The notes under the pieces are model-generated. The model had not been told where the DNA came from. It searched no databases and saw only the letters and a program-made list of their open reading frames with translations. From Bugula neritina (Eukaryota; Animalia; Bryozoa), in assembly GCA_964035545.1 (NCBI GenBank), contig OZ037765.1, forward strand, positions 22,319,504 through 22,383,503: a stretch of 64,000 nt of DNA, written 5' to 3'. Position numbers and translations under genes: made by a program. Shown here piece after piece: positions 1 to 64,000 of the stretch; position 1 is the first letter of the stretch, and every line of letters begins with the position of its first letter.

Positions 1-1918
1 CTTTAACTGTATAAAATGAAATTATGTTGAAACAACCTCTACTTTTTATAGGATGTGAAATGTTGACTTTTGTTTGCAAACATTCGTATTCAAATAGGTA
101 AGGTCACGTTGGGCACCATTAGACCTTTTGCAATATTCCTTTCACCCTGCACCTGTCACAGTGGAGTTGACAGAGAGCCTAGCTATTACTAGCAGAGCTT
201 CAGTACAAAGTACCATAACTTTTGGATTGAACCTATAATTTTCGAAATTTACTTCAAATTCTCAACGTTTGATTCACAGTAACCATTAGAAAAGTTGGCA
301 ATGGATATTATTTAACTAGAAACTCAAGTTTAATATAAAACAGCAAATAACATTGTCAATTTTTCCCTCCTCTCTGTCAAATATCATATAAAGTTCGATG
401 TCGCGGTGCAATTTTACACTTGACAGAGCCGTGATTGATTAGTAGAAAGAAAAGCAAAGTGCTGCGCTATTTTCAAGGACAATATATGTCCCATTAGCCT
501 GACTATTTTTATACCGAAAGCGTTTAAATGATAAAAATACTGCAAATGACAGAGGTATCACAAATAAACCATGTCAAGTGGTTACGCCCTAAAATACCCA
601 TTTCAATTAGTTACTGAGCTTGCACTTGGCGTCATTACTTTGTATCATATTATTAGAGTGTCTGACGTTCTCTTAACATCATAGGGTCTTAGATACACTT
701 TTTGGCTGCCCAAACTCACTGTAACATTGAAAGGGCCAAATAACTCTGCCAAATTTTGGCTCACGAGAGCATAACAACTTGGCCAAAAGAAAATATTTTT
801 AGTGTTAGTTTTAATTAGTACCAATGTTGCAAAGATCATTTCCAGCTCAATAATTGCACAATAAGGTAAATTTGAATGTAAATTGAAAAATCTGGATTGC
901 GCCTAAACACACCATAATGAAAGACGTAATTACAATCTCGTTCCAGTTTCGAATAATAAACTTGAAATGTTATTTCTCAACACACCAGAAATGAAACACT
1001 CAGACCACCAAGCAGCTACCGCCAATACCAACATCCGCACTCTCAACTAACATCCGTACACCTCGCAGAAGCATGACTCGCTACCTCCCATAAAACAACA
1101 AAGTTATCACATGTGAGAATACATATCAAGAAATTATTCCACTTTTAATTACAACTTCAAAAATAAACAAGCCGAAATGTTTTGTTACCTTTTGAAAAAT
1201 CAATGCGATCAACAAAGATATTGTCCATGCAAATTAAAAGCTTTTCCAAAGTTCCGGTGTTACTAATATTTGGGGGAAATTTATGGCTGCGTTACGACGA
1301 ACTTATAGAATTTAAAAGTTCTGCAATGAGAAAAACAGCAACTGATAAAAAATGGAGAATGTTTGCAGACGAGCCTTAGAGACGAGACGCAGGAAAACAC
1401 GAGGGAAGAGATGAGAAAGTAGGGAGGTATTTTCGTGCCAACGAGTTTTGTTTTGCTAAACTATGTGCAGAAGTTCAGCTGCCAACAGGGCTGAAGTGGA
1501 TCCCATGAACTTACATCCAGGTTCGGAAAGTCAGCACGCAGATTGTCCAGGAAACTGCTCCACAAACATTACAAAACTTGTTTGCTTGTAATTAAATGTT
1601 ATTCATTACATTCGAAAAAACAATGTTGACTCGTTGAGAGATTCAAATGCAGCTGGTGACACTGCAATTTGGTTAGTTACTTTCTAAAAAGAAGCTCGCT
1701 GTGTTCTTACTGCAAAACATCTAGAAAACAATATTCTCATAGATTGCAATTATTTTGGTAAAGCTGAAAGAAGCTGACAATTTTATTTGCAAGGATGAAT
1801 ACTCTATATATATTAGGTTAGAATAAAATGGCGAACATCAGAAATGCCTGTAAATGAGTAGAGCAACTGATATATAATTAAACACACAATATACTGACCA
1901 TCATTAGCTAGAATATAC

Positions 1919-4900
1919 TTGAGTCTGTGTGCACTTTGTGTCAGCTGCTGTAGGCGCTCAAAGATAACATCTGCATCACCTTTATCTACAGTAGCAATCG
2001 AACATTAGAAATGGAAAATTTCTATGAATATGAAATTTTCAATCAAAGCTACAAATAACAAATATTTCCAAACAAAAAATATTATGCAACCATGGATAAA
2101 TAATGCTACTCTTGAAAACCATTTTCTAATAGAAAAGAAAGCAAAATTTTTATTTCAAAATATTACTATATATAATTTAAAGGAAGCTTTTTTAACACTA
2201 ATTACTCAAAAAGGGTAAAAATATTAATTCACGGTGACAATCTCAAACCCAATTTTTATGATTCAACATATTATTGAACCAAAGTTTTGTGCCCATAAGG
2301 TCCTTATTCAGACAAAGTACACCACTATGAAGCTGTATAACAATTTAGAAAGTGTCATTGTACCAACAACATGGGCTAGAAGTTGATCTACTCTGGAGAG
2401 AGAGTGGGCCACAGACTCTTTGTACTCCGACATCTCCTTCTCAATTATTCTTCTGGCGGAACTCTCATGCTCATCGGCCATTTGCTTTTCTTGCAACCTC
2501 AACATGTCAATCTCGTGTTTCTTATGAGCCAGGCGAGTTTTAGTCATTTCTGATTCCATTTCTTTATTCAATTCTACAGCCTTTGACTTTAGCTAGACAA
2601 ATTCATAGATAATATCACTTAAACTGCAATGATAAGATGTAGTAAATTGCTACAACTTTCTAGAACATAAAAGTTTTGAGATTAAAATGATACATAGAAC
2701 CATAGAAGCATTTCCATAAAACTTTTTGGTGGTGCTCAATAGCAATTTCAAACTAATGCAAAAAAGTGGGCTGACCTAAAAATTTGCCGAACAAACATAA
2801 AATGTACCCTGAATTTTAGAGCTGGATAGATAACACATACTTCCGCTTGATATATAAACAGTAGTGGGTGGGTAGTACATGGGTATTTAACTAAACCTAC
2901 AATTTGTTTTGCAGAGTTGCCAAGACTATATGGGATCATAAAGTTGAGAAGCTTAGTTCTAAGGGCAGTGCCAACTAGTTCCAAGTAATTAGATGTTACC
3001 GGCTTTTAAAACTTGCCAATCTTATGAAATTTAGTTGACCCTTTTTACAAGGTCGTAAGAAATTCAGGATGTGACTTGTGACTTTAATCATGCCTCTCTT
3101 GTTTTGACAAATTGAATCACAGTGGTTTTGCAAGATTTAAATGCCAATTTAAAAGTTTATTTGTGCAATTTAATTAATATGGCATAGAGTGGCAGCCCCT
3201 TATGATTTGAAGATTACCAAATCTATACATGACGTTGCTAATGGCTATAAATGATAAGGAGCATACAGAAAATTTTTTTCATTTACAAAAAGTCTATAAT
3301 TATTACAAACATAATATCCAAATTACTTCAGTAGCTAATTTTACTAAACAAAAAAGACTAAAAATAGAAGGAAAATAAACATATTAGAAAAGTATAAAGC
3401 ATAAAAATATATTACCATGAAAGATATTCTTAAGATTTTCTGCCACCTTGCACTTTTTGCACCATCAAAAATTTAGACATACGAAGTTAAACTAATAAAA
3501 TTATTTTTTGTGCTGCAAAAGTATATTTTACAGTATAGAAATGCAAAAACACACCAAAGTTGTATCACTACTTCTGCCAGTTTATATGACGAATTTTATC
3601 ATTATGCGAGATAGGTGCAGCTAATCCCAAGCTTTCCAATGATGTAAAAACTGTTAAAGAATTCCTGACACACTTTACTTATATAGCATGAAAATATTCA
3701 TCTATGTCTTAGCTATCATTTTAACACTCTTTTAGGGTTTCAGGTCTAAACAATTTTGTTTTATAACAGTTTTAGTGCATGCATGTCCAAAAAACTTCGA
3801 GAATTTTTTTCGCCCTTCTGTGACGTATTACACCGCAGTTGCGAGAAATAGATGGAAACGCCGCCTGTAAGACATTCGGAAATTAAGTATTGGCTATATT
3901 TTCCGTTGCATGTAACCTTAGTTTTAGCATTTTTAATTTATCGGACGTCTGTCTAGCCCCCAATTAGTATTTTTTTGTGGAATTTAGGTTTTATTTCATA
4001 AACAAATTTCGCGGCAATAAATACATAGCTACCAACTTACCGTGTCCGAGTCTGTGCAGTGTAATTGTGATAAAGATAAACCTAATACAGAAATAACATA
4101 AATACGATATCAATATGAACATATCTGGCTCTGACGAAGAATACTTAGAGCACAGTGAGAATCGCAATGAGTATGACTATGACAATCACACTCACGCTGT
4201 CACTGAGATTTCTGAAGTAATGGGCTATCAGTTTGAGCCGTTTACGTATCAAGATGAAAATGGAGATGATAGTCATGACAAGGATTTTACTGTTACTGAT
4301 GAGCAACAGGTGATAATATTTATAATTTTACAGTATCAGTACGATTTAATTTTATAAACTATAGTGTTACTAATACCGTAATACTAATAGTAATACTAAT
4401 ACTAATAGTAATACTTTAACTTTAAGTTATAAGTATAAGCTAGTATAAGTTATAAATTATTATAATTATAATATTTCATTTTCATTTTGTAATCGAAATT
4501 CCAATGCTCAATGCCAATGCTCGTATTGATCCTGGCTTAATTAGTTAATATAGCTGAGTTTTGTGCTACTAAAGCTTTAGAGCAAGCATGATATCAAATT
4601 ACAAGCTAAATATTTGATGATTGCTACCGGTTTATATAATAATAATATTATTAATAATAAAGTGATAATCATTAAATTTAATGATTACAAATTCCAGTCA
4701 AGTAATTAAATATTTGATCAATACTAATTTTGTTATTACTACTACCAATACAGGTATTAGTATTAATTATTTGTAGTTAGATTTACCTGATAATTTAAGT
4801 CAAGGGAAAGACCGTATTTTTATAAATGCATAATAATGATAATTATTATTCACTTTTATTGTAATTGTGGTTATACCGATCCTTAACAAAATAAGTTAAT

Positions 4901-7900
4901 CACATACATAATCATGTGAAACTTGCATTCACGATGATAGCATTTAGTATTTTATTTCTAAGCCCCCTATTTCTCTGAATTTCTGCTTTTATAGTATAAC
5001 ATATAGTACTAACAACAATAAAATATTTTAAAATTTCTGAAAATTAGTTTATTTCATAGCAAAAATTATGAGTTTGTTTTGATATAAAAAATCTAATTAA
5101 TTTTCAACTATAAATATAAAAATAGTTTGAACAGTAATGCAAACTTGGAATATTTTAAAACCCATGATTTTAAAGTATTTTCAAACTTCAGCCTCATTGG
5201 ACTCAATTTTCAATACAAAGAAACATACAGGAAACAAATTTAGACACAGTAATCAATGGACTTAATGTGGATGATACTGGTAATAACGTTTTTAGAAAAG
5301 CTTGTTTGTTTTGTAGAAAAATATAAGGCCAGCCACGGAGTGGTGCACTTGCCACCGCTGCCAAAATCAGCCTACAGTGGAACAGTCTGTTTGTTGCCGT
5401 GATCATGCTGCAAACCTTCGATTAGATAGCAGCATGGAATGTATAACACTGCACCCGGGAGTACAGCAATTGACGCAACCAGCTGTATTAGAAGTTGCAT
5501 ACAGCAGCTACCTGAGATATCATGGTTAGTCAATTGCTACTGTAGATCAGTAACTGTCATTGTTAGTTTTTCTAGATAGTCTTACTTGATTATTTAGCCA
5601 ATCATTTATTTTGGTAGATGATTTGTTTGATGAGAAGGCCCATTCTCTCAACACTAAAAAAAGGTTCTGCAGCTACCGGTTTTTGGTGTTCTGGCTGTTT
5701 CCAGATATTAAAAAGGGTGAGAGACGCCCTTTACCAGCTTGCTTATACGATTGGGTGCAAGCTACATTCCCCCCAACTGAAGATGAGGAAGAATTTGCTG
5801 AATGGATGTTCAGCAAATTCGTGTACAATGAAGATTTATGAACATTAACACTCTGGTGATTTTTAGTAGCAGTCAGTTGCTACTGCCTCTTGTAGTGTGT
5901 ACAGCTTACTATGAGAATAAACCTCATTATTTGCAATCTCCCTGACCTTTGAAATTAATTTACCGTTGAGTTTGAGTTGCAATAATGGTGAATATACTTC
6001 AATATGGTGACTATTTTTGCGCTGAACTTTTCAAGTGACTCTAAGATCATATTCTACAATATCTACATTTCAATGGAAACTGAGACTACAAGTAGATATA
6101 TTGTCCAAATTTATTTTTGACACACCTTGAGGTGGAAAATTAAAAATATTATTTCCATTACACAAAAATATTTGGTTTTTTGTTGCATTAGAACATGCAT
6201 TTTAAATAAAAATAAATATGTAGAAAAGCTATGAATTCAGTTTTTGAGCTAAGTGAACAATACTATTTCGCCATATTTCTATATACCAGCATTGAACAGC
6301 TTTGCTTCTAATCTTTTTCTGCATCCTTTTAGGTGTTTGCACATATTTGTTGTGTCCTATTCCTTTCTGTAGGCCCTTCTTTTCTGGCTTACGATGGAGA
6401 GCTGGTTTTTTTGTTTGACTTGGCAAAGCTCTAAAATATTATTATATATGAAGGTAACTGGAAAAGTATTATTGAAACAGCTTCAGAAAATCTCAATTGC
6501 TGTCTATATCATATTTCAATTTTATTGCTCAAGATCGCATTTTCAATATTATAATCCTTACAGAAAACCAGGGTCTGTTCTTTTTAACCAGCGAGCTTCT
6601 TTAGGTGTGATAGTGGCCGCCTGCTGACTTTGTTTCCGAGGAGTTAATGGAGTGCATCCAGTTGCACCCTCAGTTTCCACTAAATGAATAGTTGGGACTG
6701 CTGTTTTCTCTAAATGCAATCTAAAGAGTAAATCAAAGACAATGAATTTTTATTCTTTCAATAAGTGAACAATATTTACCATTAATTTTTACTGGTATTG
6801 ATGATGGGCACCATTACCAGTATCATACTCATAGCATGAGTATCAGTGCGTATGAATCATAATATTAATGGTATGTATCCAAGTGACTATGACACATTCT
6901 GATAATCATAAGTCTTTCATATTATCGCCATTATAAATGAATTTCCTTACAATAATGGTTATCGTGTAAATCATAAATGCAAACTTGTACTTGCAAGTTT
7001 ATGTCATAGTCACATGAAATTGAATCAACACGGTCATGACAATCCTATTGACTTATACCAACTTGTAGTAATACTTGATACTAGTTGATAGTTATAGTTA
7101 TACTTATTGTTGAAAATCAACATTAAAAAAACTATCATTAGCCTATCGTCTAATTATATCACAATCACTAAGTCATTAGTCAGTATCACTATGACTATGA
7201 GTTTGAGTGAGTTATTCACTTACATGTTAATGAGTTTTGTTTTATACATGCCCATGTTTGTAAATTGTTCATCACCAAAATGCTGAAAACACAAACGAGA
7301 GTTGTTATCAGGCAGAAAGTTTTTTCTTTTCGTATTGACAAACTTGGTCCATTTTTCACCACACGCAGTATCAGCAGGCCGTTTAAACATGTGTTTTTCC
7401 TTGTACGAACACATTGCAGCTTCACACACTCTTCTTTTGCATTTGCCTTTAGAACTTGAAGCCATTCGTGTAGTCATGTCGACAGTAAGTGTAACTAGTA
7501 ATATAGGTAATAAGTTTGTTCATTAGAGTCCAATGGCAATATGAATATGAAATCTAATTTATATAGATAGCGAGCGACTACTACTAGTAGTAGTACTACT
7601 AGGCACAGGTTATATTGGTAATATCCGGTTACGGTAATGATAATCTATTTGGAAGCGTAATAAGTTACATAATTGAATATGCAATTATTTGTAATGTTTT
7701 ATAGAAAAGTTTACCACTCGTTGGATTTAGCTAATTTCTTTCAACAATATCGTGTTATCCCCGTACTTAGCCACCCGTTCTAATTACATCGTGAGGGTGA
7801 GGCTATTTCATTTTTCCGATGCTCAAAATTTCTAACGGAAGTAACTTTAGCTCTTAATATCAATAATAAAATGGTATCATTTGTTTTTTTCATTGAGCCT

Positions 7901-10900
7901 TAGTTGTACTCTGTGTTTTAAAATTTATGTCAGTTTAGTGATTTATCTGTGTGTTGCAGTGGCTAAAAATAAAATGCTGTGAAAGTATGCAATTATTACT
8001 ATTAGTTATATAGTAACTAGGACTCGAAGCAGACCGGAAACCGGCGTAATACGTGTGCACTGAGAGCTTAGAAATCCGAAAGTTTTCTGGACATGCATGC
8101 ACTAATCTTGTTATAAAACAAAATAGTCTAGCCATCCACCCTCAAAGGGGTGGTCTAGTGATAGCTAAGATATAGATGAATATTTTCGTGCTATATAAGT
8201 AAAGTGTGTCAGGGATTCTTTAAGCAGTAGTAGATCTTCAATCCAACCACATGTAGACAAAATTCTGCCAGAAAATTACTAACAAAGAAGCACTTTAACA
8301 TAAAAGTACACTGAAATTTATCATCCTATGTTTTCAAAATGGAAGATTGTTAATACCTAATTTATGATCAAATGTTGCCAAAACTGCAGATTTTATATTT
8401 TTTGAAGCAGATAATTAGTTTTACTGACGGCTTGATGTACAGGATACAGCCGCTAAGTCTACAGTGTCCTTTGCACATCACTTTGCTATCAGCTTATAGT
8501 CTAACTAAATATTATTTTATTGAAGCTATGATGCCAACACTGAAAAGTTATTCCTTTATTAATCACGGCGTCAAGAGCTTTCAAGTGGTACTATTTTAAA
8601 ACTCTTGGCAGAAATATCAAAAGGATAAACGGTACCAACCAGATAAAGCATGCAACTCAACCCTGCAGTACATTTAGTAGGAAGATCTTAACTAGAAGAA
8701 AGTACATTCTCAAACCAAGAATGTTACAAAATTGAAACCTATTTTGACAAAACTATTAAAAATAAATTGTTTTTGTCTTCAGCTGCACCTATCTTCGACG
8801 CATTTGAGTTTGCAACTTATACGACTCCACAACTTTATCTTATAACCACCGTCATTTTTTTGTTGACTTCCACCCTACCAAAATAACCCTATGAATTCTA
8901 ATTTTGAGTATACATGAAGCTTCCGAAAATTTTTCCAAGCAATATACTAATAAACAAAAATGTTTTGCAATGTTTTGTATTTGCGTTAGACTAAGATTCA
9001 TAAAGATACTGAGAAAACCCAAGCTAAGCGAGTTTCTAGAATACCTGATCATCTCTCGCCACTTTGCACTGCTCTGCCTGCTGACTCAGGTTTTCTTCTA
9101 GTCTTTTCCTAAACTCTGAGTCATCAGCCATTCTCTGTTCACCTAAACTCTCCTAGAAATATTATAGTGATAAACGATTACACATGAACATCCTTTCTAA
9201 GAATTAAAACCTTGAAACACTCTTTCGATATTATTCAATAAAAGATATCAAGGCTGGGTCCCCTCTAACAGGGATTAGATTATTTAGACAGTGTGTAAAG
9301 CTGCAAAACTTTAGACTTCAATATTGCTAGTATGAATAATTTCAATCTGACTAATTTTCCCCAAAAAAATCGAGCCATGAAATAGTCAATCGTGGGCCAC
9401 AGGAATAGTATGCTCAGGTTTGTCTACTTGCTGCAAGTTAAAAATGACTAGCAACTTCATCATAAGACTCACTATAAATGAACAGAACACGTAATATCTA
9501 GTCCGTGTGCACTCTATTTCGGCTATAACATAAAATGCAACACTCAGTTCAGTTTGACAACTCACAAATATGCTGCTCTGACCTTACTAGAAATTTTCAC
9601 CTTAGAAAACGTTTCACAAGTTAAGTCTGTTTGGATAAAACTCTCAGATGCCAACAGTAAACTGCAGTTCAATATAAAATTTACAGCCTTGGCAGGTCAT
9701 TTCTAAAAGAAACCGCCTTGAAAACAAAATCTGTTAGTCACCAGGAATGATGTAATCCTTGACACAACCACAATGTGATAATTTCCAAGATATTTAGTTT
9801 TTTACTTGTTGAAAGCCTTTTCATTTATTGATAAACTAATTAATTGTCTGCCATTGAAGTTCTCAGAAAAAAATAATGCCAACAAAAATCAAAAACACCC
9901 AAAACCTAGCCTCTATCATAACAGAAATAGCTCTGATAAAATGCATTTATTATGATTTAAAACATTTCAGAAAAAGTATTTGTTATTATTTTGTCAAGAG
10001 TTAAAATTCTCACAAACAGGATGTGTGCACTATGTACTGTCTTACACTGCAAGTCACAAGGTAGTGGTGAAAGTAGTTGGATGTTAGAAGTCTGTGTTAG
10101 TTCAGTGATGTGGTATTATTCCACTACCTTACTCGAGTAAATTTAAGAGAAACTATGTATACTGCACAACAAAACTTTAGTTGATGAACTACAATGTTAA
10201 TTATGGGTCATTTTACTTTATTTAGTACACATCAGCAAGTTAGGACTAAAACTTAGTTTCCTCAAAATTTATGAAAATTTACTATATGAGGTAATTTCAT
10301 GTCCTGGAACATATTAGCGCAAACTTCATTGTTATATGAGCTAAATAGATATTATATGCGGACTGTGATTGTTTTTCATCACGATTTGAAAATCTCAATT
10401 CACTAAATATTTACAAAAAAAGCATAGGAAATTAAGCAAAATTAAAAAGAACCTTGATTGTTTAGTTGTGTTTGTTTATATTTTATTATTTTAAGGCAAA
10501 AACCCATATACATTAGCAGCTAAATTGTGAAAAATGGCTAAAAATTAGAGATATCGAGTGTAAACTGAATTAAGTAAAATGACCCTTTAAATATATTAAA
10601 TTTTTAACGTCGCTACTTCAGTAAAAATTTTCTATTGAAAACTCTACAGCGTTTCAAAATAATTAAATGAAATTTATGATTTTAGCACATGCATGTAAGT
10701 GCAAGTACAAGCAGAACTTGCTTATAACTTTTCTAAACAAATTTATCAACTTTTCATCAACTAATTTTAAAGCATTAAAGGAGAGATACAGAACCATAAA
10801 TTTGCCATAAAAATTGGAAGTTGATTGGCTGAAACAGGCATTTCATGGCCACATAAAAATGGCTTCTAAATAAAAGTTTGCTGTAATAACCGGTCCTGAT

Positions 10901-13900
10901 CACTAAGTGACTTGCATAAACATCATTATAATCTGTATACTGCAGTTATATTTGAACCAAAATATTTCAATCCAACATCTAATCACTTAGCAACAACTTT
11001 TTTGCACATATTTTAAAACAATATAATTTAAAAACTTGAAAAAAATTTTCTTTTTTTTCTAAAAGAGTCCATCTTGTATTGAAGCGAATCTTTTTGGTAT
11101 CATAGCATTCATGTTTTGTTGAATAACTCTTTTACAACTTTAAGCAACTAAATTGCCAACTTAGATAAAATGGCATGGCAGAATTGAGATTAATTTATGT
11201 TTCACAACAATAATTCTAAATTCAACAACATCCGTTTTATGATAAGGCGGATGTGGCTCAACATGAAAAAGCTGTAGAATGCAGATAGGCTGTGCTAAGA
11301 CAAAGTAGAAAATTGTAAACATGCATAGGTTATATTGTGAATAAAGTTATAAAAGTTGCATCTTATAATCAATCTTTTCCTAAAAAATTTTTTGGCTTTC
11401 TATGTTGAATAAACTTATACCAGAAACTAATTTGCAAACACTTATAAAATTGAATTGAAATATAAAATTTATGTCAACGCCTAATAATACATCCTGGAGT
11501 ATAATTATGTTATGATAATTTAGCATTATGCATGACACCAGATTTAGAATAAATTACAATGTTATTAATATTATATAATTTCTTGATGTGCTATTTTTAC
11601 CAACTCCTATAACATTTTGATCCTGGTAGGCAATTGGCTTCGCTTACCAGGATGGAATAGATAACAATAAAACTACATGGGAATTAGAGCTACTGTACCA
11701 TAATGCAATTGACAACTTTCAATGCACAGTCAACATTAGCAATATCATTTATTTTAAAACTCGGTTCTTTTGGACACTTGAAAAGCATTTAGTTTTGGTT
11801 TCTAATAACCCCATATCTTCAAAAATTCATAACATGTATCTTAGTTTTAAACAATAATTAAAATATCATTCAAAATGTTAGGTTGAAAACATTATTCTCT
11901 AGACTCTAGAGTATGGACAAAGAAAGTGGCTACATGATAAATATTATTGGCTACTTCTAATGTGAAACCTATCCAAGACAGATAAATTTGCTTTAAATCT
12001 AAAGAGACCTGAAGACCTTGGGAAGCTTTGTTTTTTTCTTTTTATCAACGAGCATATTACCATGATAGTCAACAAAGAAAATACCAGACAGCATGCTATT
12101 ATATGGTAACTTTGGCAAAAATTCTGACACAATTCATTAGCCAGTCGCCTGTTGGTCAAAGGAGTACAAGTCCATCGACCTGGGTCAGTTATTGTTTAAT
12201 ATTCACTGGCAGACAGTTCAAAAATAAACTCTCAGCAGTATGTCTCATTTTGCAAGGTTATCACTATGGCCTTGGACAGTGTACACACATGAACAGGAAG
12301 TTGAGCTGAACTTTCAATTTGCATATAAATTTCAGATAAGCATGAGAATTTGTGAGAATGTTTTTAAATGCCGGGTGTTAGCTAACCAGAAAATTAGAAT
12401 ATGCTGTCAAAATTAATGATTGACTTTGCCTGGGTTTTTCATTTGTTAAGTATTTAAGAAACAGCATAATAATTTTGTGAATTTCATGTGAAACTATTTT
12501 GATGGATGATTTCGTTTCTCTTTGAAAAAAAGTTAATTAATTATATCACTGTTGCAATTTTAACAGCATAACATTTGTTATGTAATTTATCAACAACTTG
12601 TTTGAAGAAAAGTTTTATTATTACATGTTGCATACAGCATATCATCTTATAAAATCAGCTTCTTTCTATTTCACCTTTCTAAACAAATTTACATCAAATA
12701 TATTGAAATGCATTACTTTAGTTAGTCTTATTTTAGTTCAATGTCCTAGTATCCAATAAATTGATGCTGTCTCTACGGGTTTTATTCGTGGAATTTAGTA
12801 TTTTTAGAACATTAAACTGATTGCGTTGAAAGAATAAAAACACAAATAAATAGCCATCAACACACTAAAGAAAAACTAAATTCCCAAAGCGTTCAGTACA
12901 ATTAGCGTATATAATCATGAGTTTTTATGCCATTGAATGTTTTACTAATAAATGTCCCAAAACTTGGATCGTATAATATTCCAATAGATCGACTTGCATT
13001 TGCCTGCAAAATGTGAAAAGAAGTTAGCAGTAAATTGCTCGATGCTTCACCCGTTCTTATTTCTCATCTACCACCACCATCATCACACTGTTTTAGAAAA
13101 ACAATACATTGGATATACTAACTTCAAGACACCAGAACTTGAGCTAAAATCAATAGATTCAAAACTCCAGCTTGAGATCAATCTAAACCCATAAGCCTTG
13201 TCCTTCACATTAGGTTAGAACAGAATTTAATTTTGGTGAATGGTGCAACATTCAACCACACTTTGACTATTCATCAAAAATAGATTTTCGGTACAGTCTT
13301 GTATCATCTTCGGAGCATTAAAACAACATATTTCATCCTTCAAAATGGTATAAGGCAGTACCAAAATACTAGCATTAAAACATAATTTCACATTTTCATT
13401 GCATACTTAATGTAGCCTAATTGTTGGCTATATAGGTGTATACAGTAAAATCTGGAAATACATATTGATTTCGGCTGTAGCTGTATGCTTTCTTCGAATG
13501 AGTTTATACTAAAAACAAAAATACTCTAATTACTAGTAATGTAATTAGACTTTTTTTTTCCAATAGCCTGTATATATTTTTACAGCTGGGTTCTTAAGAC
13601 ATTTGGTGAAAAAACTCCAATTTTTTTTCTACTTCTAAAATCTAAATTCTAAAAATCATAACTTGTAGAGCTGTTTTTCAACATCAATGGTGATTATGAT
13701 TGCGATTACAAAATTGCTCGGTTTATGAAAATGCCACCATTAATAAATTCACTACTTTTTATTTGATGCTGAAAATAATTTGTTACCAGTCAAATGGGGT
13801 TGGAAATCGTACTGTCTGTGCAGTGAATACTTTTACTGACTAGCAATAAGGTTAACTCAAGTGATAACAACAAATATGTTGTTTACAGTTTTAAGACAGT

Positions 13901-16900
13901 TTTTTTTTTATTCGCAATATTGTAAAATACATCGGCTTGCTCTACTAAGTGCATTAGTTATATTCTGAGCCCTTAAGAAATCAGCTATAAGAGAAAATTA
14001 TATTGTATGCAAGACGCTGTTATGCAGCACATATTTAAGTACTATTTTTTACATTATGTAAAGTACGGTACATTTACACCAATTCATTTTATGAAAAGTG
14101 TTTTGACAATGTAGTTACTATTATTACTCTTTTTAAACACTAGTAAGTTACATCTAAAAGGCGGATGTCAACTGAACTGGTTATAATTTAAATTTGACAC
14201 CCTTCAGAAAATTCTCTGCAACTGTGCTATAAGAAATACAACACATTAATTGTATTCACACGAAATTCCTGAGAATTGCTGCAAACACTTATAATCACCT
14301 AATTTTGCAGTTTATTAAAAATTTTGCATATAGATGCTAAAAAATTTTCAGCAATAATCGTTGACAAATTCCCCCCCCCCCAAAGGAAAACACAGATCTT
14401 ATTTTAAAATAAATATTTTTGAGTTTCAAGAAAATAACCATGAGAGTTTAATCATAATTTTGTTTAACACTGCAGCAGGAAAACACAGAATAAAAATCCA
14501 GATGGTATCTATTATTAAAGCAATAGTTTTATGCTTAAAACAGCATAGGAAGAGCACTCGGCCAAGAGAAAATAATTATTTTGCACTGATGCAGACTAAA
14601 ATAAATTCTGGCTAAGAGCTATGGAGAGATATACCATCTCATAAGCCATTACTTTTTAGTCTATTGTTGCTTCTACAATTATTAATTAAAGATAAAAAGC
14701 CATTTATCAAGTCAAGATTCTTGGAGATGTTTTCAAGAACTTCCCAAGCAGCTTTAGCATACAACCAAAAATAATTATTTCCCTACTTTAAAGTGGGAGT
14801 TGTCTCCCGCTTTAATATGCAAGAAAGATTTAGGTTCTTTAAATTCATGAATGAGAAAGTGAAACAGATGAATATCACCATGCAAGATGCACTTTTCACT
14901 GAAGTAATCCATGTAAAAGATAAATGTGATGCAACGTTAGAACTTCATACATACACTTGATATAATGCTGAGTTATCAATCAACAGAACGTATGAAACAT
15001 GAACAAACATTTCCAAAACAACGGAGAGTTTAAGGAGACAATCAGTGATGAGTGATGAAGACCTTCTAGAACACAGCATGCTAGCAACACATGCAGAGAA
15101 ACTTCTATTTTAAAAAAATGGTAAAGTGCCATAATTTGGCATCTCCGCAGCCTTATTTTCTGAGTCAATTTTTTTGCTAAGCATACACTTCAGCTCTATT
15201 AAACTTATATTATAGCTTGAGATGGATTTGCTTAAATTTTTTATTGAAGAAAATGAAAAGGTGAATCTTTGAATAATAACTCAATATTCATTATAAATAT
15301 GACCTATTAAAGAGCACTAACCGCCATAAAGTTTACTAATCATTATTATTCTATTGGTAAACATACAGGTTTATAAACATATACACTTCTGACTTTCCCT
15401 GAAGTAAAGCATAGAAATTTTGGGCAGCTACTTTCTTGCAAACTTATCAAATTTAAGACATGCAGATTTTAACATACGCAAAAGATGTTATTGCTTCTGT
15501 TAAGACTTTGAAATGCTAGTTGGTTGGCTAGTAAAAGCTGAATCGGTCCATTTCAAAAGAATAAATTTACAAAGTTAATAAACATTGTAGTAAAAGTCTG
15601 ACTTGCTGATGCCTATATTTAACAGTTTAAAATCTAAACTAATAAACATTGCAAAACTCAATGGGATTGGTTAGCTTCTAAAGAGGTGAATAAATGCCGA
15701 TATACAGAAAATGAATCAAACATATAGGCCACCATTCCAAATGCTAAAGAATCATCAGTTTTGGGAAAATTAGCATACTTACTACTTAGCAAACCATGAA
15801 AAATAAAAATAGACCCAGTACCTGCAACCTGTGCTTTTCAAACAGCTGCTGATCTCGAAGCTGCTGTTTCAACAGCAGAACTTGTCTATGGGCATGTTCA
15901 ACAAGGGCTGCAAGCTGGGCTGGGCTAAGCTTGTCTCCTGTGTAAATATACTCAAGTGAGCCGGAGTCAAAATTTGGTGCTCAACAGTTTAATTGACTAG
16001 AATACCCAGCAGCTGCTGCTGTTGCCCTGCTAAATTTAACTTCAGCATTAGGGCAAGGACAAGTTCCAATATTTAAAAATAGCTCACTATAATAACAATC
16101 TCCAGCTCACTCTGATTTATTGTGATTTTTAATATTTCAGTTTTAATAAGTTGCCAAATCCTATTGACATTTTATAACTTTAAAAGTATTTGACTTTTGG
16201 CAGGTGAATATAGTGGATTTAAATTACAGTTGCTAGAAGCTTCTACAATTATATGCAGGCTCTGATTCAAACAGTTCATCAGTGACCTTTAATTTTAAGG
16301 TCACACTATTGACAAAGACACAGTACTATATTTAGTTATTGGACCCTGTAAAAAATAGTGAAATTCTAATTATTGATATCAACACCATGGCAATCAACGT
16401 CTGTTTAAATTTTAATTCTTGGAAATAGTATCAATCTAAAGTCAAAACTAATTTGACATTTAACACTAATAGGGCATGTTCAGGCAGTTATTACATATCA
16501 CCTTTTTGGTCTAGTCGGGACTTGGGAAATTTCCCTTGAAGCTCTTGTTGGAATAAGATTTCTTGCTCATGCAGATTTTTATAGTACTCTTTCATAACAT
16601 CTGTAAGCTTATCAACATTGGCCAGGCGAGCTGTGGAGTGATGGAGTTCGTCTGAAATATCTTTAGCCTGTTTCTCAAAACTAAACCCACCAATAAAAAC
16701 ATGCAATTATCATGTTAAATAACAAAGCAATCATGAAGTCATGGCCACCCAACTACTTTTAAAATGCAAATATTTTCTCATGCAAAAGGTAATAAAAATT
16801 CAAATTAGGATACTCAATTTGAAAAATAATAAATAAACTTGAAATAGTCCACATAGTCAAAAATTGCTATTTACTTTTATTACTTTGAAAAATAGGTTTT

Positions 16901-19900
16901 CCCCAATTTAAAGGTTAAAAGACGATCATGAGAATTTTTTCCCAAAACTCTGTACAGTTTGGACTGATTAACAGCATGTAGTTCTCATGAACAGTAAAGA
17001 TTAAGTTTAGCAATATAATTATGTAGGTAATACCATAGGCACAAATATTTGAACATGGCTTATATTTTACAAATAAAATAATAATATAACAATTCATTTT
17101 AATGAGGGCAATTGTAATTCAATCAGACATCACCTGATTTTTGTTAAGGGGGTCATCATAAATTTGAAAATACAACTCAAAACACATGTTGTCTTGATTA
17201 TTAAATCTGAAGAGACAAATAGATGTGTGAGGTACACAGTCTTACCTTGGGATAGATGGATGGCCACTAGTCAAATCATCACCTTTTGCTTTTTCAATAA
17301 TGTTTAAAATATCTATGAGTAGTTTATCAGCAGCTTGAGTGACTTCTAGGGCATAAGACGATTGCTCCAAACTTGTTTGGCGTAGTTCACACACCCTGGC
17401 CCAGTGCTCTTGTGCTATCTAAAGTAGGTAATAGGTACACTGATTTCAAATTACTACTATCTCAAACAAAACTCATAAATGAAATTAAGGCAGATTACCT
17501 TTACTCAATCACGCAAGTTTATAGTCGCTATCCCTGTTATGTGAGTAACCCCTGATGGAAAGGACTTATTCATATGTGGCACAGGAGCAATTATGACTGA
17601 ATGCCCTTCCTAACATCTACAATGGCCTTCACTGGGGTTTGAACCCATGACTTTGTGTTTACTAAGCAAATGCTCCAAGCCCTAGGGCCTAGACCATGAC
17701 TTTACTGACAAACTTTTAATGACCAGTGTGGATTTCAAGAGGGTTGGTTTATGGGTATTGAGGGAGGCAATACATTAAAACTCACGTAATTAAAATATAT
17801 CAGTATTATAACTTGTAGCTGAAAATAAACAAGAAACACAACTCATTAACAATAGCTAAAAATTACTGCTTTTAAACTTTGAAATCTTATAATTGGGCAT
17901 AAATACTACTTTAATTAGTCTACACTAGCTCTCATTGTACTAAAATGCTTGAGTATTCCCAAAATAGAATTAAGGTCATACAAAGGTGGTAGGTTTAGTG
18001 TAGTTTGCTAACAAAAATTAATTACACATTAATCACACCAAACTATTTTATTACTCCAATATAATATAAGGAGCATTAAAATACTACTTTTTCAATATAA
18101 TTCATGATGAATAATTTTAATTACACATCCGGTGTAAAATCATAAATTTATTTTTTCAATTTCATGTATTTTGATTATTGGAAAGATTTTTTATAAAAAA
18201 AAATTCCAGTAAAATTTCCTAGAAAAAAGCTAGAATCCAGCGAATAGAGAGCCTATAGAGCTATTCTGGCAATTTAAATATTACAAACATTATTGGAAAA
18301 ATATCCATCTTTTATTATTATTATTTTATTACCGGAATAACTCTCTGCAAAAGAATTACCTAGCTACTAAAAACCGTAACATAGAGTTTTCACAGAGCTT
18401 GCAACTACAAACAAAGGTGAGTTTAATCAACATATAGTTTCCTGTTGCCACACTAACAAAGAGGTTGAATATAGTCAGTACAATACTAACTGTTTGGTGC
18501 ACTAAGGTATAAACAAAATTATTACAGGAAAGCTTCATGCTTTGCTCTTTACTAATGGCAATTTAAATAAAAATAACATTTATACATACGTACTAGTTCT
18601 ATTAGTAATAATATTAGTACTTGTGTAGGCAATATGCACGAAAAAATAAATCCATGGTTAGGCATTTGGTTTCTTCAGATTTGTTGGCACGGCTGTGTTT
18701 TTTACGATATTCTAGATTAAAGAAGAAACAAAAAATACACTATATTTGCTGATTCATGTTTATCTATGACTCAGCCCTTCCATTGAATAGAACCATTGCT
18801 GGTAAATTCATAATTTTAGAATATAACTTAGAGATGTCACAACATATCTTAATAGAATATGGCATACATCACAGTATCTCTTGACATGTGTATAAAAACT
18901 AAATTAGATATTTACATGTAGCAATTGTAATATAGTATTCACACTTTTAAAAATATTATGATGTTTTAAATGTTATAATAAAACAGTGAAAATTTTATAT
19001 AATGCTTGGGTAGGAGTAAAATGCATCATGTGGGAGGCATATATTGCAATGCACTTCCGCAGCATCGATTCTCTCTAGAACATCATACATAATATTTATG
19101 AACATCTGCATACAGCAATTGCTATTTACAATGCCTACTATTAACAGGCAAAGCAAATTATAAACTGTAAAAGATGGATCATCTCTAATAAAAATTAGCA
19201 TTAGTTGTGATTGACCATTAATAAGCTTCCTTAGTCACCATTGCTTAGCCATAAAATATTTGACCTTCAGTTAAAGGCCTCACATTACACGAATAACAAA
19301 ACTTTAAAAATTTGCTAACATGAACATTCTCACCAAATATTACAATATTATATACATAATAATGAGCCTTACTGGATGAATATGGGCTAGGAACATCTCT
19401 GAATTATAAAATGATGAATAATAATTTGGTAATTGGTGGCATTGATATAATGACAAATTTCTTTATACGTTTAGAACTTCTGGCACTTGGTTATCTTGTA
19501 TTTATGCTATATTTCATCAGAAATTTATTATGCATAAGAGCATATTATTCAAGTGACACAAGATTAGACAAAAACAAGAAGATATTGCTAAGAATAAGTA
19601 TTATACAATTTGTTTTACTCTAGCATTGTACATATATCACCACAGCTAGAAAACTAGGGCAGATAAGAAATTTATTTAAACATAAATTAGATCTATGGCT
19701 AAATATTAATTTCCGCCTATTTCTCATTCTCCTATGATAAAATGTTAAATATTACTGATGAAATTATGCATACATTTGAAAGGACAAGAGTTCAAACTGC
19801 ATTCAACTAAGACAATTTAAATATAGGTTATTTATAGAGAAGTAAAATAGACAAGCAATGATTATGAATAGTTAAATTCAGCTGGGAACAAGAGTTGCTA

Positions 19901-22900
19901 CTGCATTATGCAGCAGGAACCAGGAACTGTGTACTTTAATACATCTGCCAACATTGTTCTTCTGTCAGCTAATACATATTTAGTAAATAATAGACCATTG
20001 TATATATATTTACAGTTTGGCCACCTGCACTTGGTCACAAGTGAAAAATGATAATTTGTATATAGAGGACATATTGAGGTCTTGAAAAAATCACACAGAG
20101 AATTATTCACCCTTAATTATTAATTCATACTATAAAAATAAGAAACACTACTACTGCTACTTTTATCTTGTAGAAACAGTACCGCAGTCCCATAATTACT
20201 CATACCACAGCCCCAATAGCTCAACAATGTATCTACATTTGATTAGATCAAGTTGGCTTACTAATAACACTTTTCCAATTGAAACATATATTTAAATACT
20301 TAAAAATAATAATGAAAATGAAATTGCTACAAATACTTTTTGAAAAATATACATAATGAAGTTTTACTAGTTTTTTCTTTGTTATATATTATAAGGCCTA
20401 TTAGTAAAGAAATATAAAATGAGAATACAGATACAACTAAAACTAAGTCACAACTAACAACTACATCTTGTCAGTAACTTTCAGTTATATAGGTAACTGG
20501 CTATACTCTATAATACAATATAATATACAAATATACACTGTACATTAGATAAAACAGATGTTGCCCTTTTATCAAACACACTCCATTCATAACTGTGTAT
20601 TTATTAAAAACCACGTTACATTATATTTCCCCAAAAGGTGTAAAGTTTGCCATAGCTTTAATCTTATGAAAATTTTATTTTTTGCAATTCGTAATGCTTA
20701 TAATTTTAGATTTATTTCCAGTTAAATATTACTGATAAACCGGCATAAAGTATTACATGATGGCCATTTATTAAACAGTTAATCAAATATGTCATTTAAG
20801 CATTATTAATATGTGGCACCCAATAAACCACCATCTAAATGCAGTATATTAGAGACTGCATCAGACCGTATCTTAAGATAAATTATGCATTTTTATTATT
20901 AATCAAGTGTACATCATGCAAGAAAATTTCAGACAAAAAACAAGTCTGCAAGAGTCTGACTAAGTGAGTCACGAATGAAAACCAATTCCCATACAATACT
21001 ATTTAATAAAACTGCTTGGGGGTCGAAAAAATTTTTTGTTACGAATCTGGTACACTTAACTACCAGATTAAACTGATGGCCTACAAAATGTAGAATAAGG
21101 CACATGCTTTGGGGTTGTGACTAAAGAACAAATGAAATTATATACTAATTTGTAACAAAGTTTCATGTTTGTTTCAACGTGAAAGGCCAATGAGGCAGAG
21201 GTATTTTGATGTGCCTTGAAAATTATATATAGCCTGTGCTTTCAAAATCACATTCTCAACATCTGGAGAGGATGAAAATCGAATTTAGCATTAAATTTTC
21301 ATTTTCACACTGTTCCTAAGATTTTAGATAGAGCTGGGAATTTGACAAGTTGATCCCATTCAGACATGGAGTTATGTAACATATTCACTCTGCAGCAAAA
21401 AACTTAAACTTGTGCAAAAAATTGATAAATATTTCTCTAATGATTTAATCATTATAAATGCATACATATTTAATCATCTCTTAGCCTTTACTGGTATGTG
21501 ATCAAGCTGATAGTACAGCATAGCCCAATAATCATGCCAAAAGAAACTTGAAATAATTTAAAGTAGACCTACACAGTCAATGTCTGCGTCCATTGCTTTC
21601 TTCAGTTCCACATTGTACTCATCACTGACATCCGCTGCCTTAGAGTTCAACAATACTGCCTTCTTGGTGCTCTCTAGAACTTCACTAAACTTTCTGGACA
21701 AGATTCGCTCAAACTCTGTAATGATACCCGAGATATAGAGTATGTATTCAGGTTGAACGCTAGAAATATTGATATGCGGCATTTACATCAACTGTCAACT
21801 TTAAAACTTACTAGAAGTTACAGAATATGCATGTTACTTGTATAAAGTTACATTAAATAGCTTAATAGCATTATGGTCTATTCAAGTGTAATAACATATA
21901 AATGTCTCAAACTCTAAACCTCTATGTACAAAACGTCCAACCAATACATACCAGCATTCTTTGCCAACTTATTCTCTTCAAACTCTTTAGCAGCTTGAAT
22001 CTTAGTCTCCAGTGCCTTTTGGTCAGCCAGCTCTTTGGCTAAACGAGACTCCTTCAGCTTTCTCAGTCCGTCAAGTCTATCCTGCTCCAGTCTATTCAAA
22101 ACATCTTCATCTTCTCTTGATCGTTTGCCTGTCATAGACGACAGCTTTTAGTAATATTTAAAAATATACAAATGAGTTCCTTGTAAAGCTATAGCTAGAT
22201 TGAATCGAAAATAAAAGCAAGTTATATTTTAGAGTGTGAGTTACGACCACTAAATTCCAAGCTGTCAAACTGACCAGGTAGCCGAGTGTCCTTGTTGAAA
22301 CGGCTGATGCTATTTGTGTCAGCTTCAGATCCGGCATTACTAATTACCATGCAGTTGGTCAAAACAGGAATCACAAGTCATTATGAGGGCTAATCGAAAT
22401 TTGCTACCTCAGTGATGAACACTTGCTTGTTGGCATTATAACAAGATGGCAGCAACAAAGGAGGCAGCACTTTAGTAGCGGTTGAAATTCATATCATTTT
22501 ATTTATCATAATATGCTAAATGGAATATTTAATACGCATTATTGTTTTACTTGGAAGCAGCCGTAGTCCAGGGTTTAGTTAACACGAAGTCATGGGTTTG
22601 ATCCCCAGAACAGGCCATTGGTGATGTTGGAAGGGCATTTAGTCGTAATTGCTCATTTGTCACAATAGTGAAAAAGTAGTAAGCCCGCTTAAAAAACCCA
22701 TTCTATCAGGAGGTCTCACAGGGATAACGACTATAAACGGACATGATTCTTTTTACTTATTTCTATTTGGAGAACAAAAGTAGCAGCTACCTTGTAATCA
22801 ACATACATCAGCAGCCATGATGGAATAACTGAGTACTAAGTCAGAGTTGCTGCAGTTAGCCATTGCTGATGACTTGTTTACTTGTGGATGCTCAAACATC

Positions 22901-25900
22901 ATCGAATTTATTCTAACTGAGAGTTTAGTAAATCATATAAGTAATTAAACCAATTGATTATTGGCTACTTGAAACACTCTGTCACATTTTCACATTTTAT
23001 ACTCCCAGTCTGAGATGATTACACATCTATTGATCCTCTTCACACACCTCAATGCTTACATATTAGCAAGCTTATTAAAAGATTAATAGTGAGTCAACTA
23101 CACATTTTTTTCAAAAAAAATACTATAAAAGTTAGTTTTCTAAGCTTTGTTCGGTAACAAAACCTCTCCAGTATTTAATGCAGAACTCCCAGCATGCAAT
23201 GCATTATTACTATATAAGCCTCCCTATAACTACCATCAAAACTTAAAGGGTAAACACTTAAGAAATTTATTCATTACTCCTTATATTTTACTGCTTGCAA
23301 TATAAATTAAAATTTCAGTAATGACAAGGCACTATGTATGCCTTGTATTTGGCAAAGGCTTCTTATTTGGAGACTACCAGCTAAAGCCAACGCAATATAA
23401 AGCTTAATTTAGACTTATCTTCTCACTTTTTGTGAGAAGATAACTTTAATATATTGAAGTATAGTTATTGTAGAACCAATAATTGCATATAGGTTGCTTC
23501 ATAGTTACACATTGAATCTGGAGATAGTGTGGCCTTGCAATAATATAAGTACAAGAAAGGAAAATGTGGCATTGTAAAGAAGAAGGCACGAAATCTAATG
23601 CAAACCTGCAACAAGTAGCTGTACACTGTCTTCAACAATACTGGCTAAGACAGAATCCCCAGTCTTTTCCACAGCTGCTGGAGTCTTAGTCGGTTGATTT
23701 TCAGCAGAGGGTTGGGACTTCAATACAGGTTTCTCAGGAACAGTTGGTGAAACTTTGCTAGAGCTCTTAATACTTTCCAATGCCTTGGATTCCTTGTCCT
23801 TATTTCGTGCATCAGTTACATTATGCGTCGTCTGTAAATTCGGTACTGGAGACAACCTGACAATTATTACTACAGAATAATTCTCTGGCATCATACACAC
23901 ATTAGCCTGCTTATATACACAAAAGTATACTGTGAAGAAAACAATCTAAAAGGAAAAATCGAATAACAAACAACATAGAATTTTCCCATTAAATGTGGTC
24001 AGGCATGCTTCTCTTAGATTGAACTGATTAGCCACCAACATGTCTACCAGATGAACTAAGCAGTGTTTTGGTTGCAGTGCGACTGTTTATACTCCTTCAT
24101 TTATTTGTTTTGTCATTTTCACTTTGTTTATATTACACTGCAAATTTTTTCTGGTGTATCTTCCATTACGAAGTCTTGCCTTAGTATGACGACATACATA
24201 CTGACAATTACTTAGCAGTACCACTATGTGCCTTACAAAATCGGTTATGTACTATTAACTAATGCCTTTTTATAAAATTTTTGTCTTCCTAAATTGAAAA
24301 AATATAGGCTTTTCATTTATACAAAAAGTACTGGGTAAAACAGAGATTAAAGTAATTCGGAGATCCAACACCTTCAAATATAACTACAGGTTTAGGAAAA
24401 CTACAATTTAAAGAAAATTAATAGCAATTATTTTTCTAGTTCATATTTTTGAAGAAGGCAAGAATGCTGCTAGACAAATGTAAAATGGGAAAACATTTTG
24501 TGAGTTTTAGTCAATTCAAATTAAATTACCAGCTAAATAATTGTACTTACAAAAAATCAAAACATAATAAAAAAAATTGGAGCAGATAACAAAACAAAAC
24601 ACTTATATTAATCAAACTTTGACACGATTATTTGCAACTTCTATGCAGTTCCACGAAAGGCATGCAAACGAAAAGGAGCGTTTTAAGAGCGTCAGTACAC
24701 GTCATAGTAAAAGAGATGAGACAACTTCAAATTGAAACTTTTCCAAAAGTACAAGAGGATTTAAAAAAAAAATTGCTGAGAGCATTATATTGTCTTGGAA
24801 GGTGTGCAACTTGAAGCTGGTAAGTTGGATTTAATAACAAAACAACCTTATAAAGAATAGTTACAGCATCATATTCTATTTAGTGATAACTGCTTCTGGA
24901 TATGCTGAGACAGGTCAAACTTACGGTTTCTTTTCAGTCATTATTCCTAAAGGATCCAACGCTAAAAATCCTCCCACAGCCACAACTCCAAGTGCTGTAC
25001 CACCTAAAATCTTTGACGCAACTCCTCTTGACTTATTTTGATTTCCTGGGCTGCAAAAAAATCAAATTAACTTTATTTTATTTGGCAACACCACATGCTC
25101 ATACCTTTTAAATATAATAAACATACATCCATTTAAGATAAACCTGCAAGTGTTGTATAATTATACTAGAATTCAACTAGTGTACCTTTGTTGTGGCTCA
25201 GGAGTGTAAGTGGAGTTAGCATCATACTTCTGAGATGGGGGTGGAACAGGTGCAGCACCTTGCTGTGAAAGTGTCCGACTCAGAGGAAGTTGGTAGCCAT
25301 CTTTTCGTGCACACAGAGCGGACTTATGCTTTATGAAATACATATTCACATAAAAGACAAACCTTTCCATAAACAAATTTTAAGCAAAACTTTGCTTTTA
25401 TACATGACTGATAGAATGCAAAGAGTAGCAGATATAATGAGCAACATAATGTAGAGCTAACTAGATGAAAGCTATAACAAAACCTTAAAGTCATTTATTA
25501 TATAAATCAATTATCAATTTGCTGGAGCCGTTTTGAAACTACACATCATATTTACATTTGGAATTAAAAGTTAATATTACAAAGAGTTTTATAAGCCTAA
25601 TTATAGAAATCATAGACATGAACAGACAGAAATCTTTCAACAACAAGCATTAGGCATACGTAGTATTTCATTCTCATCCCTGCACTTTACCTCAGCATGC
25701 ACGCAAAAAGGTTGATCATTGTTCTAGCATAACACCAACTGGTTATAGCGATATTATACTATGATATGTTTATTACCCACTACCATTGTCACTTGAAAAC
25801 ATGCAGTACCTTATAAACTTATGACCTACATAATGTAATATTGCAGTTGCTGTATAATCTTAGAATTTGTTGATGTTGAGAGTTACCTCTAGTTCAACAG

Positions 25901-26378
25901 CATGACTGACTTAGTTATATGGCAAAATTTATCAAATTATATTTCAAATAACCAAATATAAAAGGGCAAACATTTTTGAAAAATAGCTTTATGCGAGAAA
26001 GTTGTGCAAGAAAAATTTTGGGTAGTTATTTTTATTTACTAGAGTTACAGATAAAAATGGTAACAAAAAATTATGCGTCTAGCACTTTTTCCTTTCTTAA
26101 AAAAACTGCAGCCATTTTAATAACAGAAATGGGTTCAAGTCAATTTAACTAGAGTGCTTGCTAAATAAAGTAATTTAAATTCTTTGAGTGAAATGCAACT
26201 TTGACCTAGTTCTAATTATTATTAATGCATAATTATAATAATCATTACAAAATTATTTTTATTATTGCTATTGTAATCACTAATAGTGTTATATAGGTTT
26301 TGACTTCATCGTACTTGCTAGAATATAAAATGCAAATCTAACTCTTACCAAAGGAAGCCGTCCAGCAAATTTCAGCAT
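1919..26378 (-). CDS. IMMT: MICOS complex subunit MIC60 (mitofilin), multi-exon, 3' part runs off the left edge of the window
   Basis: Phase-consistent GT-AG exons (minus): 26378-26349, 25328-25186, 25050-24925, 23856-23606, 22339-22275, 22144-21952, 21715-21573, 17418-17246, 16680-16502, 15937-15822, 9152-9045, 2592-2364, 1985-1919. The protein starts with a basic presequence-like N-terminus (MLKFAGRLPLHKSALCARK...SRTLSQ), then a single TM segment (KILGGTALGVVAVGGFLAL) and a long coiled coil. Recognisable mitofilin motifs: KKAMDADIDC-IAQEHWARV, and DKLSPAQLAALVEHAHRQV (cf. human DKLSTDDLNSLIAHAHRRI, from memory). The C-terminal mitofilin domain is not in the window. Confidence 0.9.
4115..5841 (+). 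CDS. KolX-like / P2X7 cytoplasmic-ballast (Zn-binding Cys-rich) domain protein, ~208-227 aa, inside the Kolobok element
   Basis: Exons 4115-4309, optional in-phase 5192-5248, 5317-5524 and 5618-5841, all GT-AG and in phase. Acidic N-terminus with a GYQFEP motif, then WCTCHRC...SVCCR...CITLHPGV...VLEVAY and RFCSYRFLVFWLF...RRPLPACLYDWVQATFP, which matches the P2X7 ballast/nanor/KolX pattern. AATAAA at ~5915. Confidence 0.82.
6229..7477 (-). CDS. THAP zinc-finger protein (~204 aa), N-terminal part of a Kolobok transposase lacking the DDE domain
   Basis: Exons 7477-7224, 6720-6562 and 6430-6229 (615 nt, in phase). C2CH THAP signature CEAAMC...HMFKRP...EKWTKFV...RLCFQHF, with the AVPTI box in exon 2 and a basic tail ending RSKAVQC... 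Stop at 6229 and a minus-strand AATAAA at ~6115-6110. Confidence 0.8.
10204..10586. mobile_element. Small MITE-like element with short TIRs
   Basis: Perfect 14-bp inverted repeat gggtcattttactt (10205-10218) / aagtaaaatgaccc (10572-10585), extending imperfectly to ~25 bp. The right end is followed by T+TTAA; the left flank is degenerate. No ORF. Confidence 0.5.
17517..17700 (-). mobile_element. tRNA-derived SINE, copy 1 (degraded head)
   Basis: Homologous to 22553-22738 and 34616-34812. Shares a B-box-like gggttcaaacccc, the core ggaagggcattcagtcataattgctc and the tail gggatagcgactataaac. Confidence 0.7.
22553..22738 (+). mobile_element. tRNA-derived SINE, copy 2
   Basis: gaagcagccgtagtc...aacacgaagtcatgggtttgatcccc (B-box-like)...ggaagggcatttagtcgtaattgctc...gggataacgactataaac. 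Aligns by eye with the other two copies. Confidence 0.7.
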
Positions 26379-27049
26379 AGTGATATCCAGATAATTTTGC
26401 ACTTGGTCCTGTATGCAAGAGTTTGTACGGACACCTTTCAAACAATATTGATTCAACATGTAAAACTAAACAAATTGATGTGAATTGATTATCATGAGAG
26501 TAGTTTGGAAGATTGGCCAAGTGTAACTGACCTAACAGCAGCAAAAATAGACACCAGAGACCTAACATTTATTTTAACTTTTTAAATTTTAATATATTAC
26601 ATTCAAGTATTAAAATTACTATCTATTTTTTAATGGGCTATATCATTTTTAGTACAAATAAGTAGAAAATAAAAAATGAGTTTTTATAAATTATTTCAAC
26701 AGTAGCATTTCAAGCTTTTGAATGATTTATAAAATTTAAATCAGACCTTTTGAACTTATTTTATACAAATATGTATATTGCATCCAAATATGTAGGATGT
26801 GAATACATGAATAGGCTTAACATTGAAGGTCTATACTGGCAAAAGTGAAATGTCTAATTTAAATTCAAGATATATGACAAGTTACATTAATAAATATCAT
26901 TAATAGTATTGTTTCACAATTATAAAAATTAAAATAATATAACAATGAAACAAGCAAACACAGTTATGGAGAGTTTTGTAAGGAACAAAACCAAAACATG
27001 ATTTAAAAATGAGAAGATAATGAACAACACTTGCTAATAAAAAAGGCTC

Positions 27050-27800
27050 TACAGTCTACATGGTCACTGCTCTAAGCAAGTAAACCAATCGGAAGTACAC
27101 AATTGAAACTGGTTGAAATATGAGGGACTATTAAAGAAACAGAAGAACCGTTATTAATCATGTGACATTAGGCATGTCTCCACTAGAAACTACACGGCAA
27201 CTGTAATGGAAGAAAAAATCAGCAGTCAGGAGTGCAGTGCAGTATATAAAAGTGTAATACACACCCACTGGCAGTGAAAATTTATCACAATAAAAATTTA
27301 AGAAGAGACATGACCAGGTGACTTCAACAATTCACTGGAACTTGCGTACTATTCATGGACTCTGGAGAAACAAAATCCCAATTGACTACTGAACTGCTTA
27401 CGGACAATGATGCATTAAAATATTGTAAAGCTGCAACATACATGAGTGATAGGACTTATGATATTGCAATAATTGATAGGCTGAATTTGAGAACAATCAT
27501 CATTGGAAGACAAGAGAAAGAAAACATGCAGGATTCAGCACTGGAGTTGACCCCCACGGTAAATAGAGCTTTTAGGATCGAATGCAGAATTGTAGGCACA
27601 ATTACTCAAATACCACTGGCATTTAGAATTAATGTGAGAAAATACACAAAATACGCATTTAGCGAATAACCTTCAACAAATCACCTGGCTAGAACCAGTA
27701 AACTGCTATTGAAACCTATACCAACACCAATAAAAATAGCATCTCCAAGCTGTGATACAACTAATGATTAACATCACTATGACTAGGATACCAAATTAAT
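27050..27800 (+). mobile_element. Decayed 3' fragment of an RLE-type (R2/R4/NeSL-like) non-LTR retrotransposon
   Basis: Frameshifted remnants occur in the canonical order: WLKY/ETE, STRNY (27179), degenerate zinc knuckle, KKRHDQVTSTIHWNL (27300), then the ORF 27355-27669 segment TDNDALK...YDIAIIDR...TIII...EKE..QDSALEL...IVGTITQIP. The last segment corresponds to the PD-(D/E)xK restriction-like endonuclease. Boundaries are approximate. Confidence 0.7.
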
Positions 27801-27911
27801 TTTAATTATAAGAAAAAAATAAACAAGATCAAGTTCAATTTGAACTTCCCAATAGTCTAAAGCTCAAAAATATAAAATGAAATTATTTAAATAGTTCAAA
27901 AAAGTTATCAT

Positions 27912-28106
27912 TGGAATATAATGCGGTTTATAGTCTTTAGCAGATAAGCTACAAGCTAACCTGAGGTGATTGGCTAACTGCCTTACAAGCATTCGGATTT
28001 CCTACCAGCTTGTACGGCTTGGATATTGGCTATTGTGAGAGTGAAAGTAAAGACTGCACGAGGGACTCTAACACAGACTGTCGAGTAAGTAGGACCTTAT
28101 ATTACA
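27912..28106 (+). repeat. 5' LTR
   Basis: tggaatataatgcgg...ccttatattaca, direct repeat of 30498-30692. Confidence 0.95.
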
Positions 28107-28124
28107 TGGCGCAGTCAGCAGGAT
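28107..28124 (+). promoter_or_regulatory. Primer binding site, probably tRNA-Ser
   Basis: TGGCGCAGTCAGCAGGAT immediately follows the 5' LTR. It begins TGG (complement of CCA) and resembles the complement of invertebrate tRNA-Ser 3' ends (tRNA identity from memory). Confidence 0.8.
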
Positions 28125-28136
28125 TGTAGACAGTCA

Positions 28137-28280
28137 ACAGTGGAGAGGGAGTGAATAGTGGAGAAGAAATAAAGAGTGGAGCAGAATCAAATAGTGGAGT
28201 TTGGAGAAGAATCAAATAGTGGAGAAAAGTGAATAGTGGAGCAGAATCAAATAATAGAGGGGAGCCAAACAGTGGAGAGT
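28137..28280 (+). repeat. Purine-rich ~18-bp tandem repeat (core AGTGGAG) in the LTR-element leader
   Basis: Ten GGAG motifs between 28142 and 28277; units such as agtggagcagaatcaaat. Confidence 0.85.
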
Positions 28281-28532
28281 AACTAAAAGTTTATTCGAGA
28301 TACATTTGACTTTGTGGAGTTTATTTTGTGTTATCAGGAGAGTAAGAGTAGTAGTTAGCGGAGTGACAGTGAAATATTAATATTATTATTTATAATTCGG
28401 TTAGAGTATTAGATTTGATAAATTCAAATTTAATATTAGGTTTAAGGATTAATTAAGGGTTATACTTATTGAGCTTTCTGGTAGTGATAATTAAAATTTT
28501 AAATTTTATATCACGCTCACATTCAGATCATA

Positions 28533-30011
28533 ATGGCAACTAACACTAGCTTCACCGACCTCAATCGGTTTCCTAAGTTAGTTTTGAGCTCTGATAATCA
28601 GAGTGATTGTTTTAAGAAATGGTTGGTAAAATACAACCTGTCAGTTCGATTAGCAACCCTTGAAATGGGTACTGAAATGCTGTCCAGTATTGCAGTAAAT
28701 AGATTTAGAGGTGAAGCTAAGTTTCTAGCTCTGCTCAATGCCATTGGAGATGAGGGTATTGATGTGTTACAATCTTTAGGATTTGATCTCGAAAGAAATG
28801 ATGATAATGCTCATAATGATGCTTTAAATTTGTTGAAAGGTCACTATGAGAAAACAGAAAATGTTCATGTGGCTTGGGTTAAGGCAGCAACTTTGTCTCA
28901 AACATGCGGCGAAGATGAGTTAGAGTATTTGCTACGTGTTGAGAAACATAGTAGAAATTTAGGATTTGTTGAAGGGGCTAATGTGGAAGACCTTAGACAA
29001 AGGTTTGCTATTAGTATGGCAGTAGTTGGTTTAAGAGATGAATATCTTAGAAGACAACTTATGCTTAATGAAAATATCACTTGGAAAGCGTTGTCTGATA
29101 TTTTGAAGACTAGGAATATTGCTAGAGAATCTGCTGCAATGGTTTCTGAGGTTAGATATAGTAGTTCTAATTTGAATAATAACTTTGCTAACATAGCTGA
29201 AGTTAGAACTAAGTCTGATAGAGTAACGAACAGAAGGTCATCTTACTATGATAATGATAGACATAAAGGTAGATATAGTTCTAGAGATAGTAGTCGAGAT
29301 TATCCTCGCCACAAGTCTCCAGACTATAGGAGTCGACATAGAGCTAGCAGTAATGGTAGTAGTAGCAGTTCAGACAGTTTATGTTATGTTTGTCATAAAC
29401 CTGAGCATGTTGCTAGGAATTGTCCGAAAATAAGATGTTATGCATGTGGAAAACATGCCCACATAGCAAGAGACTGTAGAATGCGTAGGTCTTACAAGGA
29501 CAAAGATTACTCTAGTAGAAGTAACTATAGAAGTCAAAGGAGTAGTAGCTCAGATAGAGAATGGTCAGTGGATAGTAAAGATAGTTCTTCCTGGAGATCA
29601 CCTAGAACTAGAGCTGTCAGCTCTAGTAAGGTTAGATTTATTGATAGTGAACCATACGATAGAGCCGAAACATGGAAACAGAATCTTAGTGTTAATGATA
29701 GAAATATTGAGTTTGTTTTAGATACTGGTGCAGATGTGTCTACAATTACTGAAGACACAAGTAAAACATTAGCACTTAAGCTTCACAAAAGTGATAGAGT
29801 TTTGAAGAGTGCCGACAACTCCCAGCTCTCAGTGTTAGGCAAAGCTGAGGTTGTTTTAGAAAGCAAGTTCAAGAAAACAGTAACTAACCTGTATGTTATT
29901 AAAGGTTCTAAGTCTAATATACTGGGTTTGAAGGAATTGAAGAACCATAGTCTGTTAACTGTAGTTAGCACTGAGGCTCAGTTGGTTTCTTGGAGAAATA
30001 CATTGAAGTAG
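28533..30011 (+). CDS. gag: Gag-aspartic protease polyprotein (492 aa)
   Basis: Intact ORF with a capsid-like N-terminal half, two CCHC knuckles (CYVCHKPEHVARNC, CYACGKHAHIARDC), RS-rich linkers and a retropepsin (FVLDTGADVS...NILG). It stops about 25 aa after the protease. Confidence 0.92.
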   Translation: MATNTSFTDLNRFPKLVLSSDNQSDCFKKWLVKYNLSVRLATLEMGTEMLSSIAVNRFRGEAKFLALLNAIGDEGIDVLQSLGFDLERNDDNAHNDALNLLKGHYEKTENVHVAWVKAATLSQTCGEDELEYLLRVEKHSRNLGFVEGANVEDLRQRFAISMAVVGLRDEYLRRQLMLNENITWKALSDILKTRNIARESAAMVSEVRYSSSNLNNNFANIAEVRTKSDRVTNRRSSYYDNDRHKGRYSSRDSSRDYPRHKSPDYRSRHRASSNGSSSSSDSLCYVCHKPEHVARNCPKIRCYACGKHAHIARDCRMRRSYKDKDYSSRSNYRSQRSSSSDREWSVDSKDSSSWRSPRTRAVSSSKVRFIDSEPYDRAETWKQNLSVNDRNIEFVLDTGADVSTITEDTSKTLALKLHKSDRVLKSADNSQLSVLGKAEVVLESKFKKTVTNLYVIKGSKSNILGLKELKNHSLLTVVSTEAQLVSWRNTLK

Positions 30012-30100
30012 CAGTAGTGACTTCTAGCACTTAGTTATAGCTAGGGAAATTACCAGTGGGTGACCTAGGTCAAACACCTGGTAAAGCGGATGCGCAGGAA

Positions 30101-30268
30101 GTCCACCTTGGTGGCACAGTATTAGCCCACCCTGGTGGTGCTAAAGATGATCACTTCGGTGATCAAGTTCACGACCACTCTGGTGGTCAGGTTATTGTTC
30201 ACTCCGGTGGTCAGGCTAAAGTCCACTTCGGTGGCAATTTTGGGAACCACTTTGGTGGTAAACCAAAT
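30101..30268 (+). repeat. Seven 24-bp tandem units, each with a CAC-YYYG-GTG hairpin, in the LTR-element trailer
   Basis: Units start at 30101, 30125, 30149, 30173, 30197, 30221 and 30245, with no indels. Confidence 0.88.
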
Positions 30269-30484
30269 TGTGTACTGTACATAGAGGTTGGTATTTTGTG
30301 TTATCAGCCTAACTGGTATTTTGGTGTTGCTGCTCAGCCTGACAAACCACTCAGTTCCATGTGTTACTTTATACTGCTAAATTCCTCAAAGGGGAGCATG
30401 GAATATTATGTACTCAATTCCATGTTTTGCTTTCTATTAAATCCCCAAAAGGGGAGCATGGAATATTAAGTGGTTCATCTCTAT

Positions 30485-30497
30485 AAAAGGGAGGGCA
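30485..30497 (+). promoter_or_regulatory. Polypurine tract
   Basis: aaaagggagggca directly abuts the 3' LTR. Confidence 0.85.
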
Positions 30498-30692
30498 TGG
30501 AATATAATGCGGTTTATAGTCTTTAGCAGATAAGCTACAAGCTAACCTGAGGTGATTGGCTAACTGCCTTACAAGCATTCGGATTTCCTACCAGCTTGTA
30601 CGGCTTGGATATTGGCTATTGTGAGAGTGAAAGTAAAGACTGCACGAGGGACTCTAACACAGACTGTCGAGTAAGTAGGACCTTATATTACA
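30498..30692 (+). repeat. 3' LTR
   Basis: Identical to 27912-28106, preceded by the PPT and followed by TSD ATCAT. Confidence 0.95.
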
Positions 30693-30697
30693 ATCAT

Positions 30698-31450
30698 AAC
30701 GATAATTATTTACAATCACAATGATAATATCAATACTAACAGTAATACTAATACTAATAGTATTAGTGTTAGTATTACTATTATTAATACAAATACTAAT
30801 AGCCAATGGAAATCGCCATTATGATTATCATTATGATTATGATTAAATTTAATATTATTATAATTTATAATAATAATAATGATTATCGTGATCATCATGA
30901 TTTATTCATCAATCAATTACTTGCAGTTGCAGTCAATATCAATATAGGTTAAACATAGAACTAAAAGCCAAAAGTTAAAGTGAGGCCTGGAGCCTCAGGC
31001 TGAACTTGGAGCCTGGAAGTAGAGGTTTTGCTAAAATGTTAGTACAAACACAAATTCAAACTCAAACTGAAACCATAAACTTAAAAATAAAATCAAAATG
31101 TGACTTAAAAGTTAAAAGTAAATCTAACAGTAATGAGTAACTATAAGTATAAGATTAAGTATAGTGTGTACAGATACTTATACTATAACTATAAGTATAA
31201 GTATAACTAAGTATAACTATAAGTATAATTATTACTATTACTAGTAATACTATTAGTATAACATTAACTATAACAGTATAAGTATAAGTCTAAGTCAAAG
31301 TGTAACATTAACACTGTAACATCAACAGTAACAGAAACATTTCATTATAACTTCCTTACAATAATATAGAGTAAATATAGGTGAAAAAGTTTCCTTTCTC
31401 ATATAATTATGATAATCATAATGAATATGAAAGGCACAGTGGTAGTCATA
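30698..31450. repeat. Low-complexity AAT/AGT/AGTATA tract
   Basis: Runs of taataa, gatta and aagtat (taagtataac) units. This explains the spurious ORFs 30716-30898 and 31409-31630. Confidence 0.75.
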
Positions 31451-31530
31451 ATCATAAGGTCAAGAGGGAATCCAGCATTCACCGGTTACAAGTACTTTCT
31501 ACTAAAAAATGCATATATTGGACAACTCAC

Positions 31531-31630
31531 AAATAATATCTGCTTTCCGGATTTTAAACTCTTATTTGGAATCTCGATTTATCTTCTCAATATGTTTTGG
31601 GCTAAGGTACGATCATGCTTGGGTACATGA
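31531..31630 (-). other. Candidate non-coding first exon (5' UTR) of MIC60
   Basis: The ATG exon is preceded by an acceptor (tgcatacag, AG at 26410-26409), which implies an upstream exon. A consensus donor GTGAGT lies at 31530 on the minus strand, following a short, relatively CpG-containing stretch. The 5' boundary is approximate. Confidence 0.4.
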
Positions 31631-33421
31631 CAACTTATTTATTTCTTACAATAATCTCACACTAATCCATTTTAATATTAATACATAAAGTGCAATAAAT
31701 CAATAAGGAACATCAATGATAATCTAAAAAACCTTTGATTTTCAACCAAACAATATTCTATAACCTAAGAACTAAGCAATGCTTCTTTTTTCGAAAAACC
31801 AGTTAAAAGAACTTGAACATTGCAATGTTACTTTTCTTTGAGATACAGCCTTTTTATTGAAAAAGATGCTCATTTCTGGTAGTATGAGTTTGACCCAACA
31901 AAAAATTGTAATTGACATGAAGAATGAAAATTACATGATAATTCGCTATTCTTCAGGAGATATAATTAAGCAAATTTAGGCAGTTGGTGAAAAAATATGA
32001 GGAACGAGTAGAATATATAATTGCATTATAATTTCTATTATACTGGTGGTACAAAATTAATGACTTTGGATCTCCATCTTCTAGCACTTTACAAAATAAA
32101 AATTAATGTTTTATGGGTTTCATATGCATGTTAGTGAGACTGCCAAATATAAAAACATGATTTTCTTTAATTAAACTGCAATTACATAGACCAAAGAACC
32201 TTAATTTTTTAACTTTAAAAAGTTGAAAATCATGTAAAAATTTCAGAACTTACTGGTAAAGATCACAATGATGAACATATAAAGAAAGATGAACACGTGC
32301 AAATAATTTACTATATATTTTATGAGGTACTTTATATATTATCTAAACTCTCTTTAGCTTTTAGAAAAGTTCTACGGAGCAGGTTGTCTGCAACTAAGTA
32401 GGTAGGAGGCAAATGCTTCGCTAACTAATCTTAAAACATCAGCAAAGCAGAAGCATATTATTATAAGTTTTATAATGGAAAAATAGTGAAAGATTATGCA
32501 AGGGATGTTGAACATCCTAGCTTCTAGTCTATAATGAAATGCTTTTAGTTTCTTATAATATAGAAATAATAGAATGTTAACTTTCCAAAAAGGTTGAATC
32601 CATGCAGCCAATTATCTTGTGGCTTAAAATTTGTTTGTAATGAAATCTTCCTTTTTGAGCTGATAATACATATCATCACCCTTGAAAAGATGAACCTGTT
32701 TCAATTTAATTGTTTTAACTAATATAGTTTTGATATAGACATTATGTATTCATTGGCAATCATATATTATTTTGCTTTCAAAAAGCTATAGCGGTTGGCA
32801 ATTTTATACTATAATATATACATGTATATAATTGACCATATTACAAAATGGTTTCTGTGTAGTTTTCAATGGGTTCAGTAAATGTAGTTATAGGCTCACT
32901 TTAATTTCAAAAATAATTTTTAAGAAGCACCCTAAAGGTGTTTGAAGTTAAATATTCATTTTGATTTTAGTAGATTTACAGATTAGCATACAAGATTATG
33001 ATTCATATTTATTCCAATGGTACTTCAAGCCTAGTTTAAATAAAAATAGACAAAGGTGTGAAATCTGTCAATTTATTGCAAATGGAATGCATTGAACCAT
33101 AAATGGACATTGCAGCTTTAAAAATATACAAATTAAGTTTTGAGTATAAAAAGTTGAAACGAAAGCCAAATGATAATACAAATTCTATTGATTGTATATT
33201 AATGATTGGCTGATAGTGTTTCCAAATACTCACAAAATCAGCTTTTATTTAAAATAAACAAAATCAAGTTACTAATCGATTGCCTATTCAACTGCTAGTT
33301 GCTAATGTCAAATGCTAGCTAAGCATTTACTGTGTAAAATAATAAAATATCTCGAAGAAAAAAATAATTTACTCTGTATAATACTAGTATACTGATCAGC
33401 AGGTAATTAATATCGTGATAG

Positions 33422-36400
33422 TTAAACATCAGCAGTTTCTCCTTGCGTAAGAGCAGCCAATAGATTATCTTTTGTTCGTACAAACAGTTTGCCTTTGACC
33501 CAAGGGTTTTGCAAATGTAACAGCCTGTAGTCATCTCTGAGCACTCTTTCTCTTGGGCCAATCACAGCAACAAGACAGAAATTCTGCAGCTGTGAGTCAA
33601 CATAAGTAGGGCCGCCTAATCCTTTCCGAATTACTTCCTTGTTTAGCTGCATAATAACCAAATCGATGACCTCTCGGGAGGTAGTCTTTGGTGTTACATG
33701 CAGCATGACGCTAGTTCCTCTTGTAAGTCCACTCTCATAGGCTGCGTACACTCTTAAAATTCCAGGTTTGGGTTGCTCGTGTATTACAGACGCTTTGTTG
33801 GAACATTCTTGTTCGGAGTCGTGTCCATTGTTATTATTTGTGTTACTTTGCATTTGTGCTGCCGGGTAGTTAAAAATAGGGAGAGGTTTATCGCTTCCAG
33901 TGCTGCCTCCTAATGATATTTTATCGCTGTGGTAACCTTCATCCAGGTTCTTGCCCACATAATCTCCAAAACCCTTAGAGTTTGATGATTGTTCTGCAAT
34001 AGAGTTACTGAGTTGAGATATTTTCAAGCCAGGAGTTGTCCCATCTCTGCCTCGTGCATATGAAATAGCATCTGCTAACCATCTAGTTGATTTCCACACA
34101 TCTTCAAGTTGATGGTGATATGTTCTAGCAGATTCTACTAGTTTCCTGCTGCTATCTATCTCTTCATTAGAAAAAGCCTAAAAATTAAACATATAAATAT
34201 TTTTGCTTGCAGTACATAATTGTCTAGTCTACCATCAGTTTTCATAAAACATGACACATTTTATTTCAAGCATACTAAAAGTGGTTTATCAAGTACAGAG
34301 TTGAAGCTCATAGCGTTAAATGAAGTGAATACATACCTCTCTCTGAAGCTGCTGAGCCAGAACAAGCTGAGAGTCTATCAAACATGCCGACTTGCAGAAC
34401 TCACTAATGAACTCTCCCTGGTACGTCTGCAGGTGTATCATCTCAAAGGCTCTGATAGGTATTTCCATATACTCTGAGCTGGAGCCAGAGGCAGCTGCTG
34501 AATCTACAAGACAATACAAATAATTATTTACATAATAATGTATAATAATAATTTGTGTATAGTATAATAATGATAATAAGAGTATAGTGATTTATATTAT
34601 ATATAACTCATGCAAGTTCATAGTCACTATCCCTTTGAGAACCCAATACTAATGGAAAGGTCTTTTTAAGGCAGGCTAAAAACTTGGTTTTCTATTGTGG
34701 CACATGAGCAACTATGACTGGATGCTTTTCCTAACATTACTGCCAGTGTTCGGGAACCACTGACCTCGTGTTTACTAGGCCAGAGCTCTAACCACTACAG
34801 CACAGCTGCTCCAAGTTTATATTATATACCTGTTAATATCACATGTTAAAAAACACACTACACAGTACACATATGACCGCATGATGCTTATTAATGCTTG
34901 TGTATATGTCACCCATTGTTACAAACTAAAATGCTGTTTTACTAGCAGACATCTTTAGGTTCGAGACCATTTTATTTTTTAAAAAGATAACCTACCATTA
35001 GCCTGAGTCTTGACATTACACACCAGCTCTCTGGGGGGCATAAGTAAGAGAAATGATACAGCCTCAGAGAATTCTAGCACTTCCACATCATACACACGGT
35101 GATCACCAAGTTGCTGAGGTGAAAGTTCTAAGAAAGAATAAAATAATCCTAATATGTAAACAAAATTATATAATAAAAATTATAGTTTAACATTGATTCA
35201 ATGTTTCAAAGCTTATTATTACACATAAATGTTTCAGCAACCTGCTTCCCAAATTTTCTGCTAACTCAGCTTGAAAAGTTTTCAATGCCAAAAAATTTAT
35301 AAAAAAACTTTTTTATGTATGTCTAACAGGTGACAAAAAATATTTAAAACAGAAAAATTTACCTAATTTATTCGCCAACTTCTTCACAGATTTGACCAAC
35401 TGTTTTTTAAAGAGGAGTACATCAGGTGAATCTGGTTTAACTTTGCCACGAGAAAGATCAAGTATAGATTTCCACTCAGGCCTTGAGACATTGGGACAGT
35501 CTCGGATCTTGATATATGGCAACACACTGGGGTTGCTTTCCGGAGCAAGCACTCTCACCGACTCTGTGTTAAACTTTATGTTCAGGTAGCCCAAGTATAA
35601 TCCTTTAGACAGCGGTTTCCTGCTCACTTGGTTGAAAAAAATCATCTCCTACAAAAAAGCAGCATATTTTAAACTTGTTCCAAAAAATTAAAAAAAAAAT
35701 CAAATGTTAATTTATAAGCTATAATGCTATGGTTATATATGTAAAATTATGCAAAAATATTTGTATATTGTGTATAGGAATTTAAAATGTTGCTTTGACA
35801 TGACCGGTCAGTTTATCACTTGTACTTATAATATTGATTCACAGTATTTCTGTCAACACTAGAATTTTACAGGACATATCAGATCGAACAAGTTGTACCC
35901 TGTTTAATATAACTTGATAGTAGTCTACCAAAGGCGAGATTTATCAATTTCATTGAACTGTGACACTTACGTTGAGCATAGATAGTAGAGGGTCAGAAGG
36001 CTGAGAATTTTTCATGAGTTTGTTATGGGATTGCCATTTCACAGCACTGGTGATGTTTCCCATTTGCTTTGGGTCAGTCATGTGGTTTACAACTGCTATT
36101 ACTGCACTGCCATTGCCATCATAAATTGGTTTATAAAACAAGTGGCCCAGTTCTTGCATGCCGATCAACTCCTAAATAGACAAACATATTCACTCTGCTA
36201 CATGTAAATTAGCTATTAGCATTACATCACCTGAGTATGATCATAGAGGAAAACTTAGTACAGCACCAAAAGGTGGGGTTGAGTCATTATGACTTGAATT
36301 AACATTGGAATTTTGCATAGAATTCTAATGACTAACTCTGAGCATTGGCTTAACAAAGATTCAAGTTGATAGGTGAATGATATTAAAAAGGTGCTCATTA

Positions 36401-39400
36401 TCTTCACCATAAAGAAAGGATAGCCAGTGCTAATAACAATGATCAAATTCTTTTGTTAGGTTTTTAAAAAATATAGATAATATCTCTAACCTGCATCTGA
36501 AGGACAGCTGTGAGCAATTGATTTTTAAGCTGCATGCTGCTCAACTCCAACTTCTCCAAGTCCTGTTTCACTTGTCTAGCCGTGTCCCAGGATGATGTCA
36601 ACACTTTCATTAGCCAATCAAATTCCGACTGCAAAGAATGGCTATTATAGTTCTCGTCCACTTCAATGATGGGGAGGTTGTCCTCTGTCGTTACCAAGAC
36701 TTTATCTTCGTTGAAGCAGATAGACACCAAATAAACGCCCCTAGTGTGGTAAAACAATTGGATATAGAATTCATTGTTAGCCTCCCTTATTTTGTACAGT
36801 ATTTAATGTCTGTAAAAATATGAAGCCTATTCCATTAGTTTTTATACAGTGTGAAAATTGGATTTAAATATAAACTCACCTCTTGAGACTTTTTTGAAAC
36901 TTAAAAGATGATGAGAAGAGCCCCCTCAACCCCCTCCGAGAAGACTTCCTGTTGCTTGGTGGAGACTCCATGCACTGCTGACCATTACTGGGAGACGAGT
37001 CTTCGCTAGGATCATGTGCAGGATTTCTACTCTTTTTAAAGTTAGTTATAATTTGATTTAATTTATGAAGTTTGAAGCTGTTTGCTCTGGACTCTAAGTT
37101 TTCAGCACCTCGCCAACCTAAAATCATTATCAGTTTTACCTGAAAAGTCTGTTCAATCATGAAACAGTTTTGTAGCATCAAGTGTATTAACTTTACCTAT
37201 TTTATTATAGCTTCTGCTTATAGCATCTCATGCGAGTTTAGCAGATTAGCAAGACAGGATGTCAAATATTTGTTTGCATTATTAAACAAATTATCTGTTG
37301 GGAAGGGATGTTTAACAAGCATTGATTTGCATGCTAATATATCTCCACACTGACTGATCAACATCAGTTTCATAAAAGAGATCAATACAACAACTGGTAC
37401 CTACACTATAAGCTGATCAAATTTCCAGAAACTGTAGACAATGCTTTAAATTTACAACAAAACCTGCTAGGAGCAATGTTAAGGCAATACATTTTGTGGA
37501 CGGTAAACCAAGGTGGGCAAGTTGCTAGTATAATAAAACAATAGTAAGCTGCAAATTCAAATAAGGGTTGGTAAGCATTGGAGTCACCTGTCTTAAAAGT
37601 GAATGAAATTTCAAGTCAAAACCTCACGACACATTACCTTTCAACAATACATTTCACTGATTACGATCAGGAATTTACTTTGTACAAAAACATGTTTACT
37701 TGTCCTATTATAAAAAGACATTGTAGTTTCCAATAGTGAATATTTTTTCTCATATATTATATGATGCATATTAATTGCCCAAATCTGTTGCCCCCAGTGG
37801 TCTTTTGTAATAAGAAAATGGTTCATTGAGTAACATAAGTTATTTGAAGATAAGAATCTCAAATGTTTGTGTTTGAGCAGAGTTGAAATGTCCAACATTT
37901 TCATCATTTTATAAAAGTTTATGGCACTGAGCCAAGTTTCTTCCAAAACTTACTAGATGGAATAGCATAAAGTGGATCAGAATAAGCTGGCCGGCCAAAT
38001 CCTTTCACATTCCAAGCGGTCACTCGGACAAAATAGGGTGTACCACACTCTAAACCAGTTATATTGTGATGAAGATTATGCATTTCATTAATTATTACTT
38101 CTCCAGCCAACGGTCTAAAGTTCTGAGCTTGGCTCCATTCAACTAAAAGTATTAAAATGTTAGTGTAAGTTTCATAGTAACTGGAATATATCTAATTTAA
38201 ATTGAATTGTGACAATAAAAAGCTTTACCTAACGTGTAATTTGTCCAAAGTGACCCAAAACACTCAATATTTAGATGCTGTATGGTACATAATTTACTGG
38301 TTTTGCAAGTGTTTTCTGTAGAGAAGCTACGTACCCTTGTATCTAGAAACAATGGCGCTGTTATTCTCTTCTGGAGTATCGAACCCAACAGAGATAGAAG
38401 AGTCACTGGTCACAGATAACTTTACATTCTGAGGTTGGCCTGGAAGCCCTGGAGGAAACAGCAGTTATATGTTTAGATATAATCTTGATAAACCACATGA
38501 CAGAAGTTACAGTTGGAAAACTGAAAACAATTGAAGACATCCACCAATCACTCAAACATTATGAGTATTACAGATGACAATCCTTTGTGTGAGTCTCCTA
38601 ATTAACATCAGACAAAAATATCACATGTCAATGTAAATCTGTCTTGAATGTTAATGCAAATAACAGAAGAGGCTAGAAATAAATATTAGTACCAGTTTGT
38701 ATATTATAATGATGTATTGCACTATGTGCTGTCTATTTTGTAATTCAAATTTATAGAAGTTCTTGGTAAATAACTGTTTTTCTTTGATCCTGTTTTAATC
38801 CAGACTATTAAGTTGCAATAACTAAGTAGCAATCAACAAAGCTAAAGATGAATTATATCTATTACCGTATTTATGTAGCAAATTAACAATTTAATTTGTT
38901 ATTAACAAGTCTGTCAAAATTACATAAATCATTGATAGAGTAAATATAAATAAATTTATGACCAGCTGAGTTGTCAACTAAATAATTGGATTGTTACATA
39001 AGAGCAGAAGCCTCTAGAGCTGCTCCTGTGCTAATTGGTGTTTATGTGAATTTAATAACTTTGATTATAGTCAGAGTGATGCTTACCAGTTTCATCATAT
39101 CCAGATCTCATTCTTCTAAAGAGCCTATGCTTGAACTCCCATTGACTAATTTTTTTCTCATCCTACAAAATATTTTTTCTCTACTTGTAGTCATTGAAGT
39201 GAGCAAATTAGAATAGTGAATAGTAAATTATGATAATTGGGCTATGCTCTTACCTTAGAAAAGACCTCAGATTAAAAAATTGCAACTAGTTATTAAAATA
39301 AGACAAACAAAGTTTGTAGTATTCCGATGAAGCCCAATTGAAGTGATTTTGGATTTCTCACAAGTAGGGTTTGGGCTCACTCTTATCTGGAATGGTGTGA

Positions 39401-42400
39401 TGTACTGATTGCATAGTCGTAATTCTTGCTGCTTTTATGAGAGGCAGCCATTATTAGTAATTTAAAAACTATCTGTACATGGCATATTAACCTATTTTAT
39501 ATTTTCCATTGTGTAACAGCTCATCTATCTAAAAATTATTTGAGTAACTACACTCAATTCCTAGTTCATAGGCACACTACAGCCACACAACCTAAACTTT
39601 GATTAGATTTGAAGCCAACATTTGATAGCACAGAATAAGTATACTTCACTGAAATAGACATCACTAGTTGATATTCTGCATAGCGCTATCTATTTGAGCT
39701 GAAAATGAATGTTTGTCATGCCAAGTGCCATTGGAAACGAAGCAGAGTTTTAAAATCACAAAAGGTAATCAACGAAAGAGATAATTCTTAAGCTGCAAAT
39801 ATATGAGCAATCAAAAGATGCATAGAGACAACTTACTAAACATTAAACTCAATTAAATTCAATAGTTTGAAATTGCCCATTTCAGCTTGCTTCTGTAACT
39901 TTATGTACAACATTGCCAACTCCAAACTATTTGCAATAATATATTATATAATGTCATTAAGTAGAGAATGAAATCTGAAACCAGATTCATTTTATAAGAG
40001 ATAGCCAAATATAAAAGAATATTAGATGACCAAAGTCCAAAGACATTACTGTATTGGAATAATACAGATTAGATGTACAGTAAGAATAATACAAACTCCA
40101 CAATTTTGAATTTGAGAGATAAACTGTTATATAATCATCTTACAGTTTCAGTTTTCACAGACGAAAATTATGTAGAATTGTCAGATTTTAACAAAACTAC
40201 TAGCAAGTATTTAAATTTAATTAAAAAACTGCTTTCCAACCAAAAATTGTTATATAATAATTTTATTGTTTAAAAATAGCCTTTTATAACACAAAAGGAA
40301 GTTGAAATCTTTAAAATAACAATGAAATTGCTACTGTATTGTTATTCTATAAGAAAAACTAAAGTTGGGCACATATCTGCAACAGTAATAAACTAACTTG
40401 TAAACTTGCAATATTAACTAAGCTACTAACTTCTAAATCATACCTTGTAGGTCTTGTACAGGTTGAATATATTAGATTTTTGTGATTTTGATGTCATTTT
40501 TCACAACATACTCCTAAATCCCTCTAGATTGTCACTAGTCCGAAGACATTAGATTGAATACTGATAGAATTGCTTATGTTAGCTTTATGTGTGAGATGAT
40601 TATAATATTATTTTGTGACACTTCATCTAATTGGCCAATGAAATCTCAGTTACTCAATCTCACAAAGCCTTCGAGCCCATATAATGCTTACTAGAATGTT
40701 AAGAATAAACACCAGCTCGTGCAAAATACATCATTGTTGGAGCATGTTGATTAAAAACCAAATGTAAACAGAAAATTCAATTAAATCATATGCCAATTAT
40801 AATATGAATACTATTTCAAAGGAAAGATACAGTATATTTCAGTGAGGTGCATAGAAATTAAATCACTAGAAAAATGTTAGCAAGTGGAATCATCTATTCA
40901 TTGTTTCAAGTGCATAGTAGCTTGATACAAGAACAGGTAAACACCTTCTCTGCTTTCAACAATACAATTTCAACAGAAATGCAACTAGTTTGAAAATACA
41001 ACAGAAGCCCCACAACTTTAGCTGCTCAACTTCAATAGACCCCTAATTAGTCTATTCCCAATTTGCATGCATACGCACTGTCAGGGAATTCAGTCTCTAT
41101 ATTTCAAAATACTGCTAAATGATACTTTATGTATTTTAATTATGTTTGATTTTCCTTGGGGCAAAACTTTTCAAAAGTCCAATTAATTAAATATTCAAAT
41201 GTCTATAGTATTTATACTGTTTTTCATAATTAATTGAAACTTTTTAATAGATATAGATTTTGCTTGGTCTAGGCCAGATAAGGACAATCTTATAGCCATA
41301 AGGGCCATGCAAAAAGTTTCTGTTGTGTTTATTAACTACAAGGTATTACATGTGTGGGGTTTAACAGAGAGCTTATCCTTATACACTAATCAATAAATTT
41401 ACAGTAAAATAAGGTACCACCATGTATAGCAGTATCTTGGACTAAAGGTACGTGTATTGCCAGTCTACAATGGTTTGGTAAAATAAGTAGCAATAGAGTT
41501 AGGGCCAACGTAAAAACAGCAGTATTTTAACATGTTTTAATTATAAGAAAAGCAATTTTTTTCTCAGGATGTATTAGCTGGAACTAATGCTATATAAAAA
41601 GCTAAAAAAAACTTTCTTTCCGAGGATCTTTGCTGGCATTATTTATGTAAAAGTCTGTTTCAATTACTTTGAGATAAACTAGATAAACTGGAATTTTCTT
41701 CTGCTATCATTAATATAACCCTATCATTATATAAGATCAGTGTCATTATTTTTCTCAGTAGAGTAGCACATATAAATATAATTTTATCTTTAATTGCGGA
41801 ACTCTTAGCGAGAAAAGGTATTTCAAATGGAGCCTAAATCAAAACCCTTTCATGATTTAACATTCTCTGAAATTGAAAAAAAGTCAAAAGATACAGATTA
41901 ACTTTAGTTTTTAGGAAACATAATGAGTTATATGTAAATTTTCATGAAATAATTTGATGTAAGTTTTAAGCAGAGCCAATCTTCTCATGTGTCGCCCAAT
42001 TAGCCTACCAATAGATGGCTAGTGTGCGTATAGTAAATAAAATATGTTACAGTCATAGTAAATACAATGTTACACGAAATTCAATATCTAATCATGTATC
42101 AGCTATTAATATATTTTCTATACACACAAAAATGTCAAAATTTATAAACCAGAATTTTGCTGTTGTGTATTAAAACAGACATGCATAGAACTATTTTGCA
42201 ATAACCTGTATTCTCAATGCCTCATGGCGGCCTAAAAGTGTGACTGTCATGAATACAACTTTAGGAACATACTCAATACTCAATGACACAATCATCACTA
42301 CCTTATGCAATGCACTAGTTGCACTAAATGCATTATTGGTGATTAATTGGTCTGAACAAAAGTGACAATCCTTGGTTCACTTTAGGATGGCTATTTGGTA

Positions 42401-45400
42401 CTGTCAATTTAATTTACACTTTTAAACTAAAAACAAAGAGACTTTTAATCATCACAGGAAACTCTAAATTTTTCAGGTAATTAATTTATTCCATACTAAA
42501 GTTACCTTCACCAAAAAATCAATAAGTTATTTTTAAAATAAATCTAGCTTGCGCGTGATTGGCTAAGAATAAAACAACCCTTCAGCTGGGGTTTAATGAT
42601 TCTTTCAAAGAGATTCCTAAGGGTGAAGAATTGCATTTTTAGCAGTTAATCTGCATAATACACAATCTACTATATGTATATATTTCCTAAAGAAGATTCA
42701 TAGATTAAGTGGAACATCACAAATAATGTTGTTTTTGGTCTATATGGGCACCCTGAACTCTTGATCACATAAATTACATGAGTTAACAAAATCAAAACAA
42801 ACCTAAGACCTTAGATTAAACATAAATCTATTAGCACTCAACAACAGATTTCACATGTGGATTGAATTTACTACACCAAGTTTAATACAACGATGACTCA
42901 CCTTATTGCTGTTCCCTGCTGCCGCCTTCAGTCGAGTCAGCTGCCTCTCTGCCACACCAAGCCACTTCTCCAACATGCTCAGTACGTTCTGCTCTCGTAA
43001 CTCAGCTGTAAAGACAAAAGTAATGTCATGTAAAAACTATAAGTTTATGTTAGCTTACAGTCTATGAAGTGTACATTTAAGATGACAATTTGTAAGCGTT
43101 TCTTCCATATTACATAATCTTCCACTCCTGTGTACCAGAACAATCTAGATTCAGAGAGATTGCAGTGCAACTACACTCAACGATGTCCACTAAGCTATTT
43201 TATTTTCCATTTGCTGCAAAAGCACTTTTGTAAATCAACCATGTGTAAGAAAAATGAATTCTGCAATTTTTCTTTTATATCAGATTACTCTCTGTCTTAT
43301 AATGTATGGAAGCACAATGTTATCACATAATTTCCACATCTGAGTTACAACGAATTGAAGTATTAAGTGCTTGTTGTTGACTTTACTGGTAATATTTACC
43401 TGACACCATTAAGTCTTTTTAACATGATTTCAGGTGAAAATTTTAGTGGGCATTTTAATTTAGATGCTTTGAAACTGTCAAACTGACAAAAGAGAGGTGG
43501 AGCATTTTGTGTCTAGGCTGTAAGAAGTTTAATTTTAACATAACAAATTTTCAGATCTGAAGTGTTGGAATTAATTTTCTACTTAACGGAGCCAGTAGAT
43601 CAAATACATATAGTGTTAATTATTAAATTAGATTTAAATTGTTGCAAGTAAAGATTCAGTGACTTCAAAACTCAAAAGCAATCATAATACATAATACTAT
43701 ACAATCTACTCTTTGATAGTTACATTGAGCTCTTTTTTAGGGATTAAAGTTCAGTCTTACATATACCAACTATAACGATATATATTCAAAGTTCAAGGCA
43801 ATATTGCTGGAAATTTCAAAATTTACATGTGTACTAAACATGCAATATGTGTTCCCAGGTGTAGGGAAACATAGGAAACATATTGCACACAATTATGGAG
43901 ATGGTATGCTAAACAGCAGATAATTATAATTAATAAATCACACTTTGTAACAAAAGCCAACTTTATGACCATATAGTGGGTGTAGAGCTTAAAAGGAAAC
44001 ATGGGCTGGGCCACAGTCACACAGTTCATCAACTGGGTTTGGTACCGAACTGTATAGCATGATATCTATTTCAAAGAATCAATGGTGATGTCATGAGGGC
44101 ACTTAAATTTATTTGGGCTATACCACCATGAAAAACCCTTCAAACCAAGATTCAAACACATGAGCTCTTTGTAACATTATATATGCACATACCTAAAAAC
44201 TTTGTGCTGGCTCCATATTTCTGTAAAGTTTTGACCATAGAAATATTATTAGTGAGTACTGCTACATCCAGAGCTGTAAGTCCTTCGCTATTTACACTAA
44301 AATGAAAAACTTTATTGTAAACTTCATACCTCCAATAGGTAATATTGCATTAGTAACCATATGTCCTGATTCAATGGTGTTTGATGAGTTAAAGAAAATC
44401 AATTATTCTGTGTTTTTGGCCACATAGCATTTTTTTATTGTTAGGAAACGGAGTCTACTCAAAATAAATATATGAGCATTGAAAATGAAATTAATATTAT
44501 AAGAGAACAAAAATGTCTCTTGAATGTTTTATATAAGATTAAATAATACTCTAGTAACTTTTTAGTTCTAGAAGTTCTTGTTTGTTAGATTCTTTGTTTA
44601 TAAAAATCAGTAAATTGGAACCTTTAAATAATGATGAAAAAAGTGTTTGGTTCTAAAATACTTTTAAAATAAAAAGAAATTCCAAAAAAGTATTGTCTTA
44701 TGATAATTTACAAAAGTTTTAGTATAAGTAAAGCAACTGTATGGGTCAAAACCTATTTTGTTTTTACCCGAAAGAACAATTCATATAGATGTTAGTTTAA
44801 AGTGATGAAAATGGTTATTTAACAATACAACTTTTTCATAAACAGGGTAAGTTTGTAAATTATACATTATCATCTCTAAAAACTGTTTTGAAAATAAATA
44901 ATTTAATAAAACTATGGCATTGTCATAATGGAAGTAAAAAGAAGCATTTGTTATCTTGAAGCTTACCTATTGACACAAGATTTGTCTACATTCAATAGGT
45001 GTCCAAGTTGTTCTGTGTCAGAGCTTTCAACAGCATTCAGATACGCTGTAACAATAACAACTTGCATGTACTTACTAGTACTACTTCATTGAAACCAGCT
45101 CACTGAGGGTAGCAAACAAATAACCAACATAAATATTATTAACAAAATATTTGTTGAGCCTGAGTCTTTCTGACTACTGCAATAAAGTATTACAATTTCA
45201 ATCAGTATTTATAATATTATAATTATGTTAAATTAAATATATTTATAAATATTTTAACATATAACAACTTATGTAGGTTTTTGAAATGTTGATATAGTAA
45301 AGAATTAAGACTTAGGTAATACAGTAAAAGAAACATTAGGGTGTTTGCTTATTAAATGTACCATTGAGATGAGCATTCTTTTCAGTCATTTTGTTTTTCT

Positions 45401-48400
45401 TATCTACTTTCCGATCATGATCAGCTGATCCATGAAAACTTCCTTTTCTAATGACTAAAAACAATAAACAGTGTTAGGCTAATTCTCATAATTAATAAGG
45501 GTTCTGGGAGTAATTTTTAAAGTTCTGCAAGTTTTAAGTTTGTAAAGAGTTGTCTACAACTACATATATTCTTAATAAGATAACTCCAAAAAGTTTGCAA
45601 CTTTTCATAACTAAAATACTAATATTCTAGCAGTTCTATGTAACTAACATAAGTCTTAGATTCAAAAGCTGAAAATTTTTAGGAGAAATTGGGAAAAGCT
45701 TATGTTCTAGATAAAAAATGTAACAAATTCTCTTTCGAGAATTTCAACCTTCCCCAAACCAAAATCTATAAAGAAAATTAAAAAGCTTAGGCTATTGGAA
45801 TTTCTCCACTGCTGCAGCTAAATGTCTAAAGTCACAATCGAAAGCATTCGAAGCATCATGCTGCACTTACAGGCGAATCTTCTGGAAGTAGTGACAGGAG
45901 ATGGTGGTTTTACAGACTCGGTCTTACAGTTTGGAACTGAGGATTGACTAGAAAGCAGTGGGGTGCTCTTGGATGTATGGAGTTGAGGCTTACGCTGGCT
46001 TTTCGTTTTTGGCTGTTGAACCGACAGCTTAATTTTGGGAATGTGAGGAAGATCAACTGTGTCTTCGGCTAATTTGACGATTCCATTCAGTAACTCTTCA
46101 GTCCTGCTGGAACCAATTTATGTGTCAACACATAAAAGTCAACTAAACACTACCACTTGTTCCATAGCTCAATTATATTTTAAATTAAAGCTATGACCAT
46201 CACAGAACAGGCGCATATCATATTTTGTATGGTTGTATTCATAAATGAATTAGTATATCTACTTTTACTACAATCTTTTTAGCTTTAAACACCTATCAAC
46301 TGTTTCCATATTGTACTAATTTCGCAAAGAACTGCAATGACAGTTTATAGATATTGCAATTTGCAAAGCTATTATCAGGTATGAATGACGTTTTCAAATA
46401 ATTGGAGTTATCTTTCGATATTTCAGTTGACACAAGTTGAAAATCGACATCTGTTGACTGTTAGATGCCGCCTACCTATTTGATATGGAACTCCCCAGAT
46501 TCTCTTGATTTGATTGATGCAGTGGAACTGAACCACAATTTGTTGAGTCAAGTTTATGAACTTCACTTGTTTTTGGAAGTGCTTGATATGTATGAAGTTT
46601 TCTACAAATATAAATTTACACTTTAGCAAAATCTCATTTTATAGCATTAAATTTTATTAGACACTATATCCATATTCTGAATGCTTGGTGAAACAGGTGA
46701 CTGAAAGCATTGAAATGACAAGTTACTAAATTAAAGTTTAAAGTAAATACTTTAGCTTGCACTTGAAATATAGTACCATATAAGAAGAGGCAGTGAGCCA
46801 TCAACAACCAAGAAACAGCATAATTTGCTTCAACAAAATCCATGCGACATTAAAAATCACTTTTGCAAACGATCAAACTTTCAATATATAGTTCAAGAAC
46901 AATAATGTTTCAAATTATTAAGTTTTTGCTTTATTACTCAGTTTTTTTTCAGAATTTACAAATCTTCCTGAGGCCTAAAAGATTACAGTCCCTCTACATA
47001 ACAGGTATTTTAATTCTGCCAAGACCTTGTTTTCAGAATGTTCAGCTCTGAAGCTTTTGACAACAAGTCAGTCTGACAAATTACATTCAAACTGAATTAT
47101 AACATCAAGCAATCTATATTTTTCTTTAAATATCTCCTTTTTGAAAATTTTAAATTTATTTATATTGAACTTAAAGTGCAATACATGGCTTAAGCTATGC
47201 TACACCTGTTAAATATGCTATAAAACTAGTTAAACTTCTAAGAATACCTTTGGTTTTTTCTTATGTTTTTAGTTTTAAAAATACACTAATACAACTACAA
47301 GTACGATCAGATAAGAAATGAGACAAATTAGTTGGTGGTGGAAGCAAACATTGAAATTTTAACAAATATTAAATTATTTTTTCTTGTAGCCGAAATAAAA
47401 CAAAAACAACTAAAAGGTAAGCCTAATTCAGTCAGACTTATTTGTAATGAAATGATATAAAACCAAGTAGTTGTACATATAAATCAAACATTAAACTTAC
47501 TTGAAAGAGTCAGTAGACAAGCTTTTCCGAACAGATGGGTGCATGTCATAGATAGAGTGAATGGCTGCAGCTGGTGGAGGGTTAATGTACAATTTACTTC
47601 CTGTAATGGAGTAAGTTGTTACTCATAGAGAACTAGCACGTGCCTCTACTACAGCCATTGGAAACTGTTAGAACTGGTCATGAGACCATAGAAGAGTCAG
47701 GCATAGTCATAGCCTATGATTAAATGGTTTCCCCTGCATTGTAGCAACGCTATCACACAATGAACCAGTAAGGTTATTGCAGCTTATGTTGTTACAAAAT
47801 GGGGGTATTAGTTGTAACAAAGCAAGAGTTTATTACTAATAGGTAAATCAAACAACACTCACCTATTGTACTTGCAACTTGTGTAGATGTATTACTATAG
47901 AGTTATTATAAGCAACACATGGCTATATAGCACTCAGTTTTACCTACTACATAGAAGCTAGGACTTTTAGTCAAATATAATCAATATTTTGTATTCATTA
48001 AGCTCAGGAAATTACATATGCAGAAGACAATCAAATTGTAAATGATGAAGAAAAGTTAAAATTGACATGAAAAGACTTTGATGTTGTATAGATTTTAACC
48101 AAAACACACTGGGACTAATTTATTCTGGGCATGCACCAACAGAATGTCAATCAGTACTGGTGAACTATATTTTGAAATCAAAATGAAACTTAATGGGAAA
48201 GTCTGTATGAAAGCAGTTAAGAGGAATGACTAACAGCCACAGCATCTATTACATCACAATGAGCAATTAGACTCAATTAGCTGCCTATAGATAACAAAAT
48301 TAGGTCATAATAGGCCTGTTTTAATTGTACTTTATGCAGTCACATTTAATACTTTATTAATCTACCTGTATATGCAGTTCCATTTTAGATGACCCATTAG

Positions 48401-50767
48401 ATCACTACTAAGGAAATGTTCTTTATTTTACTAGTTTAAGTTTAATTGTTTGTTTGAGTTGTCTACCATGCTTGTTTGCATAAACAATCACATGACCCAT
48501 TTTATATTCTATTGGATAGATGATAGTAGGTGCTTACTACACAAATTTACTGTTTTTTCCAATCTTAAATATTGCTTATCAACAGTTAAATATTGCAGTT
48601 ATATTATATCACAATAAAATAGGTATCATGCTAGATAATATATGATCATAATAAAAGTAATATATTATTACCAAGTTACTACCATGTTGTAATTTATCAC
48701 AAGCAAAATTCATTCTTAACTATCTCAGTAAGCTATGATACTTTCTAGTTACTACAGTTTGACGTCAGAATAGTGAGCGAAAATGGGTGTCTCTTCCCCC
48801 CCCTCTCTCTCCTCATCATTATAGGTTGTTGAATTCACACTTTGTTCAATTTTAAAATGAATTACATCTAGAAGTTAGGCTATTCAAAAGTGTGATTTAA
48901 TAAAAGGGGCAGGACCTAGCCCCCTTTTCATATGGCGCTTTCAATATAGCTGAGTAGTAAACGCCAAGGAGAAACAGGTGAGAGGGAAGAAGTAATTTAA
49001 ATGCTGGAATGCCTTAAACTCAACCACTTGACATTTAATTACTAGCCTTATGTGCTCAATTTTATCCAATATATAAATAATTAATTTATTTACCCATCAG
49101 CTCAGGCAAACTATCACAATATTCTCATAACGAGTTTAAATGTATATTAAGATAATCTGGAGATGCACTTACTATTCCTATGAGATGTTGAAGAGGTGGG
49201 AGCTTGATGATTGTATTTGCCTGATGTAAGAGAGTGGGGGTATACTTGACTGCTATTTACTGAATGGTTAGAGCTTGAAGATCCTAGAAAATAAACAAAT
49301 GACAATGCAGTATTCATTAAAATTAATGGTGAAGCTGTTTTACGGTTACTTTGGTTTTATTAGGTGTTCTTCAGTCCCAAGCTTGAGCTAAAACTAGTAC
49401 ACTTAGTTTAAATTATCTTTAGGTGGCAGATTGCGCTGCTATTTGAAAAGAACACAACTCTGAAATTAGACTATTGTTGCTTTTGATGTAAGGCTATTTG
49501 TGTGCGTGTGTGTGTGTGTGTGTGAGTGAGTGAGTGAGTGAGTGAGTGAGTGAGTGAGTGAGTGAGTGAGTGAGTGAGTGAGTGAGTGAGTGAGTGAGTG
49601 AGTGTGTGTTGTGTGTTGTGTGTGTTCAAGTTATACACCAAATAGCCATTGAAATTTACATATTATAACCACTTTATTACAATATTTCATATTTCAGTAG
49701 CTTCACCTACCCGAACAAGTACTTCCTGAATGAGATTTGCTCTGAAAATCAGAGGAAAGTCTCCAAGACAGCCCTTTGATGTGGTTGTCCTGAGGAATAT
49801 CAAAACAGTCTGCTTGACTACCAGGGAGTCTGTGAAACAAAAGTTCAGTCAATATAAAACATGGCAGTGCATGGGAAAATTACAGGCCCACTGGTTTTTA
49901 TGATATATTACTGTGCTAGGAGGTTTCTTGTTTTCCTGTACCTATTTGAGCTCTTCTTTATACAATATTAATGTAATTACGCAGAAACATACATGAATAA
50001 GAAGAATGTAAATATTAGTTTACCTGGGGGAGTAATCTGTGTAGGTGTCATCATTAAGGTAAATATTCTCATAATCACATGTATAAACATTCTCATAGTT
50101 AGAGTTGGCTACTGTGGTGTTGGGGAGATAATCCTCAAAGCTATAAAATTCTGCTTCGTGCAAAGGTAAAGTTCCCCTTTGACTATTGCTACAAAACAAT
50201 ATGTGCATTAATAATAAAAAGGATGAAATTGAACCAAAAACGAACTCAGTTACAAGATCTCTTACATTTTTACTCGGACTTTTTTTCTTTTATTGTGTGC
50301 CAGGCAACTTAGTTAACAATTAAGACTTCAACATTTATATTTATGTACAAAATTTTGTTGACTATGGTATATAATAGTTACATGGTTACCAAATATTATT
50401 AACTATACTGTACATATTGAAGTTATTTGAAAACTGAAAGCAATAAAAAATATGCCAATTTAAATTATTTTTGTTATATATTATATTTCATAAAATAGTA
50501 TACTGCAATTATAAACCATTTATTACTTTTGGTTATATCATAAAGAATATTACATTATTAATGTTATTTTATTATAACAACTCACCTATTTTGATTAGCA
50601 AGGCTAATGCCGGTGTAGCTATGGTCTATAGATCCAGCGGCAGATAAATCCAAGTATTCCAGTTGGTAATTGGTACTGTTACTGAAGTCTGGGATAATAG
50701 GAGTTGTGTAATTTCCAGGTATTTCACCAAAGTTGAGGGAGGGTTTTAAATTATGTTTGGTAGCCAT
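33422..50767 (-). CDS. ANKFN1: Ankyrin repeat and fibronectin type III domain-containing protein 1 (wide awake/banderuola orthologue) with C-terminal Ras-association domain, ~1233 aa
   Basis: Twenty phase-consistent GT-AG exons (minus): 50767-50586, 50188-50024, 49829-49711, 49283-49173, 47600-47501, 46106-45871, 45454-45362, 45045-44967, 44296-44193, 43005-42902, 39162-39087, 38448-38335, 38142-37954, 37117-36880, 36740-36491, 36171-35971, 35648-35363, 35127-34996, 34503-34337, 34177-33422 (3702 nt). Motifs: ankyrin AYLNAVESSD / NSEGLTALDVAVLTNN; QWEFKHRLFRRMRSGY; FN3 GLECGTPYFVRVTAWNVKGFG; GVYLVSICFNEDKVLVTTEDNLPIIEVDE; GLYLGYLNI; RA domain GILRVYAAYESGLTRGTSVMLHVT. The first four or five low-complexity exons are less certain. 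Confidence 0.92.
34616..34812 (-). mobile_element. tRNA-derived SINE, copy 3 (best-preserved A box), in an ANKFN1 intron
   Basis: Head ggagcagctgtgctgtagtggttagagc (A box)...cacgaggtcagtggttc, with the same core and tail as copies 1 and 2. Confidence 0.7.
49499..49625. repeat. Compound microsatellite (TG)n-(TGAG)~20-(TG)n in an ANKFN1 intron
   Basis: Directly visible in the sequence. Confidence 0.97.
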
Positions 50768-53700
50768 GTTGCACAAGAGGCTTTTCAGGGTGATGCTTTA
50801 GTTCCGTTTGTAGTGCATTTTAAATAGGTCCATTGCTGAAATAGAAATAAGAACCTCGAATTATTACGAAAGATATGTTTTACGTTTTGATTCTAGCAAT
50901 TAGTTGTATAAAATTGTAATTTTTAGTAGAATACAAAAGTTTTCAAAGCCAAATGACAATGTGGGAATTGAAGAAATCAAAGCTAAACAAGAACATTTGT
51001 ACAGATTTAAATTGGTAAAAGAAGCATTTAGTTATCTTAAATTACTTATTAATTTTTTTCAGAAATTTTCAAGAGGCTACTTTTTATGCATTAAATTGGC
51101 TATTGCTATTGTTTAGTGACTCTTTTTCTTTGATTTTATAGATGAAAAGAGAAAAACCAGGTAAATTATCCTTAACTGCAGTCCTGATAAAATTGGTAAG
51201 TTTTATTTCCAATGCCTATACTCCTAATTCTTCAAATAAACCCAGCCTATTGTGATAATGGCAATAAAAAAAATTAATGTGCATACTTCTTTTAAAGGTA
51301 AAACTACTTTGCAAAGTGTAGACAAATATTTAGATAATTAACATACACTAGACTTGAATGTTAATCTTATTTAATCCTATTCAATAAATCTGTAACCTAG
51401 CAACCAATCTATTCAGTTGAAGACTGCACTGAATCAAAACACTATGTAATGTTTTGAGCATGATCACTTAAAGGGAGAGGGAGGTTACCCTCAAAAATAC
51501 TAAAAAGGAATAAAAGACTGAATGAATAAAGTGGTGTGAGTTTTGCTGTAAATCTTTGCATCAAGCAAGGAGTTGAGCTATAGCTAGTCGTTAGCACAAA
51601 CCAATTCCTAGCTCTCAGCAACATTCAAAATAGGTTAGGAATACCTAGGCAACAAAATCAATTCAGGAAAACAGTTTATAACATGAAGCTTTCCAAAGAT
51701 TCACATGTCCCATTTTTCATCTAAAAACAAATTCAAAGCTTGTGCTTTGCAGGGTCTGAAGATGCATTGCATACGATAGTGGTTTGCAAATTATGGCATG
51801 CATGCAAGATCTTCCTGAGCATAAATTTCTATAAAATAAAAGAGTTATACAATTCTTATAAAATTGTTTTTTTAAGCTTTTGACTTTGGGTAAAATAGTT
51901 ATAATAAAGTCCGTCAAATCTTTTGTAAACTAAACTCTTACAAAGTATGAAATTGCTGTAAATACTTTTGCTGAGCCTAAGATTTAACTGGCTTATAATT
52001 CAAACCACAGATAAAGAATTCAGGCTGCTGAAATTTCTCTTTTACTCCGTTGCCAGTTCAGCTCCTAAATTTTCTATAAACTTAATTATGTTTTATTTTA
52101 ATGGTGATAATGTTTATAGATAATAGCCAGTGTAAATGAAATCAATATCATTACATATTACTTTTTAGTTGTAGGCCTAATTATAATGCGATTAAATGCT
52201 GATTCCATTGCCAGTGAAATTAACTGCCATCAGGATACAACAGAAATAGCACCATAGCCATGGACTCTCTTTGAACTTTTTACGGAATTCTTTTAGTTCA
52301 TAGATTGTAAAAATAAAAATTGTCGTGACACTTAATACATAACTATCAGGCTGATCTAATCAAATTTAGATTGTTGAAATAAAAGCTAAAGAGCGTCTAG
52401 TGTATTTTCTATAGAGATTATGATTACCACTTTCAAAGTAAATTAATTATTTAAGGAGCTTTGATGAATTTGAAGAGACAAGAGCAAAAAAGTTTCAAAT
52501 GCTGGAATTAGACATTAATTTTTCTATGATGCTATTGCAAAGCTATAGAAAAAGCATTGATATGATATGATAAACATAATGATGATCTTATGAGTGGTTC
52601 CAGGAAAAGTAAAGCAAAAACTAGCCTTTTGCCAATTCTTCAAGGTACTTCAAAAAGAGCTATTTAGCTGAGATGAATTTCATGTCAAGATGCTGTTGAA
52701 AATTGACCCCCCCCCCTCTTCTTGCTCATGCACTTTTTACGAACTATTAGCAGCTCAGCCTGTTTGTCAGCAGCAAACAGCAATAGTTAGTCAATAACAA
52801 TAAGTGAAGATAATTGTAGTAAGATCTACAGAGTAGTGGAGGCAAATATTACAAATCAATTATGAACAGCAGATGCAAAAGTAATTAAACATTGAAAAAT
52901 ATATCATCTATGTATTCACTTGTTGTTCATCACATTAGTACTGATATGTGTGCAGTGTCAATATGGTTTACTTTGCTTTTTGTACCAAGGAGTTATCTCT
53001 TATAATAACATGTTTTGTAAAACTACAGGATGCGGTGGATGCTGAAAATACGTTTTGTCAAAGTGAAGAATTAAAGTTAATTACAAGCTGCAAATTTTGG
53101 GCAAAACTCAATCAGTATAATAAGACATAAAAACAAGTTTTTCCAAAAATTTAATGCAACAAGTTGAAGATTTCAAAACTAGAATAAAATTTTCTCTCAA
53201 TAGAATATTTGCTGGAGAAATTTACATCCTGCCAAACTGTGCAAAGTCTTAACCAAAACATTGTCAAATTTACTAATATATATACATGGCTTGCATAATA
53301 GACTTTTCCCATAGTCTCACTATATTGTGTGGCTAATGAACATACTGACATAAAGGATATATCGATAAAACATTGTTGAGAAAGTATACATACAGACAAA
53401 CCAATAAACTACATCTTAGTGAAACTACTAATTTATTATTTATGAGTATGACGCAATTCTCCCAACAAAGCATAAAGCCTGTGCTTTCAATGAAAGACTA
53501 CTATTTTCTACTAGCCCAACCATTGCTTCTACTAAATATATTAAACGTATATATGACTTATGAGCTTCTGAGCCATGTTGCCTTCAAACAGCATATTTCA
53601 ACTAAAAATTTAAAACTTTGTGGCCAACTTCAAGGCAAACATTTGTAAAAGGATGTGTTGGTAATGTTTACTGTAATATTGATGCCAACATTTGAGGGAA

Positions 53701-54417
53701 ATCCTCATTGAAAAGAGTAACAAAGAAAATAACTTTTGTTTCAGAACAAAGTATACACTGATAGTTTGCTCGTAGCTAGCAGTCTAATTGGAAATCAAAT
53801 GTGAGATAACATGAAATAAAGTTAGTTTTACTAGCAAGTAGCAACTAGCTACATTTCAATACTTGGGATCAGCTATATTTTTACAGTAACATTAGAAATT
53901 GCTTGTGATATCACATATTCACTAATCACTAGCTAAGATTCCGATAATGAACCAGAAAAGCTTTTTGAAAACTAGTACCTGTAAATGAGATTTCTTATTT
54001 AACATTCAATTACCTGAACAACTTTTAAATTTTGTAATAAGTTAATTGTAGAGCTAACCCCTACACAAACTACTAAGATGGTACATACAGCTTACCCGCT
54101 TACTCAGTTGTTCTACTTGTTCTACGGATAAAGTTCAAAAGCTAAGTTTTGCTACAACCAAGTAGTTAGATCTTACAACATATCCTGAGCAATGACTCTG
54201 CACAAACTCTCCAAGTTGAATGATCTAACAAAAGCTTACCAACATTATCAAAGGTGTTTATAGTGAGATGATAGTTTAACAGATTATTTCTTTCCGAATG
54301 ATTTAACACTTCATATTACGCACAGTTTATAGGTAATTTACCAAACAACTGCAATGTGTATTACACTGACCCAATATATAAAAATAATTTACTCCATTCA
54401 ACTCATCACAAAACAAT

Positions 54418-56822
54418 AGACCATGTAAGATTGGTACATTTAGTACCTTGAACCAATTCTAGATACTCACCACTATAACTTATATAAACTTCTGCAAGTT
54501 CAAATGCAAAATGCATACTTCTAGGAAATAGCTGTGCAACTTTTATTACATGCATTATTTTATTTCATATCTTAAATTTATGAATCATGAGTTCATTTTT
54601 CAAAATGTTCAAATTAAGTGCTTAAAAAATGCATTTAAAGAATGTATTCCTGAAAAATTACCCTGGAGCAGTTTGACCACAACCCCAGCTGTTTTGGCAA
54701 AACACATTTAATGACATTTTCATCGACATAGTGGTAAATTGGCTGGTTGTTTTTGGCAGATGAGTAGCACGCTGGCTGGCTGCAACTTTATACAATTCTG
54801 ATTGGCTGGACTCTACATGACCAGCTAATGATTGTATCTGATTGGCCTAATAATTCATTTGCATTTGAAAATGTAAAGTTTTATATAAGTTACAGTGGTG
54901 ATATTTTAGAGTTGGTACACACCCCTTTTTGGTTGAGTTTTATAATCTGATCAGCTGTAGTCATCTACAACACTTCAGTGTATGGGGAAACTATTAGTAT
55001 TGCGAAATCTGTTTTGGCTTATATTGCTATGCCAGTTTTCTGACTTGGTTTGTAATAAACCATAGGCAGCTATATAACTTAGGTGATTTCATCGAAGGTA
55101 GACACTGTTTAGGTGCAGCGAATCAAACACTGTTGTTACTATTGCAAAACAGTAGCAATAGCATAGCACAGTCAGCGAACTGTAATGGCAGTGCTGCACC
55201 ATATTTATCATCACTAGCATATATTTACAGCACACTGACACACACATGTATAAGCATGTGCTAAGCATAAATTATAGTTGCTTATGTGCCCACCATTATT
55301 TTACTTAAAAAAATTACAACAGTAATTTTTTTGACTTGGTTGCATATTTATTTGCAGGAGTTAAAATGCACAGCTTTTAGCAACAGAAAACATAGACGAT
55401 TTATATAAAAATGAGCACTATACTATATTGTCCCACGGCTGATGTCATTACATTTGTAAGATAATCATGCTGTTTCGCTAAGTAAATCGTATACAAGAAA
55501 GGGTTATCAACATGGTATTATAGGTGATGATACCAACTGGCAATATAGACCCACATGCAAGGCATTACATGTTAATACTAATTTTTATACAAAATGTCTA
55601 CATTATCTGTGCAATTAAACTCTTGCAGATTAATATGTGATTGATTAAAAAAGCTACTGCTATATAAATTTAAAATAAAACAGTAGTGAGTACACAAGCA
55701 AATAATTTATGGTTAGCGTAGGTTCATGCATTTGTAATATGCATGTGAAGCAATTTTTTAAATTATCACATTAAAGTAAACTGAAGCGCAAAATAATCAG
55801 ACTATGAGAATGTATTCAGTAATATGCATTGATTTAAAACTAAATCATGAAATGATTATCATTTTTGCAACCTCTGTACTTGGTAGACAAGATAGAGAGG
55901 GGTGATGTGACTGCTGTAACTGTGTTACTGCTCTACATACTAACAGACTAGGCTAGTGTATTTAAGTGCCTTACATAAGATATTTTAATAAAACTGGTGA
56001 GTTTAGTGTGGCCACTGCCATTGCAGCTAGGTGACTGTGCTAGTGTGCTATGCTCTCACTACTGCTTTGCAATAAAACCAAGTATATAACAGCACTGGTT
56101 GATTTGATGTTCTAAGGTCTAAGTAATGTCTACCTTTGATGAAATCACCTAAGTTAGAACAGCCTGCATATAGTTGATGAAAAACTAAGTTAGAAAACTG
56201 GCATAGCAATAATTATAAGCCAAAACAGATTTCGCAATACTAATAATTTCCCCATACACTGAAGTGTTGTAGATGACTACAGCGTGATCAGATTATAAAA
56301 CTCGACCAAAAAAAGGGGTGTGTACCAACTCTAAAATATCACCACTATAACTTATATAAAACTCTACATTTTCAAATGCAAATGAATTATTAGGCCAATC
56401 AGATACAATCATTAGCTGGTCATGTAGAGTCCAGCCAATCAGAATTGTATAAAGTTGCAGCCAGCCAGCGTGCTACTCATCTGCCAAAAACAACCAGCCA
56501 ATTTACCACTATGTCGATGAAAATGTCATTAAATGTGTTTTGCCAAAACAGCTGGGGTTGTGGTCAAACTGCTCCAGGGTAATTTTTCAGGAATACATTC
56601 TTTAAATGCATTTTTTAAGCACTTAATTTGAACATTTTGAAAAATGAACTCATGATTCATAAATTTAAGATATGAAATAAAATAATGCATGTAATAAAAG
56701 TTGCACAGCTATTTCCTAGAAGTATGCATTTTGCATTTGAACTTGCAGAAGTTTATATAAGTTATAGTGGTGAGTATCTAGAATTGGTTCAAGGTACTAA
56801 ATGTACCAATCTTACATGGTCT
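54418..56822. mobile_element. Non-coding foldback/MITE-like DNA element (~2.4 kb) with inverted arms over 600 bp
   Basis: 54418-~55040 is the reverse complement of ~56195-56822. The outer ~455 bp are identical by eye, and similarity decays inward to ~55200/56010. Ends caAT|agacc...ggtct|ATtg are compatible with a 2-bp AT TSD (PIF/Harbinger ISL2EU-like) or, shifted by one base, a TA TSD. No transposase ORF. Confidence 0.9.
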
Positions 56823-59800
56823 ATTGGGTTGTCTATCCAAGTTTGTACTACCAATAGCAGAAATCAATTTGTGTATTGTTATGAACAATCAGGGAAGTGA
56901 TCCATCAATATTATCGATTACCCTATTTCAGAAATGAGGTATATACAGTGCAAGTTGCTAATTAGAAATGCAAGCCTATCACCATTACAATGTGACATTC
57001 AAGTGTCTGGCCAGGTAATGGCTTCGAGCAGAGCGTCTTGAAGACTTTATATGATGTGCTATTCTTATTCCTCTCGGCTATATATTATATTACTTTCAAC
57101 TGAAGAAGCTTCAAAAGTAACAAGTACACTGTTCAGTCCACATAAATGGCTAATAAGATCTTTGCTATGGGCCCATGCTTAGCTTGTGTTCAGAGGTGTA
57201 CCTTAAATCATCTTTGGAAGTCAGGCTAATCAACAGTCATGCTTTTAGTATGCACTGAAGAATGAATGTTAACTATTCAGATACCAACATGTGCAAATAA
57301 AGCTGAAAAATATTCACCCAAGCTAAAACTTCAAGTGGAAAATTCAGAACATGAAGTATTTGATAAAATAAAACTTTATTCTGTTGAAATATTTTACTTT
57401 AAACTCAATTAATCAAAGAGCCACATATAAAGCAAGTTATTATATTACATGCAACCCTTTCATTATAATATACCGCTACACTTTGTTGTCCTAAATGGAG
57501 CCTAGCTTTAGGCCTATGGCATTAGGTACCCAATGTAATATTTACTTTGGTGACTCATAGTTCACTTAACCTGTAAATATTTCTTACTTGAGTTTAAAAA
57601 ATAGGTCAGTTGGACAAATTTTGTTTTGGTTCAGTATTTGCTCAAAATTTCTTACTATACATAATAAACTAATTACGATATACAACTACTGGACTAAGCT
57701 TTTCTGTTACTGAGAAATCTGGGGTACAAGTTTATCACTTTGATGATGAAACGGCTATATCAATATTGCAAGTTTTTGCAGCATAGAGTTACAGCCTACG
57801 CTGTATCTTAAAATACTAATTATGCTTGTTTTCAACCCGGATACAACAAATTACATTCTCAACATTTTTTCCTACTCGGGTAAAATCTGAATAAGCCAAG
57901 ATCACTAAGCGGTGCACCAGTTTTTGCCTTCACTTGGCCACCAATAAAGAACCAGAAAGCAGACTACTGGTGGACTCTATTACAATTACAAAAACCTTCA
58001 CCAGCTTCTAACCTGCACAATAAGTATAATCATACGTTACTATTAGACTTAGCATTTCTAATTCTGAACTTTAAATGCTACTTAGCAGTTAGCTATTTGA
58101 GAACATTGTAATAAATTAACCTTGAGGTTAGGTGCAAGCTCGTCCGTGAATGACATGCTGTAGTGCAAATGGTGGCAACAATTGTTGTTCTGAATACTAA
58201 TCAACCGTAAACTACAATACTAAAAGCAGTAGTTATGCAACAAAGCCAAAAGATAGTGTACAATGTAATGTAGGTTAGCCATAATTTGGTTTTTAAGCCA
58301 TAGAATTAAAATTTTACGTTGGCTTGTAACCGGAATAAGCAGTTTAAAAATAGATAATACAAATAGTTTAAAACTTACATTCATTTAAATGAATACTTTC
58401 TCCAAACTCTCCGGGAATAGCCCCAAAGAGTAAAAACTTATCAGTTGTCAAAGTTGTATATAACCGCTCTACTAACCAACTATTTGGCCTTGTAACCCTG
58501 CTTTGCTAATGAGTATTTAGTAGCTGCTGACCTCAGTAGTGGGTGACCTTGTAATTATACTCAAGTAACCTGTCATCAGCTAGCAACTGTAATTATCATT
58601 ATTTAAAAGCCAACCCCTTTGTAAAAATGTACAGCTGCAATCTGTCCACATATTGCAGCTGACACCCAACAACGAATGCTAGTCTTGGCAGCAGCTGTTG
58701 TTTGTGGTGGTGTCGAAGGCACCATTTGGTACTAACCACTTCAAGTAATAGAGATATAAGATGCTACAAAACCAACACAGCCAATGATAGTTGCTATCCT
58801 TGAGCGTAATATAACATAATAAATGTGAATAACAGAATCTATTGTGCATAGTGACCATATTAGAGATTTCTTTTTGTTAAAATATTTCGAAACTCTATGT
58901 TGTGGTCCAATCAAAATTATTTGCACAATTGCGAACATAACATTAAATATTATCAATTATTGTTATCAAAATTAAAAACTACTTAAATCTTTATATTTTG
59001 ACTCAACACTCACATTTTAAATTAAAGTTGTTGGCTTCAGATTCATCATCAATAATTTATTATTAAATGTATAATATTCATTTTACGTCAATTTATATAC
59101 TCCTAGTTATTTTCTTTAGAAGCTTTGGAGCTTTTGTAGTTTTTGTTGTGTTTACAAAACTGCTTTTTCTACTAAGGTGCTTAAAAATGTGAAGTAGTGT
59201 TTAAATTTAAAGAGTTATTTATTTTATTGGGTATAGATTTATTTGTGAAATAAATGGGGCTTTGCTCTTAATCGAAGAAAATATATTTGCCACTTGTACA
59301 AAAGAAGCCCATCAAATATCTGCCAGGCAGCATGCAATGGACTATTTATATGTCTATTGCATGCTGCCTCTAAAAGTTCAGCTGGTTGCAACTCAAAAGA
59401 ATAATCTTCACGGCTCTATTTGAGTTACCAAAATTTTTCATCTTCTACCACCAAATAAAGATCTAAATCTATTTGTAAGAGGTTCAGATCGGTGAACAGG
59501 TGTTTATTGCCTAAAATTTAAACTCCTGTTTTTTAAAATCACATAAATTATCCAGTTTAGCTCATCTCAAACCTCAAGTAACAAAAATTTCAGCTTAATA
59601 TTTAGTACCATATTGGAGTTGAATTAGTAGAGATGCAAAGGGAACAAGGGACCAGTTCGTGTGTTTTGAATAGTTAGAATTCCAACTACCAGCTAGATTG
59701 TCATCAGTCATGTTTAACAAACATTCAAATGTCATGTAAAACCAACTATAAGCTTGCATTCCAAGTAAAAAATGCTCCAAACAATCTTATAGCTGTAAAG

Positions 59801-62800
59801 TCTATAGTTCACACCCAGAGTAAACAAACACAATCTTATGATGACAAACTAATTGGCATAGTGTACATAACTACTGCAAGCTGATAATAAGTAGTAGAAA
59901 CGAAGTTTTACATGGGAAGGGAAACCAGCAATAATATGCTGTTGAAGCATGGGAGCTGCCAAAGGCATAATTCTACAACATATTGATTTGAAAATTAAGT
60001 GAATAGAGAAAATGCTGGGAAAATATTAAATTGAAACCTTCAAAACAGGAAAAGGGTCAATTGAAGCTTCGAGTAGTATTCAACTATAATGTAGCTATAC
60101 TGCGCTCTTTTCAATACTTGAGAGTTTGGTGTGTAGGCCTATCTACCATTAAGCTGCAGAGACAGCTGGTGTGAATTATGATTTAAGAATAAATGTGTTT
60201 GTGAATGCATACGAAAACCGGTCAAGATCTAAGAAATAAGCAGTGGATAGCATACAGCAGATATGTGCTATTAATTGGGAGTTTTAAAGGTTGAATTTTT
60301 AAAATAGGAAGAGAATTCAGCTTTATGGTGGTAACTTTGAGCACAATTTTCGGGTTGAGCTTTAGTTAAACTGTGAATATAAACTTTATTAATCTAAAAC
60401 TTTTAAATACATTAAAAGTAATGTTATAGTAGAAACAAACAGAATGCCTAAAAGAAGTAAAATAATGATGAAGTACTGTATAATAATATCAAATATCTTG
60501 AGAGCATTATCAACTTGCGTCTTATACTGTTTGGGGTTCCACCTCTCAAACTAAATTAATTACCTTTGAAAAATGGTTCGTGACTAGTCTTATCGGTGCT
60601 TAAAATGAATGATGCGAAAGTACTAATTATCAATTTTTATTCTTAAAATAGAAATACCACCTTCTTCAAAATACACGGCATTGATGACAAAATTTAATTA
60701 ACATTTCAAGGCTAGTCTGCAATTCAGGTACTAAGCTTTGGGCAAAAGAGGGCGTCCGACTGAGATTTTTAATTTTTGTTATTAATAATTGACTTAATTT
60801 CAAACATTCTTTGGATAAAAATAGAAATGAAATTAATTAGATGATAGAGTATTATATATTGTGCAAACAACTTATTTTTCCAATACCAAATATTCCATAA
60901 AATGGGAGGACAAAATGTTTCAGCAAAGCAAATTGTAGAATAATGAAGTGAAATAATAATGAATAGAAGGGTGGGCACCAAAATTTCAATTATGCGCAGG
61001 GTTACAAATTTCAACTTCTTACAGATACTTGAAAAACTAATGGTCAGTTCCAAAAACCGAAAACGATATTAGTTCTATTCTAAATTACATGCTTGTCAGC
61101 GTTGGCTGTTGAGCTTGGAGAAAAAGGTAAACCTTGCTTTTTGTAAATTTTCATCACTGATGATTCTGAACTCAGTCGGGCTTGATCTAAGCGAAAATCA
61201 AAGCTAAATTTTAAATGATGCAAAGCTGAGAAAGCCGGAACATAGATAGTCAATTTGAAATGCTCGTGACTTGCATTGCCCATTAACAGCAAATTTTCAG
61301 CTTCAATAGCCAGATCTTTAAATGCTAAAAGTAGAAGCTGTGGCTGCCAGGCACATTTCATAAAAAATATTTGTGTATTTGAGTCAAAGTTATAATTGTG
61401 TTCTACAAGCTACAAAACTTAAGTTACCTAGTTTATAGTAGCTGAGACAAGATTTTAGTTATGTACAGATAATATAAGGTAAACTAAGATGCAGCTACAA
61501 AATTTTGATACTCATACTAATAGAGAATGTTAGTAGTAACTTACAAAAGGAGCTGCCACTAAACCTGCCATTCCTCAACACTAAAGAACTAATCCGTTTG
61601 AACTTCAACTAGCCATTGAGTGGAGGAAAACTAGACATAAATTATACTAACTTGACTCACAGTCAATTGAAGATAGCATAGTTTCTTAATCCTGCAATGC
61701 TTCACCAACCTTCCTGCCCATCTTGCGCAGTTGTCAATAAATAATGCTAATTTACAAGAATGAGACAATTAATGGATTTAACTACAGCTGAGGGAGCAAT
61801 AATATTCATTCATGTATGTACAAGCTGCAGTTGTATAACCTAGCCGTTAGAGGAAGGAGAGAGAAGTATTATACAGTCTAGAATATCAAAAATGAAGTCT
61901 TCTTAATAAATGTGTTATCATACAATCATTCACTGTTATGACACTACAGCTGCTAGTGGAACACCTCTCAAGAGAATTAGTAGCTGCCTTGTCATGTGAA
62001 TTATTTATGCGATTATAATTCTTATAGTGTCACCAATAATCTCATTCCTGTAGTTAGAAATTATACAGAAATCATGATTGGTATTTATGATTATGATGGC
62101 CTATTATTATATACAATCCAGTAATGTGCAGCATGATTATGGATTTTCTGTCGCAGCTGAACTTGGTATGTTAGTGCCACAGTAAGAGTGGCCAGGGAAG
62201 CTTACCACTACACTAATTGAATTACATGATAATATTCAGTTGGAGAATTTCTAAATGAAAATGTGGTTATAAATATGTAACACCACCCTACAAAAACTGA
62301 GAAAAGGCAAAATGAAATTAATCAACAGGCTTTGTTAGTTAGCACTTTGCATTTTATAAATAATTACTGTAATCTATACTTGAATTCAGTTATTAAAAGT
62401 TGGTAAGCTTTTCACAGCATGTTTTATATCGTGAAATTGATTTGTTTGCAACTGTAGTTATTTAAATAATGGATGTTAAAATAGAACAAGAGCTAAATTA
62501 AGTTGAAATGAACTTGTTAGAATAAAAGTTAGAAAGTAGTAATTACTTACATAATATGAAGTCAACATGAAGCTTTAATAGTATATATGAATTTATAGCA
62601 TATAAGTGCTGTCCACAAGCAGACGCAGACTATATATGACAATGCAGGGCAGTACACATAATACTGGCTACAGTCCTGCCTTTGATATCAATGATAAAAG
62701 GACGCAACATCTATTAGCAATAATAAGTCTTTTGTGATAATGTTTGCAAACTTACAAGTCTTACTAAAGCAAGCTACTATAATTATAGTTTGAAGTAATT

Positions 62801-64000
62801 CTTCATAATGGATTCTGCTATTTATTAAAGGAATCTTCTTTTTAGCCATTCAATAAACTACTCAAAACAAGTATTTGAAGTTTAAAAGCAGTTCAAAGAC
62901 TACACCAAAAGCTGCACGTCATAAGAATTGGTAATATAGACTTTAAGCCATAAAATAATATGCAGATACCCTAGTTTAAAGCCACTGAAGGAATTTTAGG
63001 GTCCACCCTCAGAATTTAAGTAATTGAGAATAACTTCAAAACTAAAATATGAATAGGATGCTCATTACTTGCTGTATTCCTATCTAACTACAATCGGCTA
63101 CAACTTACATAATTTGCACAGCTCTTTGTTGTTCAAGAAAGCTCTGTGAAAAGTAAACCAGTTACGTTGATGTAAAGAAATGCTGTCTACTTTCAAGTGT
63201 TTTGTTATATATATCATTTTATCAAGTAGGCGTTTCACTAACATCCAAGCGTATTCCAAGCTCAAATACTTGGAAATGTTGACTTAAGGTAACCAAGCTA
63301 AGAAAACAGAATTAATAGAAACCCGTAAGCTATATATTTGATGAGAGTGGATTTCATATGGGAGAATATATAGCATAATTAACTTGTTCAGAATACCTGG
63401 TTATAAATTTTGATGTAATATGTAGTATGCTTTATATGATATTATAATGACATTACCACAGCTATTATCGCAACATAATCAAATTATATATTTTACTTAG
63501 AGTTAATTTTCAAGTGTAGCCACTACAAACCAAGGTTTTTAACACCATTTATTTTATCCAATTTTCTAAACAAGTATCATTCCTCTTGAGAAAAAGAACA
63601 TTTACCACAGCAGTGCAACTTACTTTAAATTATACTATCATGAGTTTAAGAAATAAATTCAGTTACAATATTGGTATAAAGTAATTATTACATTAGTTAT
63701 GTTTCTAATTTATTGGATTATCTCAATTGTAATTGGTAATAGAAATAATTAAGTTTAAAAGTTATATAAAAAGCTCTCTTTTCTAGTAAAAGTAAGCACA
63801 TATAACTTTAGCTCATATTATAGTTTTATAAAGTTAATATCTAGTTTGAGGATGTAAAGGTTTCAATATTTAATTATGGAAAGATAACTTCTTATTGTGC
63901 ATGACCACAACTGCAGCAATAACTACAAAAATTAGGGGCATTTTAATCCAAAATCTAGATACTGGTTTTTTTGACAGTTTAGGATTCTACAGAAGTTCAA

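What the first reader, a model, noticed from the sequence alone, without database searches (positions are those of the whole stretch)
30101..30268. Array of seven evenly spaced C(YYYG)G tetraloop hairpins with covariation in the element's 3' trailer
Seen: every 24 nt there is a stem-loop: ccac-CTTG-gtgg, ccac-CCTG-gtgg, gatcac-TTCG-gtgatc, gaccac-TCTG-gtggtc, tcac-TCCG-gtgg, ccac-TTCG-gtgg, accac-TTTG-gtggt. Unit 3 shows a compensatory change (C-G to T-A) and unit 5 a G-U wobble, while the spacers diverge freely at constant length. Known: C(UUCG)G/UNCG are exceptionally stable tetraloops. Inference: a multivalent RNA signal resembling a natural MS2-type array, for packaging, export or recruitment of helper Pol, located where pol would be. 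The alternative is a coding xHxGG repeat in the GTG-initiated ORF 30056-30469.
Basis: partly seen in the sequence, partly recalled or inferred. Interest (0 to 1): 0.8.

Follow-up and report, generated by a model that had tools for sequence, protein, structure and literature searches.

The report
Palindrome ladder kept by parasitic retrotransposon
A young jumping gene of a marine invertebrate that lacks its own copying enzymes carries seven evenly spaced short palindromes, shared with a larger relative, which likely act as an RNA recognition signal rather than as protein code or as extra-stable tetraloops.

Summary
The array is real: YCAC-YYYG-GTGR occurs 7 times at exactly 24 nt (30103-30258; 0.29 expected). 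It lies in a young 2.8-kb LTR element (identical LTRs, 5-bp TSD) that encodes Gag-protease only; its closest named relatives are from Bugula neritina. A related family B, probably the helper, has the same array (6 units) inside a separate ~200-aa ORF. The window element kept only the array part of that ORF: no ATG precedes it, and sister copies carry a frameshift. Between the families, paired positions show 0/40 visible differences against 15/68 elsewhere (third codon positions 0/15 vs 8/21), while the Gly codon changes in the loop. That favours constraint on the nucleotide palindrome over the peptide. Best reading: an RNA signal overprinted on a disordered ORF and retained to use the helper's machinery (0.5). 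Function is untested, and passive carry-over remains possible.

The parts
27907..27911 (+). Target-site duplication, left copy (ATCAT); right copy 30693-30697
   Evidence: read directly
27912..28106 (+). 5' LTR, 195 nt, TG...CA, 100% identical to the 3' LTR
28107..28124 (+). Primer-binding site directly after the LTR (starts TGG); tRNA-Ser match recalled, not tested
   Evidence: a family-B-type contig shares sequence up to 28124 and then differs until 28527 (joint in X9); no tRNA gene in window
28139..28277 (+). 5' UTR array of 7 exact AGTGGAG motifs about 18 nt apart, predicted unstructured
   Evidence: folding z +1.3 to +1.6
28533..30011 (+). Gag-protease ORF, 492 aa: two CCHC knuckles (about 29382-29486), aspartyl protease (about 29685-29942); no RT, RNase H or integrase
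   Evidence: Pfam; PDB NC matches; tblastn with a 1474-aa relative's Pol part finds nothing in the window
30044..30262 (+). Segment homologous to the middle of family B's ~200-aa 3' ORF; ORF start lost here
   Evidence: tblastn 30044-30211, 76-79% aa identity to P0043/P0037/P0016; family-B contigs align only 30044-30210 with 25-26 differences; last unit matched by protein alignment
30103..30258 (+). The array: seven 12-nt interrupted palindromes YCAC-YYYG-GTGR at a 24-nt period
30388..30497 (+). Three copies of polypurine tract followed by the first LTR bases (30388, 30447, 30485); the last abuts the 3' LTR
30498..30692 (+). 3' LTR, 195 nt

Best explanation
The array is a row of seven 12-nt interrupted palindromes in a Gag-protease-only LTR retrotransposon, and it likely works as a cis-acting RNA signal that lets this element's RNA enter particles carrying a helper element's enzymes. 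Shown: the element is a young multi-copy insertion without RT or integrase; a related family B carries six units of the same array inside a ~200-aa ORF; this element keeps only that piece; stems are conserved where loops and spacers change. Inferred: family B is the autonomous helper; the repeat arose by 24-nt tandem duplication inside a disordered part of B's ORF and was then held by selection on pairing. Predicted: because the units are self-complementary and equally spaced, they can switch between short hairpins (as the RNA is made), one in-register rod, and a ladder between two RNAs, so they could be bound by Gag nucleocapsid and could pair parasite RNA with helper RNA. Within this reading I put packaging/dimerization at about 60% and nuclear export at about 35%.
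For: Family A vs B, units 1-5: 0 of 40 paired positions differ vs 15 of 68 others (p=0.0009; 1/40, p=0.005, if 30199 is counted; 0/40 vs 11/58, p=0.002, without the CpG-type loop dinucleotide); third codon positions only 0/15 vs 8/21 (p=0.011) (from rows). All copies pooled: variable sites 3/56 stem, 8/28 loop, 13/72 spacer. Between units of this copy the paired synonymous columns are invariant (CAC 7/7, GGT 7/7; gag uses CAC 4 of 13 and GGT 10 of 17) while unpaired synonymous columns vary (0/14 vs 5/14, p=0.04). Peptide broken with stem intact: Gly to Ser at 30158, Gly to Arg at 30182; 9 of 9 family-B proteins that span units 3-4 have Ser there. One-base insertion after 30087 in X2, X4, X12; in X4 it is on the only family-A contig listed over that site. 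High-depth length changes inside the array are whole units (-24 in X8 and X3; +96 joint in X2). The segment is about three times less diverged at synonymous sites between families (about 0.19) than gag (about 0.63, estimated from 84 DNA and about 25 protein differences). Windows over the array give the lowest folding z in the element (-4.05; 28 windows; -3.72). The repeat region of B's ORF is predicted disordered. MFE pairs units 1-7, 2-6, 3-5 in register.
Against: No function tested. Four of the 26 family-B differences in X12 were not shown; if two fell on paired third positions the test drops to p=0.14; without the CpG-type column p=0.043; counting clustered changes as single events p=0.039. 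Host CpG o/e is 0.37 and 6 of 8 variable loop sites lie in the CpG-type dinucleotide, so loop variability alone is not evidence (loop positions 1-2 vs stem p=0.26). Most stem positions are also His and Gly codon positions of B's ORF. Low synonymous divergence may reflect a recent template switch rather than constraint. Three family-B proteins (P0041, P0045, P0046) lack the whole array by an in-frame deletion. Individual B proteins carry changes that must break stems (for example HLDG, HLVG, HLGS, QSGG). A homodimer of the array gains only -6.5 kcal/mol, no better than shuffles (-10.2 +/- 2.9; 38 of 40 as good). Both strands fold better than shuffles, so RNA versus DNA level is not resolved. 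Known dimerization palindromes lie near the 5' end (PMC6844567).
Confidence: 0.5

Rival explanations
1. Coding by-product carried passively. The repeat is an 8-residue His-x-Gly-Gly tandem repeat in family B's 3' ORF; CAC and GGT-GG codons are complementary by accident; the pol-less element inherited the piece recently by deletion or template switch, and CpG decay explains the loop changes.
For: The repeat is in frame in a ~200-aa ORF in several copies; period is a multiple of 3; variable sites lean to third positions (11 vs 7 and 6); low A-B divergence fits recent exchange; array-less ORF copies exist; CpG depletion.
Against: Paired synonymous sites are invariant within and between families while unpaired ones change; spacers are near saturation (34%) yet the 12-mer is intact; the first Gly is not conserved; x is limited to pyrimidine-only codons for unlike residues (L, P, F, S); the region is predicted disordered.
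Confidence: 0.27
2. DNA-level array. The palindrome YCAC-N4-GTGR is a repeated binding site for a dimeric host protein and acts as enhancer or insulator of the integrated element, like the gypsy 5' UTR repeat.
For: The core is nearly sequence-invariant, not just complementary; repeats in retrotransposon UTRs can be enhancers or insulators (PMC3286476, passages read); strand of action not fixed by folding.
Against: 24 bp is not a whole number of helical turns; both halves of unit 3 change together and three units extend their stems with different pairs; the centre is strongly strand-asymmetric (21 of 21 pyrimidines).
Confidence: 0.13
3. One reading: seven independent extra-stable tetraloop hairpins forming an MS2-like loop-recognition array.
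For: All seven hairpins dominate if pairing is limited to 25-nt span (0.83-1.0); this copy has G at loop position 4 in 7 of 7.
Against: 3 of 7 UNCG; loop position 4 is A or C in other copies; four stems are only 4 bp (-2.6 to -3.9 kcal/mol); the ensemble prefers cross-unit pairing from a 40-nt span upward; no Rfam match.
Confidence: 0.1

Closest known systems
Mag-lineage Ty3/gypsy elements (PMC3286476, passages and Table 1 read)
   Same: Short LTRs (about 140-300 nt), mostly 5-bp TSD, PBS directly after the LTR, some members with UTR tandem repeats.
   Different: No RT here, so lineage cannot be placed on a tree; repeats described there are in the 5' UTR and not reported as palindrome arrays in the passages seen.
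TR-GAG and other non-autonomous LTR elements (PMC8704663, PMC13570524, passages read)
   Same: Two LTRs, PBS, PPT, one Gag ORF, dependence on an autonomous relative.
   Different: Animal host; Gag is fused in frame to an intact-looking protease; keeps an internal piece of the relative's extra ORF.
Ty1 PAL1/PAL2 dimerization palindromes (PMC6844567, passages read)
   Same: Self-complementary sequence that forms a hairpin in the monomer and an extended duplex in the dimer; one Ty1 palindrome lies in a coding region.
   Different: Here 6-7 units in a phased 3' array rather than a pair in the 5' UTR; no dimer advantage in silico; untested.
RNA export elements RTE (IAP) and MTE (MusD) (PMC12786077, one passage read); CERV of Cer1 (PMC10309623, abstract only)
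   Same: Structured cis RNA in an LTR element; an extra element-encoded protein can serve export.
   Different: No sequence or Rfam match; a simple periodic palindrome, not a pseudoknotted fold; no link of family B's ORF to CERV shown.
Tandem repeats near the PPT of plant and mosquito LTR elements (10.1101/2021.07.15.452536 and PMC3286476, passages read)
   Same: Short tandem repeats of varying unit number in the 3' region; function debated.
   Different: Conserved palindromic cores with diverged spacers, overlapping an ORF in the parent family.

Membership tests
LTR retrotransposon insertion | Two LTRs with TG...CA ends, TSD, PBS, PPT | tested here: met
Mag lineage (Ty3/gypsy) | RT/IN phylogeny within Mag | not testable with these tools
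   element has no RT; family-B pol not retrieved (one search gave only a 24%-identical full-length relative)
Mag lineage (Ty3/gypsy) | Short LTR, 5-bp TSD | tested here: met
   195 nt, 5 bp vs Table 1 of PMC3286476
Mag lineage (Ty3/gypsy) | PBS complementary to tRNA-Ser or -Leu | not tested
   Ser match is recalled; no host tRNA held
Gag-encoding non-autonomous element (TR-GAG-like) | Gag ORF, no RT/RNase H/integrase | tested here: met
   differs by an added protease
Gag-encoding non-autonomous element (TR-GAG-like) | Multi-copy, recent insertion | tested here: met
   identical LTRs; interior depth about 1000-1200 vs flank 140 in X1 (depth is only a rough guide)
cUNCGg tetraloop array | UNCG loop closed by C-G in each unit and conserved | tested here: not met
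   3 of 7; unit 3, 5, 6 loops change in other copies
MS2-type hairpin array | Independent hairpins with conserved loop and bulge (features recalled) | tested here: not met
   no bulge, loops vary, cross-unit pairing preferred
MS2-type hairpin array | Specific protein ligand | not testable with these tools
   needs binding assay
Retroelement dimerization palindromes (Ty1 PAL type) | Self-complementary, hairpin-duplex switch | tested here: met
   in silico only: unit duplexes -9 to -25 kcal/mol vs hairpins -3 to -9; true of any short-loop hairpin
Retroelement dimerization palindromes (Ty1 PAL type) | [quoted passage not shown] | tested here: not met
   array lies 240 nt before the 3' LTR
Retroelement dimerization palindromes (Ty1 PAL type) | Dimer favoured over monomer | tested here: inconclusive
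   gain no better than shuffles; real dimers need Gag chaperoning
RNA export elements (CTE, RTE, MTE) | Match to described family | tested here: not met
   Rfam, E<=1: two chance-level hits only
RNA export elements (CTE, RTE, MTE) | Exports unspliced RNA | not testable with these tools
   needs reporter assay

The most novel reading that the evidence does not exclude
Family B encodes an undescribed accessory protein (42-residue helix plus disordered tail) whose own coding region carries a phased palindrome ladder as its response element, a Rev/RRE-like arrangement in an invertebrate Ty3/gypsy element; the pol-less parasite dropped the protein, kept the ladder, and uses it to pair in register with helper RNA and be co-packaged with helper Pol.
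Probability: 0.1. Interest if true: 0.82.

Novelty: new variant of a known kind. Interest (0 to 1): 0.5.

Why it matters
How a non-autonomous LTR element gets its RNA into particles holding another element's reverse transcriptase is poorly understood, and dimerization and packaging signals of endogenous retroelements are much less known than retroviral ones (PMC6844567). Here parasite and likely helper differ in 5' UTR, 3' UTR and gag synonymous sites but share one 170-220-nt internal piece with a simple, countable motif, so it is a compact candidate that can be probed directly. It also exposes an extra ORF without any family match in a bryozoan Ty3/gypsy family. If the array is only a coding by-product, the locus is an ordinary deletion derivative.

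Tried and rejected
No host genome held, so no full-length copies could be aligned and no R-scape-type test run. Pattern scans for three phased units found 75 stretches in metagenome contigs and 3 in viral contigs; none of these 78 loci matched the element or its Gag-PR relatives: they are unrelated near-identical tandem repeats. Related-locus scans gave nothing usable: viral contigs (one weak 47% hit over 32 residues, ignored) and prokaryote genomes. Rfam: two hits far below cut-off. Pfam and Atlas gave no family for the 3' ORF. Search for longer proteins gave 2 distant hits and no family-B Gag-Pol (weak evidence); none of the 7 related hits among 8 joins the ORF to an integrase. Pairing of the 5' AGTGGAG array with the 3' array: duplex -72.0, 2 of 100 shuffles as good in each control, cofold gain -11.1, about 8 bp in the whole-element ensemble: suggestive only, not adopted. 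Translation of the array from gag by a -1 shift: blocked by stops at 30032 and 30038; no splice joint to this site. BLASTP did not link P0003's tail to Pol; a targeted local alignment did, weakly (7 of 2000 shuffles). Bacterial promoter/terminator scan is irrelevant to this host. Paper searches found no description of this family or of such an array; the library lacks most subscription papers and Repbase-type annotations, and no supplements were read. Earlier findings: nothing by sequence or place, one unrelated note.

Full report
What the locus is. The finding lies in a 2,781-nt LTR element, 27912-30692. The LTRs are 195 nt, 100% identical, TG...CA, flanked by the 5-bp duplication ATCAT; a primer-binding site follows the 5' LTR directly. 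The single long ORF (28533-30011) has two CCHC knuckles and an aspartyl protease. A distant relative's Pol finds no match anywhere in the window, so the element is non-autonomous. The best of 8 homologues are Bugula neritina proteins at 59-64% identity, with a Watersipora protein at 34%, so the host is probably a Bugula-type bryozoan. LTR length and TSD fit the Mag lineage as tabulated in PMC3286476; the tRNA-Ser reading of the PBS is recalled. In run X1 the interior depth is about 1000-1200 against 140 in the flank, roughly 7-8 copies, though depth is a poor copy counter. No host genome was held; I laid 7 of 21 listed runs, all as contigs.

The observation. Seven units YCAC-YYYG-GTGR stand at exactly 24-nt steps from 30103 to 30258. 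A motif-free scan finds a run of 7 phased hairpins here and at most 4 at any period elsewhere in the window. The region folds better than shuffles on both strands (z -3.72 and -2.75) and holds the lowest z of 28 windows over the element. But the seven-hairpin form is not the predicted optimum: -39.7 alone, -64.1 at best, against -71.3. The MFE pairs unit 1 with 7, 2 with 6 and 3 with 5, five pairs on each side of a 2x2 pyrimidine loop, with unit 4 at the tip. The motif is better seen as a 12-nt interrupted palindrome whose equal spacing allows in-register pairing. All seven hairpins dominate only at a 25-nt span limit, a crude proxy for co-transcriptional folding. Only 3 of 7 loops are UNCG.

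Where the array comes from. A search with the HxGG frame found 3 relatives among 15 candidates; a cluster member, P0016, extended it to an ATG-started ORF, and a full HMMER search gave 8 hits, 7 related and none longer than 201 aa. These family-B proteins (P0037 201 aa, P0043 198 aa) have six 8-residue units in the middle. P0043 (EB796_009568) and the gag P0017 (EB796_009564) both lie on a 140,640-bp contig four locus tags apart. P0003 runs on past the protease into sequence that aligns weakly with the start of Pol (7 of 2000 shuffles), and JGI contigs holding the ORF are 4.2-7.1 kb. I infer, but did not show, that family B is autonomous with the order gag, pol, extra ORF. AlphaFold gives one confident helix (residues 2-43) and no structure over the repeat (pTM 0.21, 13 sequences); Pfam and the Atlas give no family. 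The window element matches only residues 71-126 of P0043 at 30044-30211, and family-B contigs align only over 30044-30210. In this frame there are stops at 30032 and 30038 and no ATG before 30359. Its 5' UTR also differs from a family-B-type contig between 28124 and 28527.

Peptide or pairing. One search showed 40 of 52 difference rows. Pooled over copies, 3 of 56 stem, 8 of 28 loop and 13 of 72 spacer sites vary. Of the three stem changes, one keeps a wobble (30106), one shows that the unit-5 wobble is nearly private to this copy (30199; C in all contigs of four runs and 1317 of 1369 depth in X1), and one breaks a pair in a low-depth contig (30209). Taking the rows carried by the family-B contig of X12 (22 of its 26 differences visible), units 1-5 differ at 0 of 40 paired and 15 of 68 other positions, and at 0 of 15 versus 8 of 21 third codon positions (p=0.011). 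The first Gly codon begins in the loop, and it changes: Gly to Ser at 30158, Gly to Arg at 30182; all 9 family-B proteins tabulated have Ser at this place in units 3 and 4. A one-base insertion after 30087 breaks the frame upstream of the array in contigs of X2, X4 and X12; a two-base insertion after 30280 breaks it downstream in X8 and explains the different end of P0011. Unit number varies: 6 in X3, X8, P0011 and family B, 7 here, a +96 joint in X2; three indels that are not whole units occur only in low-depth contigs. Synonymous divergence between families is about 0.19 in this segment against about 0.63 in gag (estimate).

Limits. The third-position test falls to p=0.043 without the CpG-type column and to p=0.14 if two unseen differences were at paired sites; clustered changes counted as single events give p=0.039. 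The host is CpG-depleted (0.37) and 6 of 8 variable loop sites lie in the CpG-type dinucleotide. No two-sided compensatory change between copies was seen; the unit-3 T-A pair is one event, and half of it is expected by chance. Three proteins lack the whole array by an in-frame deletion (P0041, P0045, P0046), and single B proteins carry stem-breaking residues, which may be post-insertion decay. Low divergence could come from a recent template switch. A homodimer of the array is not favoured over shuffles. Nothing here separates RNA from DNA action firmly.

Mechanism. Best reading (0.5): a cis RNA signal, overprinted on a disordered stretch of family B's extra ORF, retained by the pol-less family because its RNA must enter particles with helper Pol. 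The units would form short hairpins as the RNA is made and be rearranged by Gag nucleocapsid into a rod or a ladder with a second RNA, including helper RNA, like the hairpin-to-duplex switch of Ty1 PAL1/PAL2 (PMC6844567). Export, as with RTE and MTE (PMC12786077), is the main alternative function, and the 3' position suits it (positions recalled). Rivals: coding by-product carried passively (0.27), DNA-level protein-binding array (0.13), independent tetraloop array as first proposed (0.10).

Relation to what is known. Gag-only non-autonomous elements (PMC8704663; PMC13570524) and tandem repeats in UTRs of LTR elements (PMC3286476; 10.1101/2021.07.15.452536) are described; of these papers I read passages only, and of PMC10309623 the abstract. 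Ten searches found no description of this family or of a phased palindrome array shared by helper ORF and parasite, within a library that lacks most subscription papers. I rate it a new variant of a known kind, interest 0.5: real, with moderate evidence of nucleotide-level selection and a clear test, but with untested function and weaker structural claims than first proposed.

Noticed in passing
window 28139-28277: Seven exact AGTGGAG motifs about 18 nt apart in an unstructured purine-rich 5' UTR; complementary to the CCACY arms of the 3' array (duplex better than 98 of 100 shuffles) and absent from a family-B-type contig. Could be NC-binding sites or a 5'-3' contact.
   Followed up: partly
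window 30388-30505: Polypurine tract plus the first LTR bases is present three times (60-nt and 38-nt steps), suggesting spare plus-strand priming sites; the region also folds well (z -3.3).
   Followed up: partly
P0043, P0037 (family B): A ~200-aa extra ORF with a confident 42-residue helix and disordered acidic tail, no Pfam or Atlas match; possible accessory protein of a bryozoan Ty3/gypsy family.
   Followed up: partly
P0041, P0045, P0046: Family-B ORF variants with an in-frame deletion that removes the whole array but keeps helix and tail.
   Followed up: no
window 29640-29700; P0005-P0010: Five relatives end Gag at a Val-Arg-Phe motif, while this element and the Watersipora protein P0008 read through in frame into protease and stop right after it; Gag-protease-only elements may recur in cheilostomes.
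   Followed up: no
window 27700-27941: Only X1 shows a contig joining flank to LTR; the X2 flank contig stops matching at 27893, so the insertion may be polymorphic.
   Followed up: no
window 33422-37949, minus strand: Exons of a host gene ending in a weak Ras-association domain (Pfam E=0.005; resembles wide awake/ANKFN1, recalled); the element sits about 2.7 kb past its stop.
   Followed up: no
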